64,000 nt of DNA from Mobula hypostoma (Eukaryota): positions 27,404,001 through 27,468,000 of the forward strand of contig NC_086117.1 of NCBI RefSeq assembly GCF_963921235.1, given 5' to 3'. Shown here in pieces: positions 1 to 64,000 of the stretch. The translations under genes and the position numbers were made by a program. How positions within the stretch are numbered: the stretch's first letter is position 1; every line of letters starts with the position of its first letter. Below the pieces are notes generated by a model. It had not been told where the DNA came from. It ran no database searches and saw nothing but the letters and a program-made list of their open reading frames with translations.

Positions 1-698
1 AATTCTGGCTGTCAGTTCAATCCTGATCTAAGTGCTCAGCTATAAACCACTCTCCCTGTGTAACACACCCCTTCAATCTTTTATGGTCAATCCTTTGGTC
101 ACCTACCCTAAAATCCCCTGTGGTACTGTGTATCATTTGGAAAATCACTTCCTTGCCTGCTTGGGCACGTTTGGTTACATTAAAGGCACCAAATTAATGC
201 AAGTTCTTCTTGAATAGGGTTCTGTTAGAAAATAAGCTTCAAGACAGCAATCTTCAGAGGTCCCATCAATGATGGGGTCCCATCAAGCACCCCAGTCATA
301 TTAGCATAGGTTAACTAGAATGGTAAAGCTCCCTGTACACCAGGAGTTCCCAACCTGGGGCCCAGGGACTCCTTGCTTAATGGTATTGGTCCATGGCATA
401 ACCCCTGCTCTACAACACAGGGAAGTAACACCCCAATCCCTATTCTGACAGGTTATCAGTTAACACAGTGAAGTCATGGGAGAAACACTGACTGTTCATC
501 AGTCTCTGTGGGTTCGTTTGTCTTTTTAACCATCTCTGCTTCTGCAGAATAACTTGTATTATGAATAAAAGTTAAATTTCTGAGGAAATTAAAAGAAACC
601 AACTGACAGATGGAAGCTTGGTGGAAATTAAATTAGATAAGGAGTGACATTAAATGGACAACACAGAAATTGAAAATCAATGATCTGTATGTTTTAAC

Positions 699-704
699 TT
701 TATT
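699..704 (-). terminator. Candidate MED22 polyadenylation signal
   Basis: AATAAA on the minus strand at the end of a repeat-poor, AT-rich ~2.5-kb stretch after the stop codon. Confidence 0.4.
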
Positions 705-3246
705 TAAGTTCTGTATAAGAAGATGAATCTTTAAAATGGGATGCTAGAATATGTAACAAAATTAGCACCCAGTCTAAATTATATATAAATCTTAAAATAA
801 GCATATACAGAAATAAAAACAGCTTTCTTTAAAATGTTGGGAACAGTGAACAAGGCACAAAGTTTAAATGACAATTATTAAATGTAATATTCATTTGGAC
901 ATCACTCATTACTGGAAGGAGCAGTTAGTTAGAACCATTACAGACCCCAGTGACAAGTAGCTTTAAAATCTAAGGAACGTGTTTCACTGAAAAAGAATCA
1001 GCAATGTGGTCACATTGATTCTAAAGAGTATGCAAAGATATTTGGGAAGCTTTCATGTGCTCTTTCTCCTGCATGCAGTTCCCAGACTGGCTGGTTATTT
1101 CTCCTCCTCCTTCCCCAAGGGCAAGTTTTCTTTGTGCTGTGGACGAGGGCCGACTACTCTCTGATATCTCACTGTCCCACACGAATTCCAAACAGCCAGG
1201 TTTGATAAAGTCCCAGGGCCATACAGGCACAGAACCAGATTCTTTGGCCCTTAACTTCCACACTGACCACCTATCTGACATTGGGTAACACTGCAACTTG
1301 GCTAACTGTATGCAAGAAAATGCACACTTTCCAGGAAGGGTCGATCATACTAGCAGTCATCAGAAGAAACTGTGATTGACTGCCCCCCACATCTCCTCTC
1401 CAGACAAGGAGCAACTGTGGCAGACCCCATTCCCAGCTCTGACTAAGACTGGTATTTTACAAACACACCACGGATGGAATCCAGATCTGTATAGCTAAGA
1501 AAATATTCTAATCCCAATAGTATTCACCATACAGAACAAAGATCTTGGGCTCTGGGGGCCAGTCTCTGGATCTCGGTAGAGCAGGCCTTGACCAAATCCT
1601 TACTCACGATGCAACAGAATTACTTACTGAGCACAGGGGCTGCAATTGGATAATGGGAAAAGTAGGTGACTCATGCATGGAATATTGTGAGATGTACAAC
1701 TCAGTCACAATAACATGACATCGTGGGATTCACGCAAGATGTACAAACAACAGTATATCTGGGTAGGCATTGAACATTTGAGTCTCTACAGCTGGATGAA
1801 GACCAAATATTATGGGGTTTACTATTAAGAAGCCACTTTGATATGTGAAACACTACATAAACTAGCAATTTACAACAGTTAAGTAGGCAATTGGCAGAGC
1901 TGATATGAGATATATAAGGAAATGCTATGGAACAAAGTGGGTTCACTGAAACAGCAATGCTGGTGATAGTATCATTTCACTGTGGAAATGAGAGGCTCTG
2001 AATTACTCAATGCTTCAATTTAACAGTTGCAACTTGTAGCTTACAAGAATATGAAAATATAAATTTATATTATATAAAATATCGCTGCAGCGATCTTTAT
2101 ATACAACATATTTTGCGACGTGAGTTAAATCAAATGCCCTTTAACATACTACTTGTGGGGAAAAAAGGATGTAACTATCCTATCTTTTATGATCAAAAAG
2201 TCATTCTACAGCAAACAAATATAGGATTACATCCCTCCCCTAAAAACATGAAATTTGTGTCATACACAGTGTGACTTCTAAATTGTGACAAACAAGGGGT
2301 AGTGCATACATGAAATGTATAAGATTATATTTTTGGGGAAATATATAGAATTCCAGTTTATGTTTTATAAAATTATAAAATTTCTCATATTTTCATTGCA
2401 TAGAACAGGACACTAATATCCATTTAAAAATGATTGTCAAACATAAAAGAAGCATTTTTCCCACCTTACATAAAAAGGTACAATATACTCTAACTTTCAA
2501 TGCCTTCTGCACAGGGAAAAGCAAACTCCTCTAACAGGCGCTGAAGCAGAGGGAGCTTCTTCAAAACTGCATGAGGGAATGTTTTAGTGACCCTCCTTGA
2601 ATATTTGACGATGGATTGGCAAACACCTTTAAGGAGGCCATTTGCACCCCACAGTTCCCCCACAAAGGATTATGTTTCATAAGGCATTGTGGAAGGGAGC
2701 TAGGGTGCAGAATAAACTACATTTACTTACCATGTGTTTCAGTGAAATGTCAGCAATTTGTTTAACATCAGAGTTGGGACGAAGAGAAACCGTGAAAAAC
2801 ACAACTGTTTTCCCTATCCCTGCATGCAAGTCTCTATGAAAGGCTAATAAGCACTGACTGGTCGGGTTGTAAAAGCAGCTATTGTGTTAGACCAAAACTG
2901 TGGTCAGTAGGTGATCGTGTACTGTAAAGGTGCTTTAAACCAGAACACAAACTATCCTCAAAAGAACAATTTCCATTTCTAGTGCATTACACAAGGATAT
3001 CTACAATAAGCAGCATTATGAAAACAGTTTAAGCAGAAACCCCTTCTCATCTCAATGAAATACCCTGGTGCAATGGAATCAGTACAAGAACCTCAGCTTG
3101 TTAAACATGGCAATAGAAGAATATTATGTTGTGGGATTAAAAAAGTCTAACATTCTGAGAAGGTGAAACTGGTTACACTGTGGAGTATGTCAGAACCCGT
3201 CGTGGCTGTTCAGACATGTTTGAGGCTGAGGAAGGGCAGTCCCGTG

Positions 3247-3465
3247 CTATTTGTACCTGGAGGAGTAATATTCTTCTTCCAGCTCGTACAGATCAACCGC
3301 GATCTCATCTCGTAGGGTGATCAGCTTCTTGTCACATTCTTCCTGTAGACTCCGAAGCTGCTGCTTTCGCTGGTTTATGGCTTCGTTCACGGAGGGAAAG
3401 TCGTTCAGAATCAGGAACTGTTTAAGGTCTGACACCAGCTTCATGAGAGACTCCCCAGCACGCAC
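3247..3465 (-). CDS. MED22: MED22 (SURF5) last coding exon, short-isoform C-terminus
   Basis: [32 protein letters not shown]...[12 protein letters not shown]; acceptor tttag at 3466-3470, phase 0; matches the vertebrate MED22 140-aa isoform. Confidence 0.97.
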
Positions 3466-3525
3466 CTAAATCAACACAACACAGAATGAAAACACATCTA
3501 TACATCTATCTATCTATCTATACAT

Positions 3526-3909
3526 GCCGGCTAAACCAGGTGAGGGTAGCCGACGGGTCTCAAACCCTCGGTGAGATAGGGAGCTGTCTATCCCAGCATG
3601 TGAAGACAGACTCCGGCGGATTGAGCGGACGAGACCAATGGAAGGTCCATTGGTTAAGAAGGCGGTCTCTGCAAGCGTCGTGGAACGTGTAGAGCAGGAC
3701 AAGGCACAGAAGACGTCCTGGTCATCCACTGCGCCTAGTCCCATCTCCAGCCGTCTTGCCACTGGATCCAGATGGGAATTGGGAAGAGAGAGTGAGGCTG
3801 ACGCTGCGCAACTCTCCCTCACTTAAATCCAAATCACGCGCTAGTCTCGACACCATCATAATGGTGTTGAGGTCCTCATCGACGTCAACGATGGACGAAC
3901 AACAACAAC
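3526..3909 (+). mobile_element. 5'-truncated copy of the same retroelement in the last MED22 intron
   Basis: Near-identical to 36856-37244; ends gacgaacaacaacaa. Confidence 0.85.
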
Positions 3910-4559
3910 ATATTATAGATATATATAGAAAACAAAAACACAGAATGAAAACATATATAAACACACACACACACACATATATATATATATCTACTGTGGA
4001 TTTACAGGTCAATTTCACTGTGCATTACTTAAGTGGTGTTAAGACAAGTGAAGGCCTAAACTAAGAGATGTGGGTGAGAGATGATTGGACCTGGATGAAT
4101 AGTTAATTTTAAACATTCTGCTCTTGAGGATACAAAAGCAATTTTCTGAAATTATTATATCGAAACAGCCCATACAGCTCCTTGACTCTGCTCCCTTATT
4201 CAATCAGATATCATAATTTCATCTAACCACTTTTCTGTAACCGTGAATGTCCTTTATCTAACAAAAATGAACCAATCTCAGCTTCAAAATTGTTAACTGT
4301 CTGCCACCTTCAACTCTTCAGGTTACAGGATACCAGAACTCCACTATACTTGTGGGACGGAATGCTTCCCTTCAAAGTTGTTATTTTTTCTTCTATGTAC
4401 CACTCACTCTTTATTACAAATGTCCATATTTATAAATTACATTCTCCCCTGTAAGATATGAAACAATATCAAAGAATGAAATTTCAAGGTGATAAATTAC
4501 ATTGAAAGCTTCCACTGTAAATGTTGATTTAAGACATTATAACGCATTAGATCATCATG

Positions 4560-5380
4560 AACTGCAATACCTTGAATATAGCTGTTATACCTCCTCAGTA
4601 TACCTCCTATCAGCACAGGCATGCCTCAGGGATGAATGCTTAACCCACTGCTCTACTCTCTGCACTCTCATGACTGTATGGCTAAGCACTGTTCAATCAA
4701 CATCTATAAATCTGCAGATCACACCACTGCTGTTGATGAAATCTCAGATGGGGACATACAGGAGTGAGATGGATCGGCTAGTTGACTGGTGTCTCAACAT
4801 CCTGATGTTTCTGGATGTCACCATCTTGGAGGACATGTCCTGGGCCTAATACACTGTTGCAAACACAAAGAAAACATGCTAGCATCTCTTACTTATTAGG
4901 AGTTTGAGAAGATTTGGTGTGTCACCAAAGGCCGTTGCAAATTTCCATCAATCGGTGAAGAGCATTAGGACTGGTTGCATCGTGGCCTGGTATGGAGGGT
5001 CCAATGTACAAGATCGCAAGAGGCTGCCAGGGACTGTAGACTCAGCCAGCCTCATCCTGGGCACTAGCCTCCCTACCATCATCAACAGCATCTTCAAGAA
5101 GGTGGCGTCCATCATTAAGGAACCTCACCGTTTGGGACACGCCCTCTAGTCATTCCTACCATCAGTGAGGTGATACAGGACCTACACTCAACAATTCAGG
5201 AACAGCATCTCCTCCACCACCACCATCAGATTCTCAAAAAGTCTATGGATACTATCTCATTATTCCTTTCTTTGTTGTGCTCTTTTTTGGGTAATTTATA
5301 ATCATTTTTATGTCTTTGCCTGAACTGTTGCCATGAAGCAACAAATTTCACATCACTAAGTCTGTGATACAAAACCTGAC
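4560..5380 (+). mobile_element. Decayed Rex1/L2-like LINE 3' end
   Basis: RRFGVSPKAVANF...SIRTGCIVAWYG...HALxSFLPS. Confidence 0.75.
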
Positions 5381-5851
5381 AGCTATTCTAAACACGGTAT
5401 GGGTACTGGTTCATGCTAACATTTCTTACCAAATTGCTATTCACTATTATACAAAATGTTTACATAGGAATTTATCAAACTTTAAATGAAGTTCTAATTC
5501 TAGTTTCCTAAGTTCCAAAGATGAAAAGCAACTTTATGTTCAGCTGTAATAAAAATAGAACATGCAGGTCAGTCCGCCTGTGTTAAGAGGAATAACGTTA
5601 ATAATTCACACCAATGATCTTTCAGCTGTGCTGCCTTGTAATCCTCCCATTTGGGGTGTTCTACATATGCAGGGAGGGGGGAAATCATGGTTGGGAAAGG
5701 TTGTGTGGGAACACCCCACCCCCACCCCAGCAAGGGTCAGCATATGTGGGACCCATCCCTAGCAAGACTCAGCGTGTGTGGGACCAAGAAGAGACACAGA
5801 AAATATAAACTACTCAGACAAAATTGTGAATTTGACCTCCTTGGTACGTAC

Positions 5852-5932
5852 AATATTTGCTGCTCTCACATGCATCTCATAGTGATCTTGTTCACACTGA
5901 GTCGCGCGGGAAACCTGCGTCTCGTCTTCAAC
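5852..5932 (-). CDS. MED22: MED22 second coding exon
   Basis: VEDETQVSRATQCEQDHYEMHVRAANI, 81 nt, ttgcag acceptor and gtacgt donor, phase 0/0; absent from the ORF track. Confidence 0.96.
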
Positions 5933-6047
5933 CTGCAAGACAAGATTGAGCTTCAGATTAATATATCTCAACGTGAAAGGGACTTTACATTAAGCCTCAA
6001 ACTAGTTCTGTTTCTTCCCCTCCATAGATGCTGCCTTTTTTCAAGGC

Positions 6048-7927
6048 CATAGGACATAGGAGCATAAACAGGCCATTTAGCCAATCGAGTCTGCTCCAAC
6101 ATTCCATCATGGCTCATTTATAAAACCCACTTGTGCTGCCTTTTCCCTGTAAACTTTGATGTCCTGACTAATCAAGAACCTATCAACTTCTGCTTCAAAT
6201 AATCCAATGACTTGGCCATCACAGCCATCTGTGACAATGAATTCCACAGACTCACCACCCTCAGGCTAAAGAATTTCCTCCTCATCTCTGTTCTAAATGG
6301 ATGTCTCTTTATTCTGAGGCTGCACCCTCTGGTCCTGGACTCTCCCACTACAGGAAATATCCTTTCCACATCCACTTTACCTTTGGCCTTTCAATATTCA
6401 ATAGGTTTCAATCAGATCCCCCCTCATCCTTCTAAACTCTAGCGAGTAAAGGCCCAAAGCCATCAAAACGCTCCTAATGCATTAATCCTTTTATTCCTGG
6501 AATCAATCTCATGAACATCTTTTAGATAAGGGGCACAAAAACTGCACACAATACTCCTCTGCAGTCCGATTTATGTCTTATAAAACCTTAGCATTACATT
6601 CTTACTTTTATATTCTTGTCCTCTCAAAATGAATGCCAATATTCCATCTGCCCCCTTTTTTGCCCATTCTCCCAATCTGTCCAAGTCCTTTTGCAGACTC
6701 CCTGCTCCCTTGACACTACCTGCCCCTCCACCTATCTTCGTATTGTCCACAAACTTGGCTACAAGGCATCAAATCCATCATCCAAATCATTACATATATG
6801 AGAAAAGAAGTGGTTCTAACGCTGACACCAGTGAGATACAATTAGTCATCAGCAGCCAACCAGAAAAGGCCCCCTTTATTTCCATTCTTTGCCTCCTGCC
6901 AGTCAACCAATCTTCTATCCATGCTAGTATCTTTCCTGAAATACCGTGGGCTCTCAAATTGTTAAGCAGCCTCGCACGCAGCACCTTATTATAGGCCTTC
7001 GGAAAATCCACTTAAACAAGATCCACTGACTCTCCTTTGTCTATCCGGTCTCTTATTTCTTTAAAGAATATCAACAGATTTGACAGACAAGATTTCCCCT
7101 TACAAAACCATGCTGATTTTGGCATATTTTATCATGTGCCTGCAAGTACCCCGAAACCTCATCCTTGACAATCGACTCCAACATTTTCTCAACCACTGAG
7201 GTCAGACTAAATGGCCTATAATTTCCTATCTTTAGCCTCTCTCTTTTAAAGAGTGGAGTGACATTTGCAATTTTCCAGTCCTCCAGAACTATTCCAGAAT
7301 CTAGCGATTCTTGAAAGATCATTACTAATGCCTCCACAATCTCTTCAGCCACCTCTTTCAGAACCCTGTGGTGTAGTCATATCTACTTTTAGATCTTTCC
7401 GCTTCCTAAGCACCTTAGTAATAGCAACTGCACTCACTTTTGTTCCAAAACTCCTGAATTTCCAGCATACTGCCGGTGTCTTCCACAGTGAAGACTGATG
7501 CAAAGTACTTAAGTATGTCCACCATTTTTTTTGTCCCTCATTACTAACTCGCCGGCGTCATTTTCCCAGTGATCCGATATCCATTCTTGCCTCTCCTTTA
7601 GCTTTTATGTATCTGAAAAAAACTTTTGGTATCATCTTTTATATTACTGGTTAGCTTACCTTCATATTTCATCTTTTCTCTCCTTATAGTTTTTAGTTGA
7701 TTTGTGTTAGTATTTAAAGGCTTCCCAACCCTCTAAATTCCCACAAATTTTTGCTATATATGCCCTCTCTTTTGCTTTTACGCTGTCTTTGACCTCCCTT
7801 GTCATCCTCCTCTCAGAATACTTCACCTTTGCGATGTATCTATCCCGCGCTTCCTGATTTGTTCCCAGAAACTCCAGCCGTTGCTGCTCTGCCATCATCC
7901 CTGTTAGTGACCCTTTCCTATCAACTC
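6048..7927 (-). mobile_element. Decayed CR1 LINE (continues at ~8984-9710)
   Basis: RT fragments NYRPFSLTSVVEKMLESI, DFPKAYNKV, FFSLRVVSLWNSL. Confidence 0.88.
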
Positions 7928-8983
7928 AGAATTGGCTTGACTGCCGAAGGCAGAGGGTCGTGGTGGAGGGAGTACATTCGGATTGGAGGATTGTGACTAG
8001 TGGTGTCCCACAAGGATCAGTTCTGGGACCTCTACTTTTCGTGATTTTTATTAACGACCTGGATGTGGGGGTAGAAGGGTGGGTTGGCAAGTTTGCAGAC
8101 GACACAAAGGTTGGTGGTGTTGTAGATAGTGTAGAGGATTGTCGAAGATTGCAGAGAGACATTGATAGGATGCAGAAGCGGGCTGAGGAGTGGCAGATGG
8201 AGTTCAACCCGGAGAAGTGTGAGGTGGTACACTTTGGAAGGACAAACTCCAAGGCAGAGTACAAAGCAAATGGCGGAATACTTGGTAATGTGGAGGAGCA
8301 GAGGGATCTGGGGGTACATGTTCACAGATCCCTGAAAGTTGCCTCACAGGTGGATAGTGTAGTTAAGAAAGCTTATGGGGTGTTAGCTTTCATAAGTCGA
8401 GGGATAAGAGTTTAAGAGTCGCCATGTAATGATGCAGCTCTACAAAACTCTGGTTAGGCCACACTTGGAGTACTGTGTCCAGTTCTGGTCGCCTCACTAT
8501 AGGAAGGACGTGGAAGCATTGGAAAGGGTACAGAGGAGATTTACCAGGATGCTGCCTGGTTTAGAGAGGATGCATTATGATCAGAGATTAAGGGAGCTAG
8601 GGCTTTACTCTTTGGAGAGAAGGAGGATGAGAGGAGACATGGTGGAGGTGTACAAGATATTAAGAGGAATAGATAGAGTGGATAGCCAGCGCTTCTTCCC
8701 CAGGGCACCACTGCTCAATACAAAAGGACATGGCTTTAAGGTAAGGGGTGGGAAGTTCAAGGGGGATATTACAGGAAGGTTTTTTACTCAAGAGAGTGGT
8801 TGGTGCGTGGAATGCACTGCCTGAGTCAGTGGTGGAGGCAGATACAGTAATGAAATTTAAGAGACTACTAGACAGGTATATGGAGGAATTTAAGGTGCAG
8901 GTTATAAGGGAGGCAGGGTTTGAGGGTCGGCACAACATTGTGGGCCCAAGGGCCTGTACTGTGCTGTACTATTCTATGTTCTA
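7928..8983 (+). mobile_element. Young 5'-truncated CR1 nested in an older CR1
   Basis: [22 protein letters not shown]...KFADDTK...RPHLEYCVQFWSP; ttctatgttcta tail. Confidence 0.92.
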
Positions 8984-10019
8984 AAACATTGCCCTTTTGA
9001 CCTGCATTTTCTAATTCTCGTTATAATTTGTACCCCACCTCCTGGCTACCGTTTGGGGGCCTGCATATAACTCCCGTCATTGTTTTTTCACCCTTGTAGT
9101 TTCTTAACTCTACCCACAAAGATTCTACATATCCCAATCCTATGTCACCTCTTTCTAACCAACGCACACAAAATGCTGGAGCAACTCAGCAGGTCAGGCA
9201 GCATCTGTGGAAATGAATAAAGAAATTGACATTTTGGGCTAAGAGCCTTCTTCAGGATTCTTTCTAAGAATTTGATTTCATTTTTTTTTTACCAACATAG
9301 CCACCCAACCCCTTCTGCCTATCTGCCTGTCCTTTTGATACAATGTGGTATCACATTGTATGTGATGTTCAGCTCCCAACTATGACCTTCTTTCAGGCAC
9401 AGCTCAGTGATGCCCACAACATCGTACCTGCACTACAAGATCATCTACCTTATCCTGTATATCATGTGCATTCAAATACAACACCTTCAGTCGTGTATTC
9501 ATCACCCTTTTCAATTTTGCTCTGATTTGCACTTCAGTTCATCTCACTGACTGCAATTTTGCCCTATCATCTGCCTGTCCATCCTCACAGTCACACGACA
9601 CCCTGCATCTAGTTGTATGCCAACTGCCTCACCCTCAGCTCTATCACTCTGGCTCCCAACTCTTGCCAAACTTAACCCCCTCCCCCACAGCTCTAGCAAC
9701 CCTGCTCACAACTGAGGTTCTAAGCAACTGAACAGGACTGAGCTGGCAAAGACCAAGTGATGAAAGGGCAGGTGTTTCCATCCTGGGGAAGTCCAGAACC
9801 AGGAATCATAAACACAAGATTGGCAGTAATAAATCTTAAGAAGAAATTCAACGAGAAACTTCTTCTGAAGAATGAGCAGAATACTACACGGAGTAGTTCG
9901 GGTGAATGGTACAGAGGCTGCATCACACTAGAAGGGAGAAAGAAAGATATGCTAATAACATGAGATGTAACTGTGTGGAGCTATAAGTAAGGCTTAATCC
10001 TGGATGGTGGAGATCCTTT

Positions 10020-10530
10020 GCTTTCCTGAAACACCTCATGGAGATGTGCTTAATGATGGGGAAGGTTTTACCCATGATGGACTGGCCACCTTTTGTAGGA
10101 TTTTCCGTTCGAGGGTATTGGTACATCTACACTAAGAGGCAGTGATGCAACCAGTCAGTATACTCTCCACTATACAGCTATTGAAGTCTGTCAAAGTTTT
10201 AGATGACCTGCCAAATCTTCATAAACTCCTGTAGAGGCACAGCCGTGCTTTCTTTGTAATTACACTTGCATACTGGACCCAAGGAAGGTCCTCTGAAATG
10301 ATAACACTAGGAATTTAAAGTTGCTGACCCTCTCCACCTCTGATCCTCCCATGAGGACTGGCTCATGGACCTCAGGTTTAACCTCTCCTGAACTGAGTAA
10401 TCAGCTCCTTGGTCTTGCTGACACTGAGTGAGAGGTTGTTGTTGGGGCACCACTCAGCCAGATTTTCAATCTCCCTCCTATACTGTATGCTGATTAGTCA
10501 CCACCTTTGACTTGGCCGGCGACAGTAAGA
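10020..10530 (-). mobile_element. Decayed Rex1/L2-like LINE fragment
   Basis: Minus strand reads ESILTGCITASxC and RCFRKAKDLHHPG. Confidence 0.65.
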
Positions 10531-11479
10531 CATGGATGAGGCAATTTTTATTTTCCCTCAGGGTTGTGAGTTTGGAACTCGGTTCCTGACAGAATGGTGG
10601 AGTAGCCTGAGTAGTTTTAAGGCGGGGTCATTTAGATTGTTGATTATTAATGGAATGAAAAGTTAATGTATGTAAAGGAAAATGTGGCTTTCTTCTGCTC
10701 CCAATACGTACATTCACGTGCTGTAATAAATTGTTATGAAGGGAACTGAGAAACGGGAGATGAGGCATAGGGCAGATCAGCCAGGATTATAGTGAAAGGT
10801 AGAAAAGGTGTGAGGAGCTGAGATGCCAACACCTGTTGTTGTTTTGCCCAGTTGTGTGGAGCATGGATGGGTTGAGTTGCTGGTTACCCGTGATCTGAGT
10901 GAAGGGGTGAGCACCTGTTCCTCCATCCTGCTCCACAATTCATCGAGCTAATGAGCAGATGGAGACATGGGAGACTGCAGTTGCTGGCGGTTTGCAGCAA
11001 CAATCTGCTGGAGGAGCTCAGGTCGAGCGACATCCATGGGAGGAGAGGAATTGCTGACGTTTCGGGTCAAAATCGTGCATCGTGGCTTCCCGTAGATGCT
11101 GCTCGACTTGCTGGGCTCCTCCAGTAGGTCGTTTATTGCTGTAAGCTGCCAGCTGGTCGGAACCACCTCAGATCTGGGAAGCCCAGAGTGTGGGAGGAAC
11201 TCAGCAATTCAAAAGAGGGGAGCCGGGCAGTTGGGACGTTCTGCGTGCCACAGTTCCCAAGGACACATTGGATTGCACAACAGGAATGAGAGAATTTAAA
11301 AGAAGTGAGCAGTGGCAGTCGGGAAATTCTGCATGTCACAGTTCCTGGGAGATATTGGATTGCGCTGTGGGAGAGGGTTCAAAAGCGGTGAGTGGGGCCA
11401 GTCAGAACATTCCACCATTTCCGAGGAGACACTGGATTGTGCATAATTGAGCATTCTGCAAGGGTCAATAAAAAGTTAG

Positions 11480-14400
11480 GTTTAAGCAGAGCAGCCATTC
11501 TGTGAGTGGGCAAGTTTCAGAGTGGAGAGCTCAAGCTTTAGCTTATAGAGGCTTTCACGAGAAGACATGAAGGCTGCAGGTAGATTCTTTTGTTCAAATT
11601 TTCTTTCTTTCTTATTGCATAGTTGGAGCAGTGGGGATGCCAGGTATGATAGTGGAATGCTCCAAAGATTTGGTTATTTCTTCAGCAGTTTGATTGGGGC
11701 ACGACTGCGCAAGCGTGTGGATGTCAGCCACTTAGAACAGCGAGTAGAGTTTAAAAGGAGACAGCTTTATAGAGTGGGCGTCAGAGTAGAGGGAGACAGA
11801 GTAGGAAGGCCTTGGCTCAACAGAGCTTCGGTGATAACAGGTCGAGGCCAGGTAGGTTAACTGTGTAGAATATAGACAGAAAGTATGTGTGAGAGGCCGG
11901 TTTTCTATGCTCGGTGTCAGATGTGGGACACTGGGGAAGACTCCCAGCCTCTTGGACGGCCACATCTGCGCCAGGTGCGTTGAGCTGCAGCTCCTTAGGG
12001 ACCACGTTAGGGAACTGGAGATGCAGCTCGATGACCTTCATCTGGTCAGGGAGAGTGAGGAGGTGATAGAGAGGAGCTATAGGCACTGGGGCCTCGGGAG
12101 ACAGATAAGTGGGTAACAGTCAGGAGAGGGAAAGGCAAGAGGCAGATACTAGAGAGTACCCTTTTGGCTGTACCCTTTAACAATAAGTACTCCTGTTTGA
12201 GGACTTTGGGGGGGGGGGATGGCCTACCTGGGAGAAGCAACAGTCGCCGCACCTCTGGCACAGAGTCTGGCCTGGTGGCTTAGAAGGGCAGGGAAAGGAA
12301 GAGGAAGGCAGCAGTGATCGGGGACTCTATAGTTAGGGTGTCAGATAGGCAATTCTGTGGACGCAGGAAAGAAGCATGGATGGTAGTTTGCCTCCCAGGT
12401 GCCAGGGTCCAGGATGATTCTGATCGTGTCCATGATATCCTGAAGTGGGAAGGAGAACAGCCAGAGGTCATGGTACATATTGGTACCAATGACATAGGCA
12501 GGAAAAGGGAGGAGGTCCTGAAAGCAGACTACAGGGAGTTAGGAAGGATGTTGAGAAGCAGGACCACAAAGCTGGTCATCTCGGGATTACTGCCTGTGCC
12601 ACATGACAGTGAGTACAGGAATAGAGTGAGGTGGAGGATAAATGTGTGGCTGAGGGATTGGAGCAGGGGGCAGGGATTCAGATATCTGGATGATTGGGGC
12701 CTCTTTTGGGGCAGGTATCACCTATACAAAAAGGACGGGTTGCACGTGAATCCCAGGGGGGCCAATATCCTGGCGGGGAGGTTTGCTAAGGCTATTGGGG
12801 AGAGTTTAAACTAGAATTGCTGGGGGGGTGGGAACCAAACTGAAATGACGGAGGAAGGCTCACAAATAGAGAAAGCTTGGAGACAGCGCGAGAGGAGAAT
12901 GGGCTGGTGAAGGAGAAGAGATGCGCTCAGACCGATGGTTTGTGATGTGTCTATTTTAATGCAAGAAGTATTATGAACAAAGCGGATGAGCTTAGAGCGT
13001 GGATCAGTACTTGGAGCTATGACGTTGTGGTCATTACAGAGACTTGGATGGCTCAGGGACCGGAATGGTTACTTCAAGTGCTGGGTTTTAGATGTTTCAG
13101 AAAAGACAGGGAAGGAAGCAAAAGAGGTTGGGGTGTGGCACTGTTGATCAGAGATAGTGTCACAGCTGCAGAAAAGGTGGACGTCATGAAGGGATTGTCT
13201 ACGGAGTCTCTGTGAGTGGAAGTTAGGAGAAAGAAGGGATCAATAACTCTACTGGATGTTTTTTATAGACCACCCAATAGTAACAGGGACATCGAGGAGC
13301 AGATAGGGAGGCAGATTCTGGAAAGGTGTAATAATAACAGGGTTGTTGTGGTGGGAGATTATAATTTCCCAAATATCGATTAGCATCTCCCTAGAGCAAG
13401 GGGCTTAGATGGGGTGGAGTTTGTTAGGTGTGTTCAGGAAGGTTTCTTGACACAATATGTAGATAAGCCTACAAGAAGAGCGGCTGTACTTGAACTGGTA
13501 TTGGGAAATGAACCTGGTCAGGTGTCAGATCTCTCAGTGGGAGAGCATTTTGGAGATAGTGATTACAATTCTATCTCCTTTACCATAGCATTGGAGAGGG
13601 ATAGGAACAGACAAATTAGGAAAGGGTTTAAATGGAGTAAGGGGAATTATGAGGCTATCAGGCAAGAACTTAGAAGCATAAATTGAGAACAGATGTTCTC
13701 AGCGAAATGTTTGGAAGAAATGTGGCAAATGTTCAGCGGATATTTGTGTAGAGTTCTGCATTGGTATGTTCCAAAGAGACAGGAAAAGGATGGTAGGGTA
13801 CAGAAACCGTGGTGTACAAAGGCTGCTGTAAATCTAGTCAAGAAGAGCTGAGAAGAAGAAGAAAAGGTTCAAAAAACTAGTTGATAGAGATCTAGGTTAT
13901 AAGGCTAGCATGAAGGAGCTTAAGAATGAAATTAGGAGAGAAAGAAGGGGCCATGAGAAGGGCTCAGCAGATAGGATTAAGGAAAATCCCAAGGCGTTCT
14001 ACAAGTATGTGAAGAGCAAGAGAATAAGACATGAGAGAATAGGACCAATCAAGTGTGACAGTGGAAAAGTGTGTATGGAACTGGGGGAGATAGCAGAGGT
14101 ACTTAGTGGACACTTTGCTTCAGTATTCACTACAGAAAAGGACCTTGGGAATTGTAGGGATGACTTACAGCAGACTGAAAAGCTTGAACATGTAGATATT
14201 AAGTGCTGGAGATTTTGGAAAGCATCGGGACCGGACAAGATGTACCCCAGGCTACTGTGGGAGGCGAGGGAGGAGATTGCTGAGCCTCTGGCGATGATCT
14301 TTGCATCATCAATGGGGACGGGAGAGGTTCCGGAGGATTGGAGGGTTGCGGATGTTGTTCCTTTATTCAAGAAAGGGAGTAGAGATAGCCCAGGAAATTA

Positions 14401-15765
14401 TAGACCAGTGAGTCTTACCTCAGTGGTTGGTAAGTTGATGGAGAAGATCCTGAGAGGCAGGATTTATGAACATTTGGAGAGGCATAATATGATTAGGCAT
14501 GGCTTTGTCAAGGGCAGGTCGTGCCTTACAAGCCTGATTGTATTTTTTGAGGATGTGACTAAGAACATTGATGAAGGTAGAGCAGTAGATGTAGTGTATA
14601 TGGACTTTGGCAAGACATTTGACAAGGTACCCCATGCAAGGCTTATTGAGAAAGTAAGGAGGCATGGGATCCAAGGAGACATTGCTTTGTGGATCCAGAA
14701 ATGGCTTGCCCATAGAAGGCAAAGAGTGGTTGTAGATGGATCATATTCTGCATGGAGGTCGGTGACCAGTGGTGTGCCACCGGGATCTGTTCTGGGACCC
14801 CTACTCTTCGTGATTTTGATAAATGACCTGGATGAGGAATAGTAAATTTGCTGATGACACAAAGGTTGGGGGTGTTGTGGATAGTGTAGAGGGCTGTCAG
14901 AGGTTACAGCGGGACATTGATAAGATGCAAAACTGGGCTGAAAAGTGGCAGATGGGAGTTCAACCCAGATAAGTGTGAGGTGGTTCATTTTGGTAGGTCA
15001 AATATCATGGCAGAATATAGTATTAATGGTAAGACTCTTGGCAGTGTGGAGGATCAGAGGGATCTTGGGGTCTGAGTCCATAGGACACTCAAAGCTGCTG
15101 CGCAGGTTGACTCTGTGGTTAAGAAGGCATACGGTGCATTGATCTTCATCAACTGTGGAATTGAGTTTAAGAGCCGAGAGGTAATGTTATAGCTATATAG
15201 GACCCTAGTCAGACCCCACTTGGAGTACTGTGCTCAGTTCTGGTCGCCTCACTACAGGAAGGATGTAGAAACCATAGAACGGGTGCAGAGGAGATTTACA
15301 AGGATGTTGCCTGGATCAGGGAGCACGCCTTACAAGAGTAGGTTGAGTGAACTTGGCCTTTTCTCCTTGGAGTGACGGAGGATGAGAGGAGACCTGATAG
15401 AGGCTTATAAGATGATGAGAGGCATTGATCACGTGTATAGTCAGAGGCTTTTTCCCAGGGCTGAAATGGCAGCATGAGAGGGCACAGTTTTAAGGTGCTT
15501 GGAAGTAGGTACAGAGGAGATGTCAGGGGTAAGTTGTTTTATTTTAAAAAACGCAGAGAGTGGTGAGTGTGTGGAACGGGCTGCTGGCAATGGTAGTGGA
15601 GATGGATGCAATAGGGTCTTTTATTAGAATCCTGGATAGGTACATGGAGCGTAGAAAAATAGAGGTCTATGGATAACCCGAGGTAATTTCTAAAGTAAGG
15701 GCATGTTCGGCACAGCTTTGTGGGCCAAAGGGCCTGTACTGTGCTGTAGGATTTTTTTATGTTAA
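11480..15765 (+). mobile_element. Near full-length decayed CR1 LINE
   Basis: ORF1 with Cys motif/coiled coil and SGNH esterase (IGDSIVR...HIGTND...DGLH); ORF2 APE and RT ([24 protein letters not shown]) with stops and frameshifts; CR1 tail. Confidence 0.93.
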
Positions 15766-16660
15766 CCCAGGTCACTGGAACAGTGAGGCAGAGTTTCAAT
15801 GACAGTGTCATTGTGCCATTCTGTTGCAGTAGTTCATATGGTTTATAATACAAAATGGGCAGAAAACTCAACCCCAGCACCAGGTACAGGCATGGCTTTC
15901 ACAGGAAACTTGAGAAATTAGGTGCTGCCAATGAATGAGATTGACCTGACCACATGGCTTTGAAATTTAAGACACTATGAATCCCTAAGGCAAGAAAGAG
16001 AAGAACAATTTTTTTTAAATCACAAATGAAAGATAAGTTGAACAAGTTTCTGGAAAAGAAACATTTAAGGTGATGGGGTTAGTCTGCAAGACATTGAAAG
16101 CTGCTGGAGCAGTGAGGCAAAATGCAGATCAGGGTAAATGACTGGTGAGCTGGAGACTGCAGGCACACTCTTAAAGGACCAAATGAAAACTCACTGGCTG
16201 AGTAGAGACTGGTATCAGGACGTAGAAAAATTGTGCTTTTCCAGACTGAGTAAGAAGGAGCAGTAATATTTTTCCTTCCTACCCAAAAATAACCCATTTG
16301 CTTCTGTTTCTTACAACAGAATCACTGACCTTCACATCACAGTAAACTTACATAGCCCGATCTTCCTACAATCTCTTCACCATGCAGGTGGAAACCTAAC
16401 TTCTGGTGTAGTCACTCCTGTACCACTCCCCACACAACATGGACCAAACCTGTCCAATCAGACTGCTGGAAAATAATGCATGCAAACCCAGAGTCCATGC
16501 ACGCACATTCCCTGACAACCATCCCTGGAAATCCTGCCGTGGTAAATTTCAGGGCCCAGATGTACAATTGAAAAAATAATCTTCTTAAATGATCAATGTT
16601 AGGAAGATGAAAGCTCTCTTGGAGACCAGCTGTACTTGCTTCAGATTGGTTATCACATAC

Positions 16661-16783
16661 CCGAGCACTTTTAATGATTTCCGTGAAGTTATCCAGAATA
16701 GATTTGATGTCATCTTTCAGTCTCTTGTTGTAGGATTGGAGCAGGATTTCCTTACTTTGAGGCAGAGTCCGTTGCTGGGACAT
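16661..16783 (-). CDS. MED22: MED22 first coding exon
   Basis: [41 protein letters not shown] then gtatgt donor; acceptor ctctcag at 16801, 17 nt before the ATG. Confidence 0.97.
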
Positions 16784-17659
16784 TCTGCTCTTGTCCTACA
16801 CTGAGAGAAGTCACAATAAAAAAGGAAGCACGTGATTAGAGCATTTTCAACACTTTCTCTGCTATCTTGTACTTTTGTTAGGTCAAACACTCTTCTACGG
16901 AGTGAGGACACTACCTTTTAATTGCTGGTGAGATTGCTCTGCTACAGAGGGGAGAATGTTGTCCATGTTTTCTGCATTGTGGATGTGGACTTGGACTGTG
17001 GGCTTTTATTTTCAGTCTTATGGCCTTTTTTGTATTCTGTGTTTCCGTCCGATCCTTCTCGTTTTTTTGTGTGCGGGTGAGGGGAACTTGGGGGTCACTG
17101 TGCTGATTCCGTTTTTGTTAGTTTTTTTTGTGTGGGGAGGAGGGATTTGGGGGTCGATTATCATGCTGCCGTCCTTTTCTTACTTGGTTTCGTGGCTATC
17201 TGGAGAAGGAAAATTTCAGACTTGCATACTCTGATAATAAATAAACCTTTGAAACATAAGTGCCTTTCACAGATGCAAGATAAGTGATCACGATTCTTGT
17301 ATAGTCATGGTCTAGAGCTGCTGACAATTGGTCACAGTAAAACTCTAGGGATGGTAATCAATGTAATAACCTAATTGCTGGATTTAATGAGTCTAATTTC
17401 AAAGATTGTAGGTTCAGTTCTAGTCTAGAGGTTTGAGAAGAGTATTCAGAGACTGCTGTGACTTCTTATGTATTAAACTGGGGTGTTTTTTTTCCCCTCT
17501 CATGTGGATGTAAACAATCTAGCAGCATTGTTTGAAAATAAGTAAGTTACGTCTAGAGTCCTACACCAGTATCCATCTCTCACACAGCTTCACTTATAAA
17601 TGTGATCTGGTTATATTACAGCAGCGTTTGTAGAAACTTACCAAATGTAAATGGCTGTC

Positions 17660-18830
17660 ATGAATAAGCTCTTCTTGGGCTTCCAGCATGTCCAGGTCTC
17701 AACTATAACCGATGTTTCTATAACAAACTCTGACATCTTCATCAGGGTTGATGCCTGGGCATGTCTATTCTGGTGGTACTTATACCCAGTAGTCCATCCC
17801 TCCTGACTGGATGAGGGCCGACCAACCAGGTTTCCGCTCTCCCATCTTGTTTACAATTTATCATATAACCATATAACAATTACAGCACAGAAACAGGCCA
17901 TCTCAGCCCTTCTAGTCCGTGCCGAACTCTTACTCTCACCTAGTCCCACCGACCTGCACTCAGCCCATAACCCTCCATTCTCTTCCTGTCCATATAGCTG
18001 TCCAATTTAACTTTAAACGACAACATTGAACCTGCCTCAACCACTTCTGCTGGAAGCTCATTCCACACAGCTACCACTCTCTGAGTAAAGAAGTTCCCCC
18101 TCATGTTACCCCTAAACTTTTGCCCTTTAACTCTCAACTCATGTCCTCTTGTTTGAATCTCCCCCACTCTCAATGGAAAAAGCCTATCCACGTCAACTCT
18201 ATCTATCCCCCTCATCATTTTAAATACCTCTATCAAGTCCCCCCTCAACCTTCCATGCTCCAAAGAATAAAGACCCAACTTGTTCAACCTTTCTCTGTAA
18301 CTTAGGAGATGAAACCCAGGTAACATTCTTGTAAATCTTCTCTGTACTCTGTCTATTTTGTTGAAATCCTTCCTATAATTTGGTGACCAGAACTGTACAC
18401 AATACTCCAAATTTGGCCTTACCAATGCCTTGTACAATTTCAACATTACATCCCAACTCCTATACTCAATGCTCTGATTTATAAAGGCCAGCATACCAAA
18501 AGCTTAATTTAACCCCAGTTCTTACTTAGAGCGAGAACTTCCATCTTTGTTAAAAACCTTTTCCTCTAAAAATTAAAGTTTTTTCAACAAAGACAGAGGT
18601 CTCGCTCTAAGGACGAACTGGAATTCAGTTGTAAACAAGGTGGGAGAGTAGAAACCTGATTGGATGAGGACTAACCAATCAGGAGGGACAGACAACAGGG
18701 GTATAAATACCACTGGACTGGACATGCCCGGATATCATCCCTGAAGAAGATGGCAGAGTTTATCGAAACATCAGTGTTTATCGAAACCTGTACCCGGCTG
18801 GAAGCCCGAGAAGAGTTTATTTGTCATATA
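17660..18830. mobile_element. Palindromic Penelope-derived element interrupted by a CR1
   Basis: Left arm 17660-17858 plus 18506-18560 is the inverse of 18575-18830; right arm encodes FNKDRGLALRTNWNSVV (Penelope ORF end) and a CTGAAGA..GAAAC motif. Confidence 0.75.
17859..18505 (-). mobile_element. 5'-truncated CR1 3' end
   Basis: Open 184-aa CR1 ORF2 C-terminus; tail with atggttat repeats. Confidence 0.92.
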
Positions 18831-20399
18831 TGGCGGGAAAGCACAAGATCCTTTTTCAAATGGGTGCCATGTTTCCCACATTACAAAACTGGCCATGCTT
18901 CAAAAGTACTTCACGGGCTGCAAACTACATTGGAGTAGGCTATAATCCTGACAGGTGCCTTACAAATGCTTTTTTCTGTTGAGAGGAAAAAATGGGAAAC
19001 CAAGCAATGCACTGAAAGTGAGGGAATGGTGCTAAATCAGGGTTGTATTATTTGCTATAGTGCCTTGAAAATTCTCAGAATGTCCCAAAGTGCTTTAAAT
19101 CCAGCAAAATACCTTTTGAAGTGCTTCAAGGTTCAAGGCAGCAGGGATGATACCCCTGTTCTGCAAAATAGTGCCATGGAACCTGAAAAATAACAGATTA
19201 CTGCAGACAGTTAGCAGATCAGGCTGCATATATGTGGAAAGGCAAACAAGCTTCACATTTCCAATTCGAGACCCTTCATAATGGCACGTTGCCTGAGATT
19301 ATGTCCATGCCTCTGCACACAGGTCTTTACTGTTCTATGAAGAACTAAGCAAAGTCAGTAGTTGACCCATGACTGAGGCTCAGTCAAAGGCCACAGAATA
19401 CATTCAGGCTGGAGGAACTATACAAGTCAGGATGCATCTATGGAGGGAAATAAACAGTTGATATTTCCAGCTGGACCTCTTCTTCAAGACCGGAAAGTGA
19501 TAGAAGTCAGAATAGGAAGGTGGGGGGGGGGGGAGGGAAGGAGTACAAGATGGCAGGTGTTGGGTGAGACGAGGCGGGGTGGGATATGTCAAAAGTTATA
19601 GGCACAAGAGCTAACGGGCTGGAGGAGGAGGAGGAATCTGATAAGGGAGCACAGTTGACCATAATATAAAGGTTAAGCATCTCAGCTCTGTGCACTTTTC
19701 AGTCAGAAACTTCCTGTGGCCACCTATTTTTGATACCATTTCCCATTTCCACACTAAACCATAGCCTCCTCTACTGACAAACTGAAACCAAACCAAGGCT
19801 GGAGGAGAAGCAATTCATATTTGGCCTGGGAAGTCTCCTTCCCCTGGTCTCCCCTATCACCTACCAGCTTGTATTCCTCTGCCTCCCCTCCCTTCTTATT
19901 TTGGCTTCTATCCCCTTCATTTCCAGTCCTGATGAAAGGTCTCAGCCCGAATTAATCGAATTATCAACTGTTTATTTCCTTCAAAAGTTGCTGCCTGGCC
20001 TGTTGAGCTCCCCCAGCGTTTTGCTGAGTGTTGTTCAAAACTCCCAGCATCTGCAGAATCCCTCATGCCATCTTCAGTTCAGTTTCTGAACTTACTACCC
20101 AAGCGTCCGGTGGATCAGAATCATTTTCATTTACATAATAGTGAAATATGTTGTTTTGCAGCAGCAGTATAGCGCAATACATAAGAAAATCACTGTAAAT
20201 TGCAAAAGCAAAAATAATAAATAAATAAAGCAGAGTAAATAATGAAATTGTGTTCATGATTTCATGGAGCATTCAGAAATATGACAGAGGGGAAGAAACG
20301 TACTTAAAATATTGAGTGTGTCTGATGGTAGTAATGAGAAGAGGGGCACCCATATCCATCTCCCCCTTTTTTCGCTAGCTTCAGAGACAGATCTCTGGT

Positions 20400-20700
20400 T
20401 CCCAACACCACCCGCCTTTCCCAGTGTTCACTCCCCGCTCTTAGGCCCGCTCACGTCGATGCGAAACTAAACACAACCCCATTACTACGGAACAACTCAC
20501 CTCGGCCCCCGCCACCACACTGCGACCACCACCAAACCTTGCTGCCATACATCCCGCCTCCCGACGTAGCTGATTGGCGTTGGGCGCTGGGTGAACCGGA
20601 AACATCGCGATGTCTATCGCTAGCCGAGCTGCCCGTTAAAAGTAGCGCGAGGTATCAAGTTCGGTTGCGCCCTGCGTGACGAACTTCATTTTGTGAAGGT
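20400..20700 (-). promoter_or_regulatory. MED22: MED22 CpG-rich promoter and non-coding exon 1 (donor after 20501)
   Basis: CpG-dense patch; minus-strand donor ccgag|gtgagt at 20501/20500; CCAAT (ATTGG), ETS-like CCGGAAA and palindrome CATCGCGATG. Start site inferred. Confidence 0.75.
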
Positions 20701-20749
20701 CACACCATGTTGGTAAGGTCCTTATGAAGGAGATGGTGGGGGAAAGAAA

Positions 20750-21500
20750 TCTACAGATAATTGACTTTATTTCTTACATCCCTCACGTACATGAGGAATA
20801 AAAATCTTTACGTTACGTCTCCCTCTGAATGTGCAAGTTATAGTAATTTGTAATAAATAGTAGGTACAGTAAAATATACAGTACAACAGAACAGTCAATA
20901 TAGTTTAGAAATACAATTGTATCAGCGTGAATTAATCAGTCTGATGGCCTGGTGGAAGAAGCTGTCCTGGAGCCTGTTGGTCCTGGCTTTTATGCTGCGG
21001 TACCATTTCCCAGATGGCAGCAGCTGGAACAGTTTGTGATTGACTTGGGTCCCCGATGATCCTTTGGGCCCTTTTTACACACCTGTCTTCTGTCCGCACC
21101 ACTCTCTGCAGAGTCCTGCGATTGAGGGAAGTACAGCTCCCATACCAGGAGGTGATGCAGCCAGTCAGGATGCTCTCAATTGTGCCCCTGTAGAAAGTTC
21201 TTGGGATTTGGGGACTCAAGCCAATCTTCTTCAGCTGTCTGAGATTGTGTGTTTTTCGCCACACAGCAATACTTAAAGACCAAGTGAGGTCCTTGGTGAT
21301 GTAGATGCTGAAGAACTTAAAGCTGTTCATCCTCTCAACCCCAGATCCATTGATGTCAATAGGATTTAGCCTGTCTCCATTCCTCCTGTAGTCCACAATC
21401 AGCTCCTTTGTTTAAGTGACATTGAGGGGGAGGTTGTTTTCTTAACACCACTGTGTCAGGGTGATGACTTCTTCCCTGTAGGCTGCCTCATTATTGATGC
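20750..21500 (-). mobile_element. Rex1/L2-like LINE 3' end
   Basis: VDYRR...INGSGVERMNSFKF...FYRGTIESILTGCITSWYG. Confidence 0.8.
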
Positions 21501-21649
21501 CTCTCAACGGGGCTCCCAAGGTGCAATGTCTTCTGGACATTGTAGTCGCTGTCGGCAAGAGTTACGGGGGCCTGGTGGTTTGCACCACCTGTAATATGAC
21601 TGAAGGGAAATTCAGACTTGCGTGATAGTTTGGAATGGATTTTGGCATA

Positions 21650-24400
21650 ATATAAAAGGAAAATGAGTCGGGGGGGTGGTTGGGGAGGAGGAGGGTCGCC
21701 GGCTGAAAGACATTCGGACTGGGGTAGAAGATGCCGTACGTTTCAAGATAATGATTACTTTCATGTCTAATTGTGACAAAAATCTTTACCTTGACAAAGT
21801 TTACGCAGAAAGATTGGGGAAAGTAAAATTAGCAATATGTCTTAGCAAGGCTAGGGTGTTGATTACACATGCTGATATAAAACAACAGGAGAAAATACTG
21901 AAAGTGAAGACTCTGGACCAGAATAAAATTGTTAGTAGGGGGTAAAATGAAGGCTTGGGGTGTTCTTTCAGGTGAACCTCTCTGTGTATCTGTGGAGGAT
22001 ATTAGGGACAATCTGGTCCCTTAAGTTGTTTTGGCAAAGAGATTACAGGCCTGGGGGTGGGGGGGAAATGTGATAGCTAATCTGCTCTGTTGAGTTTTTC
22101 TGGTGAAGTGCTGCTGTGAAAAAATCTATTTCGGCTGTATCAGTTATTCAGTCAGAAAGTATGACCCTCCTCCGTTGCGGTGTTTTAAGTGCCAACGAGT
22201 GGGACACGTTGCTGCTTCTTGCAGGCGGAAATGTGGAAGAGAACGTGAATATGGGAATTGTGAAGTTGGCGTTGGGGCAAGATGCGGTGCTCACAGTGCT
22301 GCTTATTTAAGATGCCCTGTTTTACAAAAGGCTTTGGAAATTCAGAAGGTGAGGTTAGCACATAACATTTCCTACGCTGAAGCTGTGAGATTTGATTCCT
22401 CTACATCTGTAGGGTGTTGGGTTAAGACAGGCACTTACAAGGTTTCAGATGGGGGAAGATCATGAAGTGAGGTTCTATAGGTGGGGAGTGGGGGAGGTGA
22501 AGTATCTAGTGAGGTATTGATTAAAAGATAGATTTTCTTGCATTTCTGTGTGCTGTGGTTAATGGAACACTACTGGTAGGAAAGAAGTCTGATAAACTCA
22601 GGATAGTGGTGGGTAGAGCGTCAAAGTATTTGGGTTAGTGGGAATTACTCCTGAACAGGTAAATGAATTGCTTAGGAGGGAAGATTTGGGGAATGACAGT
22701 AAAGGGAATGGACTGATGGTGAACAGTGATTGTACACAAAGTGCTACACAGTGATCTTCTCTGTTAAACTTACAGTTCTTCATTGGAATGCGAGAAGTCT
22801 GTTCACCAACAGACGGGGACTTAAAGAGTATGTCTTAGGTTTTGGTATTCCCTTGAGTGGTACTTGTGTGCAAGAATCAATCACAATTATCGTTTGAGAT
22901 TCTGGGTTATGAGCTGAGGGAGGAGGCTGTGCCACCTTTGTGCAGGACGGTTTGTTGTACAGAAGCTTGTCTTCTCCAGAAAATACCGAATGTGTAATTA
23001 TTGAATGGTTGTATTTACAGGGTGGGAATTGTGAACTTTTATAATCCAGGTCAGGAACTGTCTGTGGAAGGATTGGGAAAAATGGCAGGAAAATATTCTG
23101 GTAAAATTATTTTTTGTGGTGACTTTAATGCAGAGTGATTTGCAGGGCAGTAAGATTACAGTGCCAGTGAAACAGTAGTAGAGGAATTTTCGGAAGAATA
23201 TAATTTAATTTGTTTAAATGATGGAAGAAAGACAAGGATGGATATTGCTAAAGGTGGGGGCTCTTGTCTGGACTTGACTCTTATCCCTGCTCCACTTGCA
23301 GTTGTGATGTAATGACTGATGGTATGGGGAATGATCATTTCCCAGCCCTGTGTACTGTAGGGATGAAAGTTCACTGTCAGAATTTGGATTCTGGTACTAA
23401 ATGGTGTTTTAGGAGGGCAAACTGGGAAAAATTTCTGTTGAGTGGAGAAACCATTTTATCAATTATCTCCAGGAGACACCATTGTCACCCAGTTCGGATA
23501 GGGCCCAAGTGCAGAGTGAGAGACACTGACGCGGGTCAATAGTTCACAGACATAAATGCAAACAGTGTTAAAGGGAAAATAAAACAATAAACACTAGGCC
23601 AAACAGGGCCATCAACTAAAACTCTCAAATGGAAAATATAACCTATACTGTGGCTGAAAAGAACAACTAGGAATAAAACGAGTACCACTAGTCTTCAGAG
23701 TCAGTTGACTCGACAGTCTAATTTCTCAGGGAAGACAGAATGCAGGCACCAAAGCGTTTCTGTGTCCAAGTGTCAACAAATACTACGACGGAATGAACGG
23801 AGTTAAATACTATCACAACAAAATAATAATTAGCTGACATGTGCATATTCACGAGTGCAACTGCCAAATCTGCGGTTGCATCAGCCATAGAAGGAGACTA
23901 TCGGAGTATAATTTCTAGTTCGTGTGGGGCAGTCCATCAGGCCATTCCTCTGGTGTCTCAGAGAGCTGGTAAGAAATGTGTTCCTTGGTGGACACAAGAA
24001 TGTACTAATTCTATCAGAGACTGGAGATGGGCTTTTTGCATTTTGAAATGTAGATTAACGCAAGAAGCCTTGAAGAACTTTCAGAAGAAAACAGATGGCA
24101 AGGAGAGTTATTAGGAATGCTAAGAGAGCAGCTCAACAATTGGGAGGGAAACTGGTCTGACGGTGCTGTGGAGAATCTAAAGAAAATAAATGGTGTCACA
24201 GGTTACATCCAGATTCCAGTGTTAGTGCAGAATAGAAACTTGGCTACAACGGTCATAGAAAAGGAAAACATGTTCGCAAAGACATATGGACTAGTCAATT
24301 TAGGGGATAATATATTCAAATTCAAATGCAGAAAAACTAGTAACACTTGGCCATCATAAACTATAATGCTCTCAAATTCGTACGGCTGCAATGGTGAAAG
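21650..24400 (+). mobile_element. Old I-group (Nimb-like) LINE, ORF1 plus endonuclease region
   Basis: Zinc knuckle PLRCFKCQRVGHVAASC; APE motifs CGDFNA and NDHFP; KKCVPWWTQEC; heavily disrupted, with an unrelated insert at ~23480-23880. Confidence 0.7.
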
Positions 24401-25963
24401 TGCAAATAAAGTATTAGAATACCAGAATTAAATGCTCAGAATCAGGTTTAGTATCACTGGCATATGTCGCGAAATCTGTTGTTTTGCAGCACCGTTAAAT
24501 TGCAGTACATAATTTTAAAAAGCCATCAATTACAAAAAGAAATATATACTAAAACTTAAAGTAAGTAGTGCAAAAGAGAGCAAATGAAAAACAGTGAGGT
24601 AGTGTTCATGGGTTCATTGTCCATCTGATAGCAGATGGGAAGAAACTATTCCTGAAATGTTGAGTGTGTCTCTGCAGGTGTGTGTGTTCTCCCCTCTGAC
24701 AGCAGCAATGAGAAGAGGGCATGTCCTGGGTGATGACGGTCCTTAATGGTGGATGCCACCTTCTTCAGATGAATACTTTATACGTTATTGTCGCCGAACG
24801 ATTGATACTAGAACGTACAATCATTTCAGCGATATTTGATTCTGTGCTTCCCGCTCCCTGGATTACAAATATTAAATACTAAAAATATTAAAAAGATTTT
24901 CCTCATATGGGTTAAAATTCCAATATCGAAATCCAAGTATGTATCAAAGTGGAACTGTGGGTAGGTACAATCCTTGACAATGGATCCTAAAGAAGATATT
25001 TATCCCACAGATTAATACTGGTTGGAAACTATCTATCTAGCTCAGAACTTACCAGAGGAATAAATGAATGACAAAATTAAGTTGTATTTGATGTTGTTTT
25101 ATTATAACTCTACAAAGTAATACAGGTCCTGTAGTAACAAAGTCTGTCCTTTTACCTAAAACTGACTAGAATGACAAAATCCACCAGGAACAAAGATTTA
25201 CAAACATTATTTACAATCAGCCTGAAAAATAATTGCTTCACTTAGCTAGAAGGATTACTTTGTCCACGCTGCAACCTCTCAATCTTTTATGTTCATTTTA
25301 AAGAAACTTGGAAACAGTTGCACCATTCTATCCTGAATTTGTCCATTTTTTTCTCTTTGAATGGCTTCTGTAGAATGATTTCAGACGATTACTCACCGAG
25401 CTAACCTGCTATCCATTATCTTTCTATGAATGAGGTGCCTATGTTCTGAAGAAAGGATTCTACACAATTACAAAAATATATCTTCATAGTTCTTCTGAGG
25501 CATCTCTGAAGTCTACTGGCTACCAGCTTTTATCAATCAATTTGCAGATGTGAATGCATTTGGCAGGGTCCATCCCTAACTCACCCCAAACAAGCTGTTA
25601 GATGGCCAAGCTGGTAGGCCTGTGTAATGTTGCTGCTTTGACTCCAGGATGATGACATAAGGACAGAATATTTTCAATTACGATGCTGTGTGGAGGTGGA
25701 CTTTCAACTGGTATTTTCATGGACCTGATTACCCGTGTCCTTTTTTGGACCAGAGAAGGTGTTGAATCATTTGCCAATTTCTTTACTGTATCCTGTAGAT
25801 CATACAATCTGCAGCCTTTACGTGCCATCTGCAATTTCTTAAGCTTGTTAGTGTATAATTTGTGAACTTTCCCCTCAAGTTCAGCCAAACTCTTATAAAA
25901 TGGCAACTGCAAGGTCCCGAGTGCTATTCTCCTTCAGCAAAACGTTGCACTTTGGCAACAGTA

Positions 25964-26129
25964 TCAGGATTTCAGTTGCTCTCCAGAGCTCGTTGTGTCC
26001 TTAGAAACATCTCCTTCAGCTGGATCTCCAGGTTTATCATTCACTACTTCTGTCAGGATTTCCAGAGAGCCATCACCAACCACACGCTGAACCTTTTCTC
26101 CTCTCGCAGCCAGTATTTCTTCAATATTC
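25964..26129 (-). CDS. DNLZ: DNLZ exon 3
   Basis: (K)NIEEILAARGEKVQRVVGDGSLEILTE...QLKS*; atcag acceptor, phase 2; joined CDS is 173 aa. Confidence 0.95.
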
Positions 26130-26776
26130 CTGATGGCATCAATCAGAGGGAAATTTGTTCAAAATGGTGCCTATTAATACATTTAATAATAATATGTGCC
26201 AAGATAACCTTGAGTGGGGCTAGAAGGTGAAAGATAATTGGGCCACATTGAGTTTGGATTGCTTTAAAGTTATACTTCAATTTTATATTTATCAATTGAA
26301 TAGTAAACTGAAACAGAACAAGATTTTATTTTGCATTTCAGACAAAGAAACTGGGTTATACAAAACTGTCACTGCCTCCAGGGTGTAATTAATAGGTGAT
26401 TTGTTTCCAGTACTTGTCAGCAAGGACATAGAGAAACTAAGAGTAAATCATCGATAGATGCCTTGCGTTGGACAACAAGACCCTGCAGAGGATAGTAAAA
26501 ACTGCTGAGAGGATCATGGAACCTTCCTCCCCCCAATTTGTGACAGTTACCAGGAGCACTGCAGACGAAGGGTCCAAGACATTGTTGAGGATCTCACCAC
26601 CCATCGCACAATCTCTCTGACCTGCTACCGTTAGGAGGAGGTATAGGATCAGCAGGACGAGGACTGACAGACTGGACGGCAACTTCTTCCCCCAGGCTGT
26701 GAGACTAATGAACACCCTGCCACCGGTGAGGTCATATCACTGTTTACTGTTACCTGTGCAGTGCACTTCACATGTA

Positions 26777-28190
26777 CAAACCCCATTTCCAGAAAAGTTG
26801 AGATGTTTTCCAAAATGCAATAAAAACAAAAATCTGTGATACGTTAATTTACGTGATCCTTTATTTAACTGAAAAAGTACAAAGAAAAGATTTTCAATAG
26901 TTTTACTGACCAACTTAATTGTATTTTGTAAACATACACAAATTTAGAATTTGATAGCTACAACACACTCAACAAAAGTTGGGACAGAGGCATGTTTACC
27001 ATTGTGTTACATCACCTTTCCTTTTAATAACACTTTTTAATCGTTTTGGAACTGAGGATACTAATTGTAGTAGATTTGCAACTGGAAATTTTGTCCATTC
27101 TTGCTTGATATAAGACTTCAGCTGCTCAACAGTCCATGGTCTCCGTTGTCTGATTCTCCTCTTCATGATACGCCATACATTTTCAATAGGAGATAGATCT
27201 GGACTGGCAGCAGGCCAGTCAAGCACAACGCACTCTGTGTCTACAAAGCCACGCTGTTGTAGCCCGTGCAGAATGTGGTCTGGCATTGTCCTACTGAAAT
27301 AAGCATGGACGTCCCGGGAAGAGACGTCGCCTTGATGGCAACATCTGTCTCTCTAAGATCCTGATATACGCCTCAGAGTCAATGGTACCTTCACATACAT
27401 GCAACTCACCCATGCCGTGGGCACTGATGCACCCCCATACCATCACAGATTCTGGCTTTTGCAGCTTTCGCTGATAACAATCTGGATGGTCGTTTTCATC
27501 TTTGGCACGGAGAACTCGACGCCCGTTTTTTCCAAAAACTAGCTGAAATGTGGACTCATCTGACCACAGCACACGGTTCCACAGTCTTTCGGTCCATCTG
27601 AGATGAGCTCGGGTCCAGAGAACTCGCCAACGATTCTGCATAGAGTTGATATATGGCTTCCTCCTTGCGTAATCCAGGTTCAAGTTGCATTTCTGGATGC
27701 AGCGACGGACTGTGTTGAGTGACAATGGTTTTCCAAAGTACTCCCAATCTTGCGTTGAGAAATGTTCCTTTTGAACTGACTAACAATTCTCTCACGAATT
27801 TTGGCACAAAGGGGTGAGCCACGACCCATCCTTGCTTGCAAAGACTGAGCCTTTGATGGACGCTACTTTTATACCCAGTCATGATACCTCACCTGCTACC
27901 AATTAACCTGCTTAATGTGGAGTCTTCCAAACTGGTGTTACTTGAATATTCTGTGCACTTTTCAATCTTATTTTAACTCTGTCCCAACTTTTGTTGAGTG
28001 TGTTGCAGCCATCAAATTCTAAATTTGTGTATATTTTAAAAAATACACTTAAGTTGGTCAGTAAACTATTGAAAATCTTTTCTTTGCACTTTTGTCAGTT
28101 AAATAAAGGTTCACGTGAATTAACATATCACAGACTTTTGTTTTTATTGCATTTTGGAAAATATCCCAACTTTTCTGGAAATGGGGTTTG
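26777..28190 (-). mobile_element. Tc1 DNA transposon (IR/DR type), defective, in DNLZ intron 2
   Basis: ~213-bp TIRs (26777-26989, 27977-28190) with internal AAAAGTTG direct repeats and TA TSD; transposase motifs WSDEST, DNARPH, SPDLSPIENVW; N-terminal deletion and a stop near 27291. Confidence 0.95.
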
Positions 28191-28467
28191 TATTTTGAAT
28201 GATATTTTATTAACTTATTTGTGGTAATATTGTATTTTAAGTACCATACATAATATGTATTTTATGGGTGCACTGTGGTCTGGAGGAACTTTGTTTCATT
28301 TGGTTGTATACTGTATATGTACAGTCAGATGAAAATAAACTTCAACTTGAAGCAGTCCAGGAGTAAATTTCTGCCTCCAGTAATGGTGAGCTCCTCAGGG
28401 GCTCAAGTGTTTGTAGATAGTGATAACTGTATTTTAATTTGAAACTGTAAATAGTGTTATGAAGTTG

Positions 28468-30960
28468 TGCGTGTGTGGGATCCATCCCCCCATTGTGAGT
28501 CAGTGTGTGTGTGGGACCTGTCCCCCCAGTGAAGGTCAGTGTGTGTGGGACCCGTCCCCAGCGAGGGTCAATGTGTGTGTGACCCCTCCCCCAGTGAGGG
28601 TCAGTGTGTGTGGGACGCCTCCCCCTAGTGAGGGTCAGTGTGTGTGTGGGATCCGTCCCCAGCGAGGGTCAGTGTGTGTGGGACCCGTCCCCCCAGTGAG
28701 GGTCAGTGTGTGTGGGACCCCTCCCCCCAGTGAGGGTCAGTGTGTGGGTGGGACCCGTCCCCAGCGAGGGTCAGTGTGTGTGGGGGACCGGTCTCCCCAG
28801 TGAGGGTCAGTGTGTGTGTGTGTGTGGGACCCGTCTCCCAGTGAGGGTCAGTGTGTGGGGGACCCGTCTCCCAGTGAGGGTCAGTGTTTGTGGGACCCGT
28901 CTCCCAGTGAGGGTCAGTGTGTGTGTGACCCCACCCCCAGTGAGGGTCAGTGTGTGTGGGACGCCTCCCCCTAGTGAGGGTCAGTGTGTGTGTGGGACCC
29001 GTCCCCAGCGAGGGTCAGTGTGTGTGGGACCCCTCCCCCCAGTGAGGGTCAGTGTGTGTGGGACCCCTCCCCCCAGTGAGGGTCAGTGTGTGTGTGGGAC
29101 CCGTCCCCAGCGAGGGTCAGTGTGTGTGGGACCCCTCCCCTAGTGAGGGTCAGTGTGTGTGGGGGACCGGTCTCCCCAGTGAGGGTCAGTGTGTGTGTGT
29201 GTGTGGGACCCGTCTCCCAGTGAGGGTCAGTGTGTGTGGGACCCGTCTCCCCAGTGAGGGTCAGTGTGTGTGTGTGGGACCCGTCTCCCCAGTGAGGGTC
29301 AGTGTGTGTGTGTGGGACCCGTCTCCCAGTGAGGGTCAGTGTGTGGGGGACCCGTCTCCCAGTGAGGGTCAGTGTGTGGGGGACCCGTCTCCCAGTGAGG
29401 GTCAGTGTGTGTGGGGGACCCGTCTCCCCAGTGAGGGTCAGTGTGTGTGGGACCCGTCTCCCCAGTGAGGGTCAGTGTGTGTGTGTGGGACCCGTCTCCC
29501 CAGTGAGGGTCAGTGTGTGTGTGTGGGACCCGTCTCCCAGTGAGGGTCAGTGTGTGGGGGACCCGTCTCCCAGTGAGGGTCAGTGTTTGTGGGACCCGTC
29601 TCCCAGTGAGGGTCAGTGTGTGTGGGGGACCCGTCTCCCCAGTGAGGGTCAGTGTGTGTGGGACCCGTCCCCCAAGTGAAGGTCAGTGTGTGTGGGGGAC
29701 CCGTCTCCCCAGTGAGGGTCAGTGTGTGTGGGGGACCCGTCCCCCCAGTGAGGGTCAGTGTGTGTAGGACCCGTCCCCCCAGTGAGGGTCAGTGTGTGTG
29801 TGGGACCCGTCCCCCCAGTGAGGGTCAGTGTGTGTGGGGGACCGGTCTCCCCAGTGAGGGTCAGTGTGTGTGTGTGTGTGGGACCCGTCTCCCAGTGAGG
29901 GTCAGTGTGTGGGGGACCCGTCTCCCAGTGAGGGTCAGTGTTTGTGGGACCCGTCTCCCAGTGAGGGTCAGTGTGTGTGTGACCCCACCCCCAGTGAGGG
30001 TCAGTGTGTGTGGGACGCCTCCCCCTAGTGAGGGTCAGTGTGTGTGTGGGACCCGTCCCCAGCGAGGGTCAGTGTGTGTGGGACCCCTCCCCCCAGTGAG
30101 GGTCAGTGTGTGTGGGACCCCTCCCCCCAGTGAGGGTCAGTGTGTGTGTGGGACCCGTCCCCAGCGAGGGTCAGTGTGTGTGGGACCCCTCCCCTAGTGA
30201 GGGTCAGTGTGTGTGGGGGACCGGTCTCCCCAGTGAGGGTCAGTGTGTGTGTGTGTGTGGGACCCGTCTCCCAGTGAGGGTCAGTGTGTGTGGGACCCGT
30301 CTCCCCAGTGAGGGTCAGTGTGTGTGTGTGGGACCCGTCTCCCCAGTGAGGGTCAGTGTGTGTGTGTGGGACCCGTCTCCCAGTGAGGGTCAGTGTGTGG
30401 GGGACCCGTCTCCCAGTGAGGGTCAGTGTGTGGGGGACCCGTCTCCCAGTGAGGGTCAGTGTGTGTGGGGGACCCGTCTCCCCAGTGAGGGTCAGTGTGT
30501 GTGGGGGACCCGTCTCCCCAGTGAGGGTCAGTGTGTGTGGGACCCGTCTCCCCAGTGAGGGTCAGTGTGTGTGTGTGGGACCCGTCTCCCCAGTGAGGGT
30601 CAGTGTGTGTGTGTGGGACCCGTCTCCCAGTGAGGGTCAGTGTGTGGGGGACCCGTCTCCCAGTGAGGGTCAGTGTTTGTGGGACCCGTCTCCCAGTGAG
30701 GGTCAGTGTGTGTGGGGGACCCGTCTCCCCAGTGAGGGTCAGTGTGTGTGGGACCCGTCCCCCAAGTGAAGGTCAGTGTGTGTGGGGGACCCGTCTCCCC
30801 AGTGAGGGTCAGTGTGTGTGGGGGACCCGTCCCCCCAGTGAGGGTCAGTGTGTGTAGGACCCGTCCCCCCAGTGAGGGTCAGTGTGTGTGTGGGACCCGT
30901 CCCCCCAGTGAAGGTCAGTGTGTGTGGGGGACCCATCTCCCCAGTGAGGGTCGGTGTGAG
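28468..30960. repeat. Minisatellite (~31-39-bp unit CAGTGAGGGTCAG(TG)nGGACCCGTCTCC) with ~1.05-1.09-kb higher-order duplication
   Basis: Tandem units seen directly; identical ORF-track peptides recur at offsets of 1054 and 1090 bp. Confidence 0.97.
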
Positions 30961-31340
30961 GGACAGCTCACTCATCTTTGGTCCCCACAGACACTCAGCT
31001 CTCAGTTGTGACTCCAAGTAGCTCGAAGCTGTTGCATGTGATAGGGGCCTCATACCCCAGGGGGAAAGGGACATGCCCATCCTCGCGTGCAGAGTCAACT
31101 CTGGCAGATTGGGTGGATGAGATCAACGGTCAGGAAGGTGGCTCTGCAATGCCCCGTGGACAGCGAGTGACATGATGAGGAACAGAAGTAAATGTGGTCA
31201 TCTGCTACAACCGAGGAAGGTGCTTGTTTGCATCACTGGACCTGGATTTCTAAGACAAAGTGGAACTGCCCTAGTGCAACAGCTTTTCCACTTTACAACT
31301 CCCGCGCACATGTTTCCTGTCATCGGACATGACGGACGCT
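30961..31340 (+). mobile_element. Older, diverged relative of the ribozyme-bearing element
   Basis: Shares ctttggtccccac...cactcagctctca...gtagct...gctgttgcatgtgatag..ggcc...cataccc; P4 and the 3' strand of P2 are deleted; different 3' end. Confidence 0.6.
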
Positions 31341-31399
31341 CACATTGCTGAAATTTTAAGTAGAATTCCACTAGTTAAATTAAATTAATCAGGACTTAC

Positions 31400-31539
31400 T
31401 TTTTCCCTTCGAGGTCTGAAAACCATCCCAAATTGTCAGCTATGATATGATGATTGCTACACCCCGGGCACTTCACAATAACCACTCCATTGTGATAAGC
31501 AAGTTTGGAAATCCGCTTGGCAGATCTTTCATTACACAC
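31400..31539 (-). CDS. DNLZ: DNLZ exon 2 (zf-DNL core)
   Basis: [46 protein letters not shown]; tttcag acceptor, gtaagt donor, phase 0/2; CxxC and DNL motifs. Confidence 0.97.
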
Positions 31540-31929
31540 CTGAAAGAATATAAAATACTCATCAGCGTTGTATGAAAGGTCAGGTCCTTTTTCTATTTGA
31601 CCTTAACCTGCCTCCCCACCTCAAACCCCTAAATTTGTTTCTGAGCCAGCACTGGATAATGAACAGAGGTGAGTGACTCTGGTCTCCGAATACCAAAGGT
31701 TAAAGAGCAACTTCCCTGTATCTTTGTTCCCGACATAAGTAATGCCGTATTCTCATATACCTCACAACATACAGTCTTTGAGGGTAGTACAAGGGTATAG
31801 ACAGGTGAGTGGCTCCCTCAGTTCCTATGGTGTTGTTTGTGTGGGGTTTGTGTGTTTGCTTTGTGACTGGGGTTCCTCCCACATCCTATAGAAATATACA
31901 GATTAAAAAATCTAGTCCTTTCCCGGCGT

Positions 31930-32327
31930 GTATGACGAATAAACTCTTCTCAGGCTCCCAGCCAGGTACAGGAATCGATTATAACCGACGTTTCAATGAC
32001 AACCATTGCCATCTCCATCAGAGACGATGCCCGGGTATGTCTAGTCCGAAGGTATTGTTACCCCCACCGTCCTTGTTAAAATAGAGGAAAAGAACTTTAA
32101 CAAAGGCAAAGGTCCCACTCAAATTGGAATTCACTTGTAAACCAGGTGGGAGAGTGGAAACCTGATTGGATGAGGACTAACCAATCAGGAGGGATGGACA
32201 ATGGGGTATCAATACCACCAGGCCAGACATCATCCTCATGAAGACGGCAGAGGTTTTCATCGAAACGTCAGTTATAACTGACAGTTGTACCCGGCTGGAA
32301 GCCCAAGAAGAGTTTATTCATCATATA
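31930..32327. mobile_element. Second palindromic Penelope-derived element
   Basis: Inverted ends tatgacgaataaactcttct/agaagagtttattcatcata; same family as 17660-18830. Confidence 0.75.
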
Positions 32328-32964
32328 CAGGTTGTCAGATAACTTACCACCAGTTGCCCCTCATGTAGCTGAGTAGTGGAATCTGGGATGGGGGGGTAAG
32401 GGGGTGATGTTGATAGGAGCACTAATTATTTGTTTTTATTGTAACGTATAGTAACTTGTTATGTATTGCACTGATGGCACAACATGACAAATTTCACAAC
32501 ATATATAATCCTGATTCTGGGGTTATGAATAGCACAACATGGGTGCTTGGTGATGGAGACGCAGTGGGTTCAGTGGATGTGCTGTGTCTCATCCATTCTC
32601 TCTCTCTCCATTTATGTCTAATTTAAATTTCCCGTGTTGTCTGAACCTAACCGCCTTGATATGCTGCTGCAAGTTTTTCCTATTGTACCTGTACCTCACA
32701 CATTTGTGTACATGACAGTAACCTCTATCTGACCCGACCCGACCTGACCTGACCCTCCTGCAAGTGGTATGTGGAAACCCTTACAGCATGAAATCAAGCC
32801 CTTTGACCCATGCGTCTCCCTAGGCTATAGGGAGAACGTGCACGACCCTGGGTTGAGATCGAACCCTCCTTGCTGTACCCCCACTATACTCTGAACAGTC
32901 ATTGCAAGTGTCCCGGAGGCTCCGGAATGCAGATGCGGAGGGGCAGAGCCGTCCTCCCGCTCAC

Positions 32965-33180
32965 CTTGCAGGTGTAGACCAGCTGATAGTGGGTGGCAGC
33001 GGCCTGGCTCGCACCGACGGCAGACCGCCTGTTCCGGCCGCTCCAGAGGCTTCTGCCGTGGGGTAGAGGCCGACCGCCGGCAAGGAGTATCCGGCGCGGA
33101 CACCTGGAGGCCGCAGCAATCAGCCGGGAGGTCACCGCTCCCCCTAAACGAGTAAAAGCGAGATGGAGACCCTGAGCCAT
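32965..33180 (-). CDS. DNLZ: DNL-type zinc finger protein (Zim17/Hep1) exon 1
   Basis: Good Kozak gtgATGG; Arg/Ala/Leu-rich presequence without acidic residues, then AATHYQLVYTCK; donor gtgagc. Confidence 0.93.
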
Positions 33181-33310
33181 CACTCCCACCGCGGCTGCAG
33201 CGCAGTTACTATGGAAACTCCAGCACACGTGTCCCGACCGGAAATACGTCACTGCCGCTTTCTCCGGGACCCTCGGGAGCCACTTGTCCTGTCACGTGAC
33301 ACTGGCTGGT
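33181..33310 (-). promoter_or_regulatory. DNLZ: DNLZ CpG-island promoter / 5' UTR
   Basis: CpG-rich from ~32920 to 33300; X-box-like GTTACTATGGAAAC (33205-33218), ETS-like CCGGAAAT (33238-33245), half-CRE ACGTCA, E-box GTCACGTGAC (33291-33300). Confidence 0.7.
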
Positions 33311-34282
33311 TGGTGCTGAGAGTTTCAGAAGCTGAGAAAAGTAGGGAAATCTCCCTCCGTTAAAAGTTAAACGAATACTTAAGATAACTGGTACCAGTTT
33401 AACATTATTGAAAGTATTTACATTTTAAACACAAGAGATTCTGCAGACCCTGGAAATCCAGAGCACAACTACTGGTGGAACGCAGTAGGTCAGCCTGCAA
33501 TTTTAACAGTTGAGGACATTCCAGGCCAGACCCTTCACCAGGACGCTTCATTTCTTTACATTTGTCTGCATTAAATTGGAATTATTATGTGACTGGCTAT
33601 TGGTTTTATGATAAACCGGTTGCTATGTTCAAAAATGACAGATCAACTCTTTTTCCACAGATGGTGACTGAGCGGCTGTGTGCTTCCAGAACGTTCTAGT
33701 TATAGAAATAATACTATTTTCTGTACTGCCGTCTCTGCAAAACCCATCTGCTCACAGAGCTATTATGTGGACCCAAAAAGCATTTGACTGTTTGCAAAAT
33801 AAAATAGTGAAGATCTATATGTTGACTGTAATAGGCAGACACTAACATTTGCAATTTAATGCAGGCAAGTGTAAATAAATACGAGGTCAAAGATAGGTAG
33901 AGGGGATAGTGAAACTCGTTGCTTGGGAAGGAAGTTTACAGATAGAATTTATATATACGATACTTCAAACGTGACAAGTTGAAATGCAATTGAATGATTA
34001 CAAATAATTATGACCTTAAATAATATTTAGGGCCTTCATTAGAGGATTGATTTCATTATTGAGTATTGCACCTTCAGAAGGACAGCTTGACTTCACACAT
34101 TGTTGTTGGATTATGAATAAGATTATAAGGAGCAGAAACAAATTTAGGATATTTGGCCCTTTGTACATGCTTCTGTATTCAACAAAGCCATAGCCAAATC
34201 TTTCACTTTTTAAATCTTTTTATTAATTTTCCAAAGTTATAAACAGAATAACAATGTTGATACAGAGAGACTGGAATAATCT

Positions 34283-34952
34283 GGATGTGGCCTTCTATAT
34301 GTTGGCGAGACCCGACGCAGACTGGGAGATCGTTTTGCTGAACACCCACACTCTGTCCGCCAGAGAAAGCAGGATCTCCCAGTGGCCACACGTTTTAATT
34401 CCACATCCCATTCCCATTCTGATATGTCTATCCACGGCCACCTCTACTGTAAAGATGAAGCCACACTCAGGTTGGAGGAACAACACCTTATATTCCGTCT
34501 GGGTAGCCTCCAACCTGATGGCATGAACATTGACTTCTCAAACTTCTGCTAATGCCCCAACTCCCCGTCGAACCCCATGCGTTATTTATTTATATACACA
34601 TTTTTTTTTCTCTCTCTCTCTCCCTCTCCTTTTTCTCCCTCTGTCCCTCTCACTATACCCCTTGCCCATCCTCTGGGTCCCCCCCCCGTTTTCTTTCTCC
34701 CTGGGCCTCCTGTCCCATGATCCTCTCATATCCCCTTTGCCAATCACCTGTCCAGCTCTTGGCTCCATCCCTCCCCCTCCTGTCTTCTCCTATCATTTTG
34801 GATCTTCCCCCACCCCTCCCAATTTCAAATCTCTTACTAGCTCTTCCTTCAGTTAGTCCTGACGAAAGGTCTCAGCCTGAAACGTCGACTGTACCTCTTC
34901 CTAGAGATGCTGCCTGGCCTGCTGCGTTCACCGGCAACTTTTATGTGTGTTG
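34283..34952 (+). mobile_element. Penelope-like element 3' end (GIY-YIG C-terminus + pLTR)
   Basis: LYVGETRRRLGDRFAEH...RLEEQHLIFRLGSLQPDGMNIDF; 12-bp TSD ctggaataatct at 34271-34282 and 34953-34964. Confidence 0.9.
34855..34890 (+). ncRNA. Minimal type I hammerhead ribozyme motif in the Penelope pLTR
   Basis: AGTC-CTGACGA-A-AGG(TCTCAG)CCT-GAAA-CG-TC-GACT. Confidence 0.65.
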
Positions 34953-36691
34953 CTGGAATAATCTTATTGTTAATAAGCATATACAAAAAAGATTTCAAAT
35001 AATACAAGTATAATAGACTTCCAAACTCATGATGTAATTAATCATAGAGAAAAAAGAAATAAAAAGAAAAAAATACAAAGAAAACCCCCAAAAAGAAACA
35101 AAAAAAGAACTAAATACTAAACCCAAAAAAGCAAACGGAACAAAACAAGGCTAGACCATTATCTTAAATCGAACACGTTCAATGATGTTGTCAACTCTGC
35201 TCCTCTATTCATATATTTTAAGTTAATAAGAAGGATTCGGAAAGGTCAAATTACATCATATGAAAATGTTGAATAAATGGTTTCCAAGTCTCTTCAAATT
35301 TAACCGAAGGATCAAAAATGTCACTTCTAATTTTTCCTAAATTTAAACATGATATAGTTTGGGAAAACCATGCTAAATCTTTCACTTCTTTTATTTTTGT
35401 TTATTTATTTACTGAGAATCGTTTCAGAATAGCCTCTTGCAGCCACGCCACCCAGCAATCCCCCATTTAATCCTAGCCTAATTGCGGCGCAATTTACAAC
35501 GACTAATTAACCTATCAATCGGTTTATGTCCTTGGATTGTGGGAGGAAACTGAAGAAAACCCACGGGGAGAACATATAGGCAGCAGTGGGAATTGAACCC
35601 ATGTCGCTGGTACTGTAAACTGGTGTGCTAACCACTATGCTACTGTACAACTTCTCTGCAGTATTTCATATCCTTAATAGCCAAAAATCAATTGAACTCT
35701 GAAGAATCTTTGTGATTGAACCTCCACAATCCCATTGGATATATCTACTTCCCACTGGGTAAGACATTTCTTTTCATCTCTTTAACCCCTATGAAGACTG
35801 TGACCCATGGTCCTAGACACATCAACCATCCTCTGCATCAACCCTGTCAAACCTACGAAGAATTTTGCATGTTTCAATGAGATTATATTTCATTTGTATA
35901 AATTCTAGAGAATATAAACCCAGACTGCCTAATCTCTCCTCAAACGACAAATCTGCCACCCGGGAATGAATCTAGTAAACCATTACTGTTTTCCCCATTA
36001 GCCTTCCTTAAATAGAGAGGCCTATCTTGCAGGAATGCTCTTACCAGTGCACTATAAAGTTGGGGTAAGATTTCAAATCCTCTTGAAATTAAGCACAATA
36101 CCACATAACTTTATAATTGTTTGCTTCACCTGCATGTTAACTCTCAGTGTCAATTGTACAAGAAACATTTAGACGTTCCTCTACACCCAAAGTCCCCCCC
36201 AGCTTCTCCCTCCCGCACGTAAGCAGCAGTGAGCAATGACTCCCCCTCCCCCCACCAGAAATAAACACGCATCGGTACCATCGCCGAGCCCAAGCGTGTG
36301 CTGAGCAATAGCAAAGATACAGACCAAAGTTACCCCAATGGCTTCACATTTCATCCGATATTCGACAAACCACAGGTTCTCTCTCTCCCTGGCAAGGGGG
36401 AGGGAGGTGTCTCCCATTTTCACAGTGAGCGGGATGTTATTTGCACATTATATTCCATGTGCAATTTCATTGCCATTTTATTAAGTCTGTTTGTATACCT
36501 TGAAGCCTCTTTGTATCCTCCTTACAACCTACACTGACACCTAATAGAACATTACCACCCTTTGGCCAATGATGTTGTTCCAGCCTTTTAACCTTCTTTG
36601 AGATCAATCTAACTCTTCCCTCCCATATTGCCCTCCATTTTTTTCTTAATCCTTGTGCCTGTGTAAGAGTAACCATCTCTTGTAAGTGTAT

Positions 36692-36877
36692 GGGGTGTCA
36701 GGGAGGGTTAGCACCTCTGGTGGGGGAACATGTCGCGTCCTTTTCAAGGCAGTTAGTCCACCTTTGGTCCCCACCTGGCACTCAGCTCTCACCTGTGGCT
36801 CCCTGTAGCTGTTTGCATGCGACAGCGGCCACACCCCGGGCAACGGCTCCGACAAGCCGGCTAAACCAGGTGAGGGT
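36692..36877 (+). ncRNA. HDV-like self-cleaving ribozyme (predicted) at the 5' end of a retroelement
   Basis: P1 GGGGTGT/ACACCCC, P2 GCTCTCACCTGT/ACCAGGTGAGGGT, P3 GGC/GCC, P1.1 CC/GG, GCAA, P4 CGGC/GCCG and J4/2 G-C-TAA, all in HDV order; folded by eye. Confidence 0.8.
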
Positions 36878-37244
36878 AGCCGACGGGTCTCAAACCCTCG
36901 GTGAGATAGGGAGGTGTCTATCCCAGCATGTGAAGACAGACTCCGGCGGATTGAGCGGACGAGACCAATGGAATGTCCAACGGTTAAGAAGGCGGTCTCT
37001 GCAAGCGTCGTGGAACGTGTAGAGCAGGAGAAGACACAGAAGACGTCCTGGTCATCCACTGCGCCTAGTCCCATCTCCAGCCGTCTAGACTCTGGGTCCA
37101 GACCACTGGATCCAGATGGGAATTGGGAAGAGAGAGTGAGGCTGACACTGCGCAACTCTCCCTCACTTAAATCCAAATCACGCGCTAGTCTCGACACCAT
37201 CATAATGGTGTCGAGGTCCTCATCGACGTCAATGATGGACGAAC
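36692..37244 (+). mobile_element. Non-autonomous RTE-type short retroelement, apparently full length
   Basis: Imperfect TSD aagag(t)aaccatc at 36665-36677 and 37245-37256; 5' ribozyme; 3' stem-loops; near-identical second copy with a (CAA)n tail at 3526-3909. Confidence 0.8.
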
Positions 37245-37849
37245 AAGAGAACCATCAAGAAAACTGGTTATGCAGTACTGTGCAAAAGTCTTGGGCATAT
37301 ATATTTAGGGCCTCAGTTGGAGGGTTGATTTCAATATTGGGTACAGCACTTTCAGAAGGATAGCTTGACTCTACACATATTGTGTTGTTGGATTATGAAT
37401 AAGATTATAAGAAACATAAGCAAACTTAGGCTATTAGGCCCTTTGTACATCCTTCTGTATTCAACAAAACCATCACCCGATCTCCCTTCCCCTTGTACCA
37501 GCCATGATTCCCCTCTCCCTGTCTCCTTCCCACCCTCAGTCCACAATAGAGACCCATATCAGAATCAGGTTTATCACCACTTTCATATTTCATGTTTTTT
37601 TTGTGGCAGAAGTACAGTGCAATGCATAAAATTATTGCAATACTGTTTGGATTCCTGGATGTTAGGAAGTTTAGGCAAAAAAAAAGCAGGTGTTTCATTT
37701 CATCAGAAAGTTCAGATGAGAAGGGGAGTGGTTGATGGAGGTGGATGATCTCTTGAAAATGCTGAGTCTTTCCTCCTGCCATCAGATTTCTGAACATTGC
37801 ATTAAATCATAAACAGTATTTCATTATTCCTTTTACTTTGCACAGTTTA

Positions 37850-38236
37850 CAGTACTGTGTAAAAGCCTTAGACAGCGGAGATTTTTATATGGTTTCAGAG
37901 GGTATGGCCTCCACAGGGCCCTGATCTCAACATCATCGAGACTGTCTGGGATCACCTGGAGAGACAGAAGCAAGCGAGACAGCCAGAGTCTGCAGAAGAA
38001 CTGTGACAAGTTCTCCAAGATGCTTGGAACAACCTACCAGCTGATTTTCATATAAAACTGCATGACAGTGTACCTAAGAGAATTGATGCGGTTTTAAGGG
38101 CAAAAGATGGTCACACCTTTGATTTGATTTAGTTTTTTCTAACTGTATTGTATTTTTTGATATTTAGAAACTGTCGATTTCATTATTTTGAAAGCATCTT
38201 TACAGATTTTTTGCTGAAGACTTTTTCACAGGACTG
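37850..38236 (+). mobile_element. Internally deleted Tc1-like element
   Basis: Ends cagtactgtg...cacaggactg; encodes WPPQGPDLNIIETVWDHLERQ; another TIR fragment at ~37273. Confidence 0.7.
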
Positions 38237-38529
38237 CATTTATTCCGTAATTCACAGTATTTTAAATTATTTGCACTAATCTGCTGCCACGAAGCAACAC
38301 ATTTGATATATAAGTGGGTGATAATAAACCCGATTCTGATTGTGGAAGATGGGGAAGGGGGGGATGTGCATGTGGCAGAATTTTGCTGAAGTTGGTGGAA
38401 ATTAAGAAGGCTGATTTGTTGAATGTGGAGTGGAAGGACAGGATCTTGGGAACTATCTGTGGGAGGAGAGAGGGTTAGAGCAGACATAGGGGAAAGAAAT
38501 GAGACAGTCAAGGTCACTTTCAACTATAG

Positions 38530-39100
38530 ATAGATACTTTATTGATAAAGAAAATTACACTGTCACAGTAGCATTACAAGTGCACAGATATACAAATATT
38601 AGAAGAGAAATATGAAAGAATAAAAATTACCTCAAACGGTCTAACAGGAGGGGAGTCATCATGTCCCCAGCTATAGGTTGACTCATAATAGAGCCTAATG
38701 GCTGAGGGTAAGAATGAGCTCATATAGCGCTCTTTGGATCAGCACAGTTGTCTTAGTCTATCACTAAAAGTGCTCCTCTGTTCAGCCAAGGTGGCATGCA
38801 GAGAGTGAGAAACATTGTCCAAAATTGCGAGTATTTTCCTTAGGGTCCTTTGTTCAGTGTCAGCCTCCAGTGTGTCCAGTTTGACTCCTATAACACAGCC
38901 AGCCTTTCTAATCAGTTTATTGAGCCTGTTGGCATCACCTGTGTTGATGCCATTGCCCCAGCACACCACCACATAGAAGATTGTACTGGGGCCAACAGAC
39001 TGGTAGAACATGTGAAGGGGAGGCCTGCGTACTCCAGAGGGCCTCGGTCTCCTCAGGAGGTAGAGGCGACTCTGGCCCTCTTGTACACAGCCACTATGGT
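38530..39100 (-). mobile_element. Rex1/L2-like LINE 3' end
   Basis: MFYQSVGPSTIFYVVVCWG...RLNKLIRKAG. Confidence 0.75.
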
Positions 39101-39929
39101 GTAGATAGAAGCTAGAATTAAGGAAAGCAATGAAGTCAGATGTACCTGTGTGAAAAGAACTTGCAAATGAAGCAGATATAATGGGGGTGGGGGTGGTGAA
39201 CTGGGAGAATGGAGAACCTGTAGCACTGGCCAGGGGTATAGCTGAGAGTGCCCTGGGAGTCCGTGACTTGCAATGGCTAACTTATCCTCTGAGAAGGAGA
39301 TGGAGGAAGAGAAGAGGAAAATCACAAATGGACCATGTAAAACTGTGGGCAGGGTGGAAACTGACAGTATAAACCCGAAGGGGTAAGATAAAGGAAATAG
39401 TAAATTTTACTGCTGAGAGACAGTGACCTAATTTTCTGTGGTGGGGTCAGATTCAGAATCAAACTGGTTTAATGTCATACACACCAGGGTGTAATGAAAT
39501 TCCTTGCTCGTCTGAAGCTCACGGTGTACGTGTTAATAATAAGTACAACAATCTCAGCCTCCAGAGCAGAACAACAGATTGGCGCAAAGATAGCGGTGCA
39601 GTGAGAAATGATAATATGACAATAACCGAATTACCGAGAGAGATAGAGTTCGAGGACGTGGCAGGTGGACGAGGGGAACTTTGGCCCACGCGAGATCGAG
39701 GTAAATTAGTCAGCCCGCCGCAATCCACCCTTTTCAGCCTTTTTGACGACCGCTGAATGAATGGGATGCTGGAAGTTGTGTGTGTAGGAGGTCAGGTCAG
39801 CAATTGACTCCTGGGGCGATGGAGGAACACAGCAGGTCAGCCAGCATCTACAGAGGGCACCCTGCCTGACCTCCTGCGTTCCCCCGGCGTTTTGTGTTTT
39901 ACTCCAGATTTCCAGCATCGACAGTACAG

Positions 39930-40066
39930 TATCTTCATCAGCACTTCCGCCTTGTGCCTTTCCCTTTAAATTGAACTCTCGCAGCGACATTAAGTAACGC
40001 GAGAGCAGGTTCGGGTATTACCCGGCATTCCGCGCTCTCGCCCTCTCTCTTTCTCTTCCCCCCGCC
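39930..40066 (+). promoter_or_regulatory. RPL7A: RPL7A promoter and 5' TOP tract
   Basis: CpG island ~39650-40640; ACTTCCG ETS/GABP-like site; pyrimidine tract ctctctctttctcttcccccc just before gccATG; YY1-type CCGCCATTTT in intron 1 (~40263). Confidence 0.85.
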
Positions 40067-40069
40067 ATG
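40067..40069 (+). CDS. RPL7A: RPL7A exon 1 (ATG only)
   Basis: gccATG|gtgagg; ATG-only first coding exon as in other vertebrate RPL7A genes. Confidence 0.92.
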
Positions 40070-41578
40070 GTGAGGCCGCGATCTTTCTTTGTACCGTTCC
40101 GAATCCGCCGCCATCGGCGCTTCCTTAGGCGCGTCGCCCTGTCTGGTGCCCCGATGTCCATCGGCAGGCTTCCCGCTCCACCCGCAGTCCGAAATTAGGA
40201 CGCGATGGTGTGGTGAAGATGAAGTTTGAGGGAGGTTTATGTTTAAATCGGGTTAGGGGGTACCGCCATTTTACAGTTGCGGATGGCCGGCTCCTGCCTG
40301 GAGCCCGGGGAAGGGTGGCTAACTCCTGCCCCAACCCGAGGTCCCGGAACGACCGTCTTATTTCCTTGCAGCTGTACCGCGTTTAGTGCAGGTCGAGTCT
40401 CGGTGTTTGCGCCGTGTCAGAAACTCCAAGCCCGCATTGCCCAGCGAGAGGGCCCGACGTTGCGGCGATAAGCAATTCAATTTAGTTCACGGTGAAGGGA
40501 ATAGTTATAAAGTGGGAATGGTTCATGGGGCCTGCGGGTCTGGTGCGTTGCACACGGGGAATCGCGTTGCACAGGTTCCTGGCAGCGGAGGGTGTTGCCA
40601 CAGGCGGTTGTTTCTCTGGTGAGGTGCCGCATGACGAGTAGAGTTGAATTGGATGGCATAAACACTGGTATTGTTAGTTTCTGGTAAGTTATCAGCTACT
40701 GTGATTTGCTTTTGATTGAGGAAAGGTTAATAGATGGCGTCCGGCAATTGGAATTGAGACCATTGGTATTTTTTGATTTTATAGCAATTGTCCAGCGTTG
40801 AGTGTAGGCCACAACATTTCTAGACTTGCTGGTAGTCAAAAATGCCATTGTGAACAATGTAGGTAGGAAGGAAGTTAATATCAACCTAGCGAAATGGACA
40901 GAAACGCATGAACTTTAATGCGTTTTGTACCAGTAAGCTAAAGCAATATGGAGGCTGCTGTTGTAGAAGGTGCAGGAACAGAACAAGCTGGAGGTCTGAG
41001 TACACGATGGTAAAAGTCAGGAGTGTGGTTGAGGAAGCAAGTGATAAGACGTTCAATTTTGGGCTTGTCAGCATTTATAACATCTTGTAGAGGTTTTAAA
41101 ATTTTGGTCTGGTATCTGGATTAGTGTTTTAATTTTGGTTGCTGCACAGGAAGGATGTGAAGGCTTTAAAGGTAATGCAGAAATGGATTTGTGTATCGTT
41201 CCTCCAATGGTTAGATTAGAGGGGCTGGTGTTTATTCTTCAGAATAGATAAGACATATGTTATTTGAGCAGTGGACCGAATGCATTATCTGAGTGTTATT
41301 ATCTTTGGGCTTGTAAAGAACTAGTGATAGGTTTCAGGGAACGAATGAAGAGAATAAGTGGGGGTGCAGTATCGGGTTAAATTTGGAATGCATCAGCTTC
41401 CATTGTGGTCTCTTGAGGGGGAATTGTGATAAACAGTGCACCAGAATGTATTGTGGTTGACTGCTGTGCTGTAATCGCTCCTAATGCCTCTGGAAGTCAA
41501 AGCCAATGAGCTGATTTGGATGGCTTTAGGTGTTGGTAAGCTTGCTGTATCATTATCTGTGATTTCTGCCTTTTTCAG

Positions 41579-41699
41579 CCAAAAGGGAAGAAAGCCAAGG
41601 GCAAGAAGGTGGCCCCGGCCCCTTCAGTTGTCAAGAAGCATGAGGTGAAAAAAGTCGTAAACCCTCTTTTTGAAAAGAGGCCCAAGAACTTTGGGATTG
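41579..41699 (+). CDS. RPL7A: 60S ribosomal protein L7a exon 2
   Basis: [40 protein letters not shown]; 121 nt, AG/GT. Confidence 0.98.
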
Positions 41700-42836
41700 G
41701 TGAGTTCTGCATTCAGTCAAAAAATCTTAAACACTGGGTAAGATTTGGGTGTGAATGGGAAACTTAAGAGCATTGACAGTGTTGAGCCAACCAAGATTAT
41801 TGCTTTTTAACCCATTTAGGCCTGTCTTTTCTGAAATCACCAATGTTTAATTGGGTTACCCGAATGGGATGCTTCTTTCTACTGAAGGTGGGAAAAGTTT
41901 GCAACTCATTCTGTGAATAAAAACTAGTCAGATTATGTTCTGGGCTGTTTTTGGTTACCTTGGTATTACAGGAATGAGCAGGTTAAGTAACACAAAATGT
42001 TGGAGGAACTCAGCAGGTTAGGCATCACCTTTGGAAATCAATAAACAGTGTTTTGGGCCAAGAACTTTCTTTGGGAGGTGCCAGTTTAAAAAGCTGGAGA
42101 GGATAGTTAGGAGATGATGTGGGTAGGAAAACAAATGGTTGGAGGGGAAGGAATCTGATGGGGAGAAGAGTGGTCAAGTCCTTATTGACTGTTGGAATAA
42201 ACATTCTGCTAGTAAAGCTGCTGGCTTTTTGGTCACACCTCCAGTCTTGGAAAGCGCCTAGTTATTGGCAGGGGTTAAATTGTAGTTGGAGTTAAGGGCA
42301 TCATTCAGTTTAAATTGAAATTTCATAATGTATATTTGCAGTAGTTGAAAGCTCATTGTGTCCTGCTGAAAGGTTTTGGCATGAAACATAGACTGTAATC
42401 TTTTTCAAGATGCTGCCTGGCCTGCTGAGTTCCTCCAGGACTTTGTGTGTGTTGCTTGGATTTCCAGCAGCTGCAGATTTTCTCTTGTTTGTTTGTCATT
42501 ATAATTTCTCCATGTTTTGATAGTAATTTGTTGTCTGTAAAAAGTTGCTTGTAAACCGGAGACATGGGTGGGTGAGGATATCTGAAACTGAAGACATTAA
42601 AGGTTTGAAGGCTTGTACTGATTTATTATTATACTGAGATACATTGAAAAGCTGGTCCATGCTGTTCGTACAGTGCAGTGAGATACAATGTGGTAAAACA
42701 ATGCAGAATAAAGTCTACAGAGAAAGGTAAATAAGGTGCATGATTGTAATTGGGTAGATTGAGGTCAGCTATCTCATCTGCTGGAGAGTGATGACAGGAC
42801 AGAAGCTGTCTCGAGCCTGGGTCAGATAATGCCTGA

Positions 42837-43109
<273 letters not shown>

Positions 43110-43274
43110 TAGTGTTATAAAAGGCTTTGAAAGATGCCAAAATGAATCGTGTCTGCTGCACATTGCTCTTCCCTTGCCTCAACGTGTGAATTGTTTCTGG
43201 GTCTTAAGGAAATTCTTTTTCCTGTTTTCTCAGAGCATGAGGGGAAGGGTCAGTAGGTTGGGAATCTCGGAGTT

Positions 43275-43348
43275 TGCAGATGATGTAAACAGAATATTTG
43301 CTATCTGAGTTTAACGGATGACATTTATCCACCAAGATCGCTGATGCA
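43275..43348 (+). ncRNA. SNORD24: Box C/D snoRNA U24, RPL7A intron 3
   Basis: TGCA terminal stem, C box ATGATGT, guide AATATTTGCTAT + D' CTGA, guide CCACCAAGATCG + D CTGA; matches vertebrate U24, a known RPL7A-hosted snoRNA. Confidence 0.95.
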
Positions 43349-43461
43349 CTCGAGTCCCTCTACCAGCAGCAGCTTGTGAAACTAACACTTGCTTCCTGCC
43401 CCCACATTCTCTGCCCCACTCCACCCAAAATATCCTGGTTAATGACGATTCATTTTTGCAG

Positions 43462-43602
43462 CCACCCAGCTCTTCAAATTGGCACACAAGTACAGGCCCG
43501 AGACTAAACAAGAGAAGAAGCAAAGGTTGCTGGCCCGGGCTGAGCAGAAGGCGGCTGGGAAAGCTGACGCTCCCACAAAGAGACCTGCTGTTCTCAGAGC
43601 CG
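43462..43602 (+). CDS. RPL7A: RPL7A exon 4
   Basis: [47 protein letters not shown]; 141 nt. Confidence 0.98.
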
Positions 43603-44286
43603 GTAAGATGGGTTCCCTGCTTGCTTAACTTGAACTGGCGACGCAGACTCGATGGGCCAGGTGGCTGCTATATCTTGTGGTCTAACTTGTAGTTGACATT
43701 GGATATAGAAGTGAATGGCATTCTTGACTAAGGTGTGAGAGGATTGACACTAGTTCACTTGCCTTTCAGTTAGAATAGTTAGAGGGATATTATTGACTAG
43801 TATTGGGTATGGTGATGCGATTTCAGGGAGTTGCTTACAGTTAATAGCCATTGTGTACCTTTTATGGTGGACCTGACTTAATTCTTTGTAAGCTCAGCTT
43901 CTCGTGCAGCTTCTCTATTATTCCCTGACAATTCCAGTGCACTCTTCCGCTGGTTATCTTCAGTGAGCTTCCTCATTTATTTGTTCTTGTGCCCTAATCT
44001 GTATTACTGTGTTCAACCACCACCTCTGTGCTTTTGGACTTGCTCTGGTTGATGTTCTTAATTTTGTTAGGATCCCTCCAACACCTGTCTCTGGTCCTCA
44101 ACCATTCTAACTTTGTCTCTGGTTCTCTAAATCCACCAACTGCAGTGCATTTACTATTGATGACTTGGGGTTGTATTCCTAGGCTCTGCATTGGTGCTAA
44201 GGAAAGTTTACTGTTTTAATCTTTGCTTTTAAGTTCTGTTGCAGTCTCCCTCCAATCTCATTCTTGTGATAACAAATTGGCTAATG

Positions 44287-44362
44287 TTGCAATGATGTTT
44301 GAATTTCTTCACCTGAAGTTCAGCATGTAGATCAAACAAACGAGCTTTTTAACACTGAGCAA
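44287..44362 (+). ncRNA. SNORD36: Box C/D snoRNA U36, RPL7A intron 4
   Basis: TTGC/GCAA stem, C box ATGATGT, 28S guide TTGAATTTCTTCAC + CTGA, 18S guide GAGCTTTTTAAC + CTGA. Confidence 0.94.
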
Positions 44363-44454
44363 CAAGCCATGGGTCTTCTCTCTCGCCTTCCTTGTGGATT
44401 GAGGATTTTTGTTTTCTAAGGGATTTGGGGATACAAGCAGCAGTTAAATGTATA

Positions 44455-44919
44455 CGAGGGGTGATTGAGAAGTTCATGGCCTACAGTAGAAAGAATGAAT
44501 TTTAGAAAACCTAGCACATTTATTTTTCAACATAGTCCCCTCCTACATTTACACACCTAGTCCAGTGGTCGTGGAGCATACGTATCTTGGACCTCCAGAA
44601 AGTGTCCACGGCAGGGGTGATTGATAGGTTCGTGGCCTGGAGACGAGTTATACAGCTCTTGTTACAGGCATGTGCAGTTCAACTCTTTGAGTGATTATGC
44701 AGAAAGTTTGAAGTTAAAAACTCATCTCCTTCTACCTTAGGCCACGAACTTATCAATCACCCCTGCTGTGGACACTTCCTGGAGGTCCATGATCCGTATG
44801 TTCCATGACCACTGGACTAAGTATGTAAAAGTACGAGGAGACTATGTTGAAAAATAAATGTGCTAGGTTTTCTAAAATTGACTCCTACCTTAGGCCACAA
44901 ACTTGACAATCATCTCTGG
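44455..44919. mobile_element. Mariner-derived fold-back MITE in RPL7A intron 4
   Basis: TA-flanked; ~170-bp inverted arms containing a mariner transposase C-terminus remnant (GDYVEK*) and a second, internal TIR pair. Confidence 0.85.
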
Positions 44920-44965
44920 TAACTAATTGGTGCAGAAAGACTGGACGATTTTGTTGTATACCTGA

Positions 44966-45103
<138 letters not shown>

Positions 45104-45473
45104 TAAATCTAGACCCAATTTGGGCGCCAGGCATAACTATACTGATGACTTCATGCTGCTGGAGATTTTCCCATCTGAGGTGATGGCAAAGCTGTTTCAG
45201 AGATGGGCAATCTTTCATTATTTACGGAGGGGCTTTCTTCGATCATCAAGGCTGCTCTGCCCTACACAAAGGATGATCTTACTCCTTGTGTCTCTATTTG
45301 TTGAGACTGGGATGAAGATGTTCTCAGTTTTGTTCCTTGTATTTGACCAAGCCAAATTCATAGATTGTGCATACTGGGAGCTGGAAGGTCATCATTGTTG
45401 GTGTGGCATGGGGGCTTGACTGGGTCATCAAAATCTCTGCTTCCCTATTCATCTGTTATGCATCAGCCTGGCT

Positions 45474-45552
45474 AATGTGATGATGAATTTGAATTTCTTC
45501 ACCTGAAGTTCAGTGTGTAGATCAGAGAAACGAGCTTTTTAACCCTGAGCAT
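45474..45552 (+). ncRNA. SNORD36: Box C/D snoRNA U36, RPL7A intron 5
   Basis: C box RTGATGA, both guides, D box CTGA at 45545-45548; external stem cagcctggct/agccaaggctg. Confidence 0.94.
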
Positions 45553-45981
45553 CAAGCCAAGGCTGTGCTGTATATCTGATTCAGAGGGACCTTCCCTTTC
45601 TTCCTAAACCTTATTTGTTCAGTGTTCCTTCCAGTAGTTTGGAATGAGAGAATTTTCAATTGAAATAAATCCCAGACACTTGTAGCAATGTGTGGGTGAA
45701 ATGAGAAGTGTCAGTGTGTCAACTTGGTGCTTAAATTCCAAATTCCCACATGGTTCCTGCCTTCCCTGTTCCCAATTTCTTGTTCCTTTATTGCTAGGCA
45801 TTTCGCTGCCTGAGCCTTGGGTGTAGCTTAAGCTTAATAGCTGAGTTCACTTTAAAACACACCAATTACGCTAAAGGGTTTGACTTTGATAATTTTCTGT
45901 GAAATAGAATCTTTTGTGTAAGAGTTGATTAGTCAAGCCAGTACTAATCTCCATTTTCCACTTCCCTGATGCCGCCTCCAG

Positions 45982-46112
45982 TTGGTTGTGTTCCTGCCTG
46001 CCCTCTGCCGTAAGATGGGAGTTCCTTATTGCATTGTCAAAGGCAAAGCCAGACTGGGGCGTCTTGTGCACAGGAAGACTGCCAGCTGCCTCGCTTTTGC
46101 ACAACTAAACCC
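45982..46112 (+). CDS. RPL7A: RPL7A exon 6
   Basis: [44 protein letters not shown]; 131 nt. Confidence 0.98.
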
Positions 46113-46416
46113 GTGAGTAACCTGTCTATTACTGACGATTGGGAGTGGTGTGTCACTTGATCTGTTTACTGTGTTTTCATGTTGATCAGTCAGCAAGAGC
46201 TGATCTAATAGTATTTCCAGCATTTGGTGTGATGGTGGGGTAGAGTCCTTTGCAGTTCTTGACCTATTGGTAATGAAGTAAAAATGAATATTGAAAACAA
46301 TGCCAGAAGGCTTCTTTGAGGGCACCGGCTCTTTGGGGTTTGATTCTCCTCTCCGTTGGCATATAGTACATTAAACCAGGGTGTACAGCTACTTCCTCTA
46401 GCTGGGCTGAACCAAG

Positions 46417-46490
46417 AATGCAATGATGTGCAATGAATTTCTTCACCTGAATAACCATGTGGTATTTTGAGCTTTTTAACCCTGAGCATT
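46417..46490 (+). ncRNA. SNORD36: Box C/D snoRNA U36, RPL7A intron 6
   Basis: AATGC/GCATT stem extended by tgaaccaa/ttggttca; C box ATGATGT; both guides; D box CTGA. Confidence 0.94.
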
Positions 46491-46565
46491 TGGTTCATTC
46501 AAATGCCTTTCCTAGTGCTCTCATATGTTCCAGAAAATAATGTTTATTTGTCTTCCCACCCCCAG

Positions 46566-46635
46566 TGAGGACAAGGGTGCAATTGCCAAGCTGATAGAGG
46601 CTGTGCGGACAAACTACAATGAGCGATATGATGAG
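46566..46635 (+). CDS. RPL7A: RPL7A exon 7
   Basis: [23 protein letters not shown]; 70 nt. Confidence 0.98.
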
Positions 46636-47033
46636 GTATGATCCTGGCTCTGCATCTTTACATTTGGTTATTTTCCCATGGGAAGTTGTCTCCCAGAATG
46701 CATTGAAGAGACAAATATTAGCTGAATAATCTTAAACTACCTGTAGGATGGGGATGATTGAGTATCCCTGCCTTGTGTGCAAGGGTTGCAGATAAGAGAG
46801 TCCTGGAATATAATGGTTGGAAGAGGTGTGATTGTTAGGAGCCCAATTACTATCAGCTGAGTAACTGGGACATGAAAGACTATCTTGTCTTTTGGACAAA
46901 GTCAGACTTTAACTGTAGACCCATAAGAGGGGTGGTGGTTATCCTGTGTGAATCCTGATAGATCTCTGGATCTTTCTGGGATGATGAGGCTAGTAGGACC
47001 AGTGTAGTGTCTGCAGAGAAGTTTGGTGCATGA

Positions 47034-47171
<138 letters not shown>

Positions 47172-47199
47172 ATTGTGTCGACTGTGCCCATTGTACATA

Positions 47200-47205
47200 A
47201 ATAAA
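47200..47205 (+). terminator. RPL7A polyadenylation signal
   Basis: AATAAA 28 nt after the stop codon. Confidence 0.85.
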
Positions 47206-48059
47206 AGTAGTCATATTTTAACTTTTGAATTGAGACTATCTTGTTGAACTGAGCTCAGTCTTGGGTATACTATAACTATACAATTTGCCTACTTTCCCTT
47301 TTTACACCTGATTAATGTTTATGAAGATTTGTGGTTCATTGTACTGTTGCATAAACATTGCAGCCATCTGCACTTTCACCTTGGTCTTAATCAGGTCAGT
47401 CATCAAGGAAGCCTACTTCCTTAGCTTCTGTTTTTGCTGTTTGTGTTCCTACTTCAACTGAAGTTGAAGCACATTTTGATGAAGACTCAAGTTTAAGTAC
47501 ATTTTGGAAGTGTTGAGGAAACATGGCATTTTCATAAGAGTATTTGAATACTAGAGACTTGGATTAAATATCAACACTTGAATAGGTTTCTTTGTGATTG
47601 ATTTTGTTGCAGGTCTAATGAGTTGACATAACTGCATTTAGCTACTTCATACTGGAGTACCAGATTCAAAAATTTTACTACTGTAATTTAAAGGATATTG
47701 GCATTATGGCAGGTAAACGCAGCACCGGCTATTACCCTGCCCAAAGTTCTCCAGTTACGTCACCATTCCTGGTAACTAGGTTTCCTTCCATGTAGCAAAG
47801 ATGTGCTGCTGGGTTAATGGGACTAATAAAGGATGTTGACATTGCTGGGAATGAACAGTGGATGGAATGATTTGATACATTTTCCTATAGTTTTTGATCC
47901 CTGATGTAAACTTTGGAGTTCTGTGCCAAATAATGTTCAACTAAAAGGTAGTCTGATGCATTGATGTCTATCTTCAAGGCATTGGGAAGATGACACCAAT
48001 TCTTGCCAGTGCAAATCCTTAGTCCACTACCAAGTTGGATTCTTTTTGGTGTGTGCATG

Positions 48060-48278
48060 CATCCGTGATGATGTCTTTCATGACTTACAAGGCACGGAGA
48101 GAGACTGGCGTGCCACTCCTCACAGACATTTTCGCAGTATTTTCCCTTTATTTTACGAGGTCGAGTTGCAATCTTGACACTCAACCCAGCACAGATGGAA
48201 AGCGGACCCGACTAGTTTTGAACCTGGGAACCTCTGCTCCTGGGTCTGGCACTAATGTCATTGCGCCACCAGCTGGCT
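48060..48278 (-). mobile_element. tRNA-derived SINE
   Basis: Minus strand has A box tggcgcaatg and B box ggttcaaaac followed by a SINE-like body. Confidence 0.55.
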
Positions 48279-48646
48279 TAGGGTTGGATTATTCTTAAAA
48301 TCTTACGTGGAAAGATTACTAACAAATATCTACTTGAAAAAGATACCAGGATGGTTTTTTTTTTGTCAAATTTGGACTCGGTGATGCCTGGAAATTGATC
48401 TTTGGCTCCTTAAAAGAATTGGTTGCTGTTCTGGGAGCCTCCATGTTACCTAGCACCTTTCTTGTCCATGGTTCCCACAGTTGCCTCATTAGCCATCTTA
48501 ATCAGTTATAGTGGAAGCAACTCATTGACAAGCCGGAGGGTAATTGCAGTTGGAGAAACTAATTTTATTGGAAATATTAAGTGTGATTAATTGTAACATT
48601 TCCATTGGAAGAACCTGGCAAGTAGAATGGAATGCCAAGCCAGCTC

Positions 48647-48713
48647 TTAGGCAGGGATTTTCCGGATGAACTTCTGGAACCACATATAGGAGGTAGCTGC
48701 ACAAAGTCCATAC
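48647..48713 (-). CDS. SURF1: SURF1 exon 9 (TM2, stop)
   Basis: YGLCAATSYMWFQKFIRKIPA*; total CDS 894 nt = 297 aa; minus-strand AATAAA at 48564-48569. Confidence 0.96.
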
Positions 48714-49269
48714 CTTTCAAATAAAGAAAAGATTGATAGAAATGAGAGGACAACAGGTTGAAGGTCTAATGATGGATTACTGATGAGGTGTTTAACGGCA
48801 CAGACATGGAGATGTTCCCACTTGTTGGGAAAAGGAAATTTAAGGAAGAAATATCAGTCAAATCAATAGTGAACCTAAAAAGGAACTTTCTTTTCTTCAA
48901 CACATTGGGAAAAGGAATTTTCTTTTCTTCAAACCACCCCCCCCCCAAAAAAAAAGACTAGTAAGAACTTAATGACAAAATGCTGGAGAGACTCAGTAAG
49001 TTAGGCAGTGTCTGGTGGAGAAATTGATCTTTTGGGTCAAAACCCTTCATCAGGACTATGGGGGGCGGGGGAAGGAATGCAAGCTTGCAGGTTATAGGTG
49101 AAAGGTGATCCTATACCCTAAAAGTCAGACCTCCCAGTAACTATTCTGGTAACCTCTGTACTTTTAGGCCATTCAGTATCTACAACTGAAAAGATCAGCA
49201 CTTGCAATATCTTTGATTGAGATTAGCCCTTTGATGGAGACTCAACCTAGGCTAACAGTCATGGTCTTA

Positions 49270-49404
<135 letters not shown>

Positions 49405-51087
49405 TCAGATCATCTTAGGTGCACCACCAGCCATCAAGTAGTCTTTAATTTCATCAGAGACTGACTGAGAAAGGAATCCTGCTGCCCCTGGGCTGCCACC
49501 ATTACTGTCACCCACACCATCCTGCTGGGCTGTTTCCCATCCCACCAGTCAGTGATAAGTTCACGTTGGTCCATTTTGTGAGGAGGAACAAAGAGGCCCC
49601 ATTTGCTTTTAATAGTGATGGGAAGCAGAGGTCCTCCAAGTACAGATACACAAATCATTAAATGAGCAAAGCAAGGGCTTAAAGGGGCATGGGTTCCTTT
49701 TTTAAGAGGGATATAATTAAATAAGGGAAAAGTTATGTTCAGTCAGTACAGAATCTTGGGTGAGATTGCAGGAGTATTTTGAAAAGCTGGCCATCACAAT
49801 GTTTAAAAAATAAGAGAAACTGGAAAAAGTGCAAGAGAGATTTATTATGATGAAGACACCAGCACTGACAAGAGTTCAGGATGCACTGAGATTACTTGGA
49901 CTCTCTTCTCGCAAAGACTGATGGTATTACGATGGTGGTCTTAAAATCATGAAGTAATTTGTGGAGATGTTGGAGGCAAAGGTTGTCTTTACATGAGTGA
50001 GACGAAACAAAAATAAAACATCCACCAATCCCACTGGTGATGTAGAAGAACATATCTTCATCATTAAATGAAGGGAATGTGCAAATCTCTACTTCCCAGA
50101 CTGGGTGAGGTGAAATGCATAGATGTATTTGGGTGCTTTATAGGGGAAAGGAAAAGGACTTTTTGATGTGATGTGGAGCCGAAACTCTGGCAAGAACCAG
50201 TTGAGCTAAATGGCTGTGAATTCTATGGTCCCACTTGACAATTCCATTAGATGCAGGATGAAGCAAATGTGGGGCCCATAGCGCACAGCAGATTTAACAG
50301 CAAAACAACAAGGAAACATAGCCGACACACATTCACACCTTGATACCCATCACAATCTCGCTCGCAGTTGAAGAATAGGTGGCTCTATCTGTTCAGGTGA
50401 AATGACTGGCAGGGCTTTTGATGGGCGAGGTGAGTGGCAGCAGGGCTTCTACATCGAGGGGCAACCGCAAAGGTAGACTGGAGCTGATCAGGCCTGGTAC
50501 CTACCCACCTAGGCCATTCACAGCCAGCGTAACTGTGTGATCAGCCGGACGGAGGAGGAGGAGGGGGTGTTCTGTGCTGCTCTCAGCAATATCAAAGACA
50601 GCCACATCCCAAAGGAAAAACATTAAAGGAAGAAAATCACGTGTCATCAAAACTTAAGGCTACCCGAAGCTCTTGTGAATGTCATTTTTGTAAAGTAATT
50701 GGTGCACTGCAAGCTCTGACAAACATCAATATCAGAATGACAAGGTCGTTTGTAGGGATAAATAGTAGCCATGGTCTCCAAGAAATACTTGTCTCTTGAA
50801 TGTGGAGTCTGGGCAACAATAGTGAATACCTGACATTAATACTTCTGTCTAGGCTGAAGCTCTCCCTCAGTCCACCTCCCTTTGACAGTACAGCACTGCC
50901 TCCTTTTACCTCTTTCACAATCTGGTGCTCCCTTCAGACTGTGGTTCCAACAGGGCAGCATTCACACAAAACTCCACTCCCAAATGCGCCTTCCCCAACA
51001 GAAAGCAGAGAAGAGCTCCCCGAGTCCTGCCCCAGTGACAGACAACACTGAGAGATTTGCCTAATAGCTCGTGACCAACATGCTTAC

Positions 51088-51250
51088 CAAAGTCCGCATC
51101 AATGAGGATGGGCTCCGTGTTAGCAATCCGTGCCATTGCCTCTAAGTCCCGGTAATGCCAGCAGTTCTTCTCAACGTCGTTCTGAGGGGTGAACGGTTTG
51201 CGCGTTTCAGACAGTCGAATGACCCCAACCAGATCCACCTCATCTGTAAT
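51088..51250 (-). CDS. SURF1: SURF1 exon 7
   Basis: [54 protein letters not shown]; 163 nt. Confidence 0.97.
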
Positions 51251-51524
51251 CTGGCAGAGTCAACACATGAATTCCTGAGGATGTGCTTCACAGCTCTTCA
51301 TAGTTACAGAGCCAAGCTAATGATTTTTCACTGCCGCTGTAGAGAGGGTCCCATTAATAGCCACCCTGTCCACCGGCAGTCTACAATTTGGGCCTAGCTT
51401 CCTTGACCTCATGGCCATGCAAAGTCCTGTGGGGAAGGACAGTAGTCTGGAGTTCTGCTACTGGACTTTGAAGGGCTCTGTCTGTTGGGGAAGTGTCTAT
51501 CACCCCAGGGGGCATCACGAGTGG

Positions 51525-51750
51525 CACTGGCAACGCCCAGCAATTCCCCAATTGAACCCTAGCCTAATCTCAGGACAATTTACAATGACCAATTAGCCTA
51601 CCAACTATGGGAGGAAACCAGAGCACCCGGAGGAAACCCACGCGGTCACGGGGAGAATGTACCCAATCCTTACAGGCAGCGGCGGGAATTGAACCTTGAT
51701 TACCCATGCTGGAAAGAGTTGTGCTAACCACTACGCTACTCTGCCACCTT
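51525..51750 (-). mobile_element. tRNA-derived V-SINE/HE1-type SINE
   Basis: A box gtagcgtagtgg, B box ggttcaattcc, core gtgggtttcctccgggtgctctggtttcctccca; related copies at ~35420-35650, 56830-57160, 63085-63240 and 63480-63700. Confidence 0.8.
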
Positions 51751-52015
51751 GACGTAAACAATGTTAACATTACTTTATGTATTGACACTAATAATATTTT
51801 GAAATAAAAATATGGTCACAAAAAAAAATCAAACTTTATTCATAATAAAGGAGAAATAATTCCCAAATCTGGACTCTCTCTGCTGGCCAGAGGGGACCCT
51901 TTATATCTCCACTGGTTAAAGGTCCTCAGCGGAGTCCATCGACCCACTGAATCCCCTCCCATCGAGGTTTCTACCCAGCCCCCGATACTCCTTTAACGCT
52001 CCACCTGCTCCTCAC

Positions 52016-52088
52016 CTGTCCTTTTGTCCTCGTGTCCGGATTGATCTTCCTCTTGGGTACAAAGCCCCTGTTCACAAGAATTCGCACT
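52016..52088 (-). CDS. SURF1: SURF1 exon 6
   Basis: VRILVNRGFVPKRKINPDTRTKGQ; 73 nt. Confidence 0.97.
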
Positions 52089-52689
52089 CTGAAAGGTAAA
52101 AAGCACAAGCCCGGTTCAGTTCAGGACGTTCTACTGGCCGTGAGCTCTGCACGCGGTCTGACGCCAAGTGTTCCGTCACCACTCCTGCCGTCCCAGGGCG
52201 GAGGAGAACTGTTGGACGGGAAACTTGTACTCGCCACAGTCTGAGCATTCCAGTCAAACTGTGCTAACCCTCTTCGGAGGGTTTGATAGAGGGGGTGCTA
52301 AATATACCACATGGGGTCACTGAGCAGCAGAATTCTAATAAAGAAAAATCCCATTACGTGGGCACGACCCTGGCATTGAGCAATCATGAACTGGATACCA
52401 GCTTTTCCATAGTAAAAGTTGCCCTTAAAATATTAGATGTTCAATTTTCTCTTAAACTTCCATATAAAATACAAATGATCTCAATTTGAGTTGTGGAAAC
52501 TTGGAGAAAAACGGAGAGCGTTTGTGGCTTCTGACCTCTTGGACTCGGTCTGAGGGTCTCCTCATGTTCCTGTGCAGGGACAGAGGGTCTTCCTGCTGTT
52601 GCAGTTTAATAGATTCAAGGGGCTACATGGCTTCCCCTTGCCACTTCCGACACTTGGGAGCACGGGGAGCAGCTGTCCCTCTGACCTAC

Positions 52690-52881
52690 CCCAGATCTGT
52701 GCAGTCAAACGGTGTGATCACGTTGGCGCCGCTTTCTCCGCTGGAAGTCAGGCGCCCCGCCTCCCGTGCCTCCCTGTCGGGGTCCACCAGTGACCGGGGC
52801 ATGATGTAGAGCTCCGTGGAGTGGTCAAACCTCCCGCGTACCCGCACCCGCCGGTACTCCAGCTTCTTCACTTCCAGTCCG
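52690..52881 (-). CDS. SURF1: SURF1 exon 5
   Basis: [34 protein letters not shown]...[14 protein letters not shown]; 192 nt. Confidence 0.97.
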
Positions 52882-53571
52882 CTGCGGGGCACAACGCACA
52901 ACGGTGAGAGCTCGTGTAACCACGGAAACAGCACTAATAAAATAAGCCGCAATTCTAAACCTGGGACCCAACCAATTACTCATCAGCACAACAGGTCAGT
53001 GCACTCTCTCTGGTCCTTTGGATTTAGAGATATTGAAAGAATAATTAACGTGCGAACTGTTGAAAGTCAAAGTTACTTCAAGGGCAAAGGGTCAGAGTTC
53101 ACCCCTACTCAAGGGCAGGAGATGGCGTTACTCCCTGTCACAACTCAGAATTACTTAGTGGGCAAAGCATCAATCATATTTTGGGGTCGAAGGTTAGTTA
53201 AGTGGAAAGCATAAAGCTACAAACCTGAAATAATAAGAGGTGGTGCCTGAGATAGTCAGTGGGCCCAGCAGCTTCTGGGGAGAACAGAGTTGCCATTTCC
53301 TGGTTTTTCTGACGGAAGGTCATCAACCTGAAATGTTCACTGCTCCTCTCCCCATGGTTGCTGCCTGATCTGCTGAGTATTTCCAACATTTCCTGTTCTC
53401 AATTTCAAAGTCAAGTTTTCCTTTCAGCCAGGGATGGGGAGGAGCAGGGTAAGTGTTACGCCAGGGAAGGGGCAGCATGGGTCAGTGTCACTCTGGGGGT
53501 GAGGGCAGGGCGATGACGGGGGAGGGTTTAGTGTTCTGTCATGGAAGGAGGATGCTGTCCATTTTACTTAC

Positions 53572-53654
53572 TCCACGGGAAGAGGCACGGGGTCCGAGTG
53601 GCTTCTTTCTTTCAGTTCGTCGATGAGCTGCAGCTTCCATTTCCGACGTTGAAC
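53572..53654 (-). CDS. SURF1: SURF1 exon 4
   Basis: VQRRKWKLQLIDELKERSHSDPVPLPV; 83 nt. Confidence 0.96.
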
Positions 53655-54269
53655 CTACGGGAAGGGAAGGGTGAGGGTGAGGGTATCAGAGAGGGACGTG
53701 CAACCCCATGCAGCAAGACAGGGGCTTGGTCGCGCACAGGGAACCGAGTGGAGTGGGGCAGTGACGCTGGGACAATGGAACATCTCAATACCCTTCTCTG
53801 GTTGCCTTCCAGCAGGGGAATGTCAGCAGGAATTAGTCATACTGTTCGACCCAGATCTTCCACCTCCACAGTCATCCTTAATCACAGCTGGCCTCACAGT
53901 CACCGAGACTGCACGCAGAACACCGAACCCCATCCCCATCCCAGACACTTCACAATGACTTCCTGCTCCAGTCTGCTCCCAGGTTCCCACAATAAGCACA
54001 GACTCCTGCCAATCACTGCCGACACCCACCCCAATCCTTGACCCCCTCACAGTAAGAGCTGACTGGCAATTTTTTTTTAAAACATAGTGGGATTCATCAA
54101 TACCTGTGTGTCCTTGCACACAAAACCAAACGTGCAGATGCAGACAGCAATTAAGATCAATGGCAGTGCTTGTAAGAGGATTTGAGTGCAAGAGGAGAGA
54201 CACTTCCTGATGAGGCTGTATACATTTCCTATGCCCTGCCCCAGAAGGGCTCCATTTGTGATCGAGCAG

Positions 54270-54910
54270 GGGATCGCAACCTGGGGTTTTCACAGCAGGA
54301 GGTGAAAAAGGCGAATGGTATGCTGGCATTTATAGCAAGAGGATTCAAGTACAGGAGCAGGGAGGTTCTACTGCAGTTGTACAATGCCTTGGTGAGACCA
54401 CACCTGGAGTACTGTGTGCAGTTTTGGTCCCCTAATCTCAGGAAAGACATTCTTGCCATAGAGGGAGTACAAAGAAGGTTCACCAGATTGATTCCTGAGA
54501 TGGCAGAACTTTCCTATGACGAAAGACTAGATCAACTAGGCTTATACTCGCTGGAATTTAGAAGATTGAGGGGGGATCCAATTCGAAAGGGATTGGACAG
54601 GCTAGATGCAGGAAGATTGTTCCTGATGTTGGGAAAGTCCAGAATGAGGGGTCACAGTTTAAGGATAAAGGGGAAGCCTTTTAGGACTGAGATGAGGAAA
54701 AACTTCTTCACACAGAGAGTGGTGAATCTGTGGAATTCTCTGCTACAGGAAATAGTTGAGGTCAGTTCATTGGCTATATTTAAGAGGGAGTTAGATATGG
54801 CCCTTGTGGCTAAAGGGATCAGGGGGTATGGAGAGAAGGCAGGTACAGGGTTCTGAGTTGGATGATCAGCCAAATGGCCTACTCCTGCACCTATTTTCTA
54901 TGTTTCTATG
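54270..54910 (+). mobile_element. 5'-truncated CR1
   Basis: KKANGMLAFIARG...RPHLEYCVQFWSP...; ttctatgt tail. Confidence 0.9.
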
Positions 54911-55714
54911 ACCCCTTGCTGAATGGTATTGGTCCAAGGCATAAAAACAGTTGGGAACACCTGACAGAGGGAGGGAAGTTAAGATTCACTGGACTGATTC
55001 CTGAGATGGCGACGGAGTAGTGAGCAGGTCCAGGCCTGCACTCTCTGGAGTTTAGGAGAATCTCAGAGATGATGCTGTTGAAACGTGCAAAATTACTGTG
55101 GGGCCTGACGGGGAGGATGTTCCCCTGGTACCGAGTTCCCAAGTACCTGGTCTCAACTGGGAGAAGATTTTTCTTCATCCAGAAGATGGTGAGTTAGTGG
55201 AGCTCTCTAACCGAGAGGGCTGCGGGAGTGCAATCACTGAGAATGATCAAGGTAGAGGTTGACAGATTTTTAAATTTTAAGAGAAACAAGGACTAAGAGT
55301 GCCGAGCAGTGGTAAAAGATAAGCTATGCTCCACAGGATGAGTGTGAAGGGCCAGAGCAGAGAATGGGAGCCATTCTAGGGCAGGAGGGTCAGGGGAAGC
55401 AGTGTGGGTGTTAATGTCCCTGACTGGTGAGGAGAAAGGGTCGGGAGCTCCTCCTGATGAGGGGCCCGAGATCTGATACATTAACCTCCTCTTTCCACAG
55501 AGGCTGCCTGAGCTGCTGAGAGTTTCCAGGTTACTTCAGGTTTCCAGCATCTGCAGTTGTTCGACTTTTGTCAGCCATGATCTGATTACACGGTGGAGCA
55601 AGGCTCCTGCCTCTATTTCTCATGTTTTCTGACCCGCCACCTCAGCACTGCCACCAGCCCAAACCCAGTGTCCCTGGAACCATCCCACAGTAACAGCAGA
55701 AACCTCCCTCAGCT

Positions 55715-56420
55715 CCATTCAGGGCCCCAAACAGTCCCTCCAGGTGAGGCAGCGCATCACCTGCAAATCTGTCGGGGTCGTCTATGGCGTCTCACGCTCC
55801 CGATGAGGCCCCTCCTCACCGGTGAGACCCCTTGCAAGTTGTGGGACCACTCGATCGAGCAGCTCCGCTCCATCTGCCAAAAGCAGAACTTCCCATTCCC
55901 ATTCTGACGTGTTGGTCCATGGCCTCCTCTCGTGCCATGATGAGGCCACGCTCAGGGTGGAGGAGCAACACCTTATATTCCGCCTGGGTAGCCTCCAACC
56001 TGATGGCACGAGTATCGGTTTCTTCTTTTGGTAAAAAAAAATTCCCTCCCCCTCCCTTCTTCATTTTTCCACTCTGGACTTTTTACCCTTTCTCACCCGC
56101 CTATCACCTCCCCCTGGGTCCCCTCCTCCTTCTCTTTCTCCTACGGTCCACTCTCCTCTCCTATCAGACTCCTTCCTCTCCAGCCCTTTACCTTTCCCAC
56201 CCACCTGACTACACCTTTCACCTTCCAGCTAGCCTCCTTCCCCACCCCCCTCCTTTTTATTCTGGTATCTTTTCCTTCCTTTCCTGTCCTAATGAAGGGC
56301 CTCGGCCTGAAACGTTGACTGTTTATTCATTTCCATGGACGCTGCCTGACCTGCTGAGCTCCTCCAGCATTTTGTGTGTGTTGCTTTGGATTTCCAGCGT
56401 CTGCAGAATCTCTCGTGTTT
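55715..56420 (+). mobile_element. Penelope-like element 3' end
   Basis: GVVYG...TGET...RVEEQHLIFRLGSLQPDG and a pLTR with a mutated hammerhead core. Confidence 0.85.
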
Positions 56421-56558
56421 ATGAGAAACTCCACCTGATTCCTGACCCCCGCCCCAACAGCTGCTGAAACTCAGCCTAAACCACAAAGAGTTTCCCTTAA
56501 CCCCCGCCCCTTGTACACCTGGCCCAGACCGTGAGCGTACACCAAGCTGCTGTGATAC

Positions 56559-56686
56559 CTGCCAGGTTCCAAGACCAAAGGTGGCAACCGGGATCAGAAG
56601 CAGGGTCCACTTCAGGAAGGAATCCTCCGTGCCCTCGGAAATGGTTTCCGTGGAGCTGTGTGCCACATGATGCCTCACGACAGTCC
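56559..56686 (-). CDS. SURF1: SURF1 exon 3 (TM1)
   Basis: ...EDSFLKWTLLLIPVATFGLGTWQ. Confidence 0.96.
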
Positions 56687-57632
56687 CTGAATGATAAACA
56701 CAGTCCAGGGTAAAAGCAGTGTCTGGGAACTGAGCTTCAACAGCTCCAAAACTGAACAGGTCTTCCCAAGATGAAGGGCTCTACGGAAAGGAGTCATGTG
56801 CTTGGGATAACGGTTGATCGACTGAAACACACTACAATGCAGGAGCCCATTCGGCCTATAGAGTTTATGTCAGCCCCCCCACCAGTCTCATTTACCCACT
56901 TTCTTTCCCCTGCAGTAGATTTTCTCTCACATGCCCATCAACGCCCCAACACTCTTATCATTTACTTTGGCTGTGAGTTCTCCCTAACCTATTTCCCTTC
57001 CAGTATGAACACGTTTGGGAGTCGAGAACCCAGAGCAGCCTGGGAAAAGCCATACTGTCACACGAAGAGCATGCAACTGCACGGAGACCGCACTCGGGGT
57101 CAGGGTCACGGGCGGGGCTCCTGGAGCGGTGGGGCAGCAGCACTACCCGCTGTGCCACCCCATCGAAGGGACGCAGAGCAACGTCCCTCCGGGAGGCTGG
57201 TGACTGATAGGAACTCATTGAATCTCTGTGGTGGTGCCGGGCTCTGGGGGAAAGTGGAGCTGAAGTCAGTGACCGGGGGAGCTTGGCGAATGGTCAGGCT
57301 GGCTCAAGAGACCACAGAGCTGACTTCTGCCTCTACTTCTTGATGTACCCTCCTCATCCCCATTCAGATCCACCCCCCCCACCCCCTCCCCATCTCCCAC
57401 CTCCAGCCTCACAGCCCGTGGAGATTCTGAAAAGTTTTAGTCGCTGCATTCTGCTGTTATTTACCTACGCCCAAAGCCCTGGAGTTACCTCCCTAAATCC
57501 CTTCACTTTAAGATTCCACTTAAACACGGTGTCTGCACTAACATTTGGTCATCTTTCCTAACTCCTCTGCACTATGTTAGAAGCAACACGTTACAAGACT
57601 CCTCCTTGCTTGGATGTATGGTGCTTGCTTAC

Positions 57633-57696
57633 CTTTCGCCTTCCCCCTAGCAAAGTGGCCATTACTGATGGCTTCTGCTGAGCGATTCTTCAGTAC
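57633..57696 (-). CDS. SURF1: SURF1 exon 2
   Basis: Strong T-rich acceptor ...ttccacag and gtaagc donor; VLKNRSAEAISNGHFARGKAK; phase 0/1 links exons 1 and 3. Confidence 0.8.
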
Positions 57697-57934
57697 CTGT
57701 GGAATAAAAAAAAAAGAACTGAAGAAAGCCTGAGACCAGTACCTTTGCTCAACTCTCCATCCTCACGCTCATGGTCGGTAAGACCAAAGGACTGGTTGAG
57801 GACTTCAGAAAGGGTAAGGCGAGGGAACACCCGGACCGAGTGAGCAATTTCAAGTTCCTGGATGCCAACATCTCTGAGAATCTAACCTGAACCCAACATA
57901 TCGATGAAACTATAAAGAAGCTAAGACAGTGGCT

Positions 57935-58730
57935 ATAACATGGAAAATGAAATACAATGTTGGAAAATGCATGCTCATGCACTTTGGTAGAAGAAATAAA
58001 TGTGCGGACTATTTTCTAAACGGGGAGAAAATCCAGGAATCTGAGATGCAGAGGGACTTGGGACTACTTGTGCAGAACACCCCAAAGGTTAACTTGCAGG
58101 ATGAGTCAGTGGTGAGGAAGGCAAATGCCAGGTTAGCATTCATTTCAAGAGGTCTAGAATACAAGAGCAGGGATGTGATGCTGAGGCTTTATAAGGCACT
58201 GGTGAGGCCTCACCTTGAGTATTGTGAACAGATTTGGGCCCCTCATCTTAGAAAAGATGTGCTGGCATTGGAGAGGGTGCAGAGGAGGTTCACAAGGATG
58301 ATTCCAGGAATGAAAGGGTTATCATACGAGGAACATTTGATGGCTCTGGGTCTGTACTCGCTGTAAGTTAGAAGGAAGAGGGGCGATCTCATTGAAACCT
58401 TTCAAATGTTGAAAGGCCTAGACAGAGTAGATGTGGAAAGGATGTTGGGGAGGTCTAGGACAGCCTCAGGATAGAGGGGATCCATCTAAAACAGATGTGG
58501 AGGAATTTCTTTAGCCAGAGGGTGGTAAATTTGTGGAATTTGTAACTAGAAGGCTGCTGTGGGTGTATTTAAGGCAGAGATTGATTGGTTCTTGATTGGA
58601 CATGGCACCAAAGGTTACGGAGAAAACGCCGGGGAGTGGGGCTGAGGAGGGGAGAAAAGTATCAGCCATGATTGAATGGTGGAGCAGGCTCGATGGGCCT
58701 GATGGCCCAATTCTGCTCCTATGTCTTATG
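57935..58730 (+). mobile_element. 5'-truncated CR1 inside a Rex1/L2-like fragment (57770-59250)
   Basis: WKMKYNVGKC...RPHLEYCEQIWAP; the flanks continue one Rex1-like sequence. Confidence 0.85.
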
Positions 58731-59914
58731 TACTGTGGACAACATTCTGACTGGTTGCATCACCATCTGGTATTCGGGGGGCTGGGTGGAGGGCTACTGC
58801 ACAGGATCAAAATAAGCTGCAGAGAGTTGTAAACTTAGTCAGCTCCATCATGGGTACTAGCCTTTGTAGTATCCAGGACAAGGACATCTTCAAGGAGCGA
58901 TGCCTCAAAAAGGTGGCATCCAACATTAAGGACCCCCATCACCCAGGACATGCCCTCTTCTCATTGCTACCATCGGGAAGGAGGTACAGGAGCCTGAAGG
59001 CTCACACTCAGTGATTCAGGAACAGCTTCTGCCCTCTGCCACCTAATTTCTGAATGGACATTGAACTCATAAACATCATCCAACTACTTTTTTTTGTTTT
59101 TTTTGCACTACTTATTTAATTTTACTATATAATATACATTCATTCACACTGTAATTCAGGTTTTTTTTCTCTATTATGTATTGCATTGTACTGCTCCCAC
59201 AAGTTAACAAATTTCACAACATGCGCTGGCCCTGGTGATATTAAGTCTATCCTGATCCTTTCCTCTCATACTGATTCCACGTGCTCGAGTCTGGAAAGAG
59301 GCCATTCAGCCCATCATCGTGGTGTGTCTCTTTGAAAACCTGCAGGACATGAAGTGGTTCAAGTGGTAGAGTTGTTGTGTCACACCTCCAGTCCCCCTGG
59401 GTTTCAACCCTGACCTCCTGTGCATCTTGTCACTGTGACTGGACGGGACCCCCTCCCCCCAGCTGTTCAGCTCTCCTCTCAATCCTTGCTTGACATAAAC
59501 TGTCCTTAGTGGGCGGGTGAGAGTTGGGGTCTGGGTGGGTTGATGGGAACGTGGGAGAATAAACGTGTGGTTGTTGATCAGGGCAACTCAGAGGGCCTGG
59601 GGTTTCTATTTCCACACTGTGTTTCTCCATAGCTACTTACGGCACCAAAAATGTCACATTGGGAAGCTTGGAAAGCTAATCACGTTCTCCCAATGAGAAC
59701 CTTTCACCAAACCTGGAGGAATACAGTGACAACCCCAATGACACAGCTGAGCCCTGATGGTACACAGTGACGGATCTGTCCGCAACAAGTCTAGTCTAGT
59801 GGCATGCAGTGACAGACAAGTATCTACCAGAGCTGCATCCATGCTGTGAAACGTCATCAAGGCTGTACCCCTGTGACATACAGAATCAAATGTGTATCCA
59901 TCCCTGCGACCCCT

Positions 59915-60465
59915 CATATTGACTGGTATGGGAGCACCTATGCCCTGAAACTGAAAGTCCTATAAAAAGTAGTGGCTACGGCCCAGTCCATCACAGGTAA
60001 AGCCCACCCTACCACTGAGCACATCTACACGGAGCGCTGTCGTAGGAAAGCAGCATCTATCACCGGGGACCTCCACCACCCTGGTCATGCTCTCTTCTCT
60101 CTGCTGCCATCAGGACGAAGGTACAAGACCCCACACCTCCAAGTTCAGGCACAGTTATTTCCCTTCAACGATCAGGCTCTTGAAGCAAAGGAGATAACTT
60201 CACTCACCCCATCACTGAACTGTTCCCACAACCTATGGACTCACTTTCAAGGACTCTTCAGCTCATATTTGCGATACTTATTGCTTATTTTTTGTATTTG
60301 CAGTTTGTTGCCTTTTGCACACTGTTTGTCTGTCCTATTGGGTGTGGTCTTCCATTGATTTATTATGGTTATTGGATCTATTGAGTATGCCTGCATGCAA
60401 ATGAATCTCGGGCTTGTATATGGTGACATATGTACTTTGATAACAAATTTACGCTGAATTTTCAT
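59915..60465 (+). mobile_element. Rex1/L2-like LINE 3' end
   Basis: TAQSITG...RCRRKAASITGDLHHPGHALFSLLPSGRRY. Confidence 0.8.
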
Positions 60466-61380
60466 ATAAATTTGCTGATGACACAAAAGTTGGAGGTGTT
60501 GTGGATAGTGTGGAGGGCTGTCAGAGGTTACAGCGGGACATTGATAGGATGCAAAACTGGGCTGAGAAGTGGCAGATGGAGTTCAACCCAGATAAGTGTG
60601 AAGTGGTTCATTCTGGTAGGTCAAATATGATGGCAGAATATAGTATTAATGGTAAGACTTTTGGCAGTGTGGAGGATTAGAGGGATCTTGGGGTTCGAGT
60701 CCATAGGACACTCAAAGCTGCTGCACAGGTTGACTCTGTGGTTAAGAAGGCGTACGGTGTATTGGCCTTCATCAATCGTGGGATTGAGTTTCGGAGCCAA
60801 GAGGTAACGTTGTAGCTATATAGGACCTTGATCAGACCCCACTTGGAGTACTGTGCTCAGTTCTGGTCGCCTCACTACAGGAAGGATGTGGAAACCATAG
60901 AAAGGGTGCAGAGGAGATTTACAAGGATGTTGCCTGGATTGGGGAGCATGCCTATGAGAATAGGCTGAGTGAACTCGGCCTTTTCTTCTTGGAGCGATGG
61001 AGGATGAGAGGTGACCTGGCAGAGGTGTATAAGATGATGAGAGGCATTGATCGTGTGAATAGTCAGAGGCTTTCTCCCAGGGCTGAAATGGCTGGCACGA
61101 AAAGGCACAGTTTTAAGGTGCTTGTGAGTAGGTACAGAGGAGATGTCAGGGTTAAGTTTTTTTACACAGGGAGTGGTGAGTGCGTGGAATGGGCTGCCAG
61201 CATCGGTGGTGGAGGTGGATACGATAGGGTCTCTTAAAGAGACTCCTGTATAGGTACATAGAGCTTAGAAAAATAAGGGCTAAGGGCAACCCGAGGTAAT
61301 TTCTAAGGTAAGGACATGTTCGGCACAGCTTTGTGGGCCGAAGGGCCTGTATTGTGCTGTAGGTTTTCTATGTTTCTATG
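60466..61380 (+). mobile_element. 5'-truncated CR1, same family as 14840-15765
   Basis: High identity to the 3' part of the long CR1; ttctatgt tail. Confidence 0.9.
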
Positions 61381-62041
61381 TAAGTATTAGTAAAATGCAG
61401 GAGGCTGGGAAGAATGGATTTCACCTGGGGAATTTAATAAAGTGAACTCTTGCACTGTGAAAGCAGCTTTACACCAGGCAGTGAACAGTTCAGCTCTGTG
61501 TAGGAGAGGATGCCCGACATAGTGGTCACTGTGTACGTGAATGAAGTATGTTAGGCGTTTCAGTGAGATACAGAACATACCTACCTACTTTGTACATGCT
61601 ATCACTGCAGTGATGCAGAACGCACATAGGAGTTTTTGGTTCAAATGAGTAAATTATAAACAGATGTAGAATGGGGAGCCAGGCTCCACCATCTGAGGAA
61701 CCATGACAGGCCTGGACAAAGAATACTCGGTGTTACTAACAACACACACACAAAAGTTGCTGGTGAACGCAGCAGGCCAGGCAGTATCTATAGGAAGGGG
61801 TACAGTCGACGTTTCGGGCCGGGACCCTTCGTGTGGCGGAGTGGATGAAGAGTTTATTAACCAGCACTGGGTGTAACTGGGGCGACAGGTAATGAGAGCC
61901 CCTGGGGACAGTGAGTGAAATATTCAACGCCGGCAACAGTCACACTGCGCAGCGAGGAAGACCTCGATGATGGGCGGCAGGCAGCTCGCAACCCGAGGTT
62001 CCCCACCCTCACCCCCAGACACAGGACAGGACAGGACTCAC

Positions 62042-62083
62042 CACGGACCCGAAGAGCCGCGACCTCCGGAGCAGCAGAAACAT
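62042..62083 (-). CDS. SURF1: SURF1 exon 1
   Basis: aggATG, MFLLLRRSRLFGSV|gtgagt within a CpG island; presequence-like; phase 0 fits exon 2. Confidence 0.8.
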
Positions 62084-62300
62084 CCTCTCGAGGAACCGGA
62101 AACACGGCCACGGTTCCGGGTTGCAGCCGCCGACCACGCCGGGAGGAGCTCCGTGTGTGCGGGAGGCAGGGACCGGGACCGGGATCGGGATCGGGAGCGG
62201 GAGCAGCCCGGCCGTCTCCGGAAACAGAAATACTCCGTCTCGGGCAGCGTTCAACAACGCCTACCCCTCTGCCCAGTTTAAATCCCAACCCCGGGGCTCT
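62084..62300 (-). promoter_or_regulatory. SURF1: SURF1 CpG-island promoter
   Basis: CpG-dense ~61940-62300; several CCGGAA ETS-like sites; (GGGNNN)6 tract at 62169-62201. Confidence 0.7.
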
Positions 62301-64000
62301 GTTAACCACGCTTTGTCCATTTTGTAAATTAATGAGCGTCGCAGTCCTGACATTTAAGAAGTTCATCCGGACAGGAGATGCAGCCTGGGGTACATTATTT
62401 TTTAACAAAAGGAGTTGATACCTAACCACGGACAACCAGAGGACGCTCAAATCTCAGATCAGATCCTCTAAAACAGAATGAGTGAATCAGGCACAATGCT
62501 TTCTATTGATCATTGTTCGATTCCCATAGCGATCCAGTGTTCAATGATCAAGTTCAATTGCTTTTTCACATCCCGAAGTGAAACAGAGGGGACTTTGACA
62601 GTTGCAGACAAGGGAAGAGGCAGTTAAGTTACAATTCTAATCACTGTTCCATCACCTCTGCTGGAAGTGGTAATGTGTGCAAGGCCAAAAGCTCGGTGTT
62701 ATTGGCCACACATCAAATACTCGTCTTTGTTTGGGTGAAGTCCCAGCAGGCATTAGATGTCTGTAGGTTAATCAGACATCAAAAAGGAGGGAAAGTAATG
62801 TACGAGAATTCTTTTCCGCTTTCCTAAATATTGCTGGATGGTTAATATACATCCTTCATATTTTCGTGGTCATCTCCCCTTCTCAGTGTGTAGTTTTGAT
62901 TTCCTTTATCCAATGTTAAAGGCATACCTGTCTTAGAGACCTATAGCGAAGGTTCATTGTATTGATTCCTGGGATGAGGAACGGACAGTATTTTCTGAAA
63001 TCTAGTTAAATGAGACATGATCATTTTAAAATATAAAACAAAATGTTAAAGGGCTTGACAGAATAAACTTCTTGGATAGAAAGGATTTTGTACATTCTCC
63101 CTATGACCGCGTGGCTTTCCTCGGGGTGCTCCAGTTTGCACACACATACGGGTTCAGGTTAATCGATCACCCGGGTGTGGCCGGGAAACACAGGCTCATT
63201 GGGCCTGTTGCCGTGCTGCTTCTCCAAGTGAACAAATAAAGTTTTCCACTAAGAGTCAGGTTGTCAGGGGTTAGGGATTAGTCATTTACGGCACATAACA
63301 GGAAATATTTCTTTACTTCAGGTGGTGTAAATTTTTGACTAATATAATGCTCTAAGGGTTAATTAAAACTATAGAATATTGGAGACCCTCAGCAAAACAG
63401 GCCACAGCTATAAAGTGAGAATCAGTTTCAGCAGGTGAAAAGTAACTCACTTTGAACATTTCTTTGTATTGTATATATTGAGATACAATGCAGAACAGGC
63501 CCTCTGTACCTTCAAACTGCGCCACCAGCAACCCCCGATTTAACCCTATCCTAATCACTGGACAATTTACAATGACCAATTAACCTACTAACTGGTACAT
63601 CTTTGGACTGTGGGAGGAAATCAGGGCACCTGGAGGAAACCCACACATGCCGCAGGGAGGACGTACAAACTCCTCACAGAGGGTGTTGGGATTTTTGCTA
63701 TATTTACATTATCAATAATAACTTACAATTAATTCAAGTGTTAATCTTTTTGCAACTGTTGTCAAACCTAATTATACACATGTTTTTATTTGTGAGCCAC
63801 TGGGATTTTCAAGATTCAAGATTCAAGATTCAAAAAACTTTATTGTCATTCTAACCATACATCAGCTCTGCAGGGCAGAATGAGACGGCGTTTCTCAGGG
63901 GCAGTGCAATCATAACATAACAAATGCAACACTAAATAATAAACATAACAATAAATAGTAAAACACAACAGCCACATGTCAGTTAAAATCAGTTTAAGTG

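Follow-up and report, generated by a model that had tools for sequence, protein, structure and literature searches.

The window, by which we mean the whole 64,000-nucleotide stretch of DNA analysed here, holds a non-coding retroelement of about 560 bases (36686–37244) with a fold of the hepatitis delta virus (HDV) type at its 5′ end, together with a second copy and an old fragment of related sequence (Table 1). Hallmarks of retroposition are present, namely a target-site duplication (TSD) agreeing at 12 of 13 nt and a 5′-truncated copy at 3526–3906; a preliminary description had mentioned this TSD, which is genuine but imperfect, with one extra T on its left side. At its 3′ terminus the window copy reads ...GATGGACGAAC. 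ARAGORN found no tRNA-like head on the element, and we found no coding capacity in it that survives comparison from copy to copy. An antisense frame free of stops for 186 codons does run along the minus strand (36649–37203) across the whole 36686–37244 element, and we rejected it as a gene: it is broken in the copy at 3526–3906, has no Pfam match and probably arose by chance. The 14-nt segment that shifts this frame is absent from that same copy, and family depth over the segment is about 100-fold lower.

Other repeats adjoin these copies. On the 5′ side of the insertion site lies another abundant repeat family (36587–36640), with a depth of 30,000–110,000 compared with about 1,300–4,800 in the next bin. 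Just 3′ of the element are Tc1/mariner-like termini (CAGTACTGTGCAAAAGTCTT...) and a transposase-like remnant (37262–37320 and about 37850–38140), which in the run data form a separate abundant repeat. A 2.5-kb array of 34–36-nt tandem repeats (CCCC..AGTGAGGGTCAGTGTGTGTG) with higher-order periodicity occupies 28400–30950, directly upstream of the old element fragment, and SNORD24 and three SNORD36 copies, the customary intronic snoRNAs of RPL7A, are found on the plus strand at 43275–46490. These snoRNAs mark the window as vertebrate DNA.

Table 1. Coordinates of the short element, its ribozyme-like head and related copies in the window. L001, L004, L014 and L017 are full-length LINEs with the same kind of head; P1′ denotes the 3′ strand of P1.
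Feature	Position	Strand	Remarks
Left TSD, AAGAGTAACCATC	36665–36677	+	Equals 37245–56 save one extra T
Junction bases, TCTTGTAA	36678–36685	+	Eight bases, neither TSD nor family sequence; final TAA where the family has GGG
GTGT, remnant of the true P1 5′ strand GGGGTGT	36686–36689	+	First three G's lost in the window copy
AU spacer between P1 and J1/2	36690–36691	+	AT in window, L001, L014 and L017; AG in L004
J1/2 insert, closed stem-loop of ~93 nt	36692–36784	+	MFE fold; J1/2 of each homologue folds alone as a closed hairpin; five pairs with double-sided changes
P2 5′ strand	36785–36795	+	Partner 36867–77; double-sided change at two pairs; 9–11 bp in each homologue
P3 5′ strand, GGC	36797–36799	+	Same in 7/7 sequences
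L3, 28 nt	36800–36827	+	UCCCUG-UA, then inserted hairpin (36808–12/36822–26), then G
P3 3′ strand, GCC	36828–36830	+	Invariant
P1 3′ strand (P1′), ACACCCC	36831–36837	+	ACACCAC in L001, ACACCCU in L004
P1.1 3′ strand, GG	36838–36839	+	Partners C36802/C36801; GG in 7/7, CC in 6/7
J1.1/4, GCAA	36840–36843	+	C next; variants GCAA, ACAA, GAAA; UACA in second subfamily
P4 hairpin, CGGCU/AGCCG	36844–36859	+	36844–48/36855–59, 6-nt loop; paired in 100% of cells
J4/2, G-C-U-A-A-A-C	36860–36866	+	Putative catalytic C = 36861, invariant; motif C[U/G][A/G]AAC in 7/7
P2 3′ strand	36867–36877	+	Partner 36785–95
Body of short element	36878–37195	+	Homologous to LINE 5′UTR; 81% identical to L001; no Pfam match
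Tail, ends GGACGAAC	37196–37244	+	Homologous to LINE 3′UTR
Right TSD, AAGAGAACCATC	37245–37256	+	AAGAG-AACCATC in alignment; pairs with left TSD
Second copy, same family	3526–3906	+	5′-truncated inside P4; ends GGACGAAC(AAC)3; 93–96% identical to 36852–37255
Old decayed fragment, related subfamily	30960–31340	+	5′-truncated; P4-to-P2′ region deleted; blastn identities 65–74%

Reading the core of the window copy base by base, we recovered all the helices and core bases that the preliminary description had drawn. P3, the UCCCUG start of L3, P1.1 and GCAA all lie where it had placed them, its P4 (CGGC/GCCG) is present within a 5-bp CGGCU/AGCCG helix, and its G-C36861-UAA is found in J4/2 with the same C in seven of seven sequences. 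The P2 helix also exists, but in a register one base off the range given for it (36785–96/36865–77), such that 10 pairs and one G·T form while T36796, A36865 and C36866 stay unpaired. The match between GGGGTGT at 36692–98 and ACACCCC at 36831–37, on which P1 had been based, does comprise seven Watson–Crick pairs; we regard 36692–98 as a second copy of the P1 heptamer, situated in the 5′ arm of the J1/2 closing stem (36693–702 with 36774–83 in the MFE fold). Inside J1/2, the two hairpins that had been proposed (GAGG/CCTC and GGTGGGG/CCCCACC) can be drawn but are not preferred by comparison, as they and the MFE alternatives score alike at 81–88% paired.

Scanning metagenome contigs with the core 26-mer returned a single match, L001, and the same scan gave no match in bacterial or archaeal genome contigs or in viral contigs. 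L001 proved to be a full-length LINE whose 5′UTR matches the short element at 81% identity along some 520 nt, whose ORF of 1070 aa carries Exo_endo_phos (AP-endonuclease) and RVT_1 (RT) domains, and whose 3′UTR of about 35 nt ends GGACGAAC(ATC)n. A protein search yielded 1726 relatives, and we took the contigs of twelve, mostly from freshwater and marine metagenomes. The LINEs possess a single ORF of 1055–1085 aa with Exo_endo_phos and RVT_1, followed by a 3′UTR of 30–50 nt and then by (AAC), (ATC) or (ATT) repeats, with no poly-A tail. The exact GGACGAAC end occurs in 14 of 16 LINE loci checked and a one-base variant of it in 2 of 16, usually with a microsatellite next, and a stem (GGTCCTCATCG...) is common to the window tail and the LINE 3′UTR. 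Because of the 81% 5′UTR identity and this common tail, the short element is, judged by its sequence, a LINE 5′UTR joined to a 3′ tail, and hence an internally deleted, non-autonomous derivative; we call the parent ‘RTE-like’ by architecture alone (single ORF, very short 3′UTR, microsatellite end). The family's parent LINE is thereby identified.

Searched with the LINE protein, viral contigs gave no match, and genome contigs gave only two, both contaminants and both lacking the 5′ end. L002 (CAZDEC010000195.1, a Thioalkalispiraceae MAG) and L003 (NZ_QYYA01000041.1, Alcanivorax profundi) are contigs from bacterial assemblies that encode this animal LINE (71–74% identity), and both assemblies are probably contaminated with eukaryotic DNA. 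Several relatives (L006–L008, L009, L010–L012 and L018) have the mid-5′UTR in common with the others and possess heads that are different or cut off, and these were excluded from the structure alignment. Among them, the heads of L006 (1–120), L007 (60–200) and L008 (1–120) start CAGTGGGCAGATATTCACATCTGCACGGG... after unrelated flanks and form a 6-bp hairpin with no obvious HDV-like core. A block of about 270 nt in the 5′UTR (window 36925–37195; L001 and L004–L009 in alignment A3) shows about 70% conservation in all lineages, even those with different or cut-off heads. Stops interrupt all of its frames, and it has the look of a non-coding RNA domain under conservation, which the short element retains.

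Comparison of copies placed the 5′ boundary of the family upstream of where it had been expected. In every species, the family contigs align with the window as far as 36686 rather than 36692, and the consensus of the family contigs before 36686 is an AT-rich flank ending GGG (136 contigs in X1). Because the alignments stop there and the upstream consensus ends GGG, the family starts GGGGTGTAT-GGGGTGTC..., with TAA (36683–85) at the position of its GGG in the window copy. L001, L004, L014 and L017 have unrelated upstream flanks and all start at this upstream heptamer, such that the earlier proposal that the ribozyme's first base is also the element's 5′ boundary holds in four independent full-length LINEs. 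In all four the upstream heptamer pairs with P1′ at 7/7 positions; in L001, GTGGTGT faces ACACCAC, the changed P1′ base being compensated by a G>U in the heptamer, and the ACACCCU of L004 gives a G1·U37 pair. All homologues use the downstream heptamer to close J1/2. Thermodynamic folding of the family 5′ end has P1, the J1/2 stem, P3, the L3 hairpin and P4 forming together at −77 kcal/mol with the P2 strand free, to which P2 contributes about −19 kcal/mol further, and comparison of folds indicates that the J1/2 stem must open if the downstream heptamer serves as P1. Because of the boundary, the L001 covariation and the use of the downstream heptamer in the J1/2 stem, cleavage is predicted directly 5′ of the upstream heptamer's first G. 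The predicted cleavage point is then the first base of the element, 9 nt upstream of the site first suggested.

That first suggestion took the downstream heptamer (36692–98) as P1, with a cut at T36691/G36692, the element starting there and the preceding bases re-copied from the target site, and we consider it improbable. It draws on the window copy, in which the downstream heptamer pairs with ACACCCC at 7/7 positions and the upstream one at 4/7, and on L004, L014 and L017, which also carry a near-perfect second heptamer; yet the nine upstream bases, GGGGTGT followed by AT (AG in L004), are inherited by the family and by the four LINEs, which implies that the RNA template includes them and makes GTGTAT (36686–91) element sequence rather than re-copied target. 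The downstream heptamer of L001, GGGTATT, can pair with P1′ at only 3/7 positions, the compensating change sitting in the upstream one, and in all homologues the downstream heptamer is engaged in closing J1/2. With the upstream heptamer as P1, the ribozyme of the window copy itself is probably impaired, because the first three G's of P1 are lost and 4/7 pairs are left, and a construct beginning at G36692 would be without the true P1 strand. Some contigs from RNA runs span the 5′ junction, but all that follows from this is the presence of read-through RNA that is uncut, or of DNA.

The fold was evaluated on an alignment (A4) of seven sequences, namely the window copy, four LINEs with complete heads (L001, L004, L014 and L017) and two with 5′-truncated heads (L016 and L013); relatives are 67–83% identical in the ribozyme block. 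The double-pseudoknot fold pairs 90.1% of cells on A4, as compared with 28–49% when the 3′ partners are slid by 1–3 columns. Ten pairs change on both sides, a count that 0 of 500 shuffles reach and that the slid controls approach with at most 4, and since the sample is small and made up of relatives, we regard the slid-partner control as more reliable than the shuffles. These double-sided changes include a G-C to U-A replacement in P1 of L001 (with G·U in L004), U-A to A-U and C-G to U-A in P2, G46-C57 to A-U in P4 of L017, and G-C to A-U in the L3 hairpin, whose closing pair reads G-C, G·U or A-U; five further pairs of this kind lie in J1/2. Covariation had been named beforehand as a check for P1, P2 and P4, and A4 contains it in all three, which bears out the proposal that an HDV-like fold heads a non-LTR retroelement. 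Folded on its own sequence, each homologue forms a P2 of 9–11 bp, an L3 hairpin of 5–6 bp and a P4 of 4–5 bp, and support for P2 is under-counted on A4 as MAFFT misplaces a one-base-pair insertion in the P2 of L004.

Other positions are fixed. P3 and the catalytic C show no variation in 7/7 sequences, and the U-C-C-N-N-G start of L3 is found in 6/7, the dead, truncated L013 having C>A; because there is (nearly) no variation there, P3 and P1.1 are conserved but their pairing is unproven. Positions 4–5 of L3 are free (CU, CC, CA, AA, UA, UC), and J1.1/4, the P4 loop and J1/2 vary among homologues. This distribution of fixed and variable positions is as expected of an HDV-like core.

We also considered how often such a motif arises without any conserved structure behind it. 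A strict descriptor, with the features as found and generous loop lengths, matches once on both strands of the window, at the 36692 site, and has 0 matches in 20 Mb of composition-matched random sequence, which served as background for both descriptors used. A much looser descriptor has 28 matches in the 20 Mb, or about 0.18 per window. The motif was spotted by eye and with generous loops, and at about 0.18 chance matches per window for the looser descriptor, the latitude of such a search is a non-trivial concern. A chance look-alike is nonetheless a very remote prospect in our estimate, given the null result of the strict descriptor, the covariation of five structural elements and a pairing level of 90% among relatives that differ as much as these.

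Rfam scans of the window (at the gathering threshold and at E<=10) found no ribozyme match at this site, and the heads of L001, L004, L014 and L017 likewise gave none. Only the sister lineage L005 matched an Rfam ribozyme model, aligning weakly with drz-agam-1 (RF01787) over P2, P3, L3 and J4/2 (26.7 bits, E=0.23, under the gathering cut-off of 37), whereas the window version has no such match. L005 (69–215) carries a different HDV-like head in the same place, with a canonical core and no P4: its P1 pairs GGGGGGT (69–75) with ACCCCCT (186–192) and has a G·U first pair, its P3 is ACC/GGT, its L3 is the 7-nt UCCACGU and its J4/2 reads CUAAAA. A G-rich near-repeat follows the P1 strand in L005 as well (GGGGGGT-AAAT-GGGGTCC).

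Several parts of the core read as they do in HDV itself. The genomic HDV ribozyme has GG-GCAAC after P1, the antigenomic one has GGCUAA in J4/2, and the window element has both; the U-C-C-N-N-G of HDV L3 is likewise found here, with UCCUCG in L017. Relative to HDV, J4/2 is two bases longer and one base stands between P2 and P3, and the setting differs too, as this is a genomic repeat rather than a viral circle and carries a J1/2 insert, an L3 insert and a G-C first pair. The largest departure from canonical HDV-like ribozymes is in L3, which is 26–28 nt long here and contains a conserved 19-nt hairpin insert, compared with 7–8 nt. L3 is normally fixed at 7–8 nt and builds the active site, and motif descriptors assume that length. 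Our literature search found no earlier report of an L3 hairpin insert. In place of the canonical G1·U37, the first pair is G-C in the window family, L001, L014 and L017, and G·U only in L004.

HDV-like ribozymes head the R2, RTE, baggins and L1Tc non-LTR retrotransposons (PMC6765202, PMC7936874), and those two papers credit the 5′-end ribozymes to Ruminski et al. 2011, Eickbush & Eickbush 2010 and Sanchez-Luque et al. 2011. The present head resembles those ribozymes in that a promoter-less LINE opens with a nested double pseudoknot, in a predicted cleavage point that is the element's first base, in a long, variable J1/2 and variable P4, and in a conserved core of P3, L3, P1.1 and the J4/2 C. 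Its long J1/2 has precedent, because the two P1 strands of R2 ribozymes lie from 23 to over 700 nt apart (PMC3774820). Unlike known LINE ribozymes, it has a second copy of the P1 strand 9 nt downstream, within the J1/2 stem; at the R2 5′ junction, the cleavage site can move where P1 strands are duplicated (PMC3774820). The short element, in turn, resembles the R2 SIDEs and NARTc (PMC3414825, PMC3383444), which are internally deleted and combine a LINE 5′ ribozyme with a 3′ end and no ORF, and by that analogy it is presumably mobilised in trans. It differs from them in descending from an RTE-like LINE of aquatic vertebrates that is not site-specific, and in that the family is very abundant.

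The departures just listed bear on a further reading, namely that this is a structured 5′UTR conserved for a non-catalytic role (internal promoter, translation start or protein binding) and that its likeness to HDV is partly coincidence. Such a reading would account for an L3 of three times the canonical length, for the absence, except in L004, of a G1·U37 wobble that is described as important for HDV catalysis (bioRxiv 10.1101/2022.09.22.508989), and for the lack of an Rfam match, and other roles do exist, as the L1Tc head is promoter and ribozyme both (PMC3383444). We regard it as unlikely, though less so than the other alternatives, since conserved and free positions fall where HDV-like ribozymes require them, the pseudoknotted P1 and P2 both covary, P1 begins at the element's first base, and in L005, the sister lineage, the corresponding place is taken by a canonical core.

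Public sequencing runs, compared as assembled contigs, reveal how widespread the family is. About 15,000–17,000 contigs per DNA run align to the element, and family words occur in runs that bear the labels of 14 or more organisms, each genome run having over 10,000 contigs. A second subfamily is dominant in the organisms labelled F and M, in which P2, P3, P1′ and J4/2 are unchanged, J1/2 is about 60% alike (about 40% differs), L3 reads UCCAAG, J1.1/4 reads UACA and the P4 pair G45-C58 has become C-G. Decayed genomic copies also show ACACCCT, by way of CpG loss. The short retroposon with its putative ribozyme head is a very abundant, recently active family in many related aquatic vertebrates.

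Taken together, the data show the fold and its covariation, where the element begins and ends, and its descent from the LINE, and the account we favour, and hold to be likely, is of a genuine HDV-like ribozyme that uses the upstream P1 and heads a non-coding derivative of an RTE-like LINE. Very probably, the first ~190–195 nt of the element RNA are a self-cutting RNA of the hepatitis delta type that stems from the front of the RTE-like element. Catalysis and the route of transcription we infer from the R2, RTE and L1Tc ribozymes. By that analogy, the element, which has no recognised promoter, would be transcribed within host read-through RNA; its source RNA would run through P1 (GGGGUGU/ACACCCC), the AU spacer, the J1/2 stem-loop, P2, P3, L3, P1.1, P4 and J4/2; and the ribozyme would cut directly 5′ of the first G of P1, leaving an RNA that starts exactly where the element does. 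The RT of the LINE would then copy this RNA by target-primed reverse transcription, beginning at the common 3′ tail.

A ribozyme at the head of a LINE is expected biology, and what is new is the L3 insert and the abundant vertebrate family that carries it. If the RNA cleaves, then current searches miss a whole class of ribozymes with an insert in L3, and the duplicated P1 strand offers a natural test of the cleavage-site shift proposed for R2. More tentatively, and with the odds rather against it, this may be a distinct HDV-like variant that tolerates or needs an L3 stem-loop and a G-C first pair, and in which the duplicated P1 strand is a folding switch. Were that so, the second P1 copy would either close J1/2 or compete for P1′, timing or limiting self-cleavage, and the switch would be acting in a family of vertebrate retroposons that numbers tens of thousands of copies.
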